Origin: Eledone cirrhosa | Lineage: Eukaryota | Direction of reading: 5' to 3' | Assembly (NCBI GenBank): GCA_964016885.1 | Contig: OZ024742.1 | Coordinates: forward strand, 303,614,001 to 303,678,000 | Length of the DNA stretch: 64,000 nucleotides | Shown: piece after piece, positions 1 through 64,000 of the stretch | Numbering within the stretch: position 1 is the first letter of the stretch | How the letters are laid out: the number at the start of each line of letters is the position of its first letter | Notes under the pieces: model-generated | What the model saw: the letters and a program-made list of their open reading frames with translations, nothing else | Told to the model about the DNA's origin: nothing | The model's database searches: none | Made by a program: the position numbers and the translations under genes

Positions 1-981
1 AGAAGTATATTGTACAACAATGAAATTGAATTAATTTGTTGTTTGGATGTCTAAAATGCACAATTGACTACCTGCAGTCTAATAATCATTGTGATTTAAA
101 TAGTTGACACAAAGGAAGAAGTGAATTTTCATAAACACGCGCAAGTATGATATAAAACTGTCTAAAATTAGAAAGATCTCTATTTAAATAGAAACAATTC
201 TATATTATTAACAATATCGTTTCAATGGCGAAAACCACATTAATGATATATACCGGTTGTAAAAAGAAATGATGGAGTATTTGGAAACAAAATGCTTTAA
301 CAGTACATTTTAATGCATTATCAAGACTGTCAGCAAAGTGAGGAATTCTATATACTAGTGATTTCTAAGGCCCTGCACTCAGCCTACTCCTGTTTATTGT
401 ATTTTTGAAGGCCATATCAGAGAATCATAATATCGGTTGTCCATACTAACTCATATACTTGGGACCTAGTAACTATAGCCGAAACTGTGTAGGCATGTAT
501 ATAGCTATAACATAATTCAGGTGAAGGCAGACGTGCAGTTTGTGAATGTCGGTGAAATAAAAATACACATATAGACCTATTCATAATAAATAGGAGAGAG
601 GACGGGAACATAATGCTATCAGTGAAACAGCCAGCCTCAATCTGTGGAAATGAAGAATATAGAAGTTCCAATAAATCTATCCAGTTAGGTTGTTCTTGTA
701 GGGTAGCTGGATTACAGACAGGCTTACAAAGAAAACACACGTTGAAAGTAGCAGATACACAGGGTTAATTGAAAATTAAGGTGCCAGTGAAATAAATGAT
801 GGTTATTTAAAATCAGTTAATAGTTTCTGTTCTATAAGGGAAGCAATGAGCAATGGAGGAAGATGATTCAAACTTAGAGTTGCCAATAGTCCGATACCCT
901 CATTGAATGGTTATACCTCGCATCATTTATCCGAACACAAATTCTTGATGCAATCAGCATAGGGGTTATGAAAAAAGAAGA

Positions 982-1012
<31 letters not shown>

Positions 1013-1960
1013 TATATATATATATATGTGCGTGTGTGTGTGTGCATGTGTGTGTGAGTGTGTGTGGGGAAGGGGGGTAGACAGATAGGGAAGTTGGTAA
1101 GTGTACACCTTATGGTGAAATTTAAAGCAATGGAAACTACTAATATACCGGGTTAGAGCACAGTATTTGTTATATAAACACGAGTCTCGAGAGTTGATGC
1201 TCAACGTTTCTGGATAGCTATACAAGAACAGTATATCGATTCTATGCAGTTGAGTAAATAGACTCTTATTTGTAAATGGCTATGGGAAATCTAGGGAATG
1301 GGGTCTCAAATAAGTGTGGGATTACACATTTCATGCCTATGTACACAAACAAAAGACACAGTCATTAGCATATATAATGTGTATATTCGACGATATGCAG
1401 TTAATGGACATCTCTAGACGATCACATGTTAGCCATATCACCATAATCACACGCACGCACAGGTACAGAGAAATACACATATATATGAATTTGTATATGT
1501 GTATGTGCGTAAATATTTATGTGTGTGGATGTATGTTTGTATGTATGTATACTTGTATGTATTTATGTACGATAGTACGTACACATGAACGTATGCTCAC
1601 CCTCTCATACCCCCCCCCCCATATATATATATATATATATATCAATTTGAATCTGTTCACCTTCTTTCTATTTCCCTCCCTTGTTTCTATTTGACATCAT
1701 ACAATGCTTCATATATTTTACTTCACAATTACCCATGAGCATCTGTTTAATATCGTCTCATTATAAAGTTGTCATGCTTGTGCACATGTGTCACCGGTAT
1801 GTTGTTTGCACTCAACTATTCACTCCATCCCTGAAGCATCCACTCATACACTCCCTCAAACACAAGCACACCCGTTAATAGTTACAGCCCATTCAAACCA
1901 TTCCTTCATTCTACACACACGCACATTCACACACACCCATCCACACATGCACTCACATTA

Positions 1961-2052
1961 ATCTAAACACACATGCACACATCCAAACAAACACACATGC
2001 ACACATCCAAACAAACACACATGCACACATCCAAACAAACACACATGCACAC
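1961..2052. repeat. 24-bp minisatellite (ATCCAAACAAACACACATGCACAC) x3 plus a partial copy
   Basis: Unit read directly at 1981, 2005 and 2029, with a degenerate copy at 1961. Confidence 0.85.
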
Positions 2053-2490
2053 ATATACACATACATTCACACACGCATAATCAAACACATATTTAGATAA
2101 TACACACATATACATGACCGCACATGTTTCGTTTTATATGTTGTGATATTTTCTTCTCATTTTTCTTGATGATTAAACTACTGTCCATTAGAAAACTGTA
2201 GTATATTGTCAATATACGCTGGAAGAAAATGAAAAAGAATATAAGCTAATTGTTCTCTCTTTAGTAAACATCAGATGATTGTGAAAAGGGCGTAGCAGGT
2301 GAGATGATCAGTAATTGTAAAGCCAGTAATTGTTCACAAACCACTTCAGCGTGGTATACGTGACGAAATAGCTAGGATAAGTGTGTTGTTTAAACTGGCA
2401 GAATCTGAGCAAGGAGACTGATAAGGATCAAATAAGAACATCCTAAATGAACTGAAAGAATTGTGTGCATATATGAAATAACGGCGTGAG

Positions 2491-2563
<73 letters not shown>

Positions 2564-2576
2564 TAATAATAATAAT
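2491..2576. repeat. (AAT)n microsatellite at the 3' end of Tx1-like element 1
   Basis: Direct read; abuts GATTTCATTTATT, the reverse complement of the element terminus. Confidence 0.97.
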
Positions 2577-2833
2577 GATTTCATTTATTGGCCACAGGGG
2601 CCGACATATAGGGGACAATACAAAAGACTGGGACAGTGGGGTTTTACAGACAAATCGAGTAAACAATATGAATAACAATAACAAAGTAACAATAAAGTAA
2701 CAATAAAATTACAAGAAAAAAATTCCCCAATAGGGGGGAGGATCACCTCTCAGGTACCCCCATCAGTCCTGAACGACACGACGCTTCGAGAGCACCCTGG
2801 AAGGGCACCCCTCTCCTTCTCAAGTTTACATAC

Positions 2834-5800
2834 CTACAGCCGCATGACCAGAGTGGGCCCACTCACACGGGCCATTCTCGCCACATTCACCCACCTTTCA
2901 GCAAATGTACTGGGGGGGGGGGGGGGGCAGCACTTCTCTCTCCACCCTCACCTTCCTTTCCAGGTGAAACTTGAAAAAGTTGACGAGGGATTGGCCGAAG
3001 AGAAAAGTGTCTGTCTTCAGTCCTTTCAACCTCGTCCACCATACAACCTCTTTCGCTACTACCACCAGACAGAGGAAAATTGCCTGCCCTTCCTGGCCAA
3101 AACAAGGCGGCGGGTCGATCTTCACTATGGACTCGGCCGATAGACGGATCCGTTCTACACGCGACAACAGCTGTTCAACATAACTCCCCAAGTCAGTAAT
3201 GCGCGGACACTGGACGAGTGCGTGCAGAATGGTTTCGTCGCTCTGTGCGCATCTCGGGCAGGTCCGTCTGACAGCCCTTCCGTGCCTGTAGAGTTTATCT
3301 CGAACCGGCAGTGCCCCCCGGTAGCACTGCCAAGCGAGGGATTTTTGTAAATTATCCATTGTCCCCGGCTCGAAAGTCCTCCGGTACAGACTAGTTAGTT
3401 CGACTTCGTTGACTCCTAGAGCCTCTCCGAGTGTGTCGTCGCACTTGCCCACCACTAATCCTCTATAGAACTCGAGAGTGGAAGTTTCACTGACCGCATT
3501 GCCCGCCTGGTAGAGGGCAGTGAGTGCCTGGCAACATTCCAGATGCCAGTCACCCAGTCTCGGTATCTTCTTGACTCAAGACTGCAGCTCAGTCAAAGAA
3601 ACGAGCTGCGGAAAGGCCCACCTGACAAACGGCGACCACACCTGTTCACCGTTTAGACAGAATATCTGGAGATGCCGCAGCCTCAGCGCGTGCCTGTGCA
3701 TCATTAGCCACGGCATGCCCAGCCCTCCACGTAGAGGGTACTGGCAGCAGATGGACCGCCTCACCAGCGGAAACTGAACCCTCCACAAGAATTTGAAGAG
3801 GACCCGCTCCAAGATGGCGAGGCGCGAACGGGGCCAAGGGACGACAGTCAGACTTTAGTAGATGACGGACGCGATGTACGCGTTGGCCACCTCCGTCCGA
3901 CCTTTCAGTGATAGCCTCATCCCAGCCCCTTTCTGGGTGAGATTGGCTACCCTGCCCGTCACCTCGTCCCAATTCTTATCCACCTGGAGGTCTGCCCGAA
4001 CCAAACCCCTAGCATCTTTACCGGTCCCTCCGTCCAGCGCCTAACGACGCTGTTGGACGGCATGGACTTGCCTCTCCAGGTGCCGAGTTGCAAGCCCACT
4101 GACTTTTCCGGGTTAACTTTTGCTCCCGTCAACCTTTCATATTCCTCCAATAAGTTGCCGACCACCTCGATTTCTGAGGTGTCCGACACCATCACGGTGA
4201 TGTCGTCCGCATAAGCCGACACAGACTTTCCTTATCCCGGTTTGAGCGGGATGTCCTGCAACAGCTCCAGCTTCCGCAGTAAAGGCCCGAGAGTCAATAC
4301 GTACAGAAAGGAGGAGAGGGCACCCTTGACGGAGCGATCGGGAGACCTGAAACGGTTCCGAGAGGTGGTCATTAATTTTGACCATCGAGCAGGTGCCGCT
4401 GTGCATTGCCGCGATCCAGCTTCTGAAGATGGGGCCGAAGCCAGCCGCCTTGAGGACAGCCTCCATGTACCGATGGTCGACCCTATCGAATGCTTTCGAT
4501 TAATCTAAATTGATCAGAGCCCCACCGAAGCCAGGTTTACACCCTACCCTCTCTATGACGTATCGCATTAGGTGGAGGTTGTCGTGTATGGACCTGGTTG
4601 GGATTGCGCAAGTTTGCGCCTCTCCAACCAAATCCCCGACGACAAGCGCCAACCTCTTCGCTAAAACCCTGGCCAAAATCTTAAACTCTGTGTTGAGCAG
4701 AGTTATGGGCCTGAAATTTTCTAATGTGTCCCTCTTGTTCTTGTCTTTCCTTATCAGCGTCACTACGCCCCGGCTCACAGAACTGGGAATACTCCCTTTT
4801 GCTGCCAGTTGCAGTAGAGGGCTTCGAGGAGATTGGAGTACAAATCTGGCATATTTACGTAAAATTCGTAGGGCAGACCATCCAAACCGGGTCACTTGCG
4901 CCTTATGCAGCCGACAAGGGCATCCTGAATCTCGGCTGAAGTAATTGGTTTTTCGCAGCGCCCAGCGTCAGCCATCGAGAGTTGCGGCAAGCCATCGAGG
5001 TAGGGACTGAAGTCCGCCACCATGACTGACCCGCCACTTCCCCCGAACAACCGAGCAAAATGTTGGCGAAGGCCTCACACATCCTCTTGGAATCGCTCAT
5101 CTCGTGCACTTCTCGGTCCGTCAAAGACCGAATCGTGGTTTTATTACCACGCTGCGCCTCTGCCACGCGGGCCCATCGAACAGCCTTGGTTCCCTCGTTT
5201 CTCAGAGCACGCGCCTTAGCTCTGACAATGCAACCTTCGTGTTTCGTATTGAAGAAATGGTCTAATGCCATATCTCGCCGCTAGCACGTCTTTCTATTTT
5301 TCTCTAACGCTACTTCTTTGCTAAACTCTATCGACATTACTCTAATCTCTCTTTTGAGAGCCCCCCCCCCCCCGCCAATCTATTGTTGACGACTCCCCTT
5401 GTCAACTTTTTCTTCACTAAATTGTTGACCTGGTCCCTGTAAGCCTTACGTGTCGGAAATGACATGTTTAGCTTCCAGTAACCAGGTCCTAACCTACGCG
5501 TCTTATCTAGGTCGACCATACAGATCACAAACTTGTGATCTGAATAGGCGACCGTTTCAAAACGTGGACAGCTTACACTATTTCTGTCTATTTTCCTAAT
5601 GAATATCCTGTCTATATACGATCTAGATGACCCTATGCGGTTAGTCCAGGTCCACACTGGCGCATTAGGGAAATCTAGTCGGTACCTGTCAGACAGTTGG
5701 AACTGGCTGATCAGGTTCTTGAGGCTTTTGCACACACACCCCCCCGCTCCTATCGGATACTCCCACACAGTCCCAGCGTGCGTCTAAGATGCCGTTCCAG

Positions 5801-6190
5801 TCCCCCGCTAACAGTAAAGGGTGAGACGTACCCAGAAAGGCTTCCAGTAGGAGCATAGACGGCCACCAGTCTAAAGGCACCACCTTCGTTATTGTTCACG
5901 TCCAGGACCACGAACTTCCCGTCCGGGTCCCGGAAGATCGACCTTACCTCGAGATCCAGGCCTTTAGTAAACAGCACTGCCACCCTGCCTCCCAATCCCG
6001 GCCGGCTAAAAGATGCAAAGATCTGATAGTCGTCGAAAATGGGGGCTAGTGCGCGCGTGTTGGAAATCCTGGTCTCGCTGACTGCAATTACATCCATTTC
6101 TATAGACCTGAGGTCGTTGAGCAGGTGAACCTGCTTCCAGGACGATCCCAGGCCTCGAACATTTAAACATCCTACACTTAATACGGCCAT
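2834..6190 (-). pseudogene. Tx1 element 1 ORF2 (APE endonuclease, RT, zinc finger), frameshifted
   Basis: Fragments MAVLSVGCLNVRGL, LLLAGDWN, SYIDR..SDHK, GPGYWKLN, FRPITLLNTEFKILA, LRQGCP, AYADD, GGLGMP, CPRCAQSDETILHALVQC. Confidence 0.93.
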
Positions 6191-6221
6191 GTTGGCAGGT
6201 TAAACAGAGAGAGAGGAAGGT

Positions 6222-8185
6222 TTACTTACCTTCCGGGCTCTTGTGAAGGTCGGGTTGTTCGACCTCCATTGTTGGTGGGGTTTCTTTTGGGAACCCCTTT
6301 AAAAGTCTTGAAGTGGGTTTTATGTTCGGGGTTCCCACGTCCCGAGGAAAGCTGTCTCGTATTTCTTTGAATATGTCGAGCGACATTCGCACCAGAACCA
6401 AATCTTCCGGCACGCGAAATGTGCTCGATTTAAAAAAGTCCCCCTCTTTTTGTATATTTTCACTTCGTGCTACGAGGGCCATCAGTTCCTTGTTGGCCCT
6501 CCTGACGAGCACGAAGTTTTGTATGTTTTGTTGGTGTGATTTTATTTGTTTGCGTGGCTGTGGTGGTGATGGTTGTGGTGGTGATGATTTTGGTGGTGTT
6601 GTTTCGGTTGTATCTGTGTTTGTTGTGAGTGCGGTGTCTGTGGTTTCAGATGTTTGTGTGTATATTTGTTCTTGCGTCTGTTTCGGTTGTTTGCGTTTGG
6701 GGGATTCTGGTGATGGTGATGGTGGCGTTGATGTTGGTGTTATTGGAGAGATGTTTACGTGGGTGGTGTCTGTGTTTTTTTATTGTGGGTGATTTTGTGC
6801 TTTGTTGAGTTTTTTCTTTTCTTTTTGTGCTTCCTTTTTTGTATTTTGGGGGATTTTGGTTTTCCCTCATTTTCACTACTGGTAGATGAGGGGTCTGTGT
6901 CTGTAAGTGGATCTGTATGTATGTTTATGGTTTTATTGGTGTGTGTATTTTTTGGGGGGAGGGGGAATTTGACAGCTTTCCGCGTTTCCCTCCTGGGTGG
7001 TCAATGTTGCTGGTGGTCTTTATATTGGTGTTGTTGTTGGTGGTTTTGCCGGTGCTGGTGTTGGTTGTGGTTGTCGCCCCGGCGTCGGCAGCTGTGGAGC
7101 CTTTCGACCCCTTGCCTTTTTCAGCAGTTGAAGGCAGAAGGCTCGCAAATGGGTTTTTTCCCCACAAACAAAACACTGCAGCCTTTTGCCTTCGGTCATA
7201 ATGTGAATGACGGTCCCATTCTGAAGGCGGATGTGGTCCGGGATTGTCTTCACATTCTCGGGCCTGATCTGGCCTGATCTGGCCGTTCTGGTCACTTCTA
7301 TAGGGACGGTATCCGTCCCCTCCACAATCACACATCCCAGAAGCCACCACATGTCAAGTCCTGGTGGGATCTGGGAATGCAGAGACGGGCCGTTTTTTTT
7401 CCCATGTCGGAGGGGTACATTATGACCTTGCTGGTTTTGCAAGGAGTCATAGCGTGTTTCATAGCGAGGGCTTCTGACTTGAACAACACCGAAATGGTGC
7501 CGTACTGTCTGCCCCTCTCTATGTACTGGGTGTCTTCTCTGATGCACCTCAGCACGACTTCGACATCTTTTGTGGGATTAAAGCTGCCCTTTTGGTTTGT
7601 GCTGAGATGCATCTATAATGCACCGTTCTGCGCTCCACTGCCTCAATAGCTTCTACCGGGACAGTTAAGTTGGCCCAGGTTTGCTCTTGCTTGATGAGCT
7701 TCCATGCCTGGGCCAACTTTTCATCTTTGTTTGAGAGGTCCATGTTGAAGCATGGCCTCTTTTTTGCTGCTGCCGCAGCGAAAGTGTTCTTCTTGTTTTC
7801 GTTGGGGGTGTTGTTGTCGTTGTTCTTGTTGGTGTTGTTGTTAGCACTGTCGCTGTTATCATTGTTGTCTTTGTTGCCACCGTTGTTCTCGGTGCAGTTG
7901 GTATTGTTGCTGTTGGTGTTGTCGCTATTTGTTTTCATGTTAGTGGTGTTGATATTGTTGTTGTATTTGTTATTTTTTTTTGTTATCTGTATTTGCGTTG
8001 TCGCTGTTACTGTCATTTTTGTCAAAATTAGAGTTATCATTGGTATCATTGGTATCTTTGTTTACCTTGTTTGTGGTGGTCTTTGTGTTATCAATGTGTG
8101 TTAATTTCTTTGTAGCGCTCCTCTCAACTTCTACGTCATTGTCGCACAACAGCCGCCATATCGCTGGGGGGCGTGGCTCAGCCAT
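6222..8185 (-). pseudogene. Tx1 element 1 ORF1 (gag-like, CCHC zinc knuckle), frameshifted
   Basis: Starts MAEPRPP; N/T-rich low-complexity N-terminus; CFVCGEKTHLRAFC knuckle; stop at 6222, about 30 nt before the ORF2 ATG. Confidence 0.85.
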
Positions 8186-8383
8186 GTTTTTCTTTTCTTC
8201 GTAAATGTTTTAACATGTAAAAAAAGTTCAAATATTTCGGCCCAAATATTATACTTTCCCCTTCACGGGGCAAAGTCTAAGGGCTTATATCCCTTACACA
8301 ACAAGAAATATTTAACAACAAATAATTTTAACAGGCAAATAAAGCGACTTACTGTGAGCGAGCTAAATACGTCCGCTTGGACC

Positions 8384-8398
8384 AATAATAATAATAAT
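8384..8398. repeat. (AAT)5 junction between Tx1 elements 1 and 2
   Basis: Reads ...GGACC AATAATAATAATAAT GATTTCTTTATTGG... Confidence 0.95.
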
Positions 8399-8691
8399 GA
8401 TTTCTTTATTGGCCACAATTGGCTCACATCAAGAAAAACATTACAGACGTCACAGGACGGTACGATGTGGGTTTTGTGCGTGTAAATATTTTTATTATTT
8501 ATATAAGAAAAGAAGAAAAAAAACATAGAAACATATATATATATAAACAATAAAAATGAAAATTGAAACAATGAAAAATTCCCCAATAGGGGGGAAACCT
8601 CCGAGGGTTACTCGTGGCGAAAACCACACAAAAGACCACGGCATATGACCACCAGGGCAAACGCCCTCTCTCAATTTTTCCATTTCTCAAA

Positions 8692-11600
8692 CTACAGACG
8701 TATATTCAGAGCGGTCCCGTTCACTCGGACCATTCTCACTACATTCACCCACCTTTCAACAAACTTGCTGGAAAGCAGCACTTGCCTCTCCACCCTGATT
8801 TTCCTCTTTAAGAGAAACTTGAAAGAGTTAAATAGGGATTCGCCGAAGAGGAAAGTGTCTGTTTTTAACCCTTTCAACCTTCTCCACCACACAATCTATT
8901 TCGCCATGGCTACTAGGCAGATGAAAACCGCCTGCCCTTCCTCCTCGAAGGAAGACGGCGAGACCATCTGCACAATGGACTCAGTCGATAACCGGATCAG
9001 TCCTACACGCGACAGCAACTGTTCGACATAGCTCCACAAGTCAGCAATGCTCGGGCACTGAACAAGTGCGTGCACGATGGTTTTGTCTCTCTGCGCGCAT
9101 CTCGGGCAGGGTCAGCTGACGGCACTTCCGTGCCTGTAGAGCTTATCTCGAACCGGCAGCGCTCCCCGGTAGCACTGCCAGGCCAGGGATTTTTGGAAGT
9201 TATCCATAGGCCCTGGACTGAGGGTTCTCCGGAAGCGACCAAACAGCTGATCTTCTTCGACGCCCAGGATCTCTCCGATAATATCGTCGCTCTTCCCCTC
9301 CACTAGTCCTCTATAGAACGGCGAGGTGGATGTTCCACCGATACTGGTGCCCAGCTGGCAGAGGGCAGTGAGCGCCTGGATACATTCCAGTTTCCAAGCG
9401 CTATCCCTCGGTTTTTCTCTGACCCAGTACTGCAGCTCAGTCAAGGAGACAAGCTGCGGGAAAATTGCCTGGCGAAGGCGTCCACACCTGTTCACCGTCA
9501 AGGAAGCACCAGAGATGTCGCAGCCTCAGCGCATATTTGCGCATCATCAGCCATGGCATGCCCAGTCCTCCACGCAACGGGTGTTGACATCAGATGGATC
9601 GTCTGACCACGGGAGCGCGTTCCTTCCACAAAAAGCGAAAGAGGAGGCGTTCCATTTTGGTGTGAGTTGGGCCGGGGCAAGGGACGACGGTGAGGCGGTA
9701 GCAGATGGCGGATGCGATGTACGCATTCGCCACCTCCGCCCGGCCTTTCAGGGACAGCTTCCTCTCGGCCCATTTCTGCGTGAAGGAGGCCACTTTGCTC
9801 GTCACCTCGTTCCAGTTTTTCTCCATCTGGAGGTCCGGTCCGAACCAGACCCCGAGCAATTTAACCGCTCCGTCCGTCCAACCCCGCACGACGCTGTCGG
9901 ACGGCATGGACTTGCCTCTCCGGGTGCCGAGCTGCAAGCCCACCGACTTTTCCTGGTTTATCCTTGCTCCTGTCACCGCTTCGTATTCCTTGAGAGCGGT
10001 GCCGAGCATCTGGACGTGTCTGGTGCTCGACACCACCACGGTAACGTCGTCGGCGTAAGACGATTCGGATTTCCCGCATCCCTCATTGCCCCAAGTTTGT
10101 GCAGTAACGGCTCGAGAGCCAATACATACAAGTGGGACGAGAGGAGACAACCCTGGCGGATTGAGCGCATGATGCTGAACGGCTGCGACAGGTGACCGTT
10201 CACCCTCACTATTGAGCATATGTCGCTATACATCGCAGCGATCCAACCCCTGAAAACGGGCCCGAAACCGGCTGCCTCGAAGACCGCCGCCAAGTAGCGA
10301 TGCTCGACCCTATCGAGTGCTTTGGATTGATCCAAGTTGATCAGGGCCCCACCCGTGCCAGGTTCCTTACCCACCCTCTCTATGATGTATCGCATGAGGT
10401 GGAGGTTGTCGTGTATAGATCTGTTCGGAATGGCGCATGTCTGCGCCCCACCCACCAGACCCCTGACGACAAGCGCCAACCTCGTTGCTAACACCTTGGC
10501 CAAAATCTTGAACTCTGCATTTAGCAGTGTTATGGGCCTGAAATTATCGATAACATCCCGCTTGTTCGGGTCTTTTCTCAGCAGCGCCACCGCTCCCCGG
10601 CTCACAAAACTGGGAATGCTCCCGTTCCGCTGCCAGTTGCAGTAGACGTCTGCCAAGAGGTCACCGAACAAGTCTGGCATAAATGCATAAAGCTCGTAGG
10701 GCAGACCATCCAGACCTGTCGATTTACCCTTCGTGCAGTTAGCCATCGCTTCCCGTATTTCACCGGCTGTTATTGGCGTTTCGCAACACTGTGCTGCGGT
10801 CGTCGAGAGCCGAGGCAGTCCGTCGAGCTATGCACTGAAGTCCATGCCCCGATTCGGGCCGCAGCTGCTCCCGAACAGTTCAGCAAAGTGCTGCTGAAAA
10901 GCTTCACACATCTGCTCGGGCTCGAGCAACACGCACCCGTTTTGGTCAGACAAAGACCGAATTGTGGACTTGTTGCCACGTCACGCCTCTGCCACCCGGG
11001 CCCATTGGACGGCTTTTGTCCCCTCGTGTTTCAGAGCACGCGCTCTAGCCCTGACAACGCAGCCTTCGTGTTTTGCATTGAAGAATTGGTCGAGTGCCAA
11101 TCTCGCCGCAAGCACGTCGGTTGCGATGCCTGTCCTAAACGCCTCCTCTAGCTTTCTGACTAGCTCTCCCTCTACTCTATTTTCCTCTATCACTAGTCCT
11201 TTGCTAAACCTAAGCGACTCTACTTTAATTACTTTTTTCGGGGCGAACCACCACCTGTTGTTGACGACCGCTCCCGTCAACGTCCGCTTAACTAATACGC
11301 TAATCCGGTCTCTGTAGGCTTTGCACGCCGGGAAAGACGCGTTAGGCTTCCAGTAACCGGGCCTTTGTCTATGAAGTCTGTCTTTGTCGATCTCACAGAT
11401 CACAAATTTGTGGTCTGTGTAGTCGATTATTTTAAATTGTGGACAACTTATACCAGCCTTATCTAGTTCTCTGCAGAATACCCTATCGATATACGATCTG
11501 GACGACCCGATGCGGTTTGTTCATGTCCACATTGGCACATTCGGGTATCCAGTCGATACCTGTCAGACAGTTCAAAACGCCTGAGCAGGTTGGTGAGGCT

Positions 11601-11980
11601 CTTGCACCCTCCTCCCCTATCCACAAGCCCCACACAGTCGGGGCATAGACGGCTACTAGCCTTAAAGCGTTGCCTTTGGTGCCGCTTACGTCCAGCTCCA
11701 CCGACTTACCTTCTGGGTCTAGGAAGATGGCCCGTATGGCGAGATCCAAGCCACTCCGGAGAAGGACGGTAACCCCTCCCCCCGATCCTGGACGGCTGGG
11801 AGATGCGTATACATCGTAGCCGCCGAAGATCGGTGCGAAGGCTCGTGCTTCGGAGATTCTGGTCTCACTGATGGCCACCGCATCTATGTTTAGTGACCTG
11901 AAGTCGTTGAGCAGTTGACCCTGCTTCCAAGATGACCCCAGGCTACGTGCATGTATACTGCCTATTCTGAGTACGGCCAT
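8692..11980 (-). pseudogene. Tx1 element 2 ORF2, with stops, frameshifts and small deletions
   Basis: ORF fragments 11483-11980, 10981-11403, 9973-10746, 9590-10219, 9112-9501 and 8692-8892 are colinear with the ORF2s of elements 1 and 3. Confidence 0.92.
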
Positions 11981-11999
11981 GTTGGATTAGAAACGTGGC

Positions 12000-13920
12000 A
12001 AGTGAGAAAGTGGTGAAGGGACAGGAAACCGTCCCTTCTGCTGGTCATGGATGTTTCCAAGAGGATGTCAGTGTATATCCTCTTGGTAACCGACCCTCTG
12101 AAGTCTCCAACTGCGTTGGGGAATTTTTGTTTTAAAGGTTTGTACTGTTCTATTGAGATTTCAATGATCCTTATGTTTGTCGGGAGAGTTCTTGGTGTTG
12201 GTGGGGTGTAGCAGTTTTTTTCTGTGATGTCTGTGTGCTGCTTTATATATTGTATGAGTTCTTTTTTGCCATGTTTATGGCTGTGTACTTTGTTGGGGGG
12301 GGGGGGTGATTTTGTTGCTGTTTTCTTCTTGTTGCTGTTTGGTGTGTGTGTGTTTTGTTTTGTTTGCGTTGTTGGTGTTTTTGGTGGTGGTGTGGTTGTT
12401 GTTGGCGGTGGTGCTTGTGCTGGTGTTGGTGATGGTGGTGGTGTTGCTGCAAGTTTCCTTGCTGCCTTTACACCTATTTGTGTGCCTTCGCTTTTGGAGG
12501 GTGAATCTAAGGTTTTCTTTCTTTTTTGTTTTTGTGGCAGACCGTTTGCCACTTTCCTCCCGCCTCAAACTCCATGTCAAATTCCGTGGCGTCTGGGAGG
12601 GGTATGTGATCCACGGCTGTTGGTGGTGATAGTGGAGCCCTCTTCGGCCATTTTGTTGCTGGTGTAGCTACTTCAAATGTAGCTATTGGTGTTGCCGCCA
12701 ATGATGCTGCTGCTTTAGTTGTCCGTGGCGTTGGTACGGATGCCACGGACGTTGTCCTCCTACTCACCGTGGAAGGGGCTTCTGCATTTATTGCCTGTCC
12801 TGCTCTTGATAGCAGCGGATCAGGGGTCGGAAGGAGGGGTCCTCTTCTTGGTTGTCTTCTGCGTGCAGAAGGCCCTGAGGTGACCCTTCTGCCCACAGAG
12901 ATAGCACTTTGGGCGCCTTCCTTCCACACTTATAGGGAGTTGGAATCCTTTCTCGAGGTCTATCATGTCTGGGATGGCCTCGATGCACTCCTGGTCTGTC
13001 TGTATTAGCATGCCTATTCCTGACCAGTTCTCTCTTCCCATTCTCTGTATTTGCAGTATGATGGCCTTCTCCTCGATTCCAGCAAGTACAGACGCGGCCA
13101 ACCAAGGTATGACCTGGGTCACTTGGATCCTCACAATTTTCTGTCCGCAGTAGGAGGGCACCAAGACTACCTCCTCACTCGTTAGGGTTTCCAAAGTGTG
13201 AGACTTCGCCTCTTGGGAGGTGGCGAAGAGTACGTCTACTGTGGTGTACGTTTTGCCTCGGGTGATGTGGCTTTTGCGCGCCCAGGCGCACCCCAAGGCC
13301 TTTTGGATTTGAGCCTCCGTGGATCTCTCCACCCAATGTGACGTTTTGCTTACGGTGCGGTAACTCACCGTGCGCAGCTGCTGACCTTTCTTGTCACCAT
13401 GGCTCTGACGACTGCCATCTCCTCCTCCGTGACTAGCACTATCTCTATACTTCGGGCCACACCTGCGAAAGAAGTGGCCCCGTTTTCAGCGGCACCACTA
13501 TTGCTGCCGCTACTACTGCTACTGGTCTTGTTGTTGGTGCTGTTGCCCTTGCTACTGCTACAAACGGTGTTGTTGGTGTTGTTCCTGTTATCACTGTTGT
13601 AGTTGGTTGTGTTTTTGGTGCTACCGTTGTTGTTGCTTTCGGTGCAATTTGTATTGTTACTTTTGTGTTGTCGTTGTTTATTTTCTTGTTAGTGGTGTTA
13701 ATATCGTTGTTGCATTTGCTGTCATTTTTTTCTGTTGTCTGTATTTTAGTTGTCGCTGTTGTAGTAGGTGTGGTAATTTTTTAAAAATTAGTGTACTCAG
13801 TGTTGTTGTCTTTGTTCACGTTGTTTGTGGTGGTATTTGTTGTATTACTTTCTGTGACCCTTCTCTCAACTTTTACGCCGTTATCACACGACAGCAGACA
13901 TTGCATGGGGGCTCAGCAAT
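12000..13920 (-). pseudogene. Tx1 element 2 ORF1 remnant
   Basis: 12820-13368 encodes SVEGRRPKCYLCGQKGHLRAFC; the start appears mutated (AAACATTGCTGAGCC vs AAACATGGCTGAGCC in element 1). The downstream boundary is approximate. Confidence 0.8.
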
Positions 13921-14989
13921 GTTTTTTTAAATTTTTTAAAGTAAAATGTTCAAATATTGTTCAAATATTTGGGCCAAAAGGCCCAAATATACTTTCCCCG
14001 TTACAGGGCAAAGTCCAAGGGTTTATATCACTTACACCACAAGAAAAATTTAACAATAAATAATTATAACAGGTAAATAAAGCGACTTACTAGGAGCGAG
14101 CAAAAAAGACGTCCGAACAGACCCAAAATAATAATAATAATAATGGAATTTTGAGTAAATTGTGCGTATATCGGATAATGTACATTGCTTTTTATAGAAG
14201 GTTAATATAAGCAGCATCATACGATTTCCTTTGCAGAACCGCCGCTCCATATATATCTATGAGCATCTGAAAACCACAAACAGAATCTGTTCGGATATTC
14301 GGATACATTTTTCTATCTAACTATCTCTCCCTGTCTCTTTCTCTTTATATATATATATATATATTTCTCCCTCTCTCTGTATATATAAACATATATATAT
14401 ATATGCGTGTGTGTGTATGTGTGTGTGTATGTGTGTGTGTGTATACATTTATATGTGCTGTGTCAGAAAGAATATCGAAGAGGAAATAATATAAATTGTC
14501 GGAACAATAACAGGATGAAGGTACAATGGGTTTTGAATGGTTACATTCAACTTTATGAGCAATATTACCATTAAGACAGGAAGTGGGCAACCAAAGAAAG
14601 TGTCAGTGAGAGAAGAGAGGAGGGAGATTTATGAATATCTGTGAATTTAATCAGTGTGTACGTGTGCTGATAAGCTTTACATGATATATGCAGTGTATGA
14701 GGGTATATGGATGGAGGGAGTTAGTGCATTTAGTCCGTATGTATGTTGTGCTGATTGGGGTGCAAAATGAAAGGTTGTCTTGTGATAGGGTACAAAATTG
14801 AAGGATGGATTGTGAATGGGTCTCAAATGCGAGCGTATGTGGTGGTAGGTTGCAAGATAAAAGGGTGTAAAGAAGTCACTGCATTTTTCAAATTCAAAGC
14901 AACATAACAATCAAGGCGGAAAACATGATATTCTCCAGTGTGATAGGAAACCTTTGATAAAAAAGAACATCACAGATTGACATATTGTA

Positions 14990-15598
14990 GATAACCTATG
15001 CAGGTGAGTTGACAAGCAAGTTGACTCATCCTGAACTCGGCAAAAAGAATAGTATCTGTCACACTGAAATATACACCCGCTCAATGGCTGCCTTCTCACA
15101 TATAGCTCCTTCTCACATGCGGCAATAGGAGATGATCTGCTAGGCAGTACTTCTTATCAATTCCGTGCTGGACATTCTCAATCATGAATATCTGCGAAGG
15201 CTTCTCAACGTGCGCTTGAAATCACGCAAACCAGAAGGAAGAGAGGCGAAGATCACAGAATGAGTCAAATTTGCAGACCAAAACGTCGTCCTGGACTCCA
15301 CATCTTAACCAGCCGACTTTGACCTTTCTAGAAAGCAATGAGTGTCCCTTAATTGGATCCACACATCACATGCCAGGATAGCCTATCCTCTCCATCGATG
15401 GAAAATGAAAGATAGCCCAACATGTGACTGTGGGTATCCTGATCAGACACAGTTGCATGTTGTTTGTGATTGCCCCCTGAGATGTTTTCTTAGTGGACTG
15501 GAGGCAATCCATAATACTACAAATAACGCCTTCATCTGGCCACCAATCTCGACTTTTCACTCTAATAATTGGACATATGTCATACGACAAGAAGAAGG
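14990..15598 (+). mobile_element. 3' fragment of a Vingi/Ingi-like LINE
   Basis: Degraded TLKYTPAQWLP, RLKSRKP and LHRWKMKDSPTCDCGYPDQT..HVVCDCPLR (CCHC); ends CATACGACAAGAAGAAG. Confidence 0.65.
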
Positions 15599-16104
15599 TG
15601 AGTTGAATTGACGGGCAATATTTTATGCGGTGTTGGTGAGCAGTGTCTCGGATGTTTTCGGTAAAAGGATCTACTAAACAATTGCTGGTCTTCCAAACCT
15701 CATTCAATTGAATAGCTGGCATTGCTGATGGTGCAAGTGAAGTGGTCAGTGAGAGGAAGGTGGTGTTATTTCAATCCGAAGGTATTATGTAGTGTTGTAG
15801 ATGAAAGGGCAAATGTAGCAACGGATTTAGTTGAATCTGATGATGTGTTGAGTGTTACAAGTAGATATCGTAAAGGTGTTGGGCACCGTCACCTTGATTG
15901 TACCCTGAGCTGATCGATATCGAAACAATTGTAACATGGAGATAAAATGTGTACATATGCTGCAATACTGATTTCGATTCTGTTAAATCTATTTACACTC
16001 TGCACACTACAAACATAACTCTGGAATACAACCGCAAAGAAATAGACCTCATAGCAGCATCGAGTGCTTCGACGGCGCGCCACGTGTAACGGTTGTTACA
16101 CACC

Positions 16105-16199
16105 AAACACACACACAGATATATATATTTCTATATATATATGTGCGTGTGTGTGTGTGCGGTGTGTGTGTGCATATATATACACACACACAAACAGAT

Positions 16200-16291
<92 letters not shown>

Positions 16292-17300
16292 ATGTTTGTG
16301 TGTGTGTGTGTATATGCACCCACACGCACGTATGTATATGTATGTGTATATATATACGTACATGTATATATATATATATATGTGTGTATGTATATATGTG
16401 GGTATGTGTATGCATGTAGAGTTTTATATATATGTGTGTGTATGTACGTGTGTATGTATTTATGTGTACGTATGTGTATTTTGTATGTATGTGTATATAT
16501 ATATGTATGTATATAGGGATATGCGTAGGTAAATGTGTGTGCGTATGTGTGTGTATATGTGTATGTTTGTGTGTGTGTGTGTGTACACATATAGACATAT
16601 GTGTGTATAAGTATGTATGTGTATGTGTATATACATGTATGTGTGTATATAAGTGTGCGTATACATATATGTATATGTGTATGCGTGTGTGTCTGCATGC
16701 GTGTGTATATATGTGTGTGTGTGTCTATGCACACACATATATATATATGGTGTGTGTATCTGTCAGTGTGTGGGTGTGTGTGTGAGTGCGTACGTACACC
16801 CAAATAAGACAGGGTTTGTCTATGTGTTTATTTGCGGGTACATGTACTTGTGTGTAGATATATGTACAGGTGTGTGTATGTGTGTGTATGTGTGCTTATC
16901 TCTTTGGAAGTGTGTCTGTCCTTTATGCCTATCCATAAGGATATGCGTGTATGTGCGTGTGTGTATCTATGTACGTGTCTAAGAGTGTTTGTGTATATAT
17001 GTGCAGATGTGCCCGAACGCCGATATGTCTTTGTATGCGTGTGCGTGTGTCTGCGCGTTTGTGCGTGTATGCGTGCGTGTGAGACCGGATGTAAGGGGCT
17101 GTTTAGGCAGGCGCCAATAAGCATGTGGCGGTCGGTATGTGGATGTAGGTGTGCTTGGGTATGTGTAAGAGAGGGAGAGTGTGTGTGTGTATATATGGGC
17201 ATGGGGGCATGTGTGTCTACACATGTATGCGTACATATGTGTATGCATGCATGTGTGTGTGCCTGCACGTGTGTATGTATGTGTGTGTGTATATGTGGGT
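16105..17300. repeat. About 1.2 kb alternating purine-pyrimidine compound microsatellite (TA/TG/CA)
   Basis: Direct read; source of many spurious HT/VC/YI ORFs. Confidence 0.95.
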
Positions 17301-17531
17301 ACATACTCGGGAGAGTGAACAGACGTGTGAGATACCAAACCCAGCATGGCTCCATTGAAGTGTGTCGGACGAAAAATGGCTGATGACCACTGCAGCAGTA
17401 AATAGTGACCAGAACTTATGATGACGTAGAAAAACAACAGCCAATGGCATGACAAGAGTGGAAGATGTTTTTTGAAGGTGTTTTTTGACGATAACACCCC
17501 AGTGAGAAAATTTTCTCCGAACAAATTGCAT

Positions 17532-17619
17532 GTGTCCAAAGAACCTGCAGCCGTAGAATCAGCCAGATCCATACAGGGACCATGTCTCCAGCTACCTACC
17601 GGCGAAACAATTGTAACAC
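17532..17619 (+). ncRNA. Degenerate PLE-type hammerhead (core CCAAAGA, probably inactive)
   Basis: GTGT-CCAAAGA-long helix II (GCCGTAG..CTACCGGC)-GAAA-CAATTG-TA-ACAC, then AATAAA, a short tail and (TA)n at about 17765. Confidence 0.55.
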
Positions 17620-17758
17620 GCAATAAACTGAGTCCAGATGCATCACTGATTTTTCGTTTTCTATACTATTCACACTCTGCTCTGTATGAATATTGAGTGC
17701 TATTTTGGCATACCGCCTATGGAAGCACCATAGCTACCATTATACACATGTATATATG

Positions 17759-17902
<144 letters not shown>

Positions 17903-18946
17903 GTATGTATGCAAATATATATTACACAATTCAACGCCTCTGAAATGTCTATACTTAATATATAATTGTGTTGTACTGAACTAGAGAATATTGATCTGCA
18001 GCATGATGGTTGTTTCCAGAAAATGGCGCCAAATACGAGTACACCAGAAGAAAGATTGTAATCGAAAGAACGTATTAAATATTGTTTACTCTACTCTGAA
18101 ATGATTGGAATTTATTGGTAGCATATATAGATTAACTTTAGAAAGACACAAAATACGTAAAAAGTTCATTTATTCATTCAAACATTTTGTTGCATTCTTT
18201 TCTTTTGTCTTCTCAATTCCAAGTAATTATGTCCAAGATTAATTTTTTTCTGTCGACACCTTGTCGCCTGATACTTTACTTATATTTTAACAAAATTTAG
18301 TTTAAAAGTGAGAATTATTTTGTAATTCACAATTGTTTTTGGTTTAAAAATAATTAAAAAAAATTCAACGACATATCAATCACTGAACACTGAAATTAAA
18401 CGATGATATGATTTACATTCAGTTAGACTTTTAATATATCTCTAGAATTTTCCCGCAATTTTTCTATTTTATTCTACTATTTATATAATAAATCGAGAAT
18501 ACGTTTTTATACACACGCGTACAACTTTGTTTAGATAACCAGAGGTTTATCTGATGCAGTGAATATCTGGATCGGTCTTGTACATTCGACTGGCTACCTT
18601 CTTGAAATGTACTTTCTACTCTTAGGATTGACAATAGTTATACAACAATAACATTAATATATATATCGAGATATGTTCAATGCAATGCTGTAAATCTAAA
18701 AAGATTTTCAACAGATATTCTTAATATATTCATGGCATTACGGAGAGAATATCTTTCTATATGTTATATAATCAGATTTACATCCAACATTCAAGAGATC
18801 TTTTATGAATAATATGAAATCTTAATATGATACAGCTTAGAAGAATCTTTAATATTGGAGTCTGAAACAAATGTATATTATTCTTGATTGTAAATCCTTC
18901 AATCATCCGAAAGGTGTACCAGGTATACACACACACACACACACAC

Positions 18947-18985
<39 letters not shown>

Positions 18986-19104
18986 AACAAGTATGACCCC
19001 GACGGCAGAGCTCAAGCCGTTTCGACGGCTATTTCTGTACTTTGGTGCGTTATGGTCCATCTGGTTCCTTACCACAATTCCTTCGTTATATATATATATA
19101 TATT

Positions 19105-19305
19105 ATAAGACCAGATTAAAGTTTAAGCAAAGAAATCGCTGCTTTCACCTTTAACGGGAACTTCTAAAACTAAAAAAAATCAATCTGTGGAGGCAGAAGT
19201 AGATAATTCTAAAAACATTACAACTGAAGGAAAAGAAGAAGATGATAATTTGGTTCATGAAGACGTTCCCTGTCAATGGACGAAAAAGAAGCGAGAATAA
19301 TTACG
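19105..19305 (-). mobile_element. Interspersed repeat, likely a PLE 3' fragment, homologous to about 60225-60425
   Basis: CAGATTAAAGTTTAAGCAAAGAAATCGCTGCTTTCACC is the reverse complement of sequence at 60379-60415; both copies end at (TA)n. Confidence 0.6.
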
Positions 19306-19505
19306 TTGTTATGTGGAACGATAAGAACAATTTATACTATAAAAGAAATCATTAGACTAATATTCTATTTTGAATAACCGAATGATTTTTTGTGTATGTC
19401 TGTATACATGATGGTCAGAAGCATATGTAGTGAATGTTCAATAGAGAAACATAACATAATCACCCACATTTTTTCGCTTATGAAAGCTTATCACAGGTTA
19501 ACAAA

Positions 19506-19641
19506 ATAATTGTTTCTACTTTTTGGCACAAGGCCAGCAATTCACCAGTTCATTACTGGTACTTTATTTTTTCGACCCCGTAAGGATGAAGGCAAAGTTA
19601 ACCTCGGCGGGATATGAACTCAGAATGGCAAGGGCCGTAAC
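19506..19641 (-). mobile_element. tRNA-derived Nin/Deu-domain SINE, 5' truncated
   Basis: Reverse complement carries a degenerate B-box and GCCTTCATCCTTACGGGGTCGA..AAAGTACCAG; ends AGAAACAATTAT. Confidence 0.85.
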
Positions 19642-19839
19642 AGCTTAACAAAATAATGAGGAATGTTAATGTTTAGAAGAAAATATATCAATGGGAGGAA
19701 ATAGGTGACGCCTGTTTTAAATGAATCAATACAAGTGTTTCTAATTTAAACACAGATTTTAAATATAGAAGCGTGGCAGATAAAATTTAGAGTTTATGTG
19801 TGTAGTGTGTGGATATATATATATATATATATATATATC

Positions 19840-19870
<31 letters not shown>

Positions 19871-20520
19871 CCACATATAAACGTAAAGGAGATGCCTAGA
19901 AGAGGTTAAGAGGATCATAACCAAACTCGCATGGTATTCGTTCACTTACCATGGTAGCTTTGAATATCAAATCTAGTCTATAGGATCTAGTTTTGATGCC
20001 GAATCATCAAATGCTACTCATCAGTTGTTCAACTATACTTGATATACTCTCTTATTTTATTGATGTAACACATTTGGCACAAAGATAGGAATTTGTAGTG
20101 AAGGATTTATGCTGTTTAATTGGAATTAAATGTAGTGTTAATTTTAAATTATTAATCCACTACGGACGAAAGACAATTATAACTCCCATTAAATTTGAAC
20201 TCAAATCATATATAAACACAAATATCGCCAAAGAAATTTCTTCCTACGTAGGGGACTGTTGTCACACCTGCCAACCTCTAAACATCCAAGCGAAGAGTAC
20301 CCTGAAAAAACGCGCCTCAAAATAGGGAGAATTAAGGCAAAATGGGGAGATTTTACATAATGAAAGCTATACCCATTTTGACAAGAAAAGACATATTTCA
20401 CCCACCCAAGAGTGGGACGCGGAGAATTGACAAAAAACCCAAGCGCAGTCAAACAATAATTATTTTGTAACCAAAAACGCTGTTTTACACCAATTCCCCT
20501 ATAATATATATATATATAAC

Positions 20521-20815
20521 ATCATGATCATCATCATCATCCTGCGGCCTCAGCCGCAATCGACTCAACAATTGATCTCCATGTGGGTCTGTCGTTCATT
20601 GCCATTGCCAAGTCCTGGATTTCAATACCAGAATCTCTGGAGATGACATCAGGATAGGAGGGCTTGCACGCTCTGTTATTAGGGACTGCTTGTGGTTTCC
20701 AAAGCACTAATGGGGACATAGTCTCATAGGTGGCACGATCGCAGTGGCCAACAAATCTTACTCTCTTTTTACGTACAACGACATATATGCAAAGGAGGCC
20801 GGCATATCTCTTGCT
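20521..20815 (-). mobile_element. RTE-clade LINE 3' end with (GAT)n tail
   Basis: RFVGHCDRA..LVLWKP..YPDVISRDSG..LAMAMNDRPTWRSIV, followed by TGATGATGATGAT. Confidence 0.75.
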
Positions 20816-20868
20816 CATACGTGTGTGTGTGTGTGTTTCTCCTGTGTGTCTCTGTGTGTGTCTCCTGT

Positions 20869-20915
<47 letters not shown>

Positions 20916-21574
20916 TGTGTGTGTGTGTTAATAATAAATAAATACAGTTCATATGATATTCAGCTCGCATTCGAGGAGTGTATTAAAGTGACCAAGAATT
21001 GAATGATATTTTAAAACATTATTCATCCATTACATACCACATTTCTTGCTAGAGGGCAAATATAACAGATACTTCATTGCTTCATTTAAATATTAAACCA
21101 GTAACAATGACATAAAGATTAATTACTGTTTTTAATGAAATATGAAAATATAAATTTGTCAGAAAATTTGTTGTTGACTCTTATGAGAGATCTACGTTTT
21201 TGTTCTGATTAGATCTGGCAACAAAAAAATGTTTTATATGTCGTCTGGTGTTCGTCTTAAGGAATGGCTTTTTTGACAAGTTGATTTCATTTATATTTTA
21301 TTACAAACAATTACAGGCGACGATGAATATTTCTTCCGGGAAAAGAAGAAGAAATAGTGATATTGTACATATCTGAATATATGCACAGTATATGCGTTTA
21401 ACAAAACAGAAAGGTTAAAACTTTACGTTTGATAGTCTTCCTCGTTTCGTGACAGCATGATTATTATGTTTTGCGACAGTTATTAAAATAGGTCTTCGAT
21501 GTTAAGCAGAGATGGCAAAATATGTTTGTTGTAGCCTTTTTATCCCCAACGAGTGCCTAACGCCGATAAACTAA

Positions 21575-21760
21575 TATTTGTTTCTACTTTTGGTACAAGG
21601 CCAGCAATTACCAAATGCATTACTGGTACTTTATTTTATCGACCCCGTAAGGATGAAAGGCAAAGTTAACCTCGGCAGGATTTGAACTCAGAATGGCAAG
21701 GGCCGTAACTCTATGCGTCAAAGCATGGCGTCAGACCCTCTACCGATACAGCCGATCCAC
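21575..21760 (-). mobile_element. tRNA-derived Nin/Deu-domain SINE
   Basis: B-box GAGTTCAAATCC and core TTTGCCTTTCATCCTTACGGGGTCGATAAAATAAAGTACCAG on the minus strand. Confidence 0.88.
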
Positions 21761-22054
21761 AACTAATAATGCCACTTGCAATTGCTTATACACGTATATA
21801 AATAGTGAAGAAAGACGTACACACATAAACACAGACACATAATCCCTCCACACACACACGCACATACACACAAGGTATATTCCTTATTTAATGATATGCC
21901 AGGTGGAGAAGAGCTCTTATATTCAACGGGATGCTAGACAGGCAATATAGTTTAGAAAAAGCAAGAATTGTGTGTATTATACTTGCTTACATACATATTC
22001 ATTTTCGTATACAAAATTAAAAGCTTTAACCAAAGCTGCGAGAAGGACAACTGG

Positions 22055-22099
<45 letters not shown>

Positions 22100-23177
22100 C
22101 ACACTTATAAATACGCAATATATATGCGTGAGTGTTGTGTGTGTGTGTGTGTATATGTAAACATGGAAACCTATTTCATTTCCGTATTTCTCCGTATATT
22201 GACAGAGATGAAGTGCTTGACTAAACTTTCGGTCCTATCTACAACGCATAAAATCCAAGGATAAATACGTGACTAAAGGTTTTACATAATCATAAAATGT
22301 GTCAGAAAAAGCTGAGGGTATGTCTACTCAATCACAATCGATCAATACGAAAATATTTACCTGTTAGAAATAATAGCCAAATCATCTTTCCCTCGCCCCA
22401 TTTCACATCATAACAACTTATAGACGGATGGATGTAGAGGATAATGTAGACGTAGATACACTATGTGTGGAAAATAATGGAAATTGAATGTTTTCGGCCA
22501 TAGGCCTGCTCCGTCTGAGTGATACCGATGCAAAATATATGATAGTTGATATAAATGCTTTTCAGCTCTGACCATCACATCAAATATTTAGACATAGTGT
22601 TATATAGAACTGTAAGCAGCTATATAGAACTGTATGCATTCTCTTCTTCATTTATTTAAGAGAGTAAGGTGTTATTTGAGAGAAGTATGTTTGAAATACG
22701 ACGTTGAAGCTACCACCGTTGACACGCTGATGATTAAGTATCATCTGATGAAGCTATATCAAATAATTTCCCATCTCTCTTAAGATTAATACAAAAATAT
22801 GAAATTACAGTTTTCACATATCCTTGTGAATATTTAGATCGCTGTTACCTGTTATGTAAAATATCGAAAGATTACACCTCTGAGTGTTTTCTTCACAAAG
22901 AAAATGATGAAGATTGATATGAACTCCCCGACAGGTGAATACTAATGAAATGTTATAAACATTTCAACATAAATAAATGAAATGCAAGAAACTAAACAAC
23001 ATCAAAACGTCATATTACGTACAGGAACACTTATTGATACAGATATCCCAAATGCTATCAAATATTATTTAGTCGCTAGGAAGGCTACACGAGTTGGCGT
23101 TGCAGATGATATTACTCGAAATGAAACTAGTGTTGTATGCAGTGTTATACCATTGATACAATCCATACCTATGTATC

Positions 23178-23212
<35 letters not shown>

Positions 23213-23219
<7 letters not shown>

Positions 23220-23570
23220 GTGAGGTTTTTTTACAAAATGAAAAATAACCGAGGTGTCCTACACGAGTGAAAGTATAAAGAAAAAAAGATGAAATGAAAA
23301 TGCAACTCGAGTCTTATTTTTAAAAATATATATATATTTATTTGGTTCCTTTACCGGTTTCGCAGTTCTTCTGCTTTTCAAAAGTAGAGTTGAGATGGAG
23401 GGTCTGTGGTTTTTCTCACAGATGTGAGAAAAACCACAGACCCTCCATCTCAACTCTACTTTTGAAAAGCAGAAGAACTGCGAAACCGGTAAAGGAACCA
23501 AATAAATATATATATACTTTTAAAAATAAGACTCCAGTTGCATTTTCGATTTCAAATTTTATCTTTATAT
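23213..23570. mobile_element. Palindromic mini-PLE with a hammerhead in each arm
   Basis: Arms of about 125 bp mirror around 23421-23422; HHR at 23459-23494 (+) and its mirror; (TA)n on both sides. Confidence 0.8.
23459..23494 (+). ncRNA. Minimal hammerhead, U3-A8 core variant
   Basis: CTT-TTGAAAA-GCAG AAGAA CTGC-GAAA-CCGG-TA-AAG, with AATAAA just downstream. Confidence 0.7.
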
Positions 23571-23673
23571 ATATATATATTCACATAATGCACATACGAG
23601 TATGTATATGATTCATGTTTATATTTTCTTGCCTGAGTGTGAATGTGTGTGAGTATGTGTAAATACATATGTG

Positions 23674-23769
<96 letters not shown>

Positions 23770-23770
<1 letters not shown>

Positions 23771-24697
23771 TCATGTCAGGTCACTCTTGAGTGCTACTGG
23801 TAACATGTAAACCAGTACGACCTGTCGCATGGTCGGGTCGTCGGCGACTAAACTGGCAACCCCACCAAGTTTACTTGGTGAGGAGGGTGATTTTGGACAC
23901 CCTGCAGGACAAAAAACAAAACCTAACAAAGGGCGGAAGAACTCATAAGAGTAAACGGCCATCCAAAAATGTGTAAATATGTATATACAGATGTACATAT
24001 GTATATGTATGTATATGCCTGGGGTGTCACGGAAGGGCATGTACCTCTGTATAGAGGGCTAGCTATGCACTTTCCAGGAAGATCGTCCTGCATTGGGTCC
24101 CACCTGACACTGAGCTCACACCTGTGGCCCCAAGAAGCTGTAGCATGCGACAGTGGCCATACCCCCATAAACAACCTTGGTTGGCAGGCCGAACCAGGTT
24201 GAGGGTAGCCTGACGGGTCTGAAACCCCCCGGTGAGTTGGATATGGGGATGCCTGCCCCTGCATGCGAAGACTTGACTCGGCGGAGTGAGTGGAGGAGGA
24301 CAACATCGCCCCAACGGTCACGAAGGCGACGACAGCAAGCAGTGTGGAGCGCTAGGGCAGAGCAAGGCACTACAGTTGTCGGGGCCATCCATTGCATCCA
24401 AGGACGTCCCTGGTCGTGACGGTCCTTCTTACCGCTTCTGCGCCCGAGTGAGTGGGACCGTCACTGTCCACTGGCTCTCCCACTATAAACCTTTCCCGCG
24501 CAGGTTTCTTCTTTATGGGCGAGAGGTGGCGGTAACCTCTGGGAGTTGCCAGTCTGACTCCGGTCTCTTCCCCTGCCCCCACTGTCCCCGAACCTGCAGG
24601 TCAAGGTTCGGCCTCCACAGACACATTTGTGCCCATGGCAGACGGGAACAACAATAAAAAAGAAGTAAATCATCGTTTACGATGGACAAACCAAGAT
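23770..24697 (+). mobile_element. Internally deleted (bipartite) RTE/BovB-like element
   Basis: RTE-like 5'UTR joined to the ORF C-terminal C2H2 motif FPCPHCPRTCRSRFGLHRH and the 3' motif CATCGTTTACGATGGACAAACC; no EN or RT visible. Confidence 0.7.
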
Positions 24698-24740
24698 ATA
24701 TATGGTATTAGGATTGGTGCTCTGAAATAGCAATGTATAC

Positions 24741-25108
24741 ATGAATGTATGTATTGTATATTTGGCAATATACCGTATGTTTAATTAAAAACATTTAGAA
24801 GACGATACGCTATCGGTTTTAAAGTAGTGACTATGTCACTTTTGCTGGACCGGCAATCGCTCTGTATAATCAGCTACTGATTATTACTGGAATTCTATAA
24901 GAATCCAGCTTCTAGAATTTTCGGCGGAATGGGGGGGGGGGGGGCGTGGCTCTGATGATCGCCAAACAGACTGTTAGCTTCTCTCCCTTCTTTCGCCGAA
25001 AATAAGTAAGTGACATAGTCACTACTTTAAAACCGATAGCGTATTGTGTTCTAAATGTTTTTAATTAAACATACGGTACATTGCCAAATATACTATACAT
25101 ACATTCAT
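24741..25108. mobile_element. MITE-like element with about 100-bp terminal inverted repeats
   Basis: 24741-24841 is the near reverse complement of 25009-25108; non-coding spacer containing a poly-G run. Confidence 0.75.
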
Positions 25109-25841
25109 ATAATTTAGTGTACATGTGTTTTTATGTAAAACTAAATTTTCACCACTTAGATTTTTTGGGGGGTTCTTATGCTATTACATTACTTTTTCAT
25201 AGCTAATTTTTTACTCCCTCTGTCCTTCCATAATATATCTTTTCTACCTCTCTTCTTAGTTCAGTTGCCGTTTATTCAGAGTGGGTAGTTGTAGAAATAT
25301 CCTTACTGCAAGATGAAACAAACTTATCTCGTACTTTGAAATCTTTTAAAAATCTTTCTGAAGAGATGCAATATTTAATGTATTGCTAGTGAATGGGTAT
25401 AATAATAATATCAATATGGAACCAGCACTATGTCGACTTATACTGTATTGAAACATATGTTAAAGAATTAACTTTTGATAAAATTCTTCAATTTTTTCTA
25501 TACTTCATGCCTAGTGTTTGTTTTTCTTATACATTAAATATATATACTCAATCAACGGAGGAACGAGCACATGAAATTATTGTGTATACCACGTAATATA
25601 CAAGTGTATACTTAACGTAATTATCATATGGTGATTAAGCGATACATTTGTGAGAAGGGTGGTCATTTGAAATACTAATAGAATCCGTATGACGGGCTTA
25701 ATTATTAGCACGATCGTTTCAACGGGCTTTCTATCAGTTTTCGTCTTTTTAGTTTTACGCACATGGCATGAGGTGACTCCAAGCTATGCTAAATGACACT
25801 TGCCGAAAATGCTACGTAGTGGGAATGAACCAGAGACATAA

Positions 25842-27579
25842 CACTGGCCAACACCAAATTTATTGTTCATGTTATTTTAACTGATTTAGGACAATTCCGA
25901 TGTGCTGATCGTAAAATTTGAATCACATTGATTTTTCTCAATCAGGTCAACATTTTATGTATTACAACACGATGTTTTTTTATGTGTTTGTTTACATGTA
26001 CGGGTATTTTCTATTTATATGATGCAAAATTCTTTCTTATGTCTTTAAATAGACAAATTCTGAAGAGTTTACATTCACCAATTTTTGACTAACTGGTATT
26101 TTTCTTTTGCAGGTGAGTGAAATGGATTTGGCCAGAAAATCTTGTGAATATCAGCTCGATCTAGTCTGCTACATCTGCGGCGAATACACCTTTGTTCCTA
26201 ATAGGAATCTAGTCACAAGTTTCATAAAGCGTGTTTACCATGCTTATTTTGGTATGAAACTTGTCGACCAGGATAAAGCTTGGGCGCCACACACGGTATG
26301 CAACACATGCACCGATATCTGAGTCGTTGGACCAAGGACAAGAAGAGTTGCTGAAGTTTGGAATTCCCATGGTTTGGAGGGAGCCGACAAACCATAGTAC
26401 TGACTGCTACTTTTGCACTATTGATTTGACTGGGGTCAACAGAAAGAACCGGAACAGCCAAAAGTACTCTGATCTTGAATAAGCACGTCGTCCTGTAGCT
26501 CATTGGGATGAAATTTCAGTACCTCCTGACATTGGTGACGAAGATTCCTCTAGTGTTGAAGAAAATGAAGAAAAAGAAGTGGTTTTTTGACATTCTTTTT
26601 CACAAAAGGAGCTAAATGATATAGTTCGGGATCTCAGTTTGTCAAAGTCCTCTGCCGAACTGTTGGTATCCAGATTGAAAGAAAAACATCCACTCTGACA
26701 GTGTTCGCATCACCTGCTACCGCAATAGACATCAAGAGTACCTCAATCTTTTCTCTGAAGAGAAGGACTTGGTGTATTGTACAGATATTGCGCAGCTTCT
26801 GCACAAGCCTGGAGTGCTACAGTACCAACCCGAAGATTGGAGACTTCCTTGACAGCAGCAAACGATCACTGAAATGTGTTCTGCAGCACAACGGCAACCA
26901 GTTTGCCTCTGTAGCTCGTGCTTACTCAACTACATTGAAGTAGACGCATAAAGCGGTGAAGTACGTGCTGGAGAAAATTTGTTATGATCAGCATGAGTGG
27001 TGAATTTGTGTCGAGGTGAAGATGGTGAACTTTTTGTTGGGACAACAGTCCGGGTTCATCAAGTACCCATGCTTTCTGTGCATGTGAGATAGTAGGGACC
27101 AAGCTCAGCATTACACGAAGAAGGACTGACCTGTACGGAAGGAATTGGTGCCTTGTAGAGCAAGTAATGTCATAAACAACCCCCTGGTAGACGGAGACAG
27201 TATACTCCGCTGCACATCAAGCTCGGCTTTATCAAACAGTTCACCAAAGCTCTGGACAAAGATGGTGGCTGCTTCACCTACTTACTTGTTCTACGCTTTT
27301 CCAGGAATGACCTGGGAGAAGTTGAAAGCTGGCATCTTTGACTGTCCTCAACTCCGTCAGCTCATCTGAGATCAAGAGTTTGAAAAGTCAATAAATGAAG
27401 TGGAACTGGAAGCGCGGAAGGATTTAGTCTGAAGATTGGATTTTTAAAATCGACTTAGCACAAAAATCTGACCTGATCAAGAGAAACGGATGTCATTTCG
27501 GATTCAGCTGTGCAAAATTGAAAAAACAGTTGAAAAAACTTAAAATATAAAAAAAAAAAAACATTTTTGTAACCCAATG
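25842..27579 (+). mobile_element. Chapaev3-like (CMC superfamily) DNA transposon, degraded, C-terminal part deleted
   Basis: CYICGEY..YHAYFGMKLVDQDKAWAPHTVC, FGIPMVWREPTNHSTDCYFC, DSSKRSLKCVL, LKAGIFD; termini CACTGGCCAACA and TGTAACCCAATG; splice-acceptor-like TTTTGCAG shortly before the ATG at 26122. Confidence 0.8.
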
Positions 27580-29454
27580 ATTATAATCATTGAGAGGCGA
27601 ACTTCTTAAAATGTTGGCCATGTTGTGTCCACATCAAACCTACAACGTTCTGCAAAGTAGTAACTAAGTATGTTTCGGTGTTGTACTTGTTTTGCAAATG
27701 ACATTATTTAAGACGTCTGACGAAACTGAAACCATTATATCGGAGATATTTATCCATTTAAAACATGCAAAAACAGTTAAAATCCCTTTTCATTATCATA
27801 TATTTCTTCTTAATATTTCCTTTAAGAAAATATCATTGAAATAACCTTACTGCTCTGTTCGAATTGTGTCAGTGACCAGACTGCAAAGAGTGAGACGAGG
27901 GTTTTGACACCATGAAATGAATGCTACATATTAAATGCAATTAATGTAATTTCTTCTGTTTCTGAATGGCTAAAATATCAGTTCCACCCACCACATAATT
28001 GTTTGAGTAAAAATAAACTATTTTGGATAAAAATATTATTCGAACTTTGTCATAGACGAAAGTGCTGTGGCCATGATTCTTTCAGAGTTTCCGAGACATG
28101 AAGGATGTAAATAAATAAACTTCAACCTGGAGAAAGATCTAAACCCACATAAGACCTATGGAGTGGATGCTTGAACTATATTGTAGGTATAATGATTTAT
28201 TTCATTATTAATATTAATTATTGATAGAATCGGTTGATAGATAAAATAAAGTATATGATTAGCGCCATCCCTTTCTGATTTCTTATATTAACATTTTCGA
28301 CATTAAATGTGATATTTACGGTTTCAATAAAATAATGATTCTTCCCTTGTATACTTTGCCTATTTCCTCATATGTTAGAAATAGTTATTGGCAGTCTGAA
28401 TAGACCCTCACATAGACTGCATTATGTATTTAATGTGTTACTCTGTGCTCTTTCTTCAAATCACAACCATTTCGACAAAATATTTTCGTCTACCAAGGGA
28501 CGATAAAATAAAGTACCAGTCAAATATCGGTGTCGATATAATAACGGTGTTCTCCTACAAAATTTCTGGCTTTGTGACTACTTATGAAATCAATATTGAT
28601 ATTATTATGCTGTGCTAGTGATCCAAGATTTAAGCAGTACATTTATATGGCTACTTTAAGACGATATTTGGCATTCTGGTATATAATGTTAAATGGTTGG
28701 AAGAGATAATTGAAACGAGAATAAAAATATAAAATTTACAACGATAACAAACTAGTTTTAAAAACTATATACCCAATTTAAACAATCATAGAAGCTATAT
28801 TTCCATTACCTAATCGTTGTTATTAAACGGTAATTTTGCTTTAGAATGAAAATAAGTAAATAAATCATTAGAACATTTATTTCACAAAGTGTGAAGTGAA
28901 AAAGAAAATACAACTAGATATACATAACAGATACACCACAATATAATTGATACTTCGGAAAAAATAATTCGATAAAATTATCTAAATTAAAATGAGATAA
29001 ACTTAAGAATGTCTATTGAAAAACATTTTCCGTGAGTATATATATTCGAGTTCCATCTAAGGGGTTTTAGTTTTGGAATAAGAAAAGTAAAATTACTGGG
29101 GAAAATAGTATTGTTGAGACTTTCGGGCTGCAAATGAAATTCTGTATAAAATTACTTATTTAGAAACGATAAATCTTACAACATATGGAGTTAATTGGAA
29201 TTTGGGACAATTTAACCAAGGAAAATGTGAAGGATACACACCCACGCATATGTGTGTGTGTACATATATAATGATTGTGATTATGGTTAGGTGGCTGGAA
29301 GATGTATATATATATATATTCTGGACTACATGCATTTATGTATATGTATATATATATATATATACATATACATAAATGCATGTATACATACATATATATA
29401 TGTGCGCAGATACAGATAGATATATACGTAGATACGACACACATATGTATATAG

Positions 29455-29662
29455 AGGTAGAACACTGGAAGGTAATATGGGTAGTGGTAGACCACCCAGT
29501 CCATGGGACGTGTTTGGTAGAAGTAGTAACACAACAATTAGTTCACCATACCGAGGAAAATTGTTTCACCTTATGCGGATCTTCAGCTCGGATGCCGAGC
29601 TGAAGATCCGCATAAGGTGAAACAATTGTTCTCGGTTTGGTGAACTAACTCTTGTGTTGCAA

Positions 29663-29665
<3 letters not shown>
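29455..29665. mobile_element. Palindromic mini-PLE (family A) with hammerheads
   Basis: Inverted about 29593; + arm HHR CCGAG-CTGAAGA-TCCGCATAAGGT-GAAA-CAATTG-TT-CTCGG at 29595-29635; ends in (TA)n. Confidence 0.85.
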
Positions 29666-29725
<60 letters not shown>

Positions 29726-29948
29726 AATCGGAGGCTATACTTAGTTAATTCGGGTTTATTTAAAACATAGTTATAAATATTTCACTGAAGAATATCGGTT
29801 ACGAAAGCCTGACCTCTTCAGACGGTAAAAACATATAAAAACATTGATAGTTCCCAAAAGAACATATAAATTTGGAAGAATCCAATAATTACTCCGAAAA
29901 AGATTTTCTCATCTTGATACAGAGGGTCGAATATGTGTTGTTTCTTCG

Positions 29949-29996
<48 letters not shown>

Positions 29997-30077
29997 AACG
30001 ATCGACTTTCGTCAAATCGAACCGAGGATACAATGTTTCCATTGGTCTTTCCAATTGGTAATACTATCTATTACTAA

Positions 30078-30122
<45 letters not shown>

Positions 30123-30274
30123 CATATATATATACATTAGAATATTTTTCATTTATTAACATTTTGAATGAAATTAAATACTCCAGGAAAATCTTGTGTC
30201 GAGTGCTTCTAATCTATTGTAAAATTGTATTCGTTGATATATATAAGTAAGTATATATAAGTATGTATATATAA

Positions 30275-30347
<73 letters not shown>

Positions 30348-30352
<5 letters not shown>

Positions 30353-31052
30353 GAAAATAGAGAAATTAATGTAAGCAAAAAGCCGACATTAATTCAGACA
30401 TATAAGTGACTATTACATCAAGATGAAAAGTTGTTAACGTAAGATATGGGATAAATAATTCAATCTTAATTCAAAACAAGTCAAGAAGAAAAATTTTATC
30501 CTCAGACTTTGTGTAAGCTGGGGGAAAAACCCAATACAATCTTAACTCAAAATAAAATCAAGAAGAAATACTTAACCGTCAATTTGGGGAAATCTGCAAA
30601 TGCACTATATAGTTTTAAAAAAACTATTTCACGAAACTTTTCAGTGGGACCGAAAGTGGGACCGAAAGTGGGACTTGTCGGTTGGAACGTTCATCAGTAG
30701 TGCTCAACACGTTAACTAAATATCTCTGCTAAGATGCCAGAGGGGAATTTAAAAGCAGGCAATTGAACAGCGTGTTGAATTGAAATAACGAAACACACGT
30801 GGACCCAGGCTAGTGATGCCGGGATGAAACAAAAATCTGCTTACAAGAAACAGCTGTCAAAACATTCCGAAAAAACTCAACAAAAAATATGGAGTTCAGC
30901 TTAAAGCAATATTATCGCAGTTTTTTAAAAAAGAACTGGGATTAGTCACAAATATTAGTAAGCACTCAAGGAAAGCTCCGAGTTTAAATATATAAATGAA
31001 AATAGAGAAATTAATGTAAGCAAAAAACCGACAATAATTCAGACACATAAGT
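30348..31052. repeat. Segment bounded by about 60-bp direct repeats (30348-30407 and 30993-31052)
   Basis: AAATGAAAATAGAGAAATTAATGTAAGCAAAAA.CCGACA.TAATTCAGACA.ATAAGT occurs twice; the first copy follows (TA)n. Confidence 0.7.
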
Positions 31053-33195
31053 TGCCAACACTTTGAGGGCGGCTGGCTGCGAAGCTAGTTGGTCAGCCGT
31101 CCTCTCTGTTTCTGGTTTCTCGGATCCATGGTTTTTCGGACTCATGGCTTTTTACATATTCCTTTGTTATATTCCAATACCTGATGATATCACCGGATTC
31201 ATATGGAACCCGGTCATTGAAATGATCATAGTATAATAAACCTTTCATGGTTTTACACCAGTCCAGCTTCCTGTTATTTCATTTATAATTAACTCCGTAT
31301 TCGCACAACCAACTACACAAATGAAGACGGGTGAACTGCACTGCGTTGAGTACTCTTCACAATATTACACCAGGATTGACCATACGGAATGACCAGTTCT
31401 ATCCAGTGGTGAACCAACAAACCTAAAGAAATAATGCTCCTATAATGTTGAGCACTTCAAAATGTAATATTGAACAGCGGCACTGACTTCAGTGTACAGC
31501 TATTGCCAGCATGGGATTAACTGATCTACTTACCATTCGGATTTTGGCTGCTCTGCGCTAACTCTACCGCCACATGATACTACTTCCTTGTCGGGATGAT
31601 TCTGATTCCGACAAAACTCTACGTATTATACTAAAACTTATATTGACTGAATTCTCTACTCTATACCTCAGGACTTTTTGTGACCCGCACTGAATTCGGA
31701 ACCCGAACTTTACACTAGGTACAACTTGTTACCATTCCATCTCCTCCATCCTCTATATCTATATCTATATGTACAACTTGTATTATCTTACTACAACTTG
31801 ATCTATATTGATTCTCATTTAACTTTATTAATTTTTTTACTATCTCATTAATGTATATTTTATTATTATTTTTTTATTATTTTATTAATGTATTTTTATC
31901 AATGTATTCTATCTTTATATTGGTATTTTATCTTTGTATGCTGCTTTTATTATTTTTTCGTATTTTTTTGTAACTTTTCCTTACTCAGGTCATTATGCAC
32001 CTTCATAGCCCCCTACCCCCTAAGAACCACACTACCTATAACCCGGACTAACTGGGACTTTAAAATAATTTTGGTCTATTTGCACTTTTCATTGGGTTGT
32101 TACCTTCGACTTGTGTGGTGGCTTTTTCCCGGCGGCGCGCTGGGCACTCGGAAAGTTCAGCCTTCCTTGAGTGCTCGGAAAAATAAATTTCTCCTCTTTC
32201 GGTAAATGAAATTACTCGGAGCGGGTTGCTTTGCCCCGGTCCCACAGCGCCGCCTGTTTTGGCCGCCACATTATACCTGTACCTACAAACTCCAGGTTTG
32301 GGCATAACTATTAGCTGTATCATGCCTCTACTGACACGTAAATAAACCCCTAATGTGTGATTTAATAGTATTCGTGGTATAGACGACGGCCTGTCGAAAT
32401 TGTGGAGTTCCCGCTAGCGCTCCCGGGGCCAAAGTTAGCTACGTTCCTAGAGTACTCGGAAAAATTAATTTCCATTTCTTTCGCTGGACGATACCACTCG
32501 AGACTGGCTGACTCATGGTGGTGGGTGTGCTGGCTGTAACTCACAATCGAAATCTTTACTCTGTATCCCATCCTAATATCTTATCGAGTTAAACATTTTT
32601 TTCATATAAGACTCTCTCCGTAAGTTCATTAAATAAATATATCTCGCTACCTCTATTTTTCAATTTACCATTTTGCAATTTAATATTTTTAATTTAATTT
32701 ATTTCATCCTATAACTCGCATAAGTTTAGCGTTCCAATCTTCGGTTCACACATTAGACCATACAGACACCCATTATAGATTCTTTGGGTAGCTTTTTTAG
32801 CGGCATTTTTTTCACGGCATTTTCTAACATGAATGTAGTTTGACCCTTACACTACACTTCTTTCTCCCTTTCTTTCTTTCTTCCCCTTCTTCTTTGACGG
32901 AGTGGTGGTAGTACATTATAAGCCTTCGCCCCCTCACCAGATATTCACTGGTAATTTTCAGTTGCCAACATTTTGAGGGCGGCTGGCTGCGTAGCTAGTT
33001 GGTCAGCCGTCCTCTCTGTCTCTGGTTTCTCGGACCCATGGTTTTTCGGACAAATGGCTTTTTACATATTCCTTTGTTATATTCCAATACCTGATGATAT
33101 CATCGGATTCATATGGAACCCGGTCATTGAAATGAACATAGTATAATAAACCTTTCAAGGATTTACACCAGTCCAGCCTCCTGTTATTTTATTTA
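31050..33195 (+). mobile_element. Non-coding PLE/retrozyme-like element with about 235-bp direct terminal repeats, each containing a hammerhead
   Basis: 31050-31285 matches 32960-33195; HHR ATAC-CTGATGA-helix II-GAAA-TGATCA-TA-GTAT-AATAAA at 31177-31234 and 33087-33144 (helix III TGAACA in the second); ends in (TA)n. Confidence 0.82.
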
Positions 33196-33413
33196 TATAT
33201 ATATATATAGTATTAGTTATACTATTTATGGTTATGTAAATACAAAATCTTATGCAGTTATAAGTATTTTACACACACCCTAAATAGTGGTAGGCAGTAA
33301 TGTATTACTACCTTATTACCAGTAAGTTAAGTAGCTCAATGTAAAAACATCAGATGATTTACAGAGCAGTTATATGAAATATAAGAATCAAAGAACTGTT
33401 CAAAACATTATTG

Positions 33414-33460
33414 TGCTTACAGCTGTTTCCTCCAAACCGAGGTTTGGATTCTTCGGAGCA
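33414..33460 (-). ncRNA. Minimal hammerhead of the Naiad 3' end (U4C core)
   Basis: TGCT-CCGAAGA-ATCCAAACCTCGGTTTGGAG-GAAA-CAGCTG-TA-AGCA. Confidence 0.75.
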
Positions 33461-34904
33461 ATTTATTAATGCATGGACAGTTATATGACCTCCTTTTCAG
33501 CCGAGAGACATACCGATACATATTCAAACATTGATACATATTCAAACATTGTGGGTTAACATTCATTACAGAATTTAGAGTGGCAGTACACACTTCGAGA
33601 TTACATTTATATTAAGAGGTACAATCAAAAATCAAAAATACAGGTTAAAATACAACATGAAGATAAGCGATTATATAGTGGAAATGTTATATGTGTGGCA
33701 CGCATGTGCGTCTTGTTTATATAGTGTGGCAGAGAGATATGTGTGGTAGAGGCACTTAGGTAGGTAAACAAGAGTGTTAGGTTGGTAGATCTGGTGGCAA
33801 ATTCTTTATATGATTGATATAGTCTGTGTGTGGAGAAATATTATAAGCATTAAAAATAGTGTAAGCATTAAAAGTGTTAAAAGTATTGGAGATGCACAGC
33901 GCAGGGAAGTCAAGTATTTCATGTACTTCGGCATTTTCATGGTCCGGGGAGTGTATTTTTCGATTATATGCCCTTCACATAATCCACGACAATCCAGTTA
34001 GAGATCGTAGTCTGGTGTTCTTTAGTTCAATACAGGAGGCTGTTACGTTTCGAAAAACGTCATTGAATACCGCCCGGAAGTGTGTGTGTGGCTAAGGGGA
34101 GTTAATGCATGCGGGTAGGTAACTCTGGGGTTTCTATACCTAGCTATTAAAATGTGTCCCAATATAGACCCTCATTTCTATGGTGATGCGCATCCTCCAA
34201 GAGAAATTTTTAAAGCACAAAGTGTATTAACTATAGAGTAGTTTAATTAAGTTATGCTGAAGGTGATCATATTATTATGGTGGATTAACCCATCGTAAGG
34301 TGCCACAAATGGAAATTATAGATGATGAGCGAGGATTCTAAATTAATGATCTCTGTGGTCGTAGTCTACTCATAGGACCAGGCGCGGTGATTGCAGGATT
34401 GCTTCAGGACCCAATGATCTCTGGTAAGATCTGGGTCATCGTTTGCTACATTGGATGTCGAGAGATAATCATCCCCAGGCCGGCCAGAGGTCAATCCGCA
34501 GTCCTCGCGACCCCTCTCTGACCGTCAGATCATCCATATATGTACAACCCGCACGGCTGTTGCAATGCATTCACTCACTGCGCTCAGCAGCCCGGTCCTA
34601 CTGGTCAACAGCGTTACTAGATTAAAGCATTTTTCATCTGTCTAAGGAAGGTGTTTCCTCTGCACAACACTATCCAACCGATCAATTCATGCTCAAATTA
34701 CCCTTAGAGCGGTGTAGTGCCGTTCAAGTGGGTGGATGTTGTCACACCTGACGTAGAGGTATAAATGGGTATTCTCCCTGCGAAGGGTTCCAGAGGGATG
34801 TCGTTGTTTGTGTTATAATAGATCAGTTAGTGTTGGGTATGTAGTATAAGGTGTGTCTCTGGTGTTTGATGCTAGATGTGGTGTTAGGTTCCAGTCCGAC
34901 ATTG

Positions 34905-36371
34905 CTATATATTGGGCTTAAAGTTTTGGAAGGAATGTCTGAAGCGGTGCTGGCAAGTTGCAAACACCTCAGATTTTTTGTTAAGTAGGTTACGGTTGGA
35001 GAAGATAATATTGTGTGTCTCTAGTATACAGAGGTTACAAAATGTATTAGGTGGTTTGTACGAGGTCGCGCTGCCTATCACTTCCCATTTGAGTGTGTAT
35101 GGTTTATTTTTAGATTTTAGATAGTGTATGTAGCTAGAAAGTGAGGTGGAGTTTGCTAGGCTGTGCTTTTTGAACGAGTGGATGTGCGAATTATATCTGA
35201 TTTTGAAGCAGTTAGAAGTGGAGCCTACATAGGTTTCTGAAGAGTTGTTAGTCGTGACGGTGCATGATTATATGATATCCTTGGTTAGGCATTTTTTATC
35301 TAAAGGGCAGGTTCTATTAGCTCTACAGTTACAATTATCCTGTGCGTTAGTCCGCTGGTTATAATGCAGTGCGGAAGTCTGTGTGGTAGCTATAGGATTT
35401 TGGGCGTTCGGGTTGACAACCCTGGTGTTATTACTTATACTAGTGTTATTTCTATTGTTACTGCCGTTGCTATGGTTGCTTGCTACAGTGGTATTTAGAG
35501 GGTTTGCATCCCGTTGTGATTTTGTTTGTTGGAAGTAAGAACTAATTTTACTATTATTGCTGCTAGCTATATGGTATGCTAAGTTAGGTGTCGTAGAGTA
35601 TGAGATTTTAATGGTGTTTTTGTTTAAGAGGTTGTGGTACTTGTGTCCTAGAGGGAAGTTTTTATCTAGTAGTGAGAAGAAAGCCCTAGGTATGTTGGGG
35701 GAGACATTTAGGTTGAAAGGAGGGTTGAAAAATGTATTATTTCTTCTTCTATTTTTGCTTTTAGTGTTTGGTGTGTTGCTTCCTTCTAAGGCCCCACAGT
35801 AGTTTCCATGGTAATGGTTACTTCCGGTGGCACCCTCCGCTTTGGTGCACTTGTGGTTGCTATTCCTATTATTAGGTTTCCTCATGGACATGTTGTGCGA
35901 GATGATGTTGTAGCTATGTGTTTTCTTAGGTAGGAACTCAATTTCTATATTATGGCCGGAGCTAGCTAATGCTTGATTGTAATATTGTGAGTTTTTGCTA
36001 AATATGTTTGCGTCATAGGACAGACTAGAGATTCTATTGGACACCCTCTTAGAGATAGAGTTTAATATTGATCTAGGGTGATTAGACTTGGTATCTACGT
36101 AAATAAGTTTCTCGTTAGGCTTATGGAAAGGTGTATATATTTTTGAGTCTAGGTATAGTGTGGCGTCTAGGAAGTTAACATTTTTAGTGTTTTTGTCCAT
36201 GGTGATACTAAGGTTAAAGTTTTTGAATGTCTTATGCAATTGTTTTCTAGTTCTTTCTATATTAAATTTTTTGTATTCTATAAGTAGAAGTGCATCATCG
36301 CGGTACAAACCACCGTTGAGGTAAGGGAGGTCCTTATGGATTTCATTGAGGAGGTATAGGCCGACCAAATA
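34905..36371 (-). pseudogene. Naiad RT plus GIY-YIG endonuclease ORF (5' truncated, one internal TAA)
   Basis: ORF 35268-36374 continues in frame after TAA (DII*SCTV..TYVGST..RYNSHIHSF..CNLCILE..LLNKKSE..CQHR) to TAG at 34905. Confidence 0.88.
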
Positions 36372-36377
36372 CATATA

Positions 36378-36511
<134 letters not shown>

Positions 36512-36532
36512 TATATGTATTTATATGTATAT

Positions 36533-36576
<44 letters not shown>

Positions 36577-36590
36577 TATATATATGTATA

Positions 36591-36709
<119 letters not shown>

Positions 36710-36900
36710 ATATATATATTCAGTTATTAGGAGTATTCCGAAGCTTGGTAGAACAAGTTGTGAGGAAAGTTTCTCAACATACGTTAAGGTGACTCGACAG
36801 GTTGGTAGGGATTCTGTAGTGGAAACACGAACAAACGAGGAGTGTAATCAAAGAAGAGAAATAGGACGAAGGTAAACAATTACAAAAGAATTTAATCCAC

Positions 36901-37001
36901 GTATTAACAATTGTTTCATCAGAATTTCAGTCCATTATTGCTACACTGTGTTATAATACGCAATCAAGAAAGATACTGTGGCATCCGAATTTTCAAAATA
37001 C
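36901..37001 (-). ncRNA. Hammerhead, U3-A8 variant with long helix II insert, in a PLE-like 3' fragment (about 36721-37050)
   Basis: GTATT-TTGAAAA-TTCGGA...TCTGAT-GAAA-CAATTG-TT-AATAC; the tail runs into (TA)n at 36720. Confidence 0.7.
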
Positions 37002-37055
37002 AAAGTTGGAATGACCTTAGGAAATGAAATAAGGGGTAGTAGTGTAAGATAGAGG

Positions 37056-37115
<60 letters not shown>

Positions 37116-37346
37116 CACACGCTTACACCTCCAATTATTCTCTCTCACACACACACATACACACACAAAGACCAGTTCTAACACGAGAGAACATCTATCC
37201 CCCACATTTACGTATAGACATATCTTCTCACACACACACACACATACTTACACATTCACGCATTCTCGGCACTCTTAAACAGGCATGTACAAAAAGAAAA
37301 CCCTTTTAAAGGGAGACTATTCTTTATCCACCTAACCTTAACTCTT

Positions 37347-37630
37347 TGACATTAGAGATAGAACAGATACTCTATACAATTTCCTGTCAGCATAACTTGG
37401 CAAGCTATTTAGAACACTGGGTTAACCGCTTTACTTCCCTCCGAAGATGAGATATTATCTCGAAAATTAAGGACATTTAAATAATTCTAAGGTAAAAGAC
37501 TAATTGTCAACAATATCTTTTGCATTTGCATTCTTTATTCTATGTCCATACCTGCATTGTTTTGGCTTTATTATACATATACAAACGTTTATACCTCTTA
37601 CACAATGCTTCAAGTGAACTATAACTTCCT

Positions 37631-37633
<3 letters not shown>
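37347..37633 (+). mobile_element. About 287-bp hammerhead-bearing mini-element (family B), copy 1
   Basis: Near-identical to 59667-59953; HHR CCT-CCGAAGA-TGAGATATTATCTC-GAAA-AT-TA-AGG at 37438-37472; (TA)n tail. Confidence 0.85.
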
Positions 37634-40717
<3,084 letters not shown>

Positions 40718-40794
40718 TATATATATATACATATATATATATATATGTATATAATATAAATATATGTATATATATATGTATATCTATATATATA

Positions 40795-40893
<99 letters not shown>

Positions 40894-40911
40894 CATAACT
40901 ATTAAGCTCTG

Positions 40912-41510
40912 TAATATTGGAAATGCGTAGCGAAGCGATGATATGGATTTCATGCACTGCGACATTTTCATAGTCTGGAAATGTCGCAGTGCATGAAATC
41001 CATATCATCGCTTCGCTACGCATTTCCAATATTTTTAATGCTTACATTATTTTTAATGCTTATATTATTTCTCCACGCACAGGCTATAACAATCATATAA
41101 AGAATTCATTTCCAGATCAACCCCCTTAACACTCTGGATCACCTGTTTAAGTGCTTCTATTGCACGTAACTCTCTGCCACACTACATAAACAAGACGCAC
41201 GTGCTTGCCACACGTATAACTATTGCACTCTATAACCGCTTAATTTCATGTATTTTAACCTGTATTTTTGATTGTATCTTATAATATGAATGTAATCTCT
41301 AAATGTGTAATGCCACACTAAATGCTGTAATGAATGTTGACCCACAATATTTGCATATGTATCTGTATGTCTCTTGGGTGAAATGGAGGTCATATAAGTG
41401 TTCATTCAATAATAAATTGCTCCGAAGAATACAAACCTCGGTTTGGAGGAAACAGTTGTAAGCATAAAAATGTTTTGAACAGTTCTTTGATTCTTATAAT
41501 TCATATAATT
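40912..41510 (+). mobile_element. 3'UTR fragment of the 33210-36371 Naiad family with a 5' fold-back inversion
   Basis: 40976-41510 is homologous to the reverse complement of about 33370-33940; palindrome at 40913-41033; HHR at 41418-41464; (TA)n flanks. Confidence 0.8.
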
Positions 41511-41512
41511 CA

Positions 41513-42465
<953 letters not shown>

Positions 42466-42599
42466 GGTGTTTCTTCGGTATATATATATATGTATATATA
42501 TCTATTTTCTTTTTTTTTTTAACGATCGACCTTCGTCATATCAAACCGAGGGAAGAATGTTTCCATAGGTCTTTCCTATTGTAAATACTATTTATCGGT

Positions 42600-42721
42600 C
42601 GCAACTCCATGTAGAAGGAGCAGCGTGAAATAAAATGTATTTCTCAATGCATCGCCCGGTTTGGGAATCTAACTCACAAACTCACGATTGCGAAACTCTA
42701 ACCACTCAGCCACGCGCCTTC

Positions 42722-42723
<2 letters not shown>
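42600..42723 (-). mobile_element. tRNA-derived SINE head (second SINE family)
   Basis: GTGAAGGCGCGTGGCTGAGTGGTTAGAG A-box and degenerate B-box GAGTTAGATTCCC; begins next to (TA)n. Confidence 0.65.
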
Positions 42724-42782
<59 letters not shown>

Positions 42783-42792
42783 TTATATATAT

Positions 42793-42865
42793 AAACCCGG
42801 TCATTGAAATGTTCATAGTATAATAAACCTTTCAAGGATTTACACCAGTCCAGCCTCCTGTTATT

Positions 42866-42869
<4 letters not shown>
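42793..42869 (+). mobile_element. Solo 3' fragment of the 31050/32960 terminal repeat
   Basis: AACCCGGTCATTGAAATGTTCATAGTATAATAAACCTTTCAAGGATTTACACCAGTCCAGCCTCCTGTTATTTT between (TA)n tracts. Confidence 0.85.
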
Positions 42870-42936
<67 letters not shown>

Positions 42937-42939
<3 letters not shown>

Positions 42940-43135
42940 GGGGTTGTTAGTTCGATTCCCTGGTGGGTTGATGTGTTGTCTCCTTGAGCACGTCAATTTA
43001 GTTCACGTTGTTTCAGTTTAATCAGCTGTAGAAATGGGTTGCAACATCACTGGTTTCAAGTTGTATCACCTTAGACCTCCTCTTGGACAACATCGGCAGT
43101 GATCTGTGGTTTTCCACAAACAACCTTGCCCGAGA
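42937..43135 (+). mobile_element. Degraded tRNA-derived SINE
   Basis: B-box GTTCGATTCCC, then TCTCCTTGAGCA..TTCACGTTG, similar to the 42600 family. Confidence 0.5.
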
Positions 43136-43633
43136 ACCTTCGAGGTTAAGTGTTGATAACATTTTTGATACGATTTTTAATTAGGAAATACTTTTTCGTC
43201 TAGGATGCTTGTGGGTGGAACATAAATTATGTAAAACGATTATATTTGTTCTGTACCTTGCATTAGTGTATTAGCGTATTTTCTTATGGCTTTCAACTGA
43301 TCCTTAAATTTAAGTAATTTGTAGTTTTTGTTCTAGTAATATTTGTTGCATGGGAGTTATATACTTATGGGAGGCCCTTCAATATGTGGGGCTTGTAGTT
43401 GAAGGATATATATATATATGTATGGATTGATTTTATCTGATTTTGTATCAAGGGTGTTGCTAGATTTGTTATGCTTCGGGGTTCTGTACGGTATATTTTT
43501 GTTCGTGCATTCAAAGATCAATATATATATACACATAGGGCTTTGTGCTTCAGTCAACGTGCCATCATCCATAATCAAAGATGTCGAGTTGTGTCTATAT
43601 TTGAAAACTTACATATAAATATATGTATAAAGT

Positions 43634-43708
<75 letters not shown>
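43634..43708. repeat. (GATA)n at the 3' end of Tx1 element 3
   Basis: Direct read. Confidence 0.97.
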
Positions 43709-43920
43709 TTCTTTATTTACCATAAAGGCATAAAAAGAAGGGACAAATACAAAGGGGGAGTTTACATATAATCGAGTAAAAAGGGTGTAACATGAAAATA
43801 ATCGAAAATAACCAAAAGGGAGGGGACGTGATGGGGGTTGCACACACCCCCGAAAAAGTGTGCAATCCTTTGCCCGGGGAGCACATGGAGAAGGTGCTCC
43901 TCTCTCCTTTACTTCTTTAC

Positions 43921-46900
43921 CTACAGGATGGTATACAGAGAAGGCCCATTTACACGAGCCATTCTCGCCACTATCACCCACCTTTCATAAAACTGCCTGT
44001 GGCCAAGCACCTCTCTCTCCATTCTTATCCTTCTTCCGAAGTGATATCGGAAGAAGTAGACCAGACTATGGCCAGAGAGGAAGTTGCCTGACCTCAGACC
44101 TTTCAATCGTGTCCACCAAACAACCTCTTTCAACATGGCTATTACGCACAGAAAAACCGCCTTTGCTTCCTTTGTGAAGAGGGGAGGCGGTTTGATTGTC
44201 ATCACGGACTCGGCGGTCAATTTAATCGGCGCCACCCGCGACAGCAGTCGTTCGGCGTAGCCCCACAGATCAGCCACGCCCGGACATTGCACCAATGCGT
44301 GCGCAACGGTTTCTTCGTGACGCACGCATCTAGGGCAAATCTTTTTTGAGGGATCCCTGCCCGGGCGCCCGTGTCTGTAGAGCCTCTCTCGAACGGGTAG
44401 AGCCCCCCGGTAGCACTGCCAGGCCAGTGACTTCTGGAAGTTGTCCATTGGTCCTGGGCCGAAAGTCCTACCGAACAGGCTGGCCAGTTCGTCTTCTTCC
44501 ATGTCCAGCGACTCTCCAAGGGTGTCATCGCCCCTGCTAGCCGCCAGCCCTCTATAGAATGATGAGGTGGATTCTCCACCGATGGCCTGGCCCGCTTGCC
44601 AGAGAGCCCTGAGCGCCTGAGCACACTCAGTGTGCCAGTCTCCCAGTTTTCCGGATCTTTGCTTGACCCAGGAATGTAGCTCGGTGAGCGAGACGAGTCT
44701 CGGAAAGGCTCGTTTCACGAACGGAGCCCACACCGGTTGACCAGTGAGGAATACCTGTAGGTGCCGTAGCCTTAATGCGTGCCTACGCATCATCAACCAC
44801 GGCATCCCCAGCCCTCCTTTCGAAGGTTGTTGGCAGCAGATGGATCTTCTCACCATAGGAGGACGCTTCTTCCAAAGAAATTGGAAGAGCATGCGTTCCA
44901 TGGTGGTGAGTGTTTCCTTAGGGCAAGGCACGACAGTCAGGCGGTAGTAAGTGACGGACGCTATGTAAATGTTCGCCACCTCCGCCCGGCCTTTTAGGGA
45001 CAGCTTACACTTGGCCCATTTCTGGGTTAGTGCAAACACCTTGTTCGTAACCTCGTTCCAGTTCTTTTCCACCTGGAGGTCCGGTCCAAACCAGACCCCA
45101 AGCAACTTTACCGGGCCCTCCGTCCAGTGTCCGACGACACCGTCAGGAGGCATCGGTCTGCCTCTCCACGTTCCGAGTTACAGCCCGATGGATTTTTCCC
45201 GGTTCAGTTTCGCTCCTGACAACCTTTCGTACTCCTCCAGTAAGGTACCGATCGCCTCGATCTCCGAGTCGGTTGATACCATTACTGTTACGTCATCGGC
45301 GTAGGCCGACACCGCTTTGCTCAATCCTGGTTCCAGGGGGATACCCTGCAACAACTCCAACTTCCTCAGTAAAGGCTCGAGAGTCAATACGTACAGAAGG
45401 GAGGAGAGAGGGCACCCCTGTCGAATGGATCGTGTGATTTCGAACGGCTTCGAAAGGTAGCCGTTCACCTTGATCCTAGAACAGATGTGGTTGCTATGTA
45501 GGGCAGTGATCCAGCCTCTGAAAACAGGACCGAACCCAGCCGCCGCTAGCACCGTATCCAGGTAACCATGGTCGACCCTATCGAAGGCCTTAGACTGATC
45601 TAAGTTGATCAGGGCCCCACCGAGGCCGGGTTTGTAGCCAACCCTCTCTATGATGTATCGCATGAGGTGGAGGTTATCGTGAATGGACCTGGATGGGATA
45701 GCACATGTCTGCGCATCTCCCACCAGGCCACCCACGACAAGCGCCAAACTCTTTGCTAACACCTTGGCCAAAATCTTTAACTCTGTGTTTAGCAGGGTTA
45801 TGCGCCGAAAATTATGTATATTATCCCCCTTGTTCTCGTCCTTCCTCACCAGCGTGACTACGCCCTTGGCTACAGAACAAGGAATTCTGCCGTTCTGCTG
45901 CCAATTGCAGTAGACCGCTTCGAGGAGTTCGGAGAAGAAGACCGGCATTGCTAAATAAAGTTCGTAAGGTATACCATCGAGACCTGGAGATTTGCGTCTG
46001 CTGCATTGGTTCAGCGCATCTCCGATCTCATCAGCCGAGATTGGTCCCTCACAGGACTCTGCCTCTTCGTTCGAGAGACGCAGCAGGCCGTCGAGGTATG
46101 GACCGAAATCAACGCCCCCGCCCGGACCCTCGCCTCCCCCGAACAATCGGGCAAAGTGCCTTTGAAAGGCCTCGCACATCTGCTTAGGCTCCCAGATCAC
46201 CCGTCCATCTTCGTCTTGCAACGACCGGATGGTGGATCGATTTCCACTCTTAGCTTCTGTCACGCGGGCCCATCCAACGGCTTTGGCCCCCTCATTACCT
46301 AGAGCACGTATTTTACTTCGAATGACGCAGCCTTCGTGCTTTGCATCGAAAAACTGGTTCAAGGCCGTCCTCGATGCCAGCACTCTGGCCACATCTTCGC
46401 TCTTGATTGCCTCTTCTAATTTACCTGTTAATTCTTTCTCGTTTCTATTCCTATCGGCAGCTAACATCTTGCTATAACTTATTGATTCTGTTCTAATCTC
46501 TCTTTTGAGAGATGCCCACCATCGGTTGTTGACGATTGCACCCGTCAACCTCTACTTAACTAATCTGCTAATCCGGTTTCTGTAAGTCTCTTTTGCCGGT
46601 AAAGACAAATTAAGTTTCCAGTAACCGGGACCCTGTCTATGTGTTTTCTCGAGATTGACCACGCAGGTCACTAATTTGTGATCCGTGTAGCCAACCGTGC
46701 GCATTTCTGGACAGCTTAATATGTCCCTATCCTTACTTCTAACTAAGAATCTATCTAAGTACGATCTAGATTGACCACTGTGGTTTCTCCAAGTCCAGGT
46801 AGGCACAGTTGGAAAATCTAGTCGATATCTATCGACCAAGTTAAAACGGTCGAGTAACCCCTTGAGGCTGTTACACCCCCCTCTATTAGGACATGCTCCT

Positions 46901-47358
46901 GCATAGTCCCAACGTGCATCCAGGATGTCATTCCAATCCCCCGCTAGAAGCAGGGAACGCGACGTTCCCAGAAAAGTCTCCAAACGCTGGAAAAAGTCGG
47001 GCCGTTCAGCTCCGAAAGGGGAGTAGACGGCGACCAGTCTCAAGGCCGCACTTTCACTACTGCCAACGTCTAGCACCAACAAACGACCCTCCGGGTCCGA
47101 GTGCACAACCTGTACGGCAAGACCCAGGTGTTTTTGCAGCAGTACGACAACCCCACCCCCACCTCCAGGTTGACAGAGAGATGCATGCACCTCAAAGTCA
47201 TCGAAGGTGGGGGCCAGCTGGCGCACGACGCTGATTCGAGTCTCACAGATAACCATTACATATATACTACATGACCTGAGGTCATTTAGAAGCTTTGCTT
47301 GCTTCCAAGTTGAGCCCAGGCCACGTGCATTCAAACATCCTACTCTTAACACATCCAT
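43921..47358 (-). pseudogene. Tx1 element 3 ORF2: a single reading frame of 1146 codons with two nonsense codons
   Basis: ORFs 46552-47358, 45178-46548 and 43921-45153 share one frame, broken only by TAG (46552) and TAA (45178); GCLNARG, AGDWN, YTDH, RQGCPLS, AYADD, CPRC..HALVQC. Confidence 0.93.
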
Positions 47359-47391
47359 GTGGGCGGCAGAGCCAAAGGAGAGTGTAGAGAC

Positions 47392-48945
47392 CTACCTTTT
47401 CGCTTCCCGGGGTTCGGGTTGCACGACTTCGGGGGTGTTGGGTGAAGGGGTGTCTTGTGGTGGTGTGGGGTCGTCAGTGTGTGGTGGGGTTGGGGTGTTT
47501 GGAGTTGTGTTGGGGAGGGGAAGGGGAGGGGGAAAGCTTTTTAGTAGGACGCGGTTTATGGGTTTGACAGAGGGTGGTCCTACCTCCTCCTTAAAATGCT
47601 TTTTTAGTTTTTGGTAGAGGTTCATTGGGATCTTTATTAGTTTTAAATGTGGGTAGTTTTCTGACGAAACAAAGTTTACACCTTCGGTTTGTACCGAAGG
47701 ATTATTGAATATGAGCTCATTTAATTTATTATTGTTTCTGTTGATGTAAGTATAGTGTAATGTCTTTTTTTCCGATGGTGTGAGTGTTTCGAAGAGGGGA
47801 GGGGCAGGTTTGGTTTTGTTTGTTGCTGGAGGGGTGTTTTCTGTTTTGTTGGATTGTGTTGAGATTTGGGTGGGGGTTGTTTGTCCTTGTGTGTTTTGCA
47901 CATGTTTTCTTTTTTTCCTTTTAATCTGTCTGAAGGACTCCGTTTCTTCCTCCGAATTCGTTGGGTTATCTTCAGTGTTGGAGGGAAGAGGTATGTTTGC
48001 TGGTAATGTTTCCGTGTTGGTTTTCTTTGTGGGGGAGATGGATGTCACTATGTTAGACTGTGTTGTGTGTTGTGTCTGCGGTGGTTGTGTTGTTTTATTG
48101 AGTGAGAGGTTGGGTGGGCCTGTATTTTGTTTTGGGGTAATGTGTTGTGACTGTTTGTGTTGTGGTGGTGTTGTGGTTTTACTGAGGGACGGGTTGGGTG
48201 GGACTGAGTTTTGTTGTTTGTTTATCTGTTGTGGTGGTGGTGGTGGAGCTGGTGTTGGTAGAAGGGTTTTCTTTTTGTTGAGTTGGGGACAAGCGGCCTT
48301 CAGGTGCCCTCTGCCTGCACAGATATGGCAGGACGGCCTTCTCCCCTCCACGCTAATGTTTATATACCCGTGGTCCTCTAATAGGATTCTGTCGGGTATT
48401 TGAGCGATGCGTTCAGGCTTCATTTGTACTACCAGCTCTATACCTGTTCCACTGAACGCATTGCCTGTGGTTTTCCCAATGGAAATCACGTTGTCATTCA
48501 CTGGATCGATGAAGCCAGCTATGAGCCAGCAGTAGTCCACATCTGGCATCATTGCATCCAGCCATATGCGTTGAGTTCTTTTCCCCATATAAGATGGATA
48601 AAAGGTGAAATTTTTCGAACGAATCGGTGACAAAGCACTTTTTTTTGCCGCCGATTCGTTCTTCATGATAATTGCTAGGCTTCCATACAGTCTGTCTTTT
48701 CTTATGAAAGTGGTTTCATTAAGTACTTCTGTGAGTACTGTTTTGATATCTGCTTGAGAAGGCTGTTCAGGTTTTTTTGTACTGTTGTTGATGGTCCGAA
48801 ACTTGACCGTTCGGCTTTCAATGTCTTTCGTGAATTCTTGAGGCATTTTTACCGATAAAATACCATTCTCTCCTTCACTTATGTATTGTTTGGCGTCCGT
48901 GATCCTTCGTACCACATCTGAAATGTTTTCCGCTATATAAGTCAA
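47392..48945 (-). CDS. Tx1 element 3 ORF1 (gag-like, CCHC knuckle); N-terminus probably in the frameshifted ORF 48942-49271
   Basis: 517-aa open frame with SVEGRRPSCHICAGRGHLKAAC and a P/T/Q-rich C-terminal half; stop 33 nt before ORF2. Confidence 0.85.
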   Translation of the reverse strand: MTYIAENISDVVRRITDAKQYISEGENGILSVKMPQEFTKDIESRTVKFRTINNSTKKPEQPSQADIKTVLTEVLNETTFIRKDRLYGSLAIIMKNESAAKKSALSPIRSKNFTFYPSYMGKRTQRIWLDAMMPDVDYCWLIAGFIDPVNDNVISIGKTTGNAFSGTGIELVVQMKPERIAQIPDRILLEDHGYINISVEGRRPSCHICAGRGHLKAACPQLNKKKTLLPTPAPPPPPQQINKQQNSVPPNPSLSKTTTPPQHKQSQHITPKQNTGPPNLSLNKTTQPPQTQHTTQSNIVTSISPTKKTNTETLPANIPLPSNTEDNPTNSEEETESFRQIKRKKRKHVQNTQGQTTPTQISTQSNKTENTPPATNKTKPAPPLFETLTPSEKKTLHYTYINRNNNKLNELIFNNPSVQTEGVNFVSSENYPHLKLIKIPMNLYQKLKKHFKEEVGPPSVKPINRVLLKSFPPPLPLPNTTPNTPTPPHTDDPTPPQDTPSPNTPEVVQPEPREAKR

Positions 48946-49503
48946 AGATTTCTTTGTTTTCTGTGCAAATGAAATCTTGTCGTCTGCTTTGTTTTCTGAT
49001 ATGGTGTTATTTTTGTGTTTGTTGTGTCTTTGTTTGTGTTATTAGTATTGTCATGCAATTTTTCAAATTTTTTTTTTTCGTTGTTGGAATCCAAGTCCAG
49101 ATTTGTGTTTTCGTCATTTAATTTTTTCTCCGCAGATTCGTCTGTTTTTATTTTAATTTTTCCTTCCTTCTCTATGACGTTAGTTGGGAAGGAAGGGAGG
49201 ACTAAAGCGTGCGAGCTTACAACTCTTACCGCTGTCCCCCCACCACTATTTTCGTTCGCTGCGTTTAACATTTCTGTTAGACGATTGAAATTTTTTACAC
49301 AAAATTTTTTAAAACAGGTTTTTCACCTCTAGGAGGGGTAAAGATGAGCTGACCAACCGCCTGACAGTTCAGACGGAGGGTCAAGCTACACAATTGTATC
49401 AAAATTAAGTTTGAACTCACAAAATTTCCTCAAAAAATTTGAACAAAACTTCTGTGCGAAGTGAATGACATCCACACTGTAGAACAGACGACAGCTAGAT
49501 TGT

Positions 49504-49622
49504 ATAGATAGATAGATAGCTAGATAGATAGATGAATAGATAGATAGATAGATAGATAGATGAATAGATAGATAGATAGATAGATAGATGGATAGATGAA
49601 TAGATAGATAGATAGATAGATG

Positions 49623-49704
<82 letters not shown>
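49504..49704. repeat. (GATA)n at the 5' side of Tx1 element 3
   Basis: Direct read, with some GATG/GAAT variant units. Confidence 0.97.
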
Positions 49705-49858
49705 GAGTGAGTCTGTGGTGCTGTACCGGGGATACCAGAAATCTTGGGAGTACTCACTGCATTGGGAAGAAGTAGAATGTGTATGGAAGCAAAGCTGTTT
49801 CGGCTTGTGTTCAGCAAGCATCTCCAAGAGTGAACTTGCTGAACACTAGCCGCAACCA

Positions 49859-49939
<81 letters not shown>

Positions 49940-49940
49940 A

Positions 49941-50062
49941 CGCTAAGGTGAAACAATTGTTCTCGTTATGGTGAACTAACTGTTGTGTTACTACTTCTAC
50001 CAAACTCGTCCCTTGGACTGAGTGCTCTACCACTACGGATATTACCTTCCAGTGTTCTACCT
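49941..50062 (+). mobile_element. Mini-PLE family A 3' fragment, truncated within the hammerhead
   Basis: CGCTAAGGTGAAACAATTGTTCTCG..AACTAACTGTTGTGT..GTCCCTTGGACTGAGTGCTCTAC between (TA)n tracts. Confidence 0.82.
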
Positions 50063-50080
50063 CTCTCTGTCTCTCTCTCG

Positions 50081-50315
<235 letters not shown>

Positions 50316-50719
50316 TAGCAAATGCGAAGAAGCATATCATTTTTAAAATGATATATGTAGAAAGGCGCTGGAACAGGGAGGAGTGGCATGCTCCCCTCTA
50401 ATAATTATAATTTTCCCCAAACTACCAAAACATTACATCTACTTGGATATGTGCTACAATTTGACCATTTTAGAGTGCAAAGAGCTAAACTAATCACTAC
50501 AACTAAATTGTCCAAATTTGCCCCCACCCTTATTCAAAAATGTTTACACCGCGCCTGGTGAGTGTATATATATATATACTCGCACACATATACATGAGCA
50601 GTGCGATACTAGAGACATGTCCATTACAACGATAAAAACAGGGAGCCAATCATCTGTCAAGATATGTAACTTTCGTTATGCAATAAATTATTTACAAGTG
50701 AAACTTCATGGTATTATGA

Positions 50720-50890
50720 GTAGAAGGTCGGACACCATGCTTCCCAGCATAGAGTTACGTCCCTTTGCGGTCTGAGTTCAAATCCTGCCGAGGTTAACTT
50801 TGTCTTTCATCCTTACTGGCTTGATAAAATAAAGTACCAATAATGCACCGGGATAATCGCTGGCCTTGTGCCAAATGTAGAAACAATTAT
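50720..50890 (+). mobile_element. Nin/Deu-domain SINE
   Basis: GAGTTCAAATCC B-box, Nin-like core, AGAAACAATTAT end. Confidence 0.85.
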
Positions 50891-51547
50891 TTATTATATA
50901 TATAAGTATGTGTGTGAGAGAGAGAGTTTGGGCTGGTGTATGTGTGAGTGTGTATGTGTTTGTGTTGTGGTGTATACAATCAACTAGGTTTTATGAAACT
51001 TGCCTATATATCCATTCAGAACGGAGACGGTCAGCTACACAGTATCACATACACACAAGATCTGCAAAGCGAAATGTAGTAGTAGTGTTTATACATCTCT
51101 TTGAATAAGAATCGATATATTTCATTTTAGACTCAGTTGGTTAGGTGTTTAATAAATATGGTGAATACCCATAATTCCTCCGCTATGTATTTTTTTAATG
51201 TGCGCAATCATGAAGAGTTCCTTGGTGCTAGCAGGAACGATTAACACCTAACAAATACCATTTCATTCTGCTCATCAACACTTTAGTTGTATAAAACGAA
51301 AATTACTTCTAGGCATACTAGATTCAGAGACTCCAAAGAAACATTTCTTTTGTATCAAGCATTCAATACATTGAATACGATATTCTTGGAGTTTTCATTT
51401 AACATGTCTAAGAAGAAGACTATTTTCAGTGTGTAAAATTTGCATTTAAATTTTATAAGAAGGCGTGTCTGAGAATGTTCATATGTATCTTTAAATATAT
51501 ATTCATGAAATTAGTTAAATAACTAAATATATCTTATTATATATATA

Positions 51548-52125
51548 GGCGGTGAATTGGCAGTATCGATAGAGGGTAGGACATGCTTTCCAGCATAGTT
51601 ACGTCCCTTTACAATCTGAGTTCAAATGCCTCCGAGGTTAACTTTGCCTTTCATCCATACAGAGGTCGATAAAATAAAATACCAGTAATGTACTGGGTAA
51701 TTGCTGGCCTTGTGCTAAAAGTAGAAACAATTATATATATAGGCAGTATCGGTAGAGGGTCGGACGCCATGCTTTGACGCATGGAGTTACGGCCCTTGCT
51801 ATTCTGAGTTCAAATCCCGCCGAGGTTAACTTTGCCTTTCATCCTTACAGGGTGATTTAAAATAAAGTACCAGTAATGCACTGGATAATTGCTGGCCTTG
51901 TGCCAATAGTAGAAACAATTATATATATATATATAGGCGGTGGATTGGCAGTATCGGTAGAGGATCGGACGCCATGCTTTGCAACAAAGAGTTACGGCTC
52001 TTTATGATCTGAGTTTAAATCCCGCCCAGGTTAACTTTGCCTTTCATGATTACGGGGTCGATAAAATAAAGTACCAGTAATACACTGGAATAATTGCTGG
52101 TCTTGTGTCAAAAGTAGAAACAATT
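51548..52125 (+). mobile_element. Head-to-tail array of three Nin/Deu-domain SINEs (51548-51732, 51742-51920, 51936-52125) separated by (TA)n
   Basis: Each copy has an A-box (T/A)GGCAGTATCG, a B-box, the Nin core and an AGAAACAATT end. Confidence 0.9.
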
Positions 52126-52140
52126 ATAAATATATATATA

Positions 52141-52208
52141 TCTGAGCTGAAGATCCGCATAATGGGAAAGAATTGTTCTCGTCATGGTGAACTAACTGTT
52201 GTGTTACT
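52141..52208 (+). mobile_element. Mini-PLE family A fragment, essentially only the hammerhead
   Basis: GAG-CTGAAGA-TCCGCATAATGG-GAAA-GAATTG-TT-CTC with (TA)n on both sides. Confidence 0.78.
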
Positions 52209-52290
52209 ATATATATATATATATATATATATGGAATAGAATGAAACGAAATTTCATTTCTCACTCTTAATACGGCACTTACTTAAATGT

Positions 52291-52864
52291 AAGTATGTAT
52301 GTATACGTACATACATATATGTATACAGACGTACAGTAGTATGTATATATATACATACATGCACACATATATATGCACGTATCGGTTTACCGAACATTTA
52401 TTATAATGCTGGGTTTGTTTGTTTGTAAACAAACAAACAGGCCGAATTACGCCGTACAGTGTTTAGGCAACCACGTCACCTTTTTGTTCAACACTGAACT
52501 CACTCGATATGCAAATTAGGCTGCTCAGCCTAATTTGCATAAGATAAGTTAATATGCATAAGGAAAGTATATACTTTCAGACGTTCAACCATCTGGCAGG
52601 AAGGTATACGATGCTGACGATAGCTAATAAGCTTGAAACTAGTACATCGTTCCTGTGTCAGTGTTGAACAAAAAGGTGACGTGGTTGCCTAAACACTGTA
52701 CGGCGTAATTCGGGCTGTTTGTTTGTTAACAAACAAACCGAGCATTATAATAAATGTTCGGTAAACCGATACGTGCATATATATATGTGTGCATGTATGT
52801 ATATATATATACATACTACTGTACGTCTGTATACATATATGTATGTACGTATACATACATACTT
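52291..52864. mobile_element. Fold-back element: about 207-bp inverted arms around a spacer containing a hammerhead
   Basis: 52291-52497 mirrors 52658-52864. Confidence 0.85.
52608..52650 (+). ncRNA. Canonical minimal type I hammerhead ribozyme
   Basis: ACGATG-CTGACGA-TAGC TAATAA GCTT-GAAA-CTAG-TA-CATCGT. Confidence 0.85.
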
Positions 52865-52865
52865 A

Positions 52866-52950
<85 letters not shown>

Positions 52951-53012
52951 GTGTGTGTGTGTGTATGTGTGTGTGTATGTGTGTGTTGTGTGTGTGTGTG
53001 TGTTGTGTGTGT

Positions 53013-53120
<108 letters not shown>

Positions 53121-53121
53121 T

Positions 53122-53320
53122 CATGTCGCTCTCGAGTGCTACTGGTAACATGTAACCCAGTACAACCTGTCTCGTGGTCGGGTCGTTGGTAACTAAACCG
53201 GCAACCCGACCAAGCTTGCTTGGTGAGGAGGCTGATATTTGGACACCCTGCGGGATAAAATACAAGACCCGGCAAAGGGTGTAGGAACTCAGCAGAGCCA
53301 AACGCCATCCAAATAGTACT
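53122..53320 (+). mobile_element. Copy of the RTE-like 5' leader seen at 23770
   Basis: GAGTGCTACTGGTAACATGTAACCCAGTAC..GGTCGGGTCG..TTGGTGAGGAGG; follows (TG)n. Confidence 0.75.
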
Positions 53321-54931
53321 TTTTTTTCACCTGGGATTGAAAGGTTCCCTGTTGTTGTCACAACACCTTTATAGGAGAGGAAAACTCTGAAAGAAAACCT
53401 GCGGCTTCGGTAGCATTCGATGATGTTGACTAGTTCTCCTTTTCGGGTAGTGTTTTCGATGCTCAGAGAGTATAGGATTGGTGTAGTGCAAAGCCTTTGC
53501 CCACTTAAAAAACCTTCAAAACACAGGTATTGTCTGTTCAGAATATATTACAGGTTTGTGGGTCTGGCCGTAGCCTAAAAGTGTACCATTTTCTGTAATC
53601 TGACAAGCGATTACAATACTCTTAGCACAGTTTGCAGCCATCATATATATATAGCCGTACTTATGTATACATATCTTCCTCATAAATCAACTGCTAAGAC
53701 ACAATCGATATATTTAACAAGGACAATATTCAGAAGAAATGTGTGTTCTCACATGCATGTATACATATGTAGATTTCTTCTTTGAATAAAATAAAATTTG
53801 TGGTGTTCAAATGTAACGTTTATTTGTAATGAATATATATACAAAATATGAAATTCAAAATTTTATTATCAAATTCATTTTGAGGTAAATATCTACGTAA
53901 AAATTAAAAATACAAATAAAAATATATTAACAATTATAAAGATGAAACACAATGTATTGGCCACAGATGTTCAGATATTTAGTCTTTAACTGTAGTATTT
54001 ATTAGTAAATATAAGATTAATACATATTTTAATGGGTTCATAAAGTAACATATTATGTAAAAGGCAATTGATTTCAAAAGGATATCCAATTCTATGGTGT
54101 ATGTGTTTGTATCGTTGGAAAGAAGAATTGTATAACTCTCTCAAACGTAGGTGTATTGTGGATATCTAGCCTTCATATGTTCTATGTCTATTCAAATTGA
54201 GTAATCTGACGTTTCGATTATACATAAAGGCATGATCGAGTGGACCTATAAATAAAGTAGAGTAAATATGGTACTGGACGGAGCATAGATGAATGTTGTG
54301 TTCCCATTGCATGGCGTTCCCACTGCAAATATTATTTGCCAGACCCGAATCTACCAATGTCACGTCAGTGAAATTGGAACCCCATCGGGGTACATGTAAT
54401 TCAAAGGACCAACATTGACATGTAGTGTCACGATGCATCTTACTGAGAATTAATTTAATGTAACATATGTCTGTGAAAGTCTCGGTGACATACCCGATAA
54501 ATACACGAGCTTGTATCAATTTATATCTGGACGAATTTTTATCGTAAAACATAATCTCACATATTCATCAAAACATTTAATATATGCTATTAAATGTTAA
54601 GGATGTGCATTGCACACTTGTACCCACAATCAAATGCATAACTGCAGCTATATGTACATATCCAGAGAATCATATATGTAGTCATGCAAATCTAAAAGCA
54701 CGGGCGTGTCCTTCGGCTTTTTATCACTCCACGATCAGGATTTTATATATCTCTATACCCACTTTGCATGTCCACCTGCATTGAGTACTCCAATGACTAT
54801 TCATCTCTGCGGTCTCATCACCCCAGACTCTATACACAAACACACACATTTATCTATATGTGTGTGTTGAGTATGTGTGTATATATGTATGTATTTATTT
54901 ATGCATGTATATGTATGTATTTATGTTTATT

Positions 54932-55135
54932 TCGGGTCACTCTTGAGTGCTACTGTAACATTTAACCCAGTACAACCTGTCGCATGGTCGGGTCGTCGGC
55001 AACCAAACCGGCAACCCCACGCAGTTTACTTGGTGAGGAGGGTGATATTGGACGCCCTGCAGGACAAAAAAGCAAAACCTGACAAAGGGTGGACGAACTC
55101 ATGAGTCAACGGCCATCAAAAATGTGTAAATATGT
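54932..55135 (+). mobile_element. Copy of the RTE-like 5' leader seen at 23770
   Basis: Colinear with 23776-23985, ending AAAATGTGTAAATATGTAT then (TA)n. Confidence 0.8.
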
Positions 55136-55894
55136 ATGTATATATATATATATATATATATACAAAATTAAGTTAAATTAAGTGTGTCATGTCAGATAGA
55201 CATGCGCCATATCACCCGTAAAATATACTCCAAGATTCCAATGAATAGATCCGAGCATTTTATATCAACTTGAAATTGATTGACATATAAATATATCTAA
55301 AATAAACATATGAAACAATCACAGGGGATAATTTGTAAAAGTGTGTAAGCACACATAGCTATGTAGGTAACTAAATAAAGTTTCATTTAGATACCTTATA
55401 AATATATATATATTAGATACCTGATAAATTAGATACCTTATAAATATATATATATCAAAATTAGATACCTTATAAATATTTATATATATATATATACATA
55501 CATGTGTGTGTGTGTGCGTGCGTGTGTGTTTGTATATATGTATATATGTGCGTGTATATATATGTGTATATATGTGCGGGGGGCATATAAATAATCGGGC
55601 TGGATACTCGATCGCACGGTTAAACCATTGGGAATGAAGGACCTCCAAGCCCTTGTCAAGGCATTCTTCTAGGAGAATGCAACTAAGGAAACGATGATGT
55701 CTTTTCTTCTTTTCGGGTTATAGCTACTGTCGCTCAGAGAGTTGGATTGACTCAGTGCACAGTCTTTCCTTACTTTAGAAATATCTTCACGCACAGGCAT
55801 TGCACGATAGCCTTAATTGATAATTATTAATAAAGTTATATCTTGCAAAGTCCATACTTGATAACGAGTGGGCAGCCATCATTTAAGTATGTGG

Positions 55895-55926
<32 letters not shown>

Positions 55927-57517
55927 GTGTCTGTGTATAGTTATAAAAGGAAGAAGAATGCCTATTTTCGGATGAAATCTTAGTAAACTATGTAGTGTTA
56001 AACACGCGGATCTTTAAAATCACAGATATCCTAGTTTGATACAGTAAATAAAACCATTCTTCCATTTAATTGAACAGCGTGCAATTAAGTTACAGATTAC
56101 AAATTTCGCCAATTTCAAACATCTTAGGTCGTCAGTGTCATTACGTGTGAGATTGTTCAGTATGTATTCCATTCATGACCATGCCATGTATATCTTGTCA
56201 GAATTTAATCTATAGAGAACTATAGTATGCGTTGTTTCATTCCCTTTTTGAAAATAGCGTGCGATTTGGGAAATATTTCACGGCTATTTCTAGCAACGCC
56301 AACTCCATCGATCGGGTTATCTCGTTGTTTCGTACGTCTATAGATTCCTGCGTGTGCTTATAATAGGGAAAATACTGATAGATACCGACATCTTATTAAA
56401 TAACCATTGCACGCTTGCATTCGAGCATTGTCTTTGGGTCAAATTAAATAACTGATCACGCTGATACATAAGTGTTTATGGGTTTTTCAGACTTAGCGGA
56501 CCTGAGTGCACAGATAAATATTTTCATTTTATGAAAATCTTCTTCTAGTGTGTTTAAGATATAGTTGGATGTTTGAGAATAATCATTGAAGTAGTCGCAG
56601 GAGTATGAGTTAAATATTCCTGCAGCAAGGAATTTAGTGTCATTTCTAATCCAGCTAATCTTTTATTTTTAGTATCATTTTCACGTTGTATAGTTCGTAT
56701 ATGAGTGAGTGTATGTTCTCAACATGTGATAAAGTGAAGAGCTCTGTTTAATGTTATGTGAAGTTGGTTATGGTTTCAGATAGAAAGGCTGGTTGGCGAC
56801 CCTAGTACATTCTCTCGGCAATCTGATATCAGCATCTCAGAACCAAATTTCTTCTACAGACTCATATTTCCTCTCCGACAAAATGGTTATAATCTACTCA
56901 AATATACTCTCCCTGCTCAAATACCGAAGGCTGTATTAGATGGATCAAATTCTGTTATACAATAAGATGTGATTGCCAATGATGGAAAAGCTTTGGTCTT
57001 TTGTAGGCATGTCTTTATATAAACTGTTAATGTGCAATTATTAAATTATGCCGGAGCCTATTTCAGCATTTCAACTCCGAGTATATAAAAGAGTATTTTC
57101 AAATTCCCTTTAGTTGGTAATCTTAGAAAATTTGTTGCAATAATATGCATTGTATTTTCGTTACTGCATATGCTATCATTTACATTAATGTTTAATAAGT
57201 ATTTCTACTTAGTTATACCAAATATTTCTAATTTTCATTTTAAATATCTCTTTATTCACTTACGAAGGCATATTCTTGAAGATCTATATCAACTATCTAT
57301 CTATCTATCTATTACGCAGCCTTTCCGTCTATATCCCTTTCTCTGCCTCTCACTCTGTACACACACACATATGTGTGTGTGGTGTGTGTGGTGTGTGTGT
57401 CTCTGTGTGTGCATGTGTGTGCATGTGTGTGCATGTGTGTGATGTGTGTGCATGTGTGTGCATGTGTGTGCATGTGTGCGTGTGTGTATGTGTACATCCT
57501 ACTCGAACACACAATTA

Positions 57518-57654
<137 letters not shown>

Positions 57655-58112
57655 ATGTGTGTGTGTATGTATATTAGCAGTAGAATGTATAATTCTATTG
57701 TTGCTTTGCCAGGAATGTAATAGAATTTTGCATTTTCCTCATTATCACCATCACCCTCATCATCGTTTTTATAATTGACATCAACATCAACATCAACATC
57801 ATTATAATCTGTTCAAGGCCATCATTATCGACGTCATTATCATCATCATCATCATCATCATCATTATTATCTTCACCATTTTCTTCTTTTTTCTTCTTCT
57901 TCCTCCTCCTCCTCCATCTCAGAATCATCATCATCCTCAACAACATCAAGTAGATGATAAGTATATGTAGGAGAGTGTGATCATGGTTCATCTTTGATAT
58001 CCTCCATTTCGCCTTTTACATCCTAAATCTCATTATTCATTTTCGTTGTCATCATCATCTGGTAAATCGTCGTCATAAACATAGTGTCGTTGTCTTTGTT
58101 GTCATCGTCGTC

Positions 58113-58194
58113 ATCTTCTTCTTCGTCTTCTTCTTCTTCTTCTTCTTCTTCTTCTTCTTCTTCTTCTTCTTCTTCTTCTTCTTCTTCTTCTTCT

Positions 58195-58226
<32 letters not shown>

Positions 58227-58269
58227 TTCTTCTTCTTCTTCTTCTTCTTCTTCTTCTTCTTCTTCTTCT

Positions 58270-58319
<50 letters not shown>

Positions 58320-58397
58320 TTCTTCTTCTTCTTCTTCTTCTTCTTCTTCTTCTTCTTCTTCTTCTTCTTCTTCTTTTTCTTCTCCTTCTTCTTCTTG
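58113..58397. repeat. Compound (TTC)n/(GTC)n microsatellite in alternating blocks
   Basis: TTC, GTC, TTC, GTC and TTC blocks in succession. Confidence 0.95.
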
Positions 58398-59027
58398 AAT
58401 GTTCTTGTCCCCGCAATGTTGTCGTCGTCACCAGCAGACTCAGGAATAGTTCCTAATGATGCCGTCGGCAGAGACATTGTCAATGATGTCTTTAATATTT
58501 GTGTTGTTTCGTTGGCAATATAATCAAAAATGAAGAAGAAATATAGAAGAAGAAAATAGAGAGCAAGAAGACAATACGCAAGAACATTAGAAATGGCAGG
58601 ATGAAGTGACGACATCACCTGCTTTACTTGATATTATTAATGATGCTTGCATGTATAACTAACGACACCGTTATAAAGAATTTTAATATCAACAAATTTG
58701 CAGCTGCGCTTTAGTATATTTAATGGGTAATGGTTGGCGACAATTGGTTAATACGTCTCTTCAAACATTATCATTAACATAAAAGCCCATCCTACATTGC
58801 CGTATCTGATTGGTCGAGATAGTTATTCTAAAACTTCTTGAAAGTGATATAAAATTAAAGAAAGTATTTATGGATATTATAAACCAATCCCCACTATCTG
58901 CAAAGCTATAGTTAATATATACGAATAAACAGATATCATACATACATATATGAACAGATAGGTACATAATTTCATACGTACTACGTACATACTTATATGT
59001 ATAACAGTATCCATCTCTCTTTGTCTC

Positions 59028-59128
<101 letters not shown>

Positions 59129-59399
59129 TTATTTATTTATTTATATACAGACATATACACATTCATATAAATTCATATGTATATATATATATATGTACAT
59201 ATATATATATAGATAGATGGATACTTATAGAGATATATACAGACACATAGATAGACAGACACACACACACACACTCACACATATATATAGCGTGTCCATA
59301 ACTCCGTGTATAGTTACAAAGCTACAAGTATTTCAAATTGCACGCTGACCTTATGGATACCTGCATATATACCATATGTATATATACAAATATATATAT

Positions 59400-59456
<57 letters not shown>

Positions 59457-59471
59457 CGTTTGTATATGTAT

Positions 59472-59658
59472 AATTGTTTCTACTTTAGGCACAAGGCCAG
59501 CAATTACCCAGTACATTACTGGTACTTTATTTTATCGACCCCGTAAGGATGAAAGGCAAAGTCAACCTCGGCAGGATTTGAACTCAGATCGTAAAGGGAC
59601 GTAACTATGCTGGAAAGCATGGCGTCCGACCCTCTACCGATACTGCCAATCCACCGCC
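59472..59658 (-). mobile_element. Full-length Nin/Deu-domain SINE
   Basis: Reverse complement begins GGCGGTGGATTGGCAGTATCGGTAGAGGG; B-box, Nin core, AGAAACAATTA end. Confidence 0.9.
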
Positions 59659-59666
59659 CTTGTCAA

Positions 59667-59953
59667 TGACATTAGAGATAGAACAGATACTCTATACCAT
59701 TTCCTGTCAGCATGACTTTGCAAGCTATTTAGAACACTGGTTTAACCGCTTTACTTCCCTCCGAAGAAGAGATATTATCTCGAAAATTAAGGACATTTAA
59801 ATAAATCTAAGGTAAAAGACTAATTGACAACAATATCTTTTGCATTTGCATTCTTTATTCTATGTCCATACCTGCATTGTTTTGGCTTTATTATACATAT
59901 ACAAACGTTTATACCTCATTACACAATGCTTCAAGTGAACTATAACCTCCTCC
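59667..59953 (+). mobile_element. About 287-bp hammerhead-bearing mini-element (family B), copy 2
   Basis: Same ends as 37347-37633; HHR at 59758-59792. Confidence 0.85.
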
Positions 59954-60553
59954 ATATATATATATATGTATATCTCTCTCTCTCTCTCACTTGGTCTCCT
60001 AGTTAGAATTTTAGTATACGACTTCTGCTATACCATTTACGTGGTTTTGTCTTGGCGTGCTATTGTTCCCCACACTCCACATATGACGTATTATCTTCGT
60101 TTTTTCGTTCATTGCCAGAGAACGTCTCTATGCACCACCTAAGAGAACATTAGTCTACGACCTCTTTTATACCATAAACGTGGTTCTGTCTTTGCGCGTA
60201 ATTGTTTTTCACCGCTCCTATTAATGACGTATTATTCGTTTTTTCCAGTTCTTTGCCAGCGAACGTTTCCACAAACAAAAGTATCGTCTTCCTGTCTTCC
60301 TCCGGTTGCAACGTTTTTTGAAATATCCAGTTCTGCGTTTACAGATTGACTTTGTTAGTTTCAGGAGATCCCATTAAGGGTGAAAGCAGCGATTCTTTGC
60401 TTAAACTTTAATCTGTTATTTTAATAAATATATATATATATATTTATTAAATCTGTTATTTAATAAATATTTGCTCTACAGTTCTTATATATTTGATATA
60501 TATTTATCCTTATCGAGCCCTCTTTGGATTTTAGTCTTCAAATTTATTATTAT

Positions 60554-60693
<140 letters not shown>

Positions 60694-62136
60694 CTGTGTG
60701 TGAGTGTGTGTGTGTGTGTGTGTGTGCGCGTGTATATATATATATATATGGGATGTGAGTAAAAAGTAAAAGTGGAAATACGCAGACGTATATTTAATGA
60801 ATCCCTTTTCTTTAATACAAGACAAATATTTCTATAATGTTACATTTTTACATTTCTATTCTGTTGGTGAGGAGACCAAGTTCGAAGGTTCTTTGGATAA
60901 ATATTATTTTCAGTTTATGTAAATTGAATCACATTTAGTAGGTTCTGATACGACTGTATATCTCCTTTTTGCTAAGTTAATTGAAATGTTCTTTTCATTA
61001 TGTTTTGCTTGCTTCGATGTGGAAATAATGTACTGTTTGCAGTCCATAGTTTTATAGAAAATATCCATTTGTTTATAGTATATGTCCGTTACTATCCTTA
61101 CCTCAACGTCTCTATGATCGAAAATAATTACAAACGTTAGCTCCTTGTGATTGAAAACAGGGAAACGAAAGATCTGATTAATAATCTTAGCGGCAACTTG
61201 AATAGATTTTAATCACAGGTAACTACCTAGAACAATTATCTAGAGATGTGAACTAGAGAATTACACACATATGTACACGAACCTAAGTATATAGGACAAC
61301 GCATGCAGGCACACATACACACCAACACACATGCACACACAAGATATAAGAAAGATTGTCACTTTTCAAATATAGCTTATTACCAAAGAAAATATTCACA
61401 ATTGGAATTTGGAGATTTAAACTAAAATTCCTCTTCTATGCTTTTTATCTTTTCCTAAAGTTCTATTAGAACTTGCAGGAATTTCATTTCTGACAAATAT
61501 AAACCCACACTCAAAGGCTGCTTTTCAATCATATTTATTTTTGTACTTTTTATTTTTTATCTTTATCTATACTAGCAGAAGACCCGGCCCCGGATGGTTT
61601 TCTGCTAGCACACGTAGTGTGCAATTTGATATTATACGCAACATTTTGTAATGTTTGCCTATATTATGTATTTTATTGTTATCGCGCCACCACCCATAAC
61701 AAACAATAAAATATTCTTGAACGTTTGACCGAGTTTCCCCATCAGGAAAAAAAAAAAACCATAATCACAGACTCCACCATGTTATTTCCATTTTCATCTG
61801 AATAGAATTTTCGATTTGAATCAATTGAATTCTGTCCTCTGAAATCCTACTTCCTACCTCACTAACCTAACTAAACAAAAATATATATAAGAATAATCTT
61901 TGACAGAAAATAGCCATTTTGTTTTACTAGCGTGCAAATTATAAGAATAGAATTTTATAATATAAATTAATTATTATTTGATAAGTGGGTGGTAACCAAT
62001 TGAAACTGGTAAAAACTGTTTGTTAAAAATTGTTTGATGTAACAAATATCGACATTTGTTTGCTGGGCTTATTAAAAAAAATTATTTGTATTTCAACTGT
62101 TACCCATACGCTATTATTTGTACTTCACCTACTTTT

Positions 62137-62211
<75 letters not shown>

Positions 62212-62216
<5 letters not shown>

Positions 62217-62585
62217 AAGAATGAAGAGTAACATGGTTGGCTGTACAATAAGGGCTTTATTTAAAGTACTGACAATTGTTTCGTTGATCAGGTGAGTCTA
62301 GAGTTCGCTAATCGCCTGCGTCATTCGATCTCCAGTACATTATTTACCTCTGGTTAACACACAAGAGTACGTAGATATAAAGCCCTTATTGTACAGCAAA
62401 CCATGTTACTCTTCATTCTTTAAATATTATTACTCCAAGTACAACCTGCATAGACATTACCGAGAACTCGCTGCATAACCATGGAAGCATCTTGTAGAGT
62501 CAAACAAAGCCGTACGTTAAAACTATCCACAACGCAGAGTACTCACAACCTCTAACTGGATTACCTATAGCGATAACTTCTTATC

Positions 62586-62590
<5 letters not shown>
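62212..62590. mobile_element. Fold-back PLE-like fragment with a decayed hammerhead
   Basis: 62214-62270 mirrors about 62376-62424; GAAA-CAATTG-TC on the minus strand near 62270-62282; (TA)n on both sides. Confidence 0.65.
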
Positions 62591-62646
<56 letters not shown>

Positions 62647-62648
<2 letters not shown>

Positions 62649-63243
62649 TGGTTACACAACAGTTAGTTCGCCATACCGAGAACAATTGTTTCACCTTAGC
62701 GGATCCTCAGCTCGTAATGGACGTGGTTATAAGAAATAGGAAGGACAACCGTACGAACGCGCATACGCAGAATCAATCACTTCACACAGGCAATACTAAA
62801 TTGAGTGCGAGAGGTGTAAGGGAGATAACTGCGAAAGTCAGAAAGTTTCTAGTTGATAAGAAAAGTACGATGTTGTTGTAATTCAATCCGGAGCTTTGTA
62901 GCTATGTAAGAGGTTTTTCCAGACAAAGCTCCGGATTGAATTACAACAACATCCTAATTTTCTTATCAACTAGAAAATTTCTGACTTTCACACTTATCCG
63001 CCTTGCACCTCTCGCACGCAATTTACTTTCTACCTGTGTGAAGTGATACTTTCTGCGCATGCGCGTTCGTACGGTTGTCCTTCCTGTTCCGTATAACCAT
63101 GTCCATTACGAGCTGAGGATCCACTAAGGTGAAACAATTGTTCTCGGTATGATGAACTAACTGTTGTGTAACCACTTCTACCTAACTCGTCCCTTGGACT
63201 GAGTGCTCTACCTCTACGGATATTTTTCCAGTGTTCTAGCACT
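62647..63243. mobile_element. Long imperfect palindrome of mini-PLE family A, with a hammerhead in each arm
   Basis: 62647-62899 mirrors 62923-63177; HHR CGAG-CTGAGGA-TCC(A/G)CTAAGGT-GAAA-CAATTG-TT-CTCG at 63109-63146 (+) and 62677-62714 (-). Confidence 0.87.
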
Positions 63244-63267
63244 ATATATATATATATATATATATAT

Positions 63268-63368
63268 AATTTCAAACCCACTCGCTGTTTCGAAAATATT
63301 CTTATTTGATATATATATATATATATCAAATAAGAATATTTTCGAAACAGCGAGTGGGTTTGAAATTA
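63268..63368. repeat. Perfect inverted repeat centred on a (TA)n run
   Basis: AATTTCAAACCCACTCGCTGTTTCGAAAATATTCTTATTTG-(AT)n-CAAATAAGAATATTTTCGAAACAGCGAGTGGGTTTGAAATT. Confidence 0.9.
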
Positions 63369-63907
63369 TAAGTGTAAGCTATCGCCGTATTTTGACTAAA
63401 GAAACTAAAGAAAATTATTTAACCTGATAGTGGGGTTAAGAACCCTCGGAGAAGTTATATATATATAATAAAAGTATGTGTTCCTGCATGTAAATTATAC
63501 ACAAAGGGATACAAGTATAGTCTGACCGTATGCAAGTCTGGTCCAATGGCAAGTTGATAAATTAACAAGCCAGAACATATAAAATCAAGGAAAAGCAAAT
63601 AAAGAAAAAATGTTTAAATAAATAAAAAAAAATTCACTGTACTTACTATATCTGTCTTTACCGCGGAGATACCAACACAAATAGACAATCAAAGTGGATT
63701 TACATTGAGAAAGAGATCGTCGTCAGAAGGCTTTTCTCTCTCGGAGAATATAAGATTCCCGAGTTCAAAATACAAACTGGCGCCATACAAATCTGCCCCA
63801 GCAAATGAATGATGAAACAATTCTGTTTAGTACCGTGTGCAAAGACTGAAAGCAAGGTGGACAGGTCAATCTCTGGCTACTAAAATAGCAGCCGTTCAAA
63901 TTTTAAA

Positions 63908-63994
63908 ATAAATTTCAAAAAATTCACTGTACTTACTATATGTAGCTTTACCGCGGCACATATAGTAAGTACAGTGAATCTTTTGAAATTTATT
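63908..63994. repeat. Inverted repeat whose left arm also occurs as a direct copy at about 63626-63666
   Basis: ATTCACTGTACTTACTATAT mirrors ATATAGTAAGTACAGTGAAT. Confidence 0.8.
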
Positions 63995-64000
63995 AAAAAT

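Follow-up and report, generated by a model that had tools for sequence, protein, structure and literature searches.

A likely Tx1-clade LINE family of Eledone cirrhosa inserting mostly into (TATC)n microsatellites

Introduction

Why does a nearly intact LINE copy in the genome of Eledone cirrhosa lie between two long (GATA)n arrays, in the same stretch of DNA as related copies lying in (ATT)n, and what selects the repeat? The window considered here is the whole stretch that was analysed, 64,000 nucleotides of contig OZ024742.1, and the copy in question (element 3, full-length, 43706-49501, minus strand) belongs to a family of L1-group LINEs that is likely to fall within the Tx1 clade. An initial sequence-only reading of this DNA had proposed a young family specific for (GATA)n, produced by an apparent switch of target. 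Genome-wide counts, natural insertion sites, phylogenies and protein models are used below to address this question.

Targeting of microsatellites has been described for other Tx1 LINEs. In teleosts, Kibi and Koshi are reported to be specific for (TC)n and (TTC)n, respectively (PMC4494074, PMC3812793, PMC4640811), and the origin of such targeting in APE-type LINEs has been described as not well understood (PMC3812793). Kibi and Koshi resemble the family studied here in being of Tx1 type and in inserting into microsatellites, as far as the accounts of them go, but, compared by target alone, they differ from it, because the repeat here is (TATC)n, with (ATT)n in a sister group, and the host is an invertebrate. 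Crocodilian Tx1 elements are said to favour a tetranucleotide, (TTCC)n or (TTTC)n, with related families having neighbouring targets; their repeat is not the one found here, and the relevant passages describe them without a base-level site or target-site duplication (TSD) (PMC4494074). In Tx1L from Xenopus laevis, the APE endonuclease is reported to set a specific site (PMC1950540, PMC1919474), which, unlike that of the GATA family, lies in the Tx1D transposon. Other non-LTR elements are listed as targeting simple repeats: Dong (TAA)n, which is the repeat of the AAT group described below, Waldo (ACAY)n, Mino (AC)n and SART1 (TTAGG)n (PMC3812793, PMC7265360). For Octopus vulgaris, 13 recently active L1-Tx1 families with 421 tabulated insertions have been reported; this is a single table mention, with no target analysis in that part of the source, and the comparison with it is by clade label only (PMC13282606). 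Full-text literature searches turned up no Tx1 family with (GATA)n or (AAT)n as its target, although Repbase and supplements may list such families. The elements of E. cirrhosa are thus of a known kind, microsatellite-targeting Tx1, and their (GATA)n and (AAT)n targets seem to be new within the literature searched.

The Window Locus

The flanking arrays of element 3 were delimited with TRF as (GATA)n at 43634-43708 (18.8 units, 75 bp) and at 49504-49704 (50.2 units, 201 bp), and the arrays noticed by the sequence-only reading are thus real. Both are (TATC)n in the sense of the element, on the minus strand, the 3' flank occupying 43634..43705 and the 5' flank 49504..49704; the latter would comprise a pre-existing target array and the 5' copy of the TSD. 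The 3' copy, of about 19 bp if its length is taken from other copies, may be placed at about 43687-43705. At this locus the TSD is masked by the pure array. The 5' UTR (49272..49501, minus strand) was delimited from the 5' ends of other copies and begins with AATCTAGCTGTCG; the 3' UTR (43706..43920, minus strand) ends in AATAAA (43717-43712), GAA and ATC, without poly(A).

Two further elements lie on the minus strand, head to tail and joined via (AAT)5: element 1 (2577..8383), a degenerate, Tx1-like member of a sister family that is flanked by (ATT)n, and element 2 (8399..14124), a decayed copy of a second family, likewise flanked by (ATT)n. Element 3 was compared with both, and the homology already noticed in ORF2 amounts to 54-79% identity per HSP, with 68% at the DNA level.

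ORF2 (43921..47358, minus strand) runs from an ATG at 47358 to a stop at 43923-43921 and has 1145 codons before this stop, in agreement with the single 1146-codon frame first described, including its two in-frame stops (46554-46552 and 45180-45178). It encodes an APE-type endonuclease (PF03372), a reverse transcriptase (RT; PF00078) and a C-terminal zinc-binding domain (zf-RVT, PF13966). The endonuclease (EN) domain, at about residues 1-240 (46639..47358, minus strand), was delimited with the Pfam profile and by alignment to the L1-EN chimera 2v0s. Among solved structures, human L1 ORF2p is the nearest to the RT (E 6e-42; R2 7e-20). The N-terminal APE domain, the RT and the zinc-binding domain, together with TSDs and 5'-truncated copies, are the features of an APE-type L1-group LINE, and the poly(A) tail and TT/AAAA target of mammalian-type L1 were not found, the target being TC^TAT(C/A)TAT. 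Dong is an R4 element with a restriction-like nuclease after the RT, and Waldo, Mino and SART1 are R1 elements; a Dong-type endonuclease was not found in the ORF2 of the GATA family, which has the APE domain at its N-terminus. In database searches, a match labelled Transposon TX1 had 26% identity, the nearest matches were unnamed or hypothetical, and matches in Argonauta hians had 58-67% identity.

Tx1-type ORF1 proteins are built of RRMs and a CCHC knuckle, and the same feature is seen in the ORF1 of the GATA family (47392..49271, minus strand), on the basis of a predicted model and of the sequence, with a proline-rich tail in addition. The motif CX2CX4HX4C is present, the zf-CCHC profile scoring below cut-off in 3/11 family members, and Pfam detected no significant domain in the ORF1 of the window copy. 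In the model for an intact copy (pLDDT 82), the predicted core consists of two RRM-like domains followed by the CCHC knuckle; it matches tandem RRMs (Foldseek E 2.6e-5) and the La RRM (Z 9.5, rmsd 2.4, 81 aligned). ORF1 is 625-634 aa long where both ORFs are open. In the window copy its ATG lies at 49271, and comparison with an intact copy shows that a 13-bp deletion near 49014 has shifted the frame; the frame downstream has 548 codons from stop to stop, or 484 from the first Met. The 517 aa originally given for this frame hold as the span past a premature stop at 48944, but not as the open frame, which is that of 548 codons.

Family Size and Age

Exact 3' words of the family occur 1678 times and exact 5' words 771 times in the genome. 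In a set of 43 full-length copies chosen by identity, the window copy among them, the mean pairwise distance was 1.0% and the minimum 0.017%, the closest pair sitting on two separate chromosome-scale contigs, and the tree was ladder-like; 15 5'-truncated copies of the family were also found. The family is therefore young, as had been proposed. Both ORFs are open in 15/43 copies of this identity-picked set, and ORF2 in 25/43. In a set taken in contig order, which left out copies already fetched, both ORFs are open in 2/36 copies; when nine copies fetched before from the stretch covered by this set are added, the count becomes 5/45, from which tens of intact copies may be extrapolated across the genome. 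The search for stop-free copies that had been suggested was thus successful, and, since the genome contains copies in which both ORFs are open, resurrection of the element by repair of the window copy is unnecessary. This copy itself is an older, dead one, placed on an older branch and carrying 27 changes of its own, and nearly all the sequence from four sequencing runs is without its two stops. A second GATA family has many open 1150-codon frames and a median divergence of 0.26% (20 copies). Judged by copy similarity alone, the family of element 3 is likely to be still active.

Target Preference and Insertion Site

The preference for GATA/TATC at both junctions, first suspected from a single copy, is borne out by the genome-wide flank survey. 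The sequence GAA-ANN-TATCTAT is read at 1327 of the 1678 3' ends (79%), and ATAGATAGA lies at most 30 nt away from 337 of the 383 forward-strand 5' ends (88%). The enrichment at 5' ends is not due to chance, because ATAGATAGA was found at 192/87,010 positions of the non-Tx1 DNA of the window and at 152/407,928 positions in 59 AAT-family loci, an overall background of 0.04-0.22%. Both shares lie above the 20% of flanks with one sequence type beyond which a family has been considered target-specific (PMC4494074). Among the distinct family ends in fetched loci, TAT follows in 85/85 and ATT in 0, with TATCT in 73 and TATAT in 10; the (TC)n or (TTC)n target of Kibi and Koshi was not found at these ends, and (TC)n continuations number two among 100 listed ends. 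By contrast, ends classed as AAT-like are followed by ATT in 61/69 cases and by TATCT in 0, and 80 other ends, of which the class was set by a rough pattern, continue with TATCT in 67 cases and with ATTAT in 5. The non-Tx1 DNA of the window contains TATATATAT 2002 times and TCTATCTAT 21 times, (TA)n words being about 100 times commoner, and the family nonetheless favours TCTATCTAT. One observation counts against uniform targeting, namely that the repeat is present at the 5' junction in 9/15 5'-truncated copies versus 42/43 full-length ones.

Natural copies allowed the site to be defined at base resolution. Both ends were present at 75 of 91 loci; among these 75, impurities in the repeat made 32 resolvable, 30 lay in pure repeat and 13 stayed unresolved. 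Read from these impure sites, the insertion site is 5'-TC^TAT(C/A)TAT. In the 32 resolved sites, which were chosen through a required match between 5' and 3' sides, the TSD has a mode of 19 bp (12/32) and measures 16-21 bp in 27/32, and the bases at its far edge are mixed. Two of these sites are tandem copies, in which the match extends into the next element. A C occupies position -1, just upstream of the TSD, in 30/32 sites; this position is outside the TSD and was not selected for. No repeat units added from RNA beyond the TSD were seen in the 32 resolved sites. An intact TATC unit directly upstream is absent from 13/32 resolved sites; long arrays are therefore favoured but not required, one repeat unit can suffice, and the long-array target that had been envisaged gives way to a short motif. 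SART1, as described, requires three repeats and poly(A); in the GATA family, a single unit can be enough and no poly(A) is copied.

The 3' ends of the elements are equally regular. Nearly all families end in AATAAA-(0-2 nt)-GAA followed by three bases that are mostly particular to the family, after which the target begins. The end AATAAA-GAA-ANN is common to GATA and AAT families, with 6-8 nt from AATAAA to the end of the element in both groups; AAT-group families end like GATA families and then continue with ATTATT. No poly(A) was found after AATAAA-GAA-ANN at family ends. A conserved structure in the 3' UTR was considered and rejected, the candidate (a stem of 3 bp ahead of AATAAA, with -3.1 kcal/mol and a single double-change pair) being too weak.

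GATA and AAT Lineages

The relationship between elements with the two targets was analysed in trees that comprised 13 GATA and nine AAT rows and were built with FastTree and fast IQ-TREE. One tree set was made without eight distant outgroup rows, and the use of a GATA copy to anchor the rows may have biased the trees. In trees of the whole ORF2, of the EN only and of the C-terminal region, GATA and AAT elements form sister groups (SH-aLRT 99.9 and 100), each made up of several families. The proposed switch, taken as a recent and directional move out of (AAT)n into (GATA)n within the host lineage, would find an argument in the RT-only tree (columns 430-800), in which the AAT group is paraphyletic and the element-1 group joins the GATA families with a support of 0.99, and another in the divergence of elements 1 and 2 from their best matches (5-10%), which makes their families look older. 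It is nevertheless very unlikely, given the two sister groups of the other three trees and the depth of the GATA group, which is old because its rows have only 68-84% identity to the ORF2 of the window family; GATA families differ among themselves at up to 32% of ORF2 residues. The A. hians proteins also stand against it: P0124 nests within the AAT group, and P0001 lies outside both groups and yet has the GATA-type motif Y-x-GACP. A third lineage near P0001 was not found in the E. cirrhosa genome among 20 loci checked of at least 86 scored matches, all of which belonged to the second GATA family. As read from these trees and identities, the difference in target between GATA and AAT elements goes back to an old split between two lineages, and a target change did occur in their ancestry, long ago, with sub-region trees that disagree on the root and fix no direction.

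What Selects the Site

The family inserts at the motif given above, mostly in (TATC)n, and this site is probably, though far from certainly, picked by the APE-type endonuclease. ORF2p would nick the GATA strand at 5'-ATAGATA^GA-3', and the freed 3' end would prime reverse transcription at a fixed point on the RNA, probably aided by a few base pairs with a read-through UAU(C)UAU. The cut in the second strand would fall about 19 nt from the nick and depend little on sequence, and about five repeat units would be duplicated per insertion. Given this duplication, and given that 10/40 5' ends follow the 3' end of another Tx1 element, the elements would renew the site at which they land, and members of different GATA families would accumulate there in mixed tandem arrays.

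If the endonuclease chooses, residues that differ between the two groups may be involved. A hairpin loop of ORF2 lies between T189 and S199, with S194 at its tip; residue 194 is S in all of 11 GATA rows, whereas each of the nine AAT rows has I or T. At residue 152, which by our count lies opposite R155 of L1, GATA rows have Y and 7/9 AAT rows have C, the exceptions being L221 (T at 194, L at 152) and element 1 (Y at 152). Both positions, the tip with S or I and residue 152 with Y or C, are candidate determinants of the target, as correlates over two groups, in which any group-specific residue tracks the target; columns fully diagnostic between the groups number 31/240 in the EN, 11/370 in the RT and 35/345 in the C-terminal region. 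The loop corresponds to the betaB6-betaB5 hairpin loop (ORF2 residues 189-199), reported to alter nicking by L1-EN, and the Tx1L endonuclease is reported to nick almost exclusively its own target (PMC1950540). The Tx1L loop is described as having 11 residues, two more than that of L1, whereas the GATA-family loop has, by our count, nine between its anchors, as in L1.

The target could also be specified by the RNA. The endonuclease would then nick AT-rich microsatellites loosely, a read-through transcript would pair with the nicked strand, and only sites that match the flank of the donor would prime; the target would be inherited through the RNA, and a lineage would be retargeted whenever a source copy landed in another repeat. 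Normal 3' processing takes place 10-30 nt downstream of AATAAA, and with AATAAA only 6-8 nt from the end of the element, it would leave repeat from the flank on the RNA. Pairing could explain positions +1 to +7 of the target, because the read-through RNA would carry those bases, and both groups end alike, with the target starting at the first base after the end, and have EN loops of equal length and similar sequence. That the RNA of a retrotransposon pairs with its target has been discussed as a filter acting after the nick (PMC1950540, PMC13295347). On the other hand, slippage of a multi-unit RNA tail should add units, and none was seen in the resolved sites; some copies have landed in (TA)n or next to (ATT)n, but the sample contains no derived family with such a target; and the C at -1 is found in 8/10 copies of which the own end is ATA, where RNA pairing is impossible, and is not attributable to pairing. 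Specification by the RNA is rather unlikely as the whole explanation; choice by the endonuclease and pairing of the RNA can act together.

It is scarcely credible that there is no active targeting, the element making the repeats as its own tail, or inserting broadly and surviving in microsatellites alone. The repeat does always adjoin the 3' end, and the 5' ends found directly after another Tx1 3' end suggest that some arrays are element-made, but repeats are also found on its 5' side, including upstream of the TSD, and the register of the nick is fixed and is already present in the youngest copies. Both an origin of the repeat as a tail and passive survival are largely ruled out by these 5' repeats and by impure target bases that are duplicated on both sides.

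Significance

Natural copies give the insertion site with base precision, at least two GATA families contain copies that are both young and intact, and the sister lineage, which has a different target, is distinguished by a small number of EN positions; the respective roles of the nuclease and of RNA pairing are therefore directly testable. The genome contains at least 21,140 related 3' ends in GATA or AAT repeats, which affect microsatellite marker design and assembly. It is conceivable, but unlikely, that two living sister lineages split the microsatellites between them, (GATA)n versus (AAT)n, and that a few EN residues (194 and 152) or the repeat bases of the RNA suffice to flip the target. 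If this were true, these elements would provide an integrase that is precise, can be retargeted and needs no poly(A), and would build and renew their own landing sites.

Related families and their arrangement in the genome

At least 21,140 related 3' ends are present across the Eledone cirrhosa genome (G000), and elements of the same or of mixed families form head-to-tail arrays, with short repeats as joints, at sampled loci such as L072, L079, L160 and L163. Besides the main GATA family, to which the window copy belongs, there is a second young family with GATA flanks (L203 and L262-L281), which has many open frames. Its ORF2 is 79% identical to that of the main family, with 304 synonymous and 236 non-synonymous codon differences. 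A third AAT-flanked family (L212, L213, L217 and L220) has a 5' end and a 3' UTR of its own. In the window copy, the proline-rich part of ORF1 contains an internal duplication of 84 bp (window 48059-48257). At G000:C1:229238402-229238513, the 24 bp at the element's 5' terminus form three tandem repeats.

Neighbouring repeats and other retroelement pieces

A recurrent repeat ending ...GTGT-AT(C/T)-TATCTATC adjoins insertions at L067, L071, L072, L085, L188, L237, L248 and L250; it was not recognised as Tx1, and is possibly another element that uses or supplies the same target. A SINE-like 205-bp repeat, present in the window as three tandem copies (51558-52135), is also common beside the 3' ends of AAT families. 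Elsewhere in the window, a minus-strand open frame with a YRDD motif (35268-36383) resembles a fragment of a Penelope-type reverse transcriptase, and a GC-rich island (24000-24650) appears to be part of another retroelement.

Main-family sequence in runs labelled as other organisms

Comparison with window 43700-49500 revealed contigs about 99% identical to the main GATA family in two sequencing runs, X5 and X6, labelled as other organisms (B and C). The depth of these contigs is low in both runs; in X5 it is about 11-20 per contig, climbing from 5' to 3', whereas other relatives reach depths in the thousands. These contigs may stem from a small number of copies carried by relatives, from horizontal transfer or from carry-over DNA.

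Follow-up and report, generated by a model that had tools for sequence, protein, structure and literature searches.

Endonuclease hairpin sequence follows ancestry, not target, in a five-target radiation of Tx1-like LINEs in Eledone cirrhosa

Across 18 families or subfamilies of LINEs in the genome of Eledone cirrhosa, the sequence of the endonuclease (EN) hairpin follows ancestry, not target. The original prediction, drawn from three copies in a single window (the whole stretch of 64,000 nucleotides analysed here, contig OZ024742.1, positions 303,614,001 to 303,678,000), proposed that this short loop may encode the choice of microsatellite; in that simple form the claim does not merit further pursuit. 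We consider it probable that several DNA-facing parts of the EN together set the landing site, probably along with target repeats at the 3' end of the RNA, and that the hairpin tip is at most a partial contributor.

How the ENs of APE-type retrotransposons choose their targets is a standing question, as grafts between distant enzymes lost activity and integration was not retargeted. The value of the present material lies in a radiation onto five targets with very close sister pairs. The sister subfamilies M1 and M2 are separated by 12 EN residues, and families D and A by 16-28 from their relatives, so that the question of target choice becomes directly testable with few swaps, pointing to loops other than the hairpin. 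A natural series for retargeting had been anticipated from the elements of the window; such a series exists, and M1 and M2, with the same loop and different targets, make the better one.

Three LINE copies and their endonuclease hairpin

The three LINE copies in the window (Table 1) are each about 5.7-5.8 kb long. Elements 1 and 2 are 72.5% identical in nucleotides, and element 3 is 68-69% identical to either. Minus-strand translation gives WTWRNHSGQSRSYLDR at 46750-46797 (element 3), WTWTNRIGSSRSYIDR at 5607-5654 (element 1) and WT*TNRIGSSRSYIDR at 11482-11529 (element 2), where the stop is a TGA, and this confirmed the loop peptides that had been read there. The agreement of elements 1 and 2 in TNRIGSS is thus real in these copies, but it is not a family trait: the best 30 relatives of element 1 carry ANRIGSS in 24 cases, TNRIGSS in five and TNRLGSS in one, so the exact 7/7 match belongs to this copy and not to both families. 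Each element's family has at least 150 copies. In that of element 3 the copies are 99-100% identical over the EN and many have an ORF2 open over its full length, which suggests that this family has probably been active recently.

Table 1. Features of the three elements and their flanks (positions within the window)
Feature	Position	Strand	Remark
Element 1, Tx1-like LINE	2577..8383	-	frameshifts; ATT-targeting family E1
Element 1 EN hairpin loop, TNRIGSS	5625..5645	-	family majority ANRIGSS
(ATT)n target, element 1 3' flank	2491..2576	.	(ATA)n
Short (ATT)n (AAT run) between element 1 5' end and element 2 3' end	about 8384..8398	.	
Element 2, broken Tx1-like LINE	8399..14124	-	EN deletion; ATT-targeting family E2; tandem to element 1
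Element 2 EN hairpin loop, TNRIGSS	11500..11520	-	past in-frame TGA
Short (ATT)n, element 2 5' flank	about 14127..14144	.	
Element 3, Tx1-like LINE	43709..49503	-	young ATCT-targeting family E3
Element 3 ORF2 (EN, RT, zf-RVT)	43921..47358	-	this copy has two internal stops
Element 3 EN hairpin loop, RNHSGQS, ORF2 aa 191-197	46768..46788	-	Ser194 at 46777-46779, L1 Pro197 equivalent
Element 3 EN aa 112-118, alphaB1-betaB3 loop	47005..47025	-	L1 Asn118 equivalent is 115; four residues distinguish family A from its relative M1
Element 3 EN aa 61-66, loop with L1 Lys70 equivalent	47161..47178	-	Arg gained here in ATT clade and M2; candidate determinant
Element 3 ORF1-like frame	47392..49038	-	one CCHC knuckle, visible in translation
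(ATCT)n target, element 3 3' flank	43634..43708	.	(GATA)n
(ATCT)n target, element 3 5' flank	49504..49704	.	(GATA)n

Element 3 has the layout of an APE-type non-LTR retrotransposon of the L1 group. Its ORF2 encodes an APE endonuclease and then a reverse transcriptase (RT) (Pfam: Exo_endo_phos 2.6e-10, RVT_1 1.4e-24, zf-RVT 1.9e-06), a 548-aa frame with a CCHC motif lies upstream, and self-comparison of the window found no terminal repeats (LTRs) at the element ends. The ORF1-like frame gave no match in a Pfam search. Among named relatives the closest comes from Argonauta, a protein with 67% identity over the RT, and points to a probable octopod host. The protein searches otherwise gave unnamed or hypothetical proteins, with no named Tx1 reference among them, and a search of the ESM Atlas returned generic EN/RT clusters only. 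Architecture and behaviour are consistent with membership in the Tx1 clade.

As had been proposed from its position, the motif corresponds to the betaB6-betaB5 hairpin in an APE endonuclease of L1 type. The best match of the EN among solved structures is the loop-graft chimera LR1 (2v0s), whose grafted loop aligns on the motif; an AlphaFold model of the EN (pTM 0.82) places strands at 189-191 and 197-199, the loop having low pLDDT, and the top Foldseek matches of this model are to human L1 EN (TM 0.72-0.75). The loop lies between conserved Thr and Ser anchors just ahead of the catalytic Asp. These anchors, T189 and S199, have the same 10-residue spacing as T192 and S202 reported for L1 (PMC1950540), which makes position 194 the equivalent of Pro197, a residue described as making a minor-groove contact to T+1 in the L1-EN DNA complex (PMC8565326). 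The fold and anchor spacing are thus those described for human L1-EN and its grafts LTx and LR1 (PDB 1vyb, 2v0r, 2v0s, 7n8s; PMC1950540, PMC8565326). Unlike in human L1-EN, with which identity is 17-19% and which acts on TTTT/AA in an element with a poly(A) end, the elements here end in the target repeat.

Landing sites of the families

A loop-flank DNA pattern matched the genome 14,497 times as against 1,079 for a reversed control, so the loop motif is not a product of chance. From the first matches of this pattern, which represent the start of contig C1, together with five further patterns and protein searches, 160 genomic stretches were sampled, yielding 18 families or subfamilies and five targets. 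The patterns see 7-residue loops with the given codons only, part of the sampled copies was picked by loop or by junction (M1 and M2 by junction string), and the junction counts omit copies without a detectable 3' end. ANRNGSS (E2b) and TNHNGQS (P) were considered as true family loops and dropped, because their copies had been picked through a pattern on the very column; unbiased copies at position 194 read I (L184) and S (L199). Trees of the RT region were built from 66 and 83 copies, one of them omitting 16 near-duplicates and short copies, and parsimony refers to Fitch counts on the 18-family tree with pattern-biased cells set to unknown.

The families land in five kinds of site: (ATT)n, (ATCT)n, (GTCT)n, a 69-bp unit within a MITE flanked by TTAA, and a minisatellite of about 72 bp. 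All families share one layout of the 3' end, namely AATAAA, 0-4 bases, GAAA, two variable bases and the target, which places AATAAA 4-8 nt before the target (e.g., window 43709-43720), and a run of eight A was found in 0 of 95 ends. The 3' junction starts with ATTA in 22 of 23 cases in the ATT families, with TGTCT in 11 of 11 in family D and with ACTCT in 7 of 7 in family A (a further set of six gave five ACTCT and one ACTAT); in the ATCT families, 52 junctions divide into 36 TATCT, seven TATAT, five TCTCT, three others and one miscalled, and none starts with ATTAT, TGTCT or ACTCT. With 22/23, 36/52, 11/11 and 7/7 junctions per class, all exceed the 20% of flanks by which target preference in the Tx1 clade is described (PMC4494074). 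In full-length copies the 5' end adjoins the same repeat as the 3' end. The flanking microsatellites named in the original prediction are as claimed, and are real, family-specific targets.

Family A splits the 69-bp tandem unit within a MITE whose inverted ends are flanked by TTAA. Of seven copies inspected, six have the unit on both sides and the seventh is truncated; insertion falls at different array positions. The 100 A-type 3' ends listed comprise 60 in the 69-bp unit and 40 in TATCT-like flanks. Two targets for family A were considered on this account and rejected, as 14 TATCT-type ends proved to be 13 of an H subfamily and one short fragment, and all six of the 69-bp-unit ends that were checked belong to family A. 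Copies of family A (L141-L146, L194, L255-L260) are stacked in arrays near contig ends. The Xenopus element Tx1L makes a target duplication; family A, unlike it, descends recently from a lineage that targets (ATCT)n, and 5-7 bp of target are lost at its junctions. Tx1L inserts in Tx1D, a non-autonomous piggyBac element, and family A resembles this description (PMC4494074) in its landing at a single position of an inverted-repeat MITE with TTAA flanks.

M2 lies in the CT-rich minisatellite of about 72 bp, which stands on both sides of its copies; of ten flanks TRF assigns this period to four, and on visual inspection nine of eleven contain its words. Its junction TATAT is one base off TATCT. 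Where the first variable base is G or A, TATCT comes next in 67 of 77 ends, and where it is T, TATAT comes next in 20 of 23. The two pre-target bases are inherited by subfamily (GT in M1), and such heritable bases, together with AATAAA close to the target and the lack of poly(A), hint at read-through RNA ends. The base before the 3' AGAAA (C in D, T in H/P/M) was considered as co-varying with target; this was weakened, as it is absent from an H subfamily and most families. Family D (L169-L171, L209-L217) has (GTCT)n on both flanks, and nine of its copies form head-to-tail arrays on contig C3, about 5.6-6.8 kb apart. Five ATCT-family copies (L148, L150, L195, L218, L229) lie in (CCTA)n or other TAT-starting minisatellites, a sign of relaxed specificity.

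Targeting of microsatellites and of a MITE by Tx1-clade elements is already established (PMC4494074). The description given there includes the teleost Tx1-clade LINEs Kibi and Koshi, whose targets are (TC)n and (TTC)n, along with Tx1 families of crocodilians that use (TTCC)n/(TTTC)n. Like these, the present elements are APE-type non-LTR families, each on one microsatellite, with related families on related repeats; unlike them, as far as the descriptions in PMC4494074 allow comparison, they occupy (ATT)n, (ATCT)n and (GTCT)n, belong to an invertebrate, and use five targets within a single genome. Thirteen recently active L1-Tx1 families are reported from Octopus vulgaris (PMC13282606), in the available text of which the whole word 'target' is absent. 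A literature search, with Repbase, Kojima and Fujiwara (2004) and supplements outside its scope, found no description of the target sites of this radiation, and a scan of metagenome contigs for relatives with flanks gave 191 pattern matches, of which 0 were confirmed.

Loop sequence and target on the tree

The ATT families, including elements 1 and 2, form one clade with support 1.0 in both RT-region trees, so the loop match between the two elements is one inherited state; shared ancestry had been named beforehand as the alternative to a loop code, and it is borne out. When loop and flanking repeat are mapped onto the tree, the co-variation that the original prediction had foreseen is largely absent. 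Six loops go with (ATCT)n (SNRTGSS, ANRSGTS, TNRSGTS, ANRSGQS, RNHSGQS, ANRSGSS) and three with (ATT)n, and the relation does not hold in the other direction either, TNRSGTS being the majority loop in Ap and M1 on (ATCT)n, in A on the MITE unit and in M2 on the minisatellite. One loop thus goes with three targets and six loops with one, which means that the loop alone does not set the target.

Fitch parsimony counts 19 loop changes versus 4 target changes on the 18-family tree, and loop changes do not generally coincide with target changes: a diagnostic loop change accompanies two of the four switches, at position 194 and, in the GTCT family D, as Asn193. It is at these two residues only that the proposed encoding of microsatellite choice retains some ground. 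The loops of elements 1 and 3 differ at four residues, and 191, 193 and 196 vary without change of target.

Candidate determinants of the landing site

M1 and M2, whose clades are supported at 0.96 and 0.97 on short stems (0.003 and 0.005), are set apart by 12 of 230 EN positions versus 16 of 899 elsewhere (p=0.007), and aa 191-197 are the same in both. Between M1 and A the EN shows 28 differences in 235 positions, 115-118 among them, versus 65 of 901 elsewhere (p=0.02). At two switches, change is concentrated in the EN yet lies outside the hairpin. At the ATT split EN amino-acid change is likewise enriched (p=0.03 vs non-switching families). Arg was gained near the Lys70 equivalent as R63 in the ATT clade and as R65 in M2 (4/5 copies), and both have T at the inferred position -4, where L1 Lys70 is described as contacting DNA (PMC8565326). 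The link between these gains and -4 is a lead only, as it comprises two events and EN column 124 has the same pattern. The copies compared as M1 and M2 (L198, L270-L279 versus L193, L261-L269) are nearly identical in the RT.

In the reading that we prefer, the families would have an A-x-A-x-W^R-A-Y-like site in common, as the 3' junctions suggest, at which the EN nicks the bottom strand. Target-primed reverse transcription would most likely start at a nick placed by several surfaces of the EN that sense mainly the shape of the DNA, as described for L1-EN (PMC8565326). Substitutions in the Lys70-equivalent loop (aa 61-66) would adjust the choice of base at -4, and those in the alphaB1-betaB3 loop (aa 115-118) the choice of bases beside the nick. 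RNA cleavage falls 10-30 nt past AAUAAA; with this signal a few bases ahead of the target, a transcript would stop inside the flanking repeat and could pair with the nicked primer, so that read-through RNA probably reinforces targeting.

According to the published accounts, L1-EN touches DNA almost solely via the backbone, with loop base contacts insufficient for the whole target (PMC8565326), loop grafts are not modular, altering nicking without transfer of donor specificity while LTx integration stayed L1-like (PMC1950540), and recognition is the work of many cooperating residues (PMC1919474). The R1Bm and TRAS1 ENs are, like those studied here, sequence-specific APE ENs, and in them both the hairpin (N180) and Y98, aligned to an L1 Asn, affect cleavage; unlike ours they belong to the R1 clade, with rDNA or telomere targets, and the available text of PMC1919474 describes no closely spaced series of sister targets. 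Against a choice by several surfaces stands position 194, the Pro197 equivalent, which sorts the ATT families from the others. The hairpin can indeed matter, since LTx is reported to have nicked a novel site similar to the donor's downstream sequence (PMC1950540) and the R1Bm mutant N180A shifted the cleavage pattern (PMC1919474).

A further-reaching reading would be a specificity code over three EN loops, in which Arg in the Lys70-equivalent loop (R63 and R65 as two independent gains) selects T at -4, the hairpin tip (residues 193 and 194) tunes +1 to +3, and family A is sent to the MITE repeat by its alphaB1-betaB3 loop (F115-W116). We regard such a code as unlikely, yet if true it would mean that at most a dozen substitutions retarget an APE retrotransposon, a long-standing engineering goal.

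The EN might instead be loosely specific for AT-rich flexible repeats, with the target inherited mainly through the RNA, whose read-through tail pairs with the nicked strand so that a family keeps the repeat of its master copy. This would suit the closeness of AATAAA to the junction, the missing poly(A), the heritable pre-target bases and the switches of A and M2 without hairpin change, and pairing of RNA and target is named as a possible extra factor in PMC1950540. The enrichment of EN amino-acid change at the switches argues against it, as does the retention of (ATCT)n over deep branches despite off-target copies, where a memory held purely by RNA would erode; as the main account we find it improbable.

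Quite improbable is a main code in the hairpin, by which I/L194 would specify ATT, S/T194 ATCT and N193 GTCT, and a loop swap would retarget insertion. Position 194 lies at the hairpin tip and is I or L in every ATT family with unbiased data and S or T in all others, Asn193 is present in 12 of 12 copies of family D, and the three pure microsatellite targets have no loop in common. Each of these associations, however, represents one evolutionary event. Position 194 is one of about 32 EN columns diagnostic between ATT and ATCT (31 of 230, and 32 with position 194, which biased picks had masked), and Asn193 is one of six private EN residues of D. Three database relatives, P0002-P0004, may be further exceptions, as they fall within the ATT clade (87/94) and have D, S and S at 194. 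Family A has S194 and yet the inferred downstream AAT of the ATT families, and with M2 it differs in target from M1 and Ap despite the same loop. The published grafts also failed to redirect integration (PMC1950540, PMC8565326).

An origin of the flanking repeats as tails that the elements themselves make, or through later slippage, and not as pre-existing targets, might be suggested by elements that end directly in the repeat and by the many 5' flanks that are other copies' 3' ends, but it is hardly credible given the same repeat at both ends of full-length copies, the splitting of the 69-bp unit at varying places in the array with loss of 5-7 target bases, and the minisatellite on both sides of M2.

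The window further contains long near-perfect inverted repeats, 82-99% self-complementary, at 40185-40616, 62643-63180, 52284-52871 and 23274-23569, which are likely foldback or MITE elements. A dispersed repeat of about 200 bp, probably a SINE, occurs at 51558-52135 (three tandem copies), 21574-21760, 50709-50904 and 59463-59658, and also comes after short ATT runs at several element ends.
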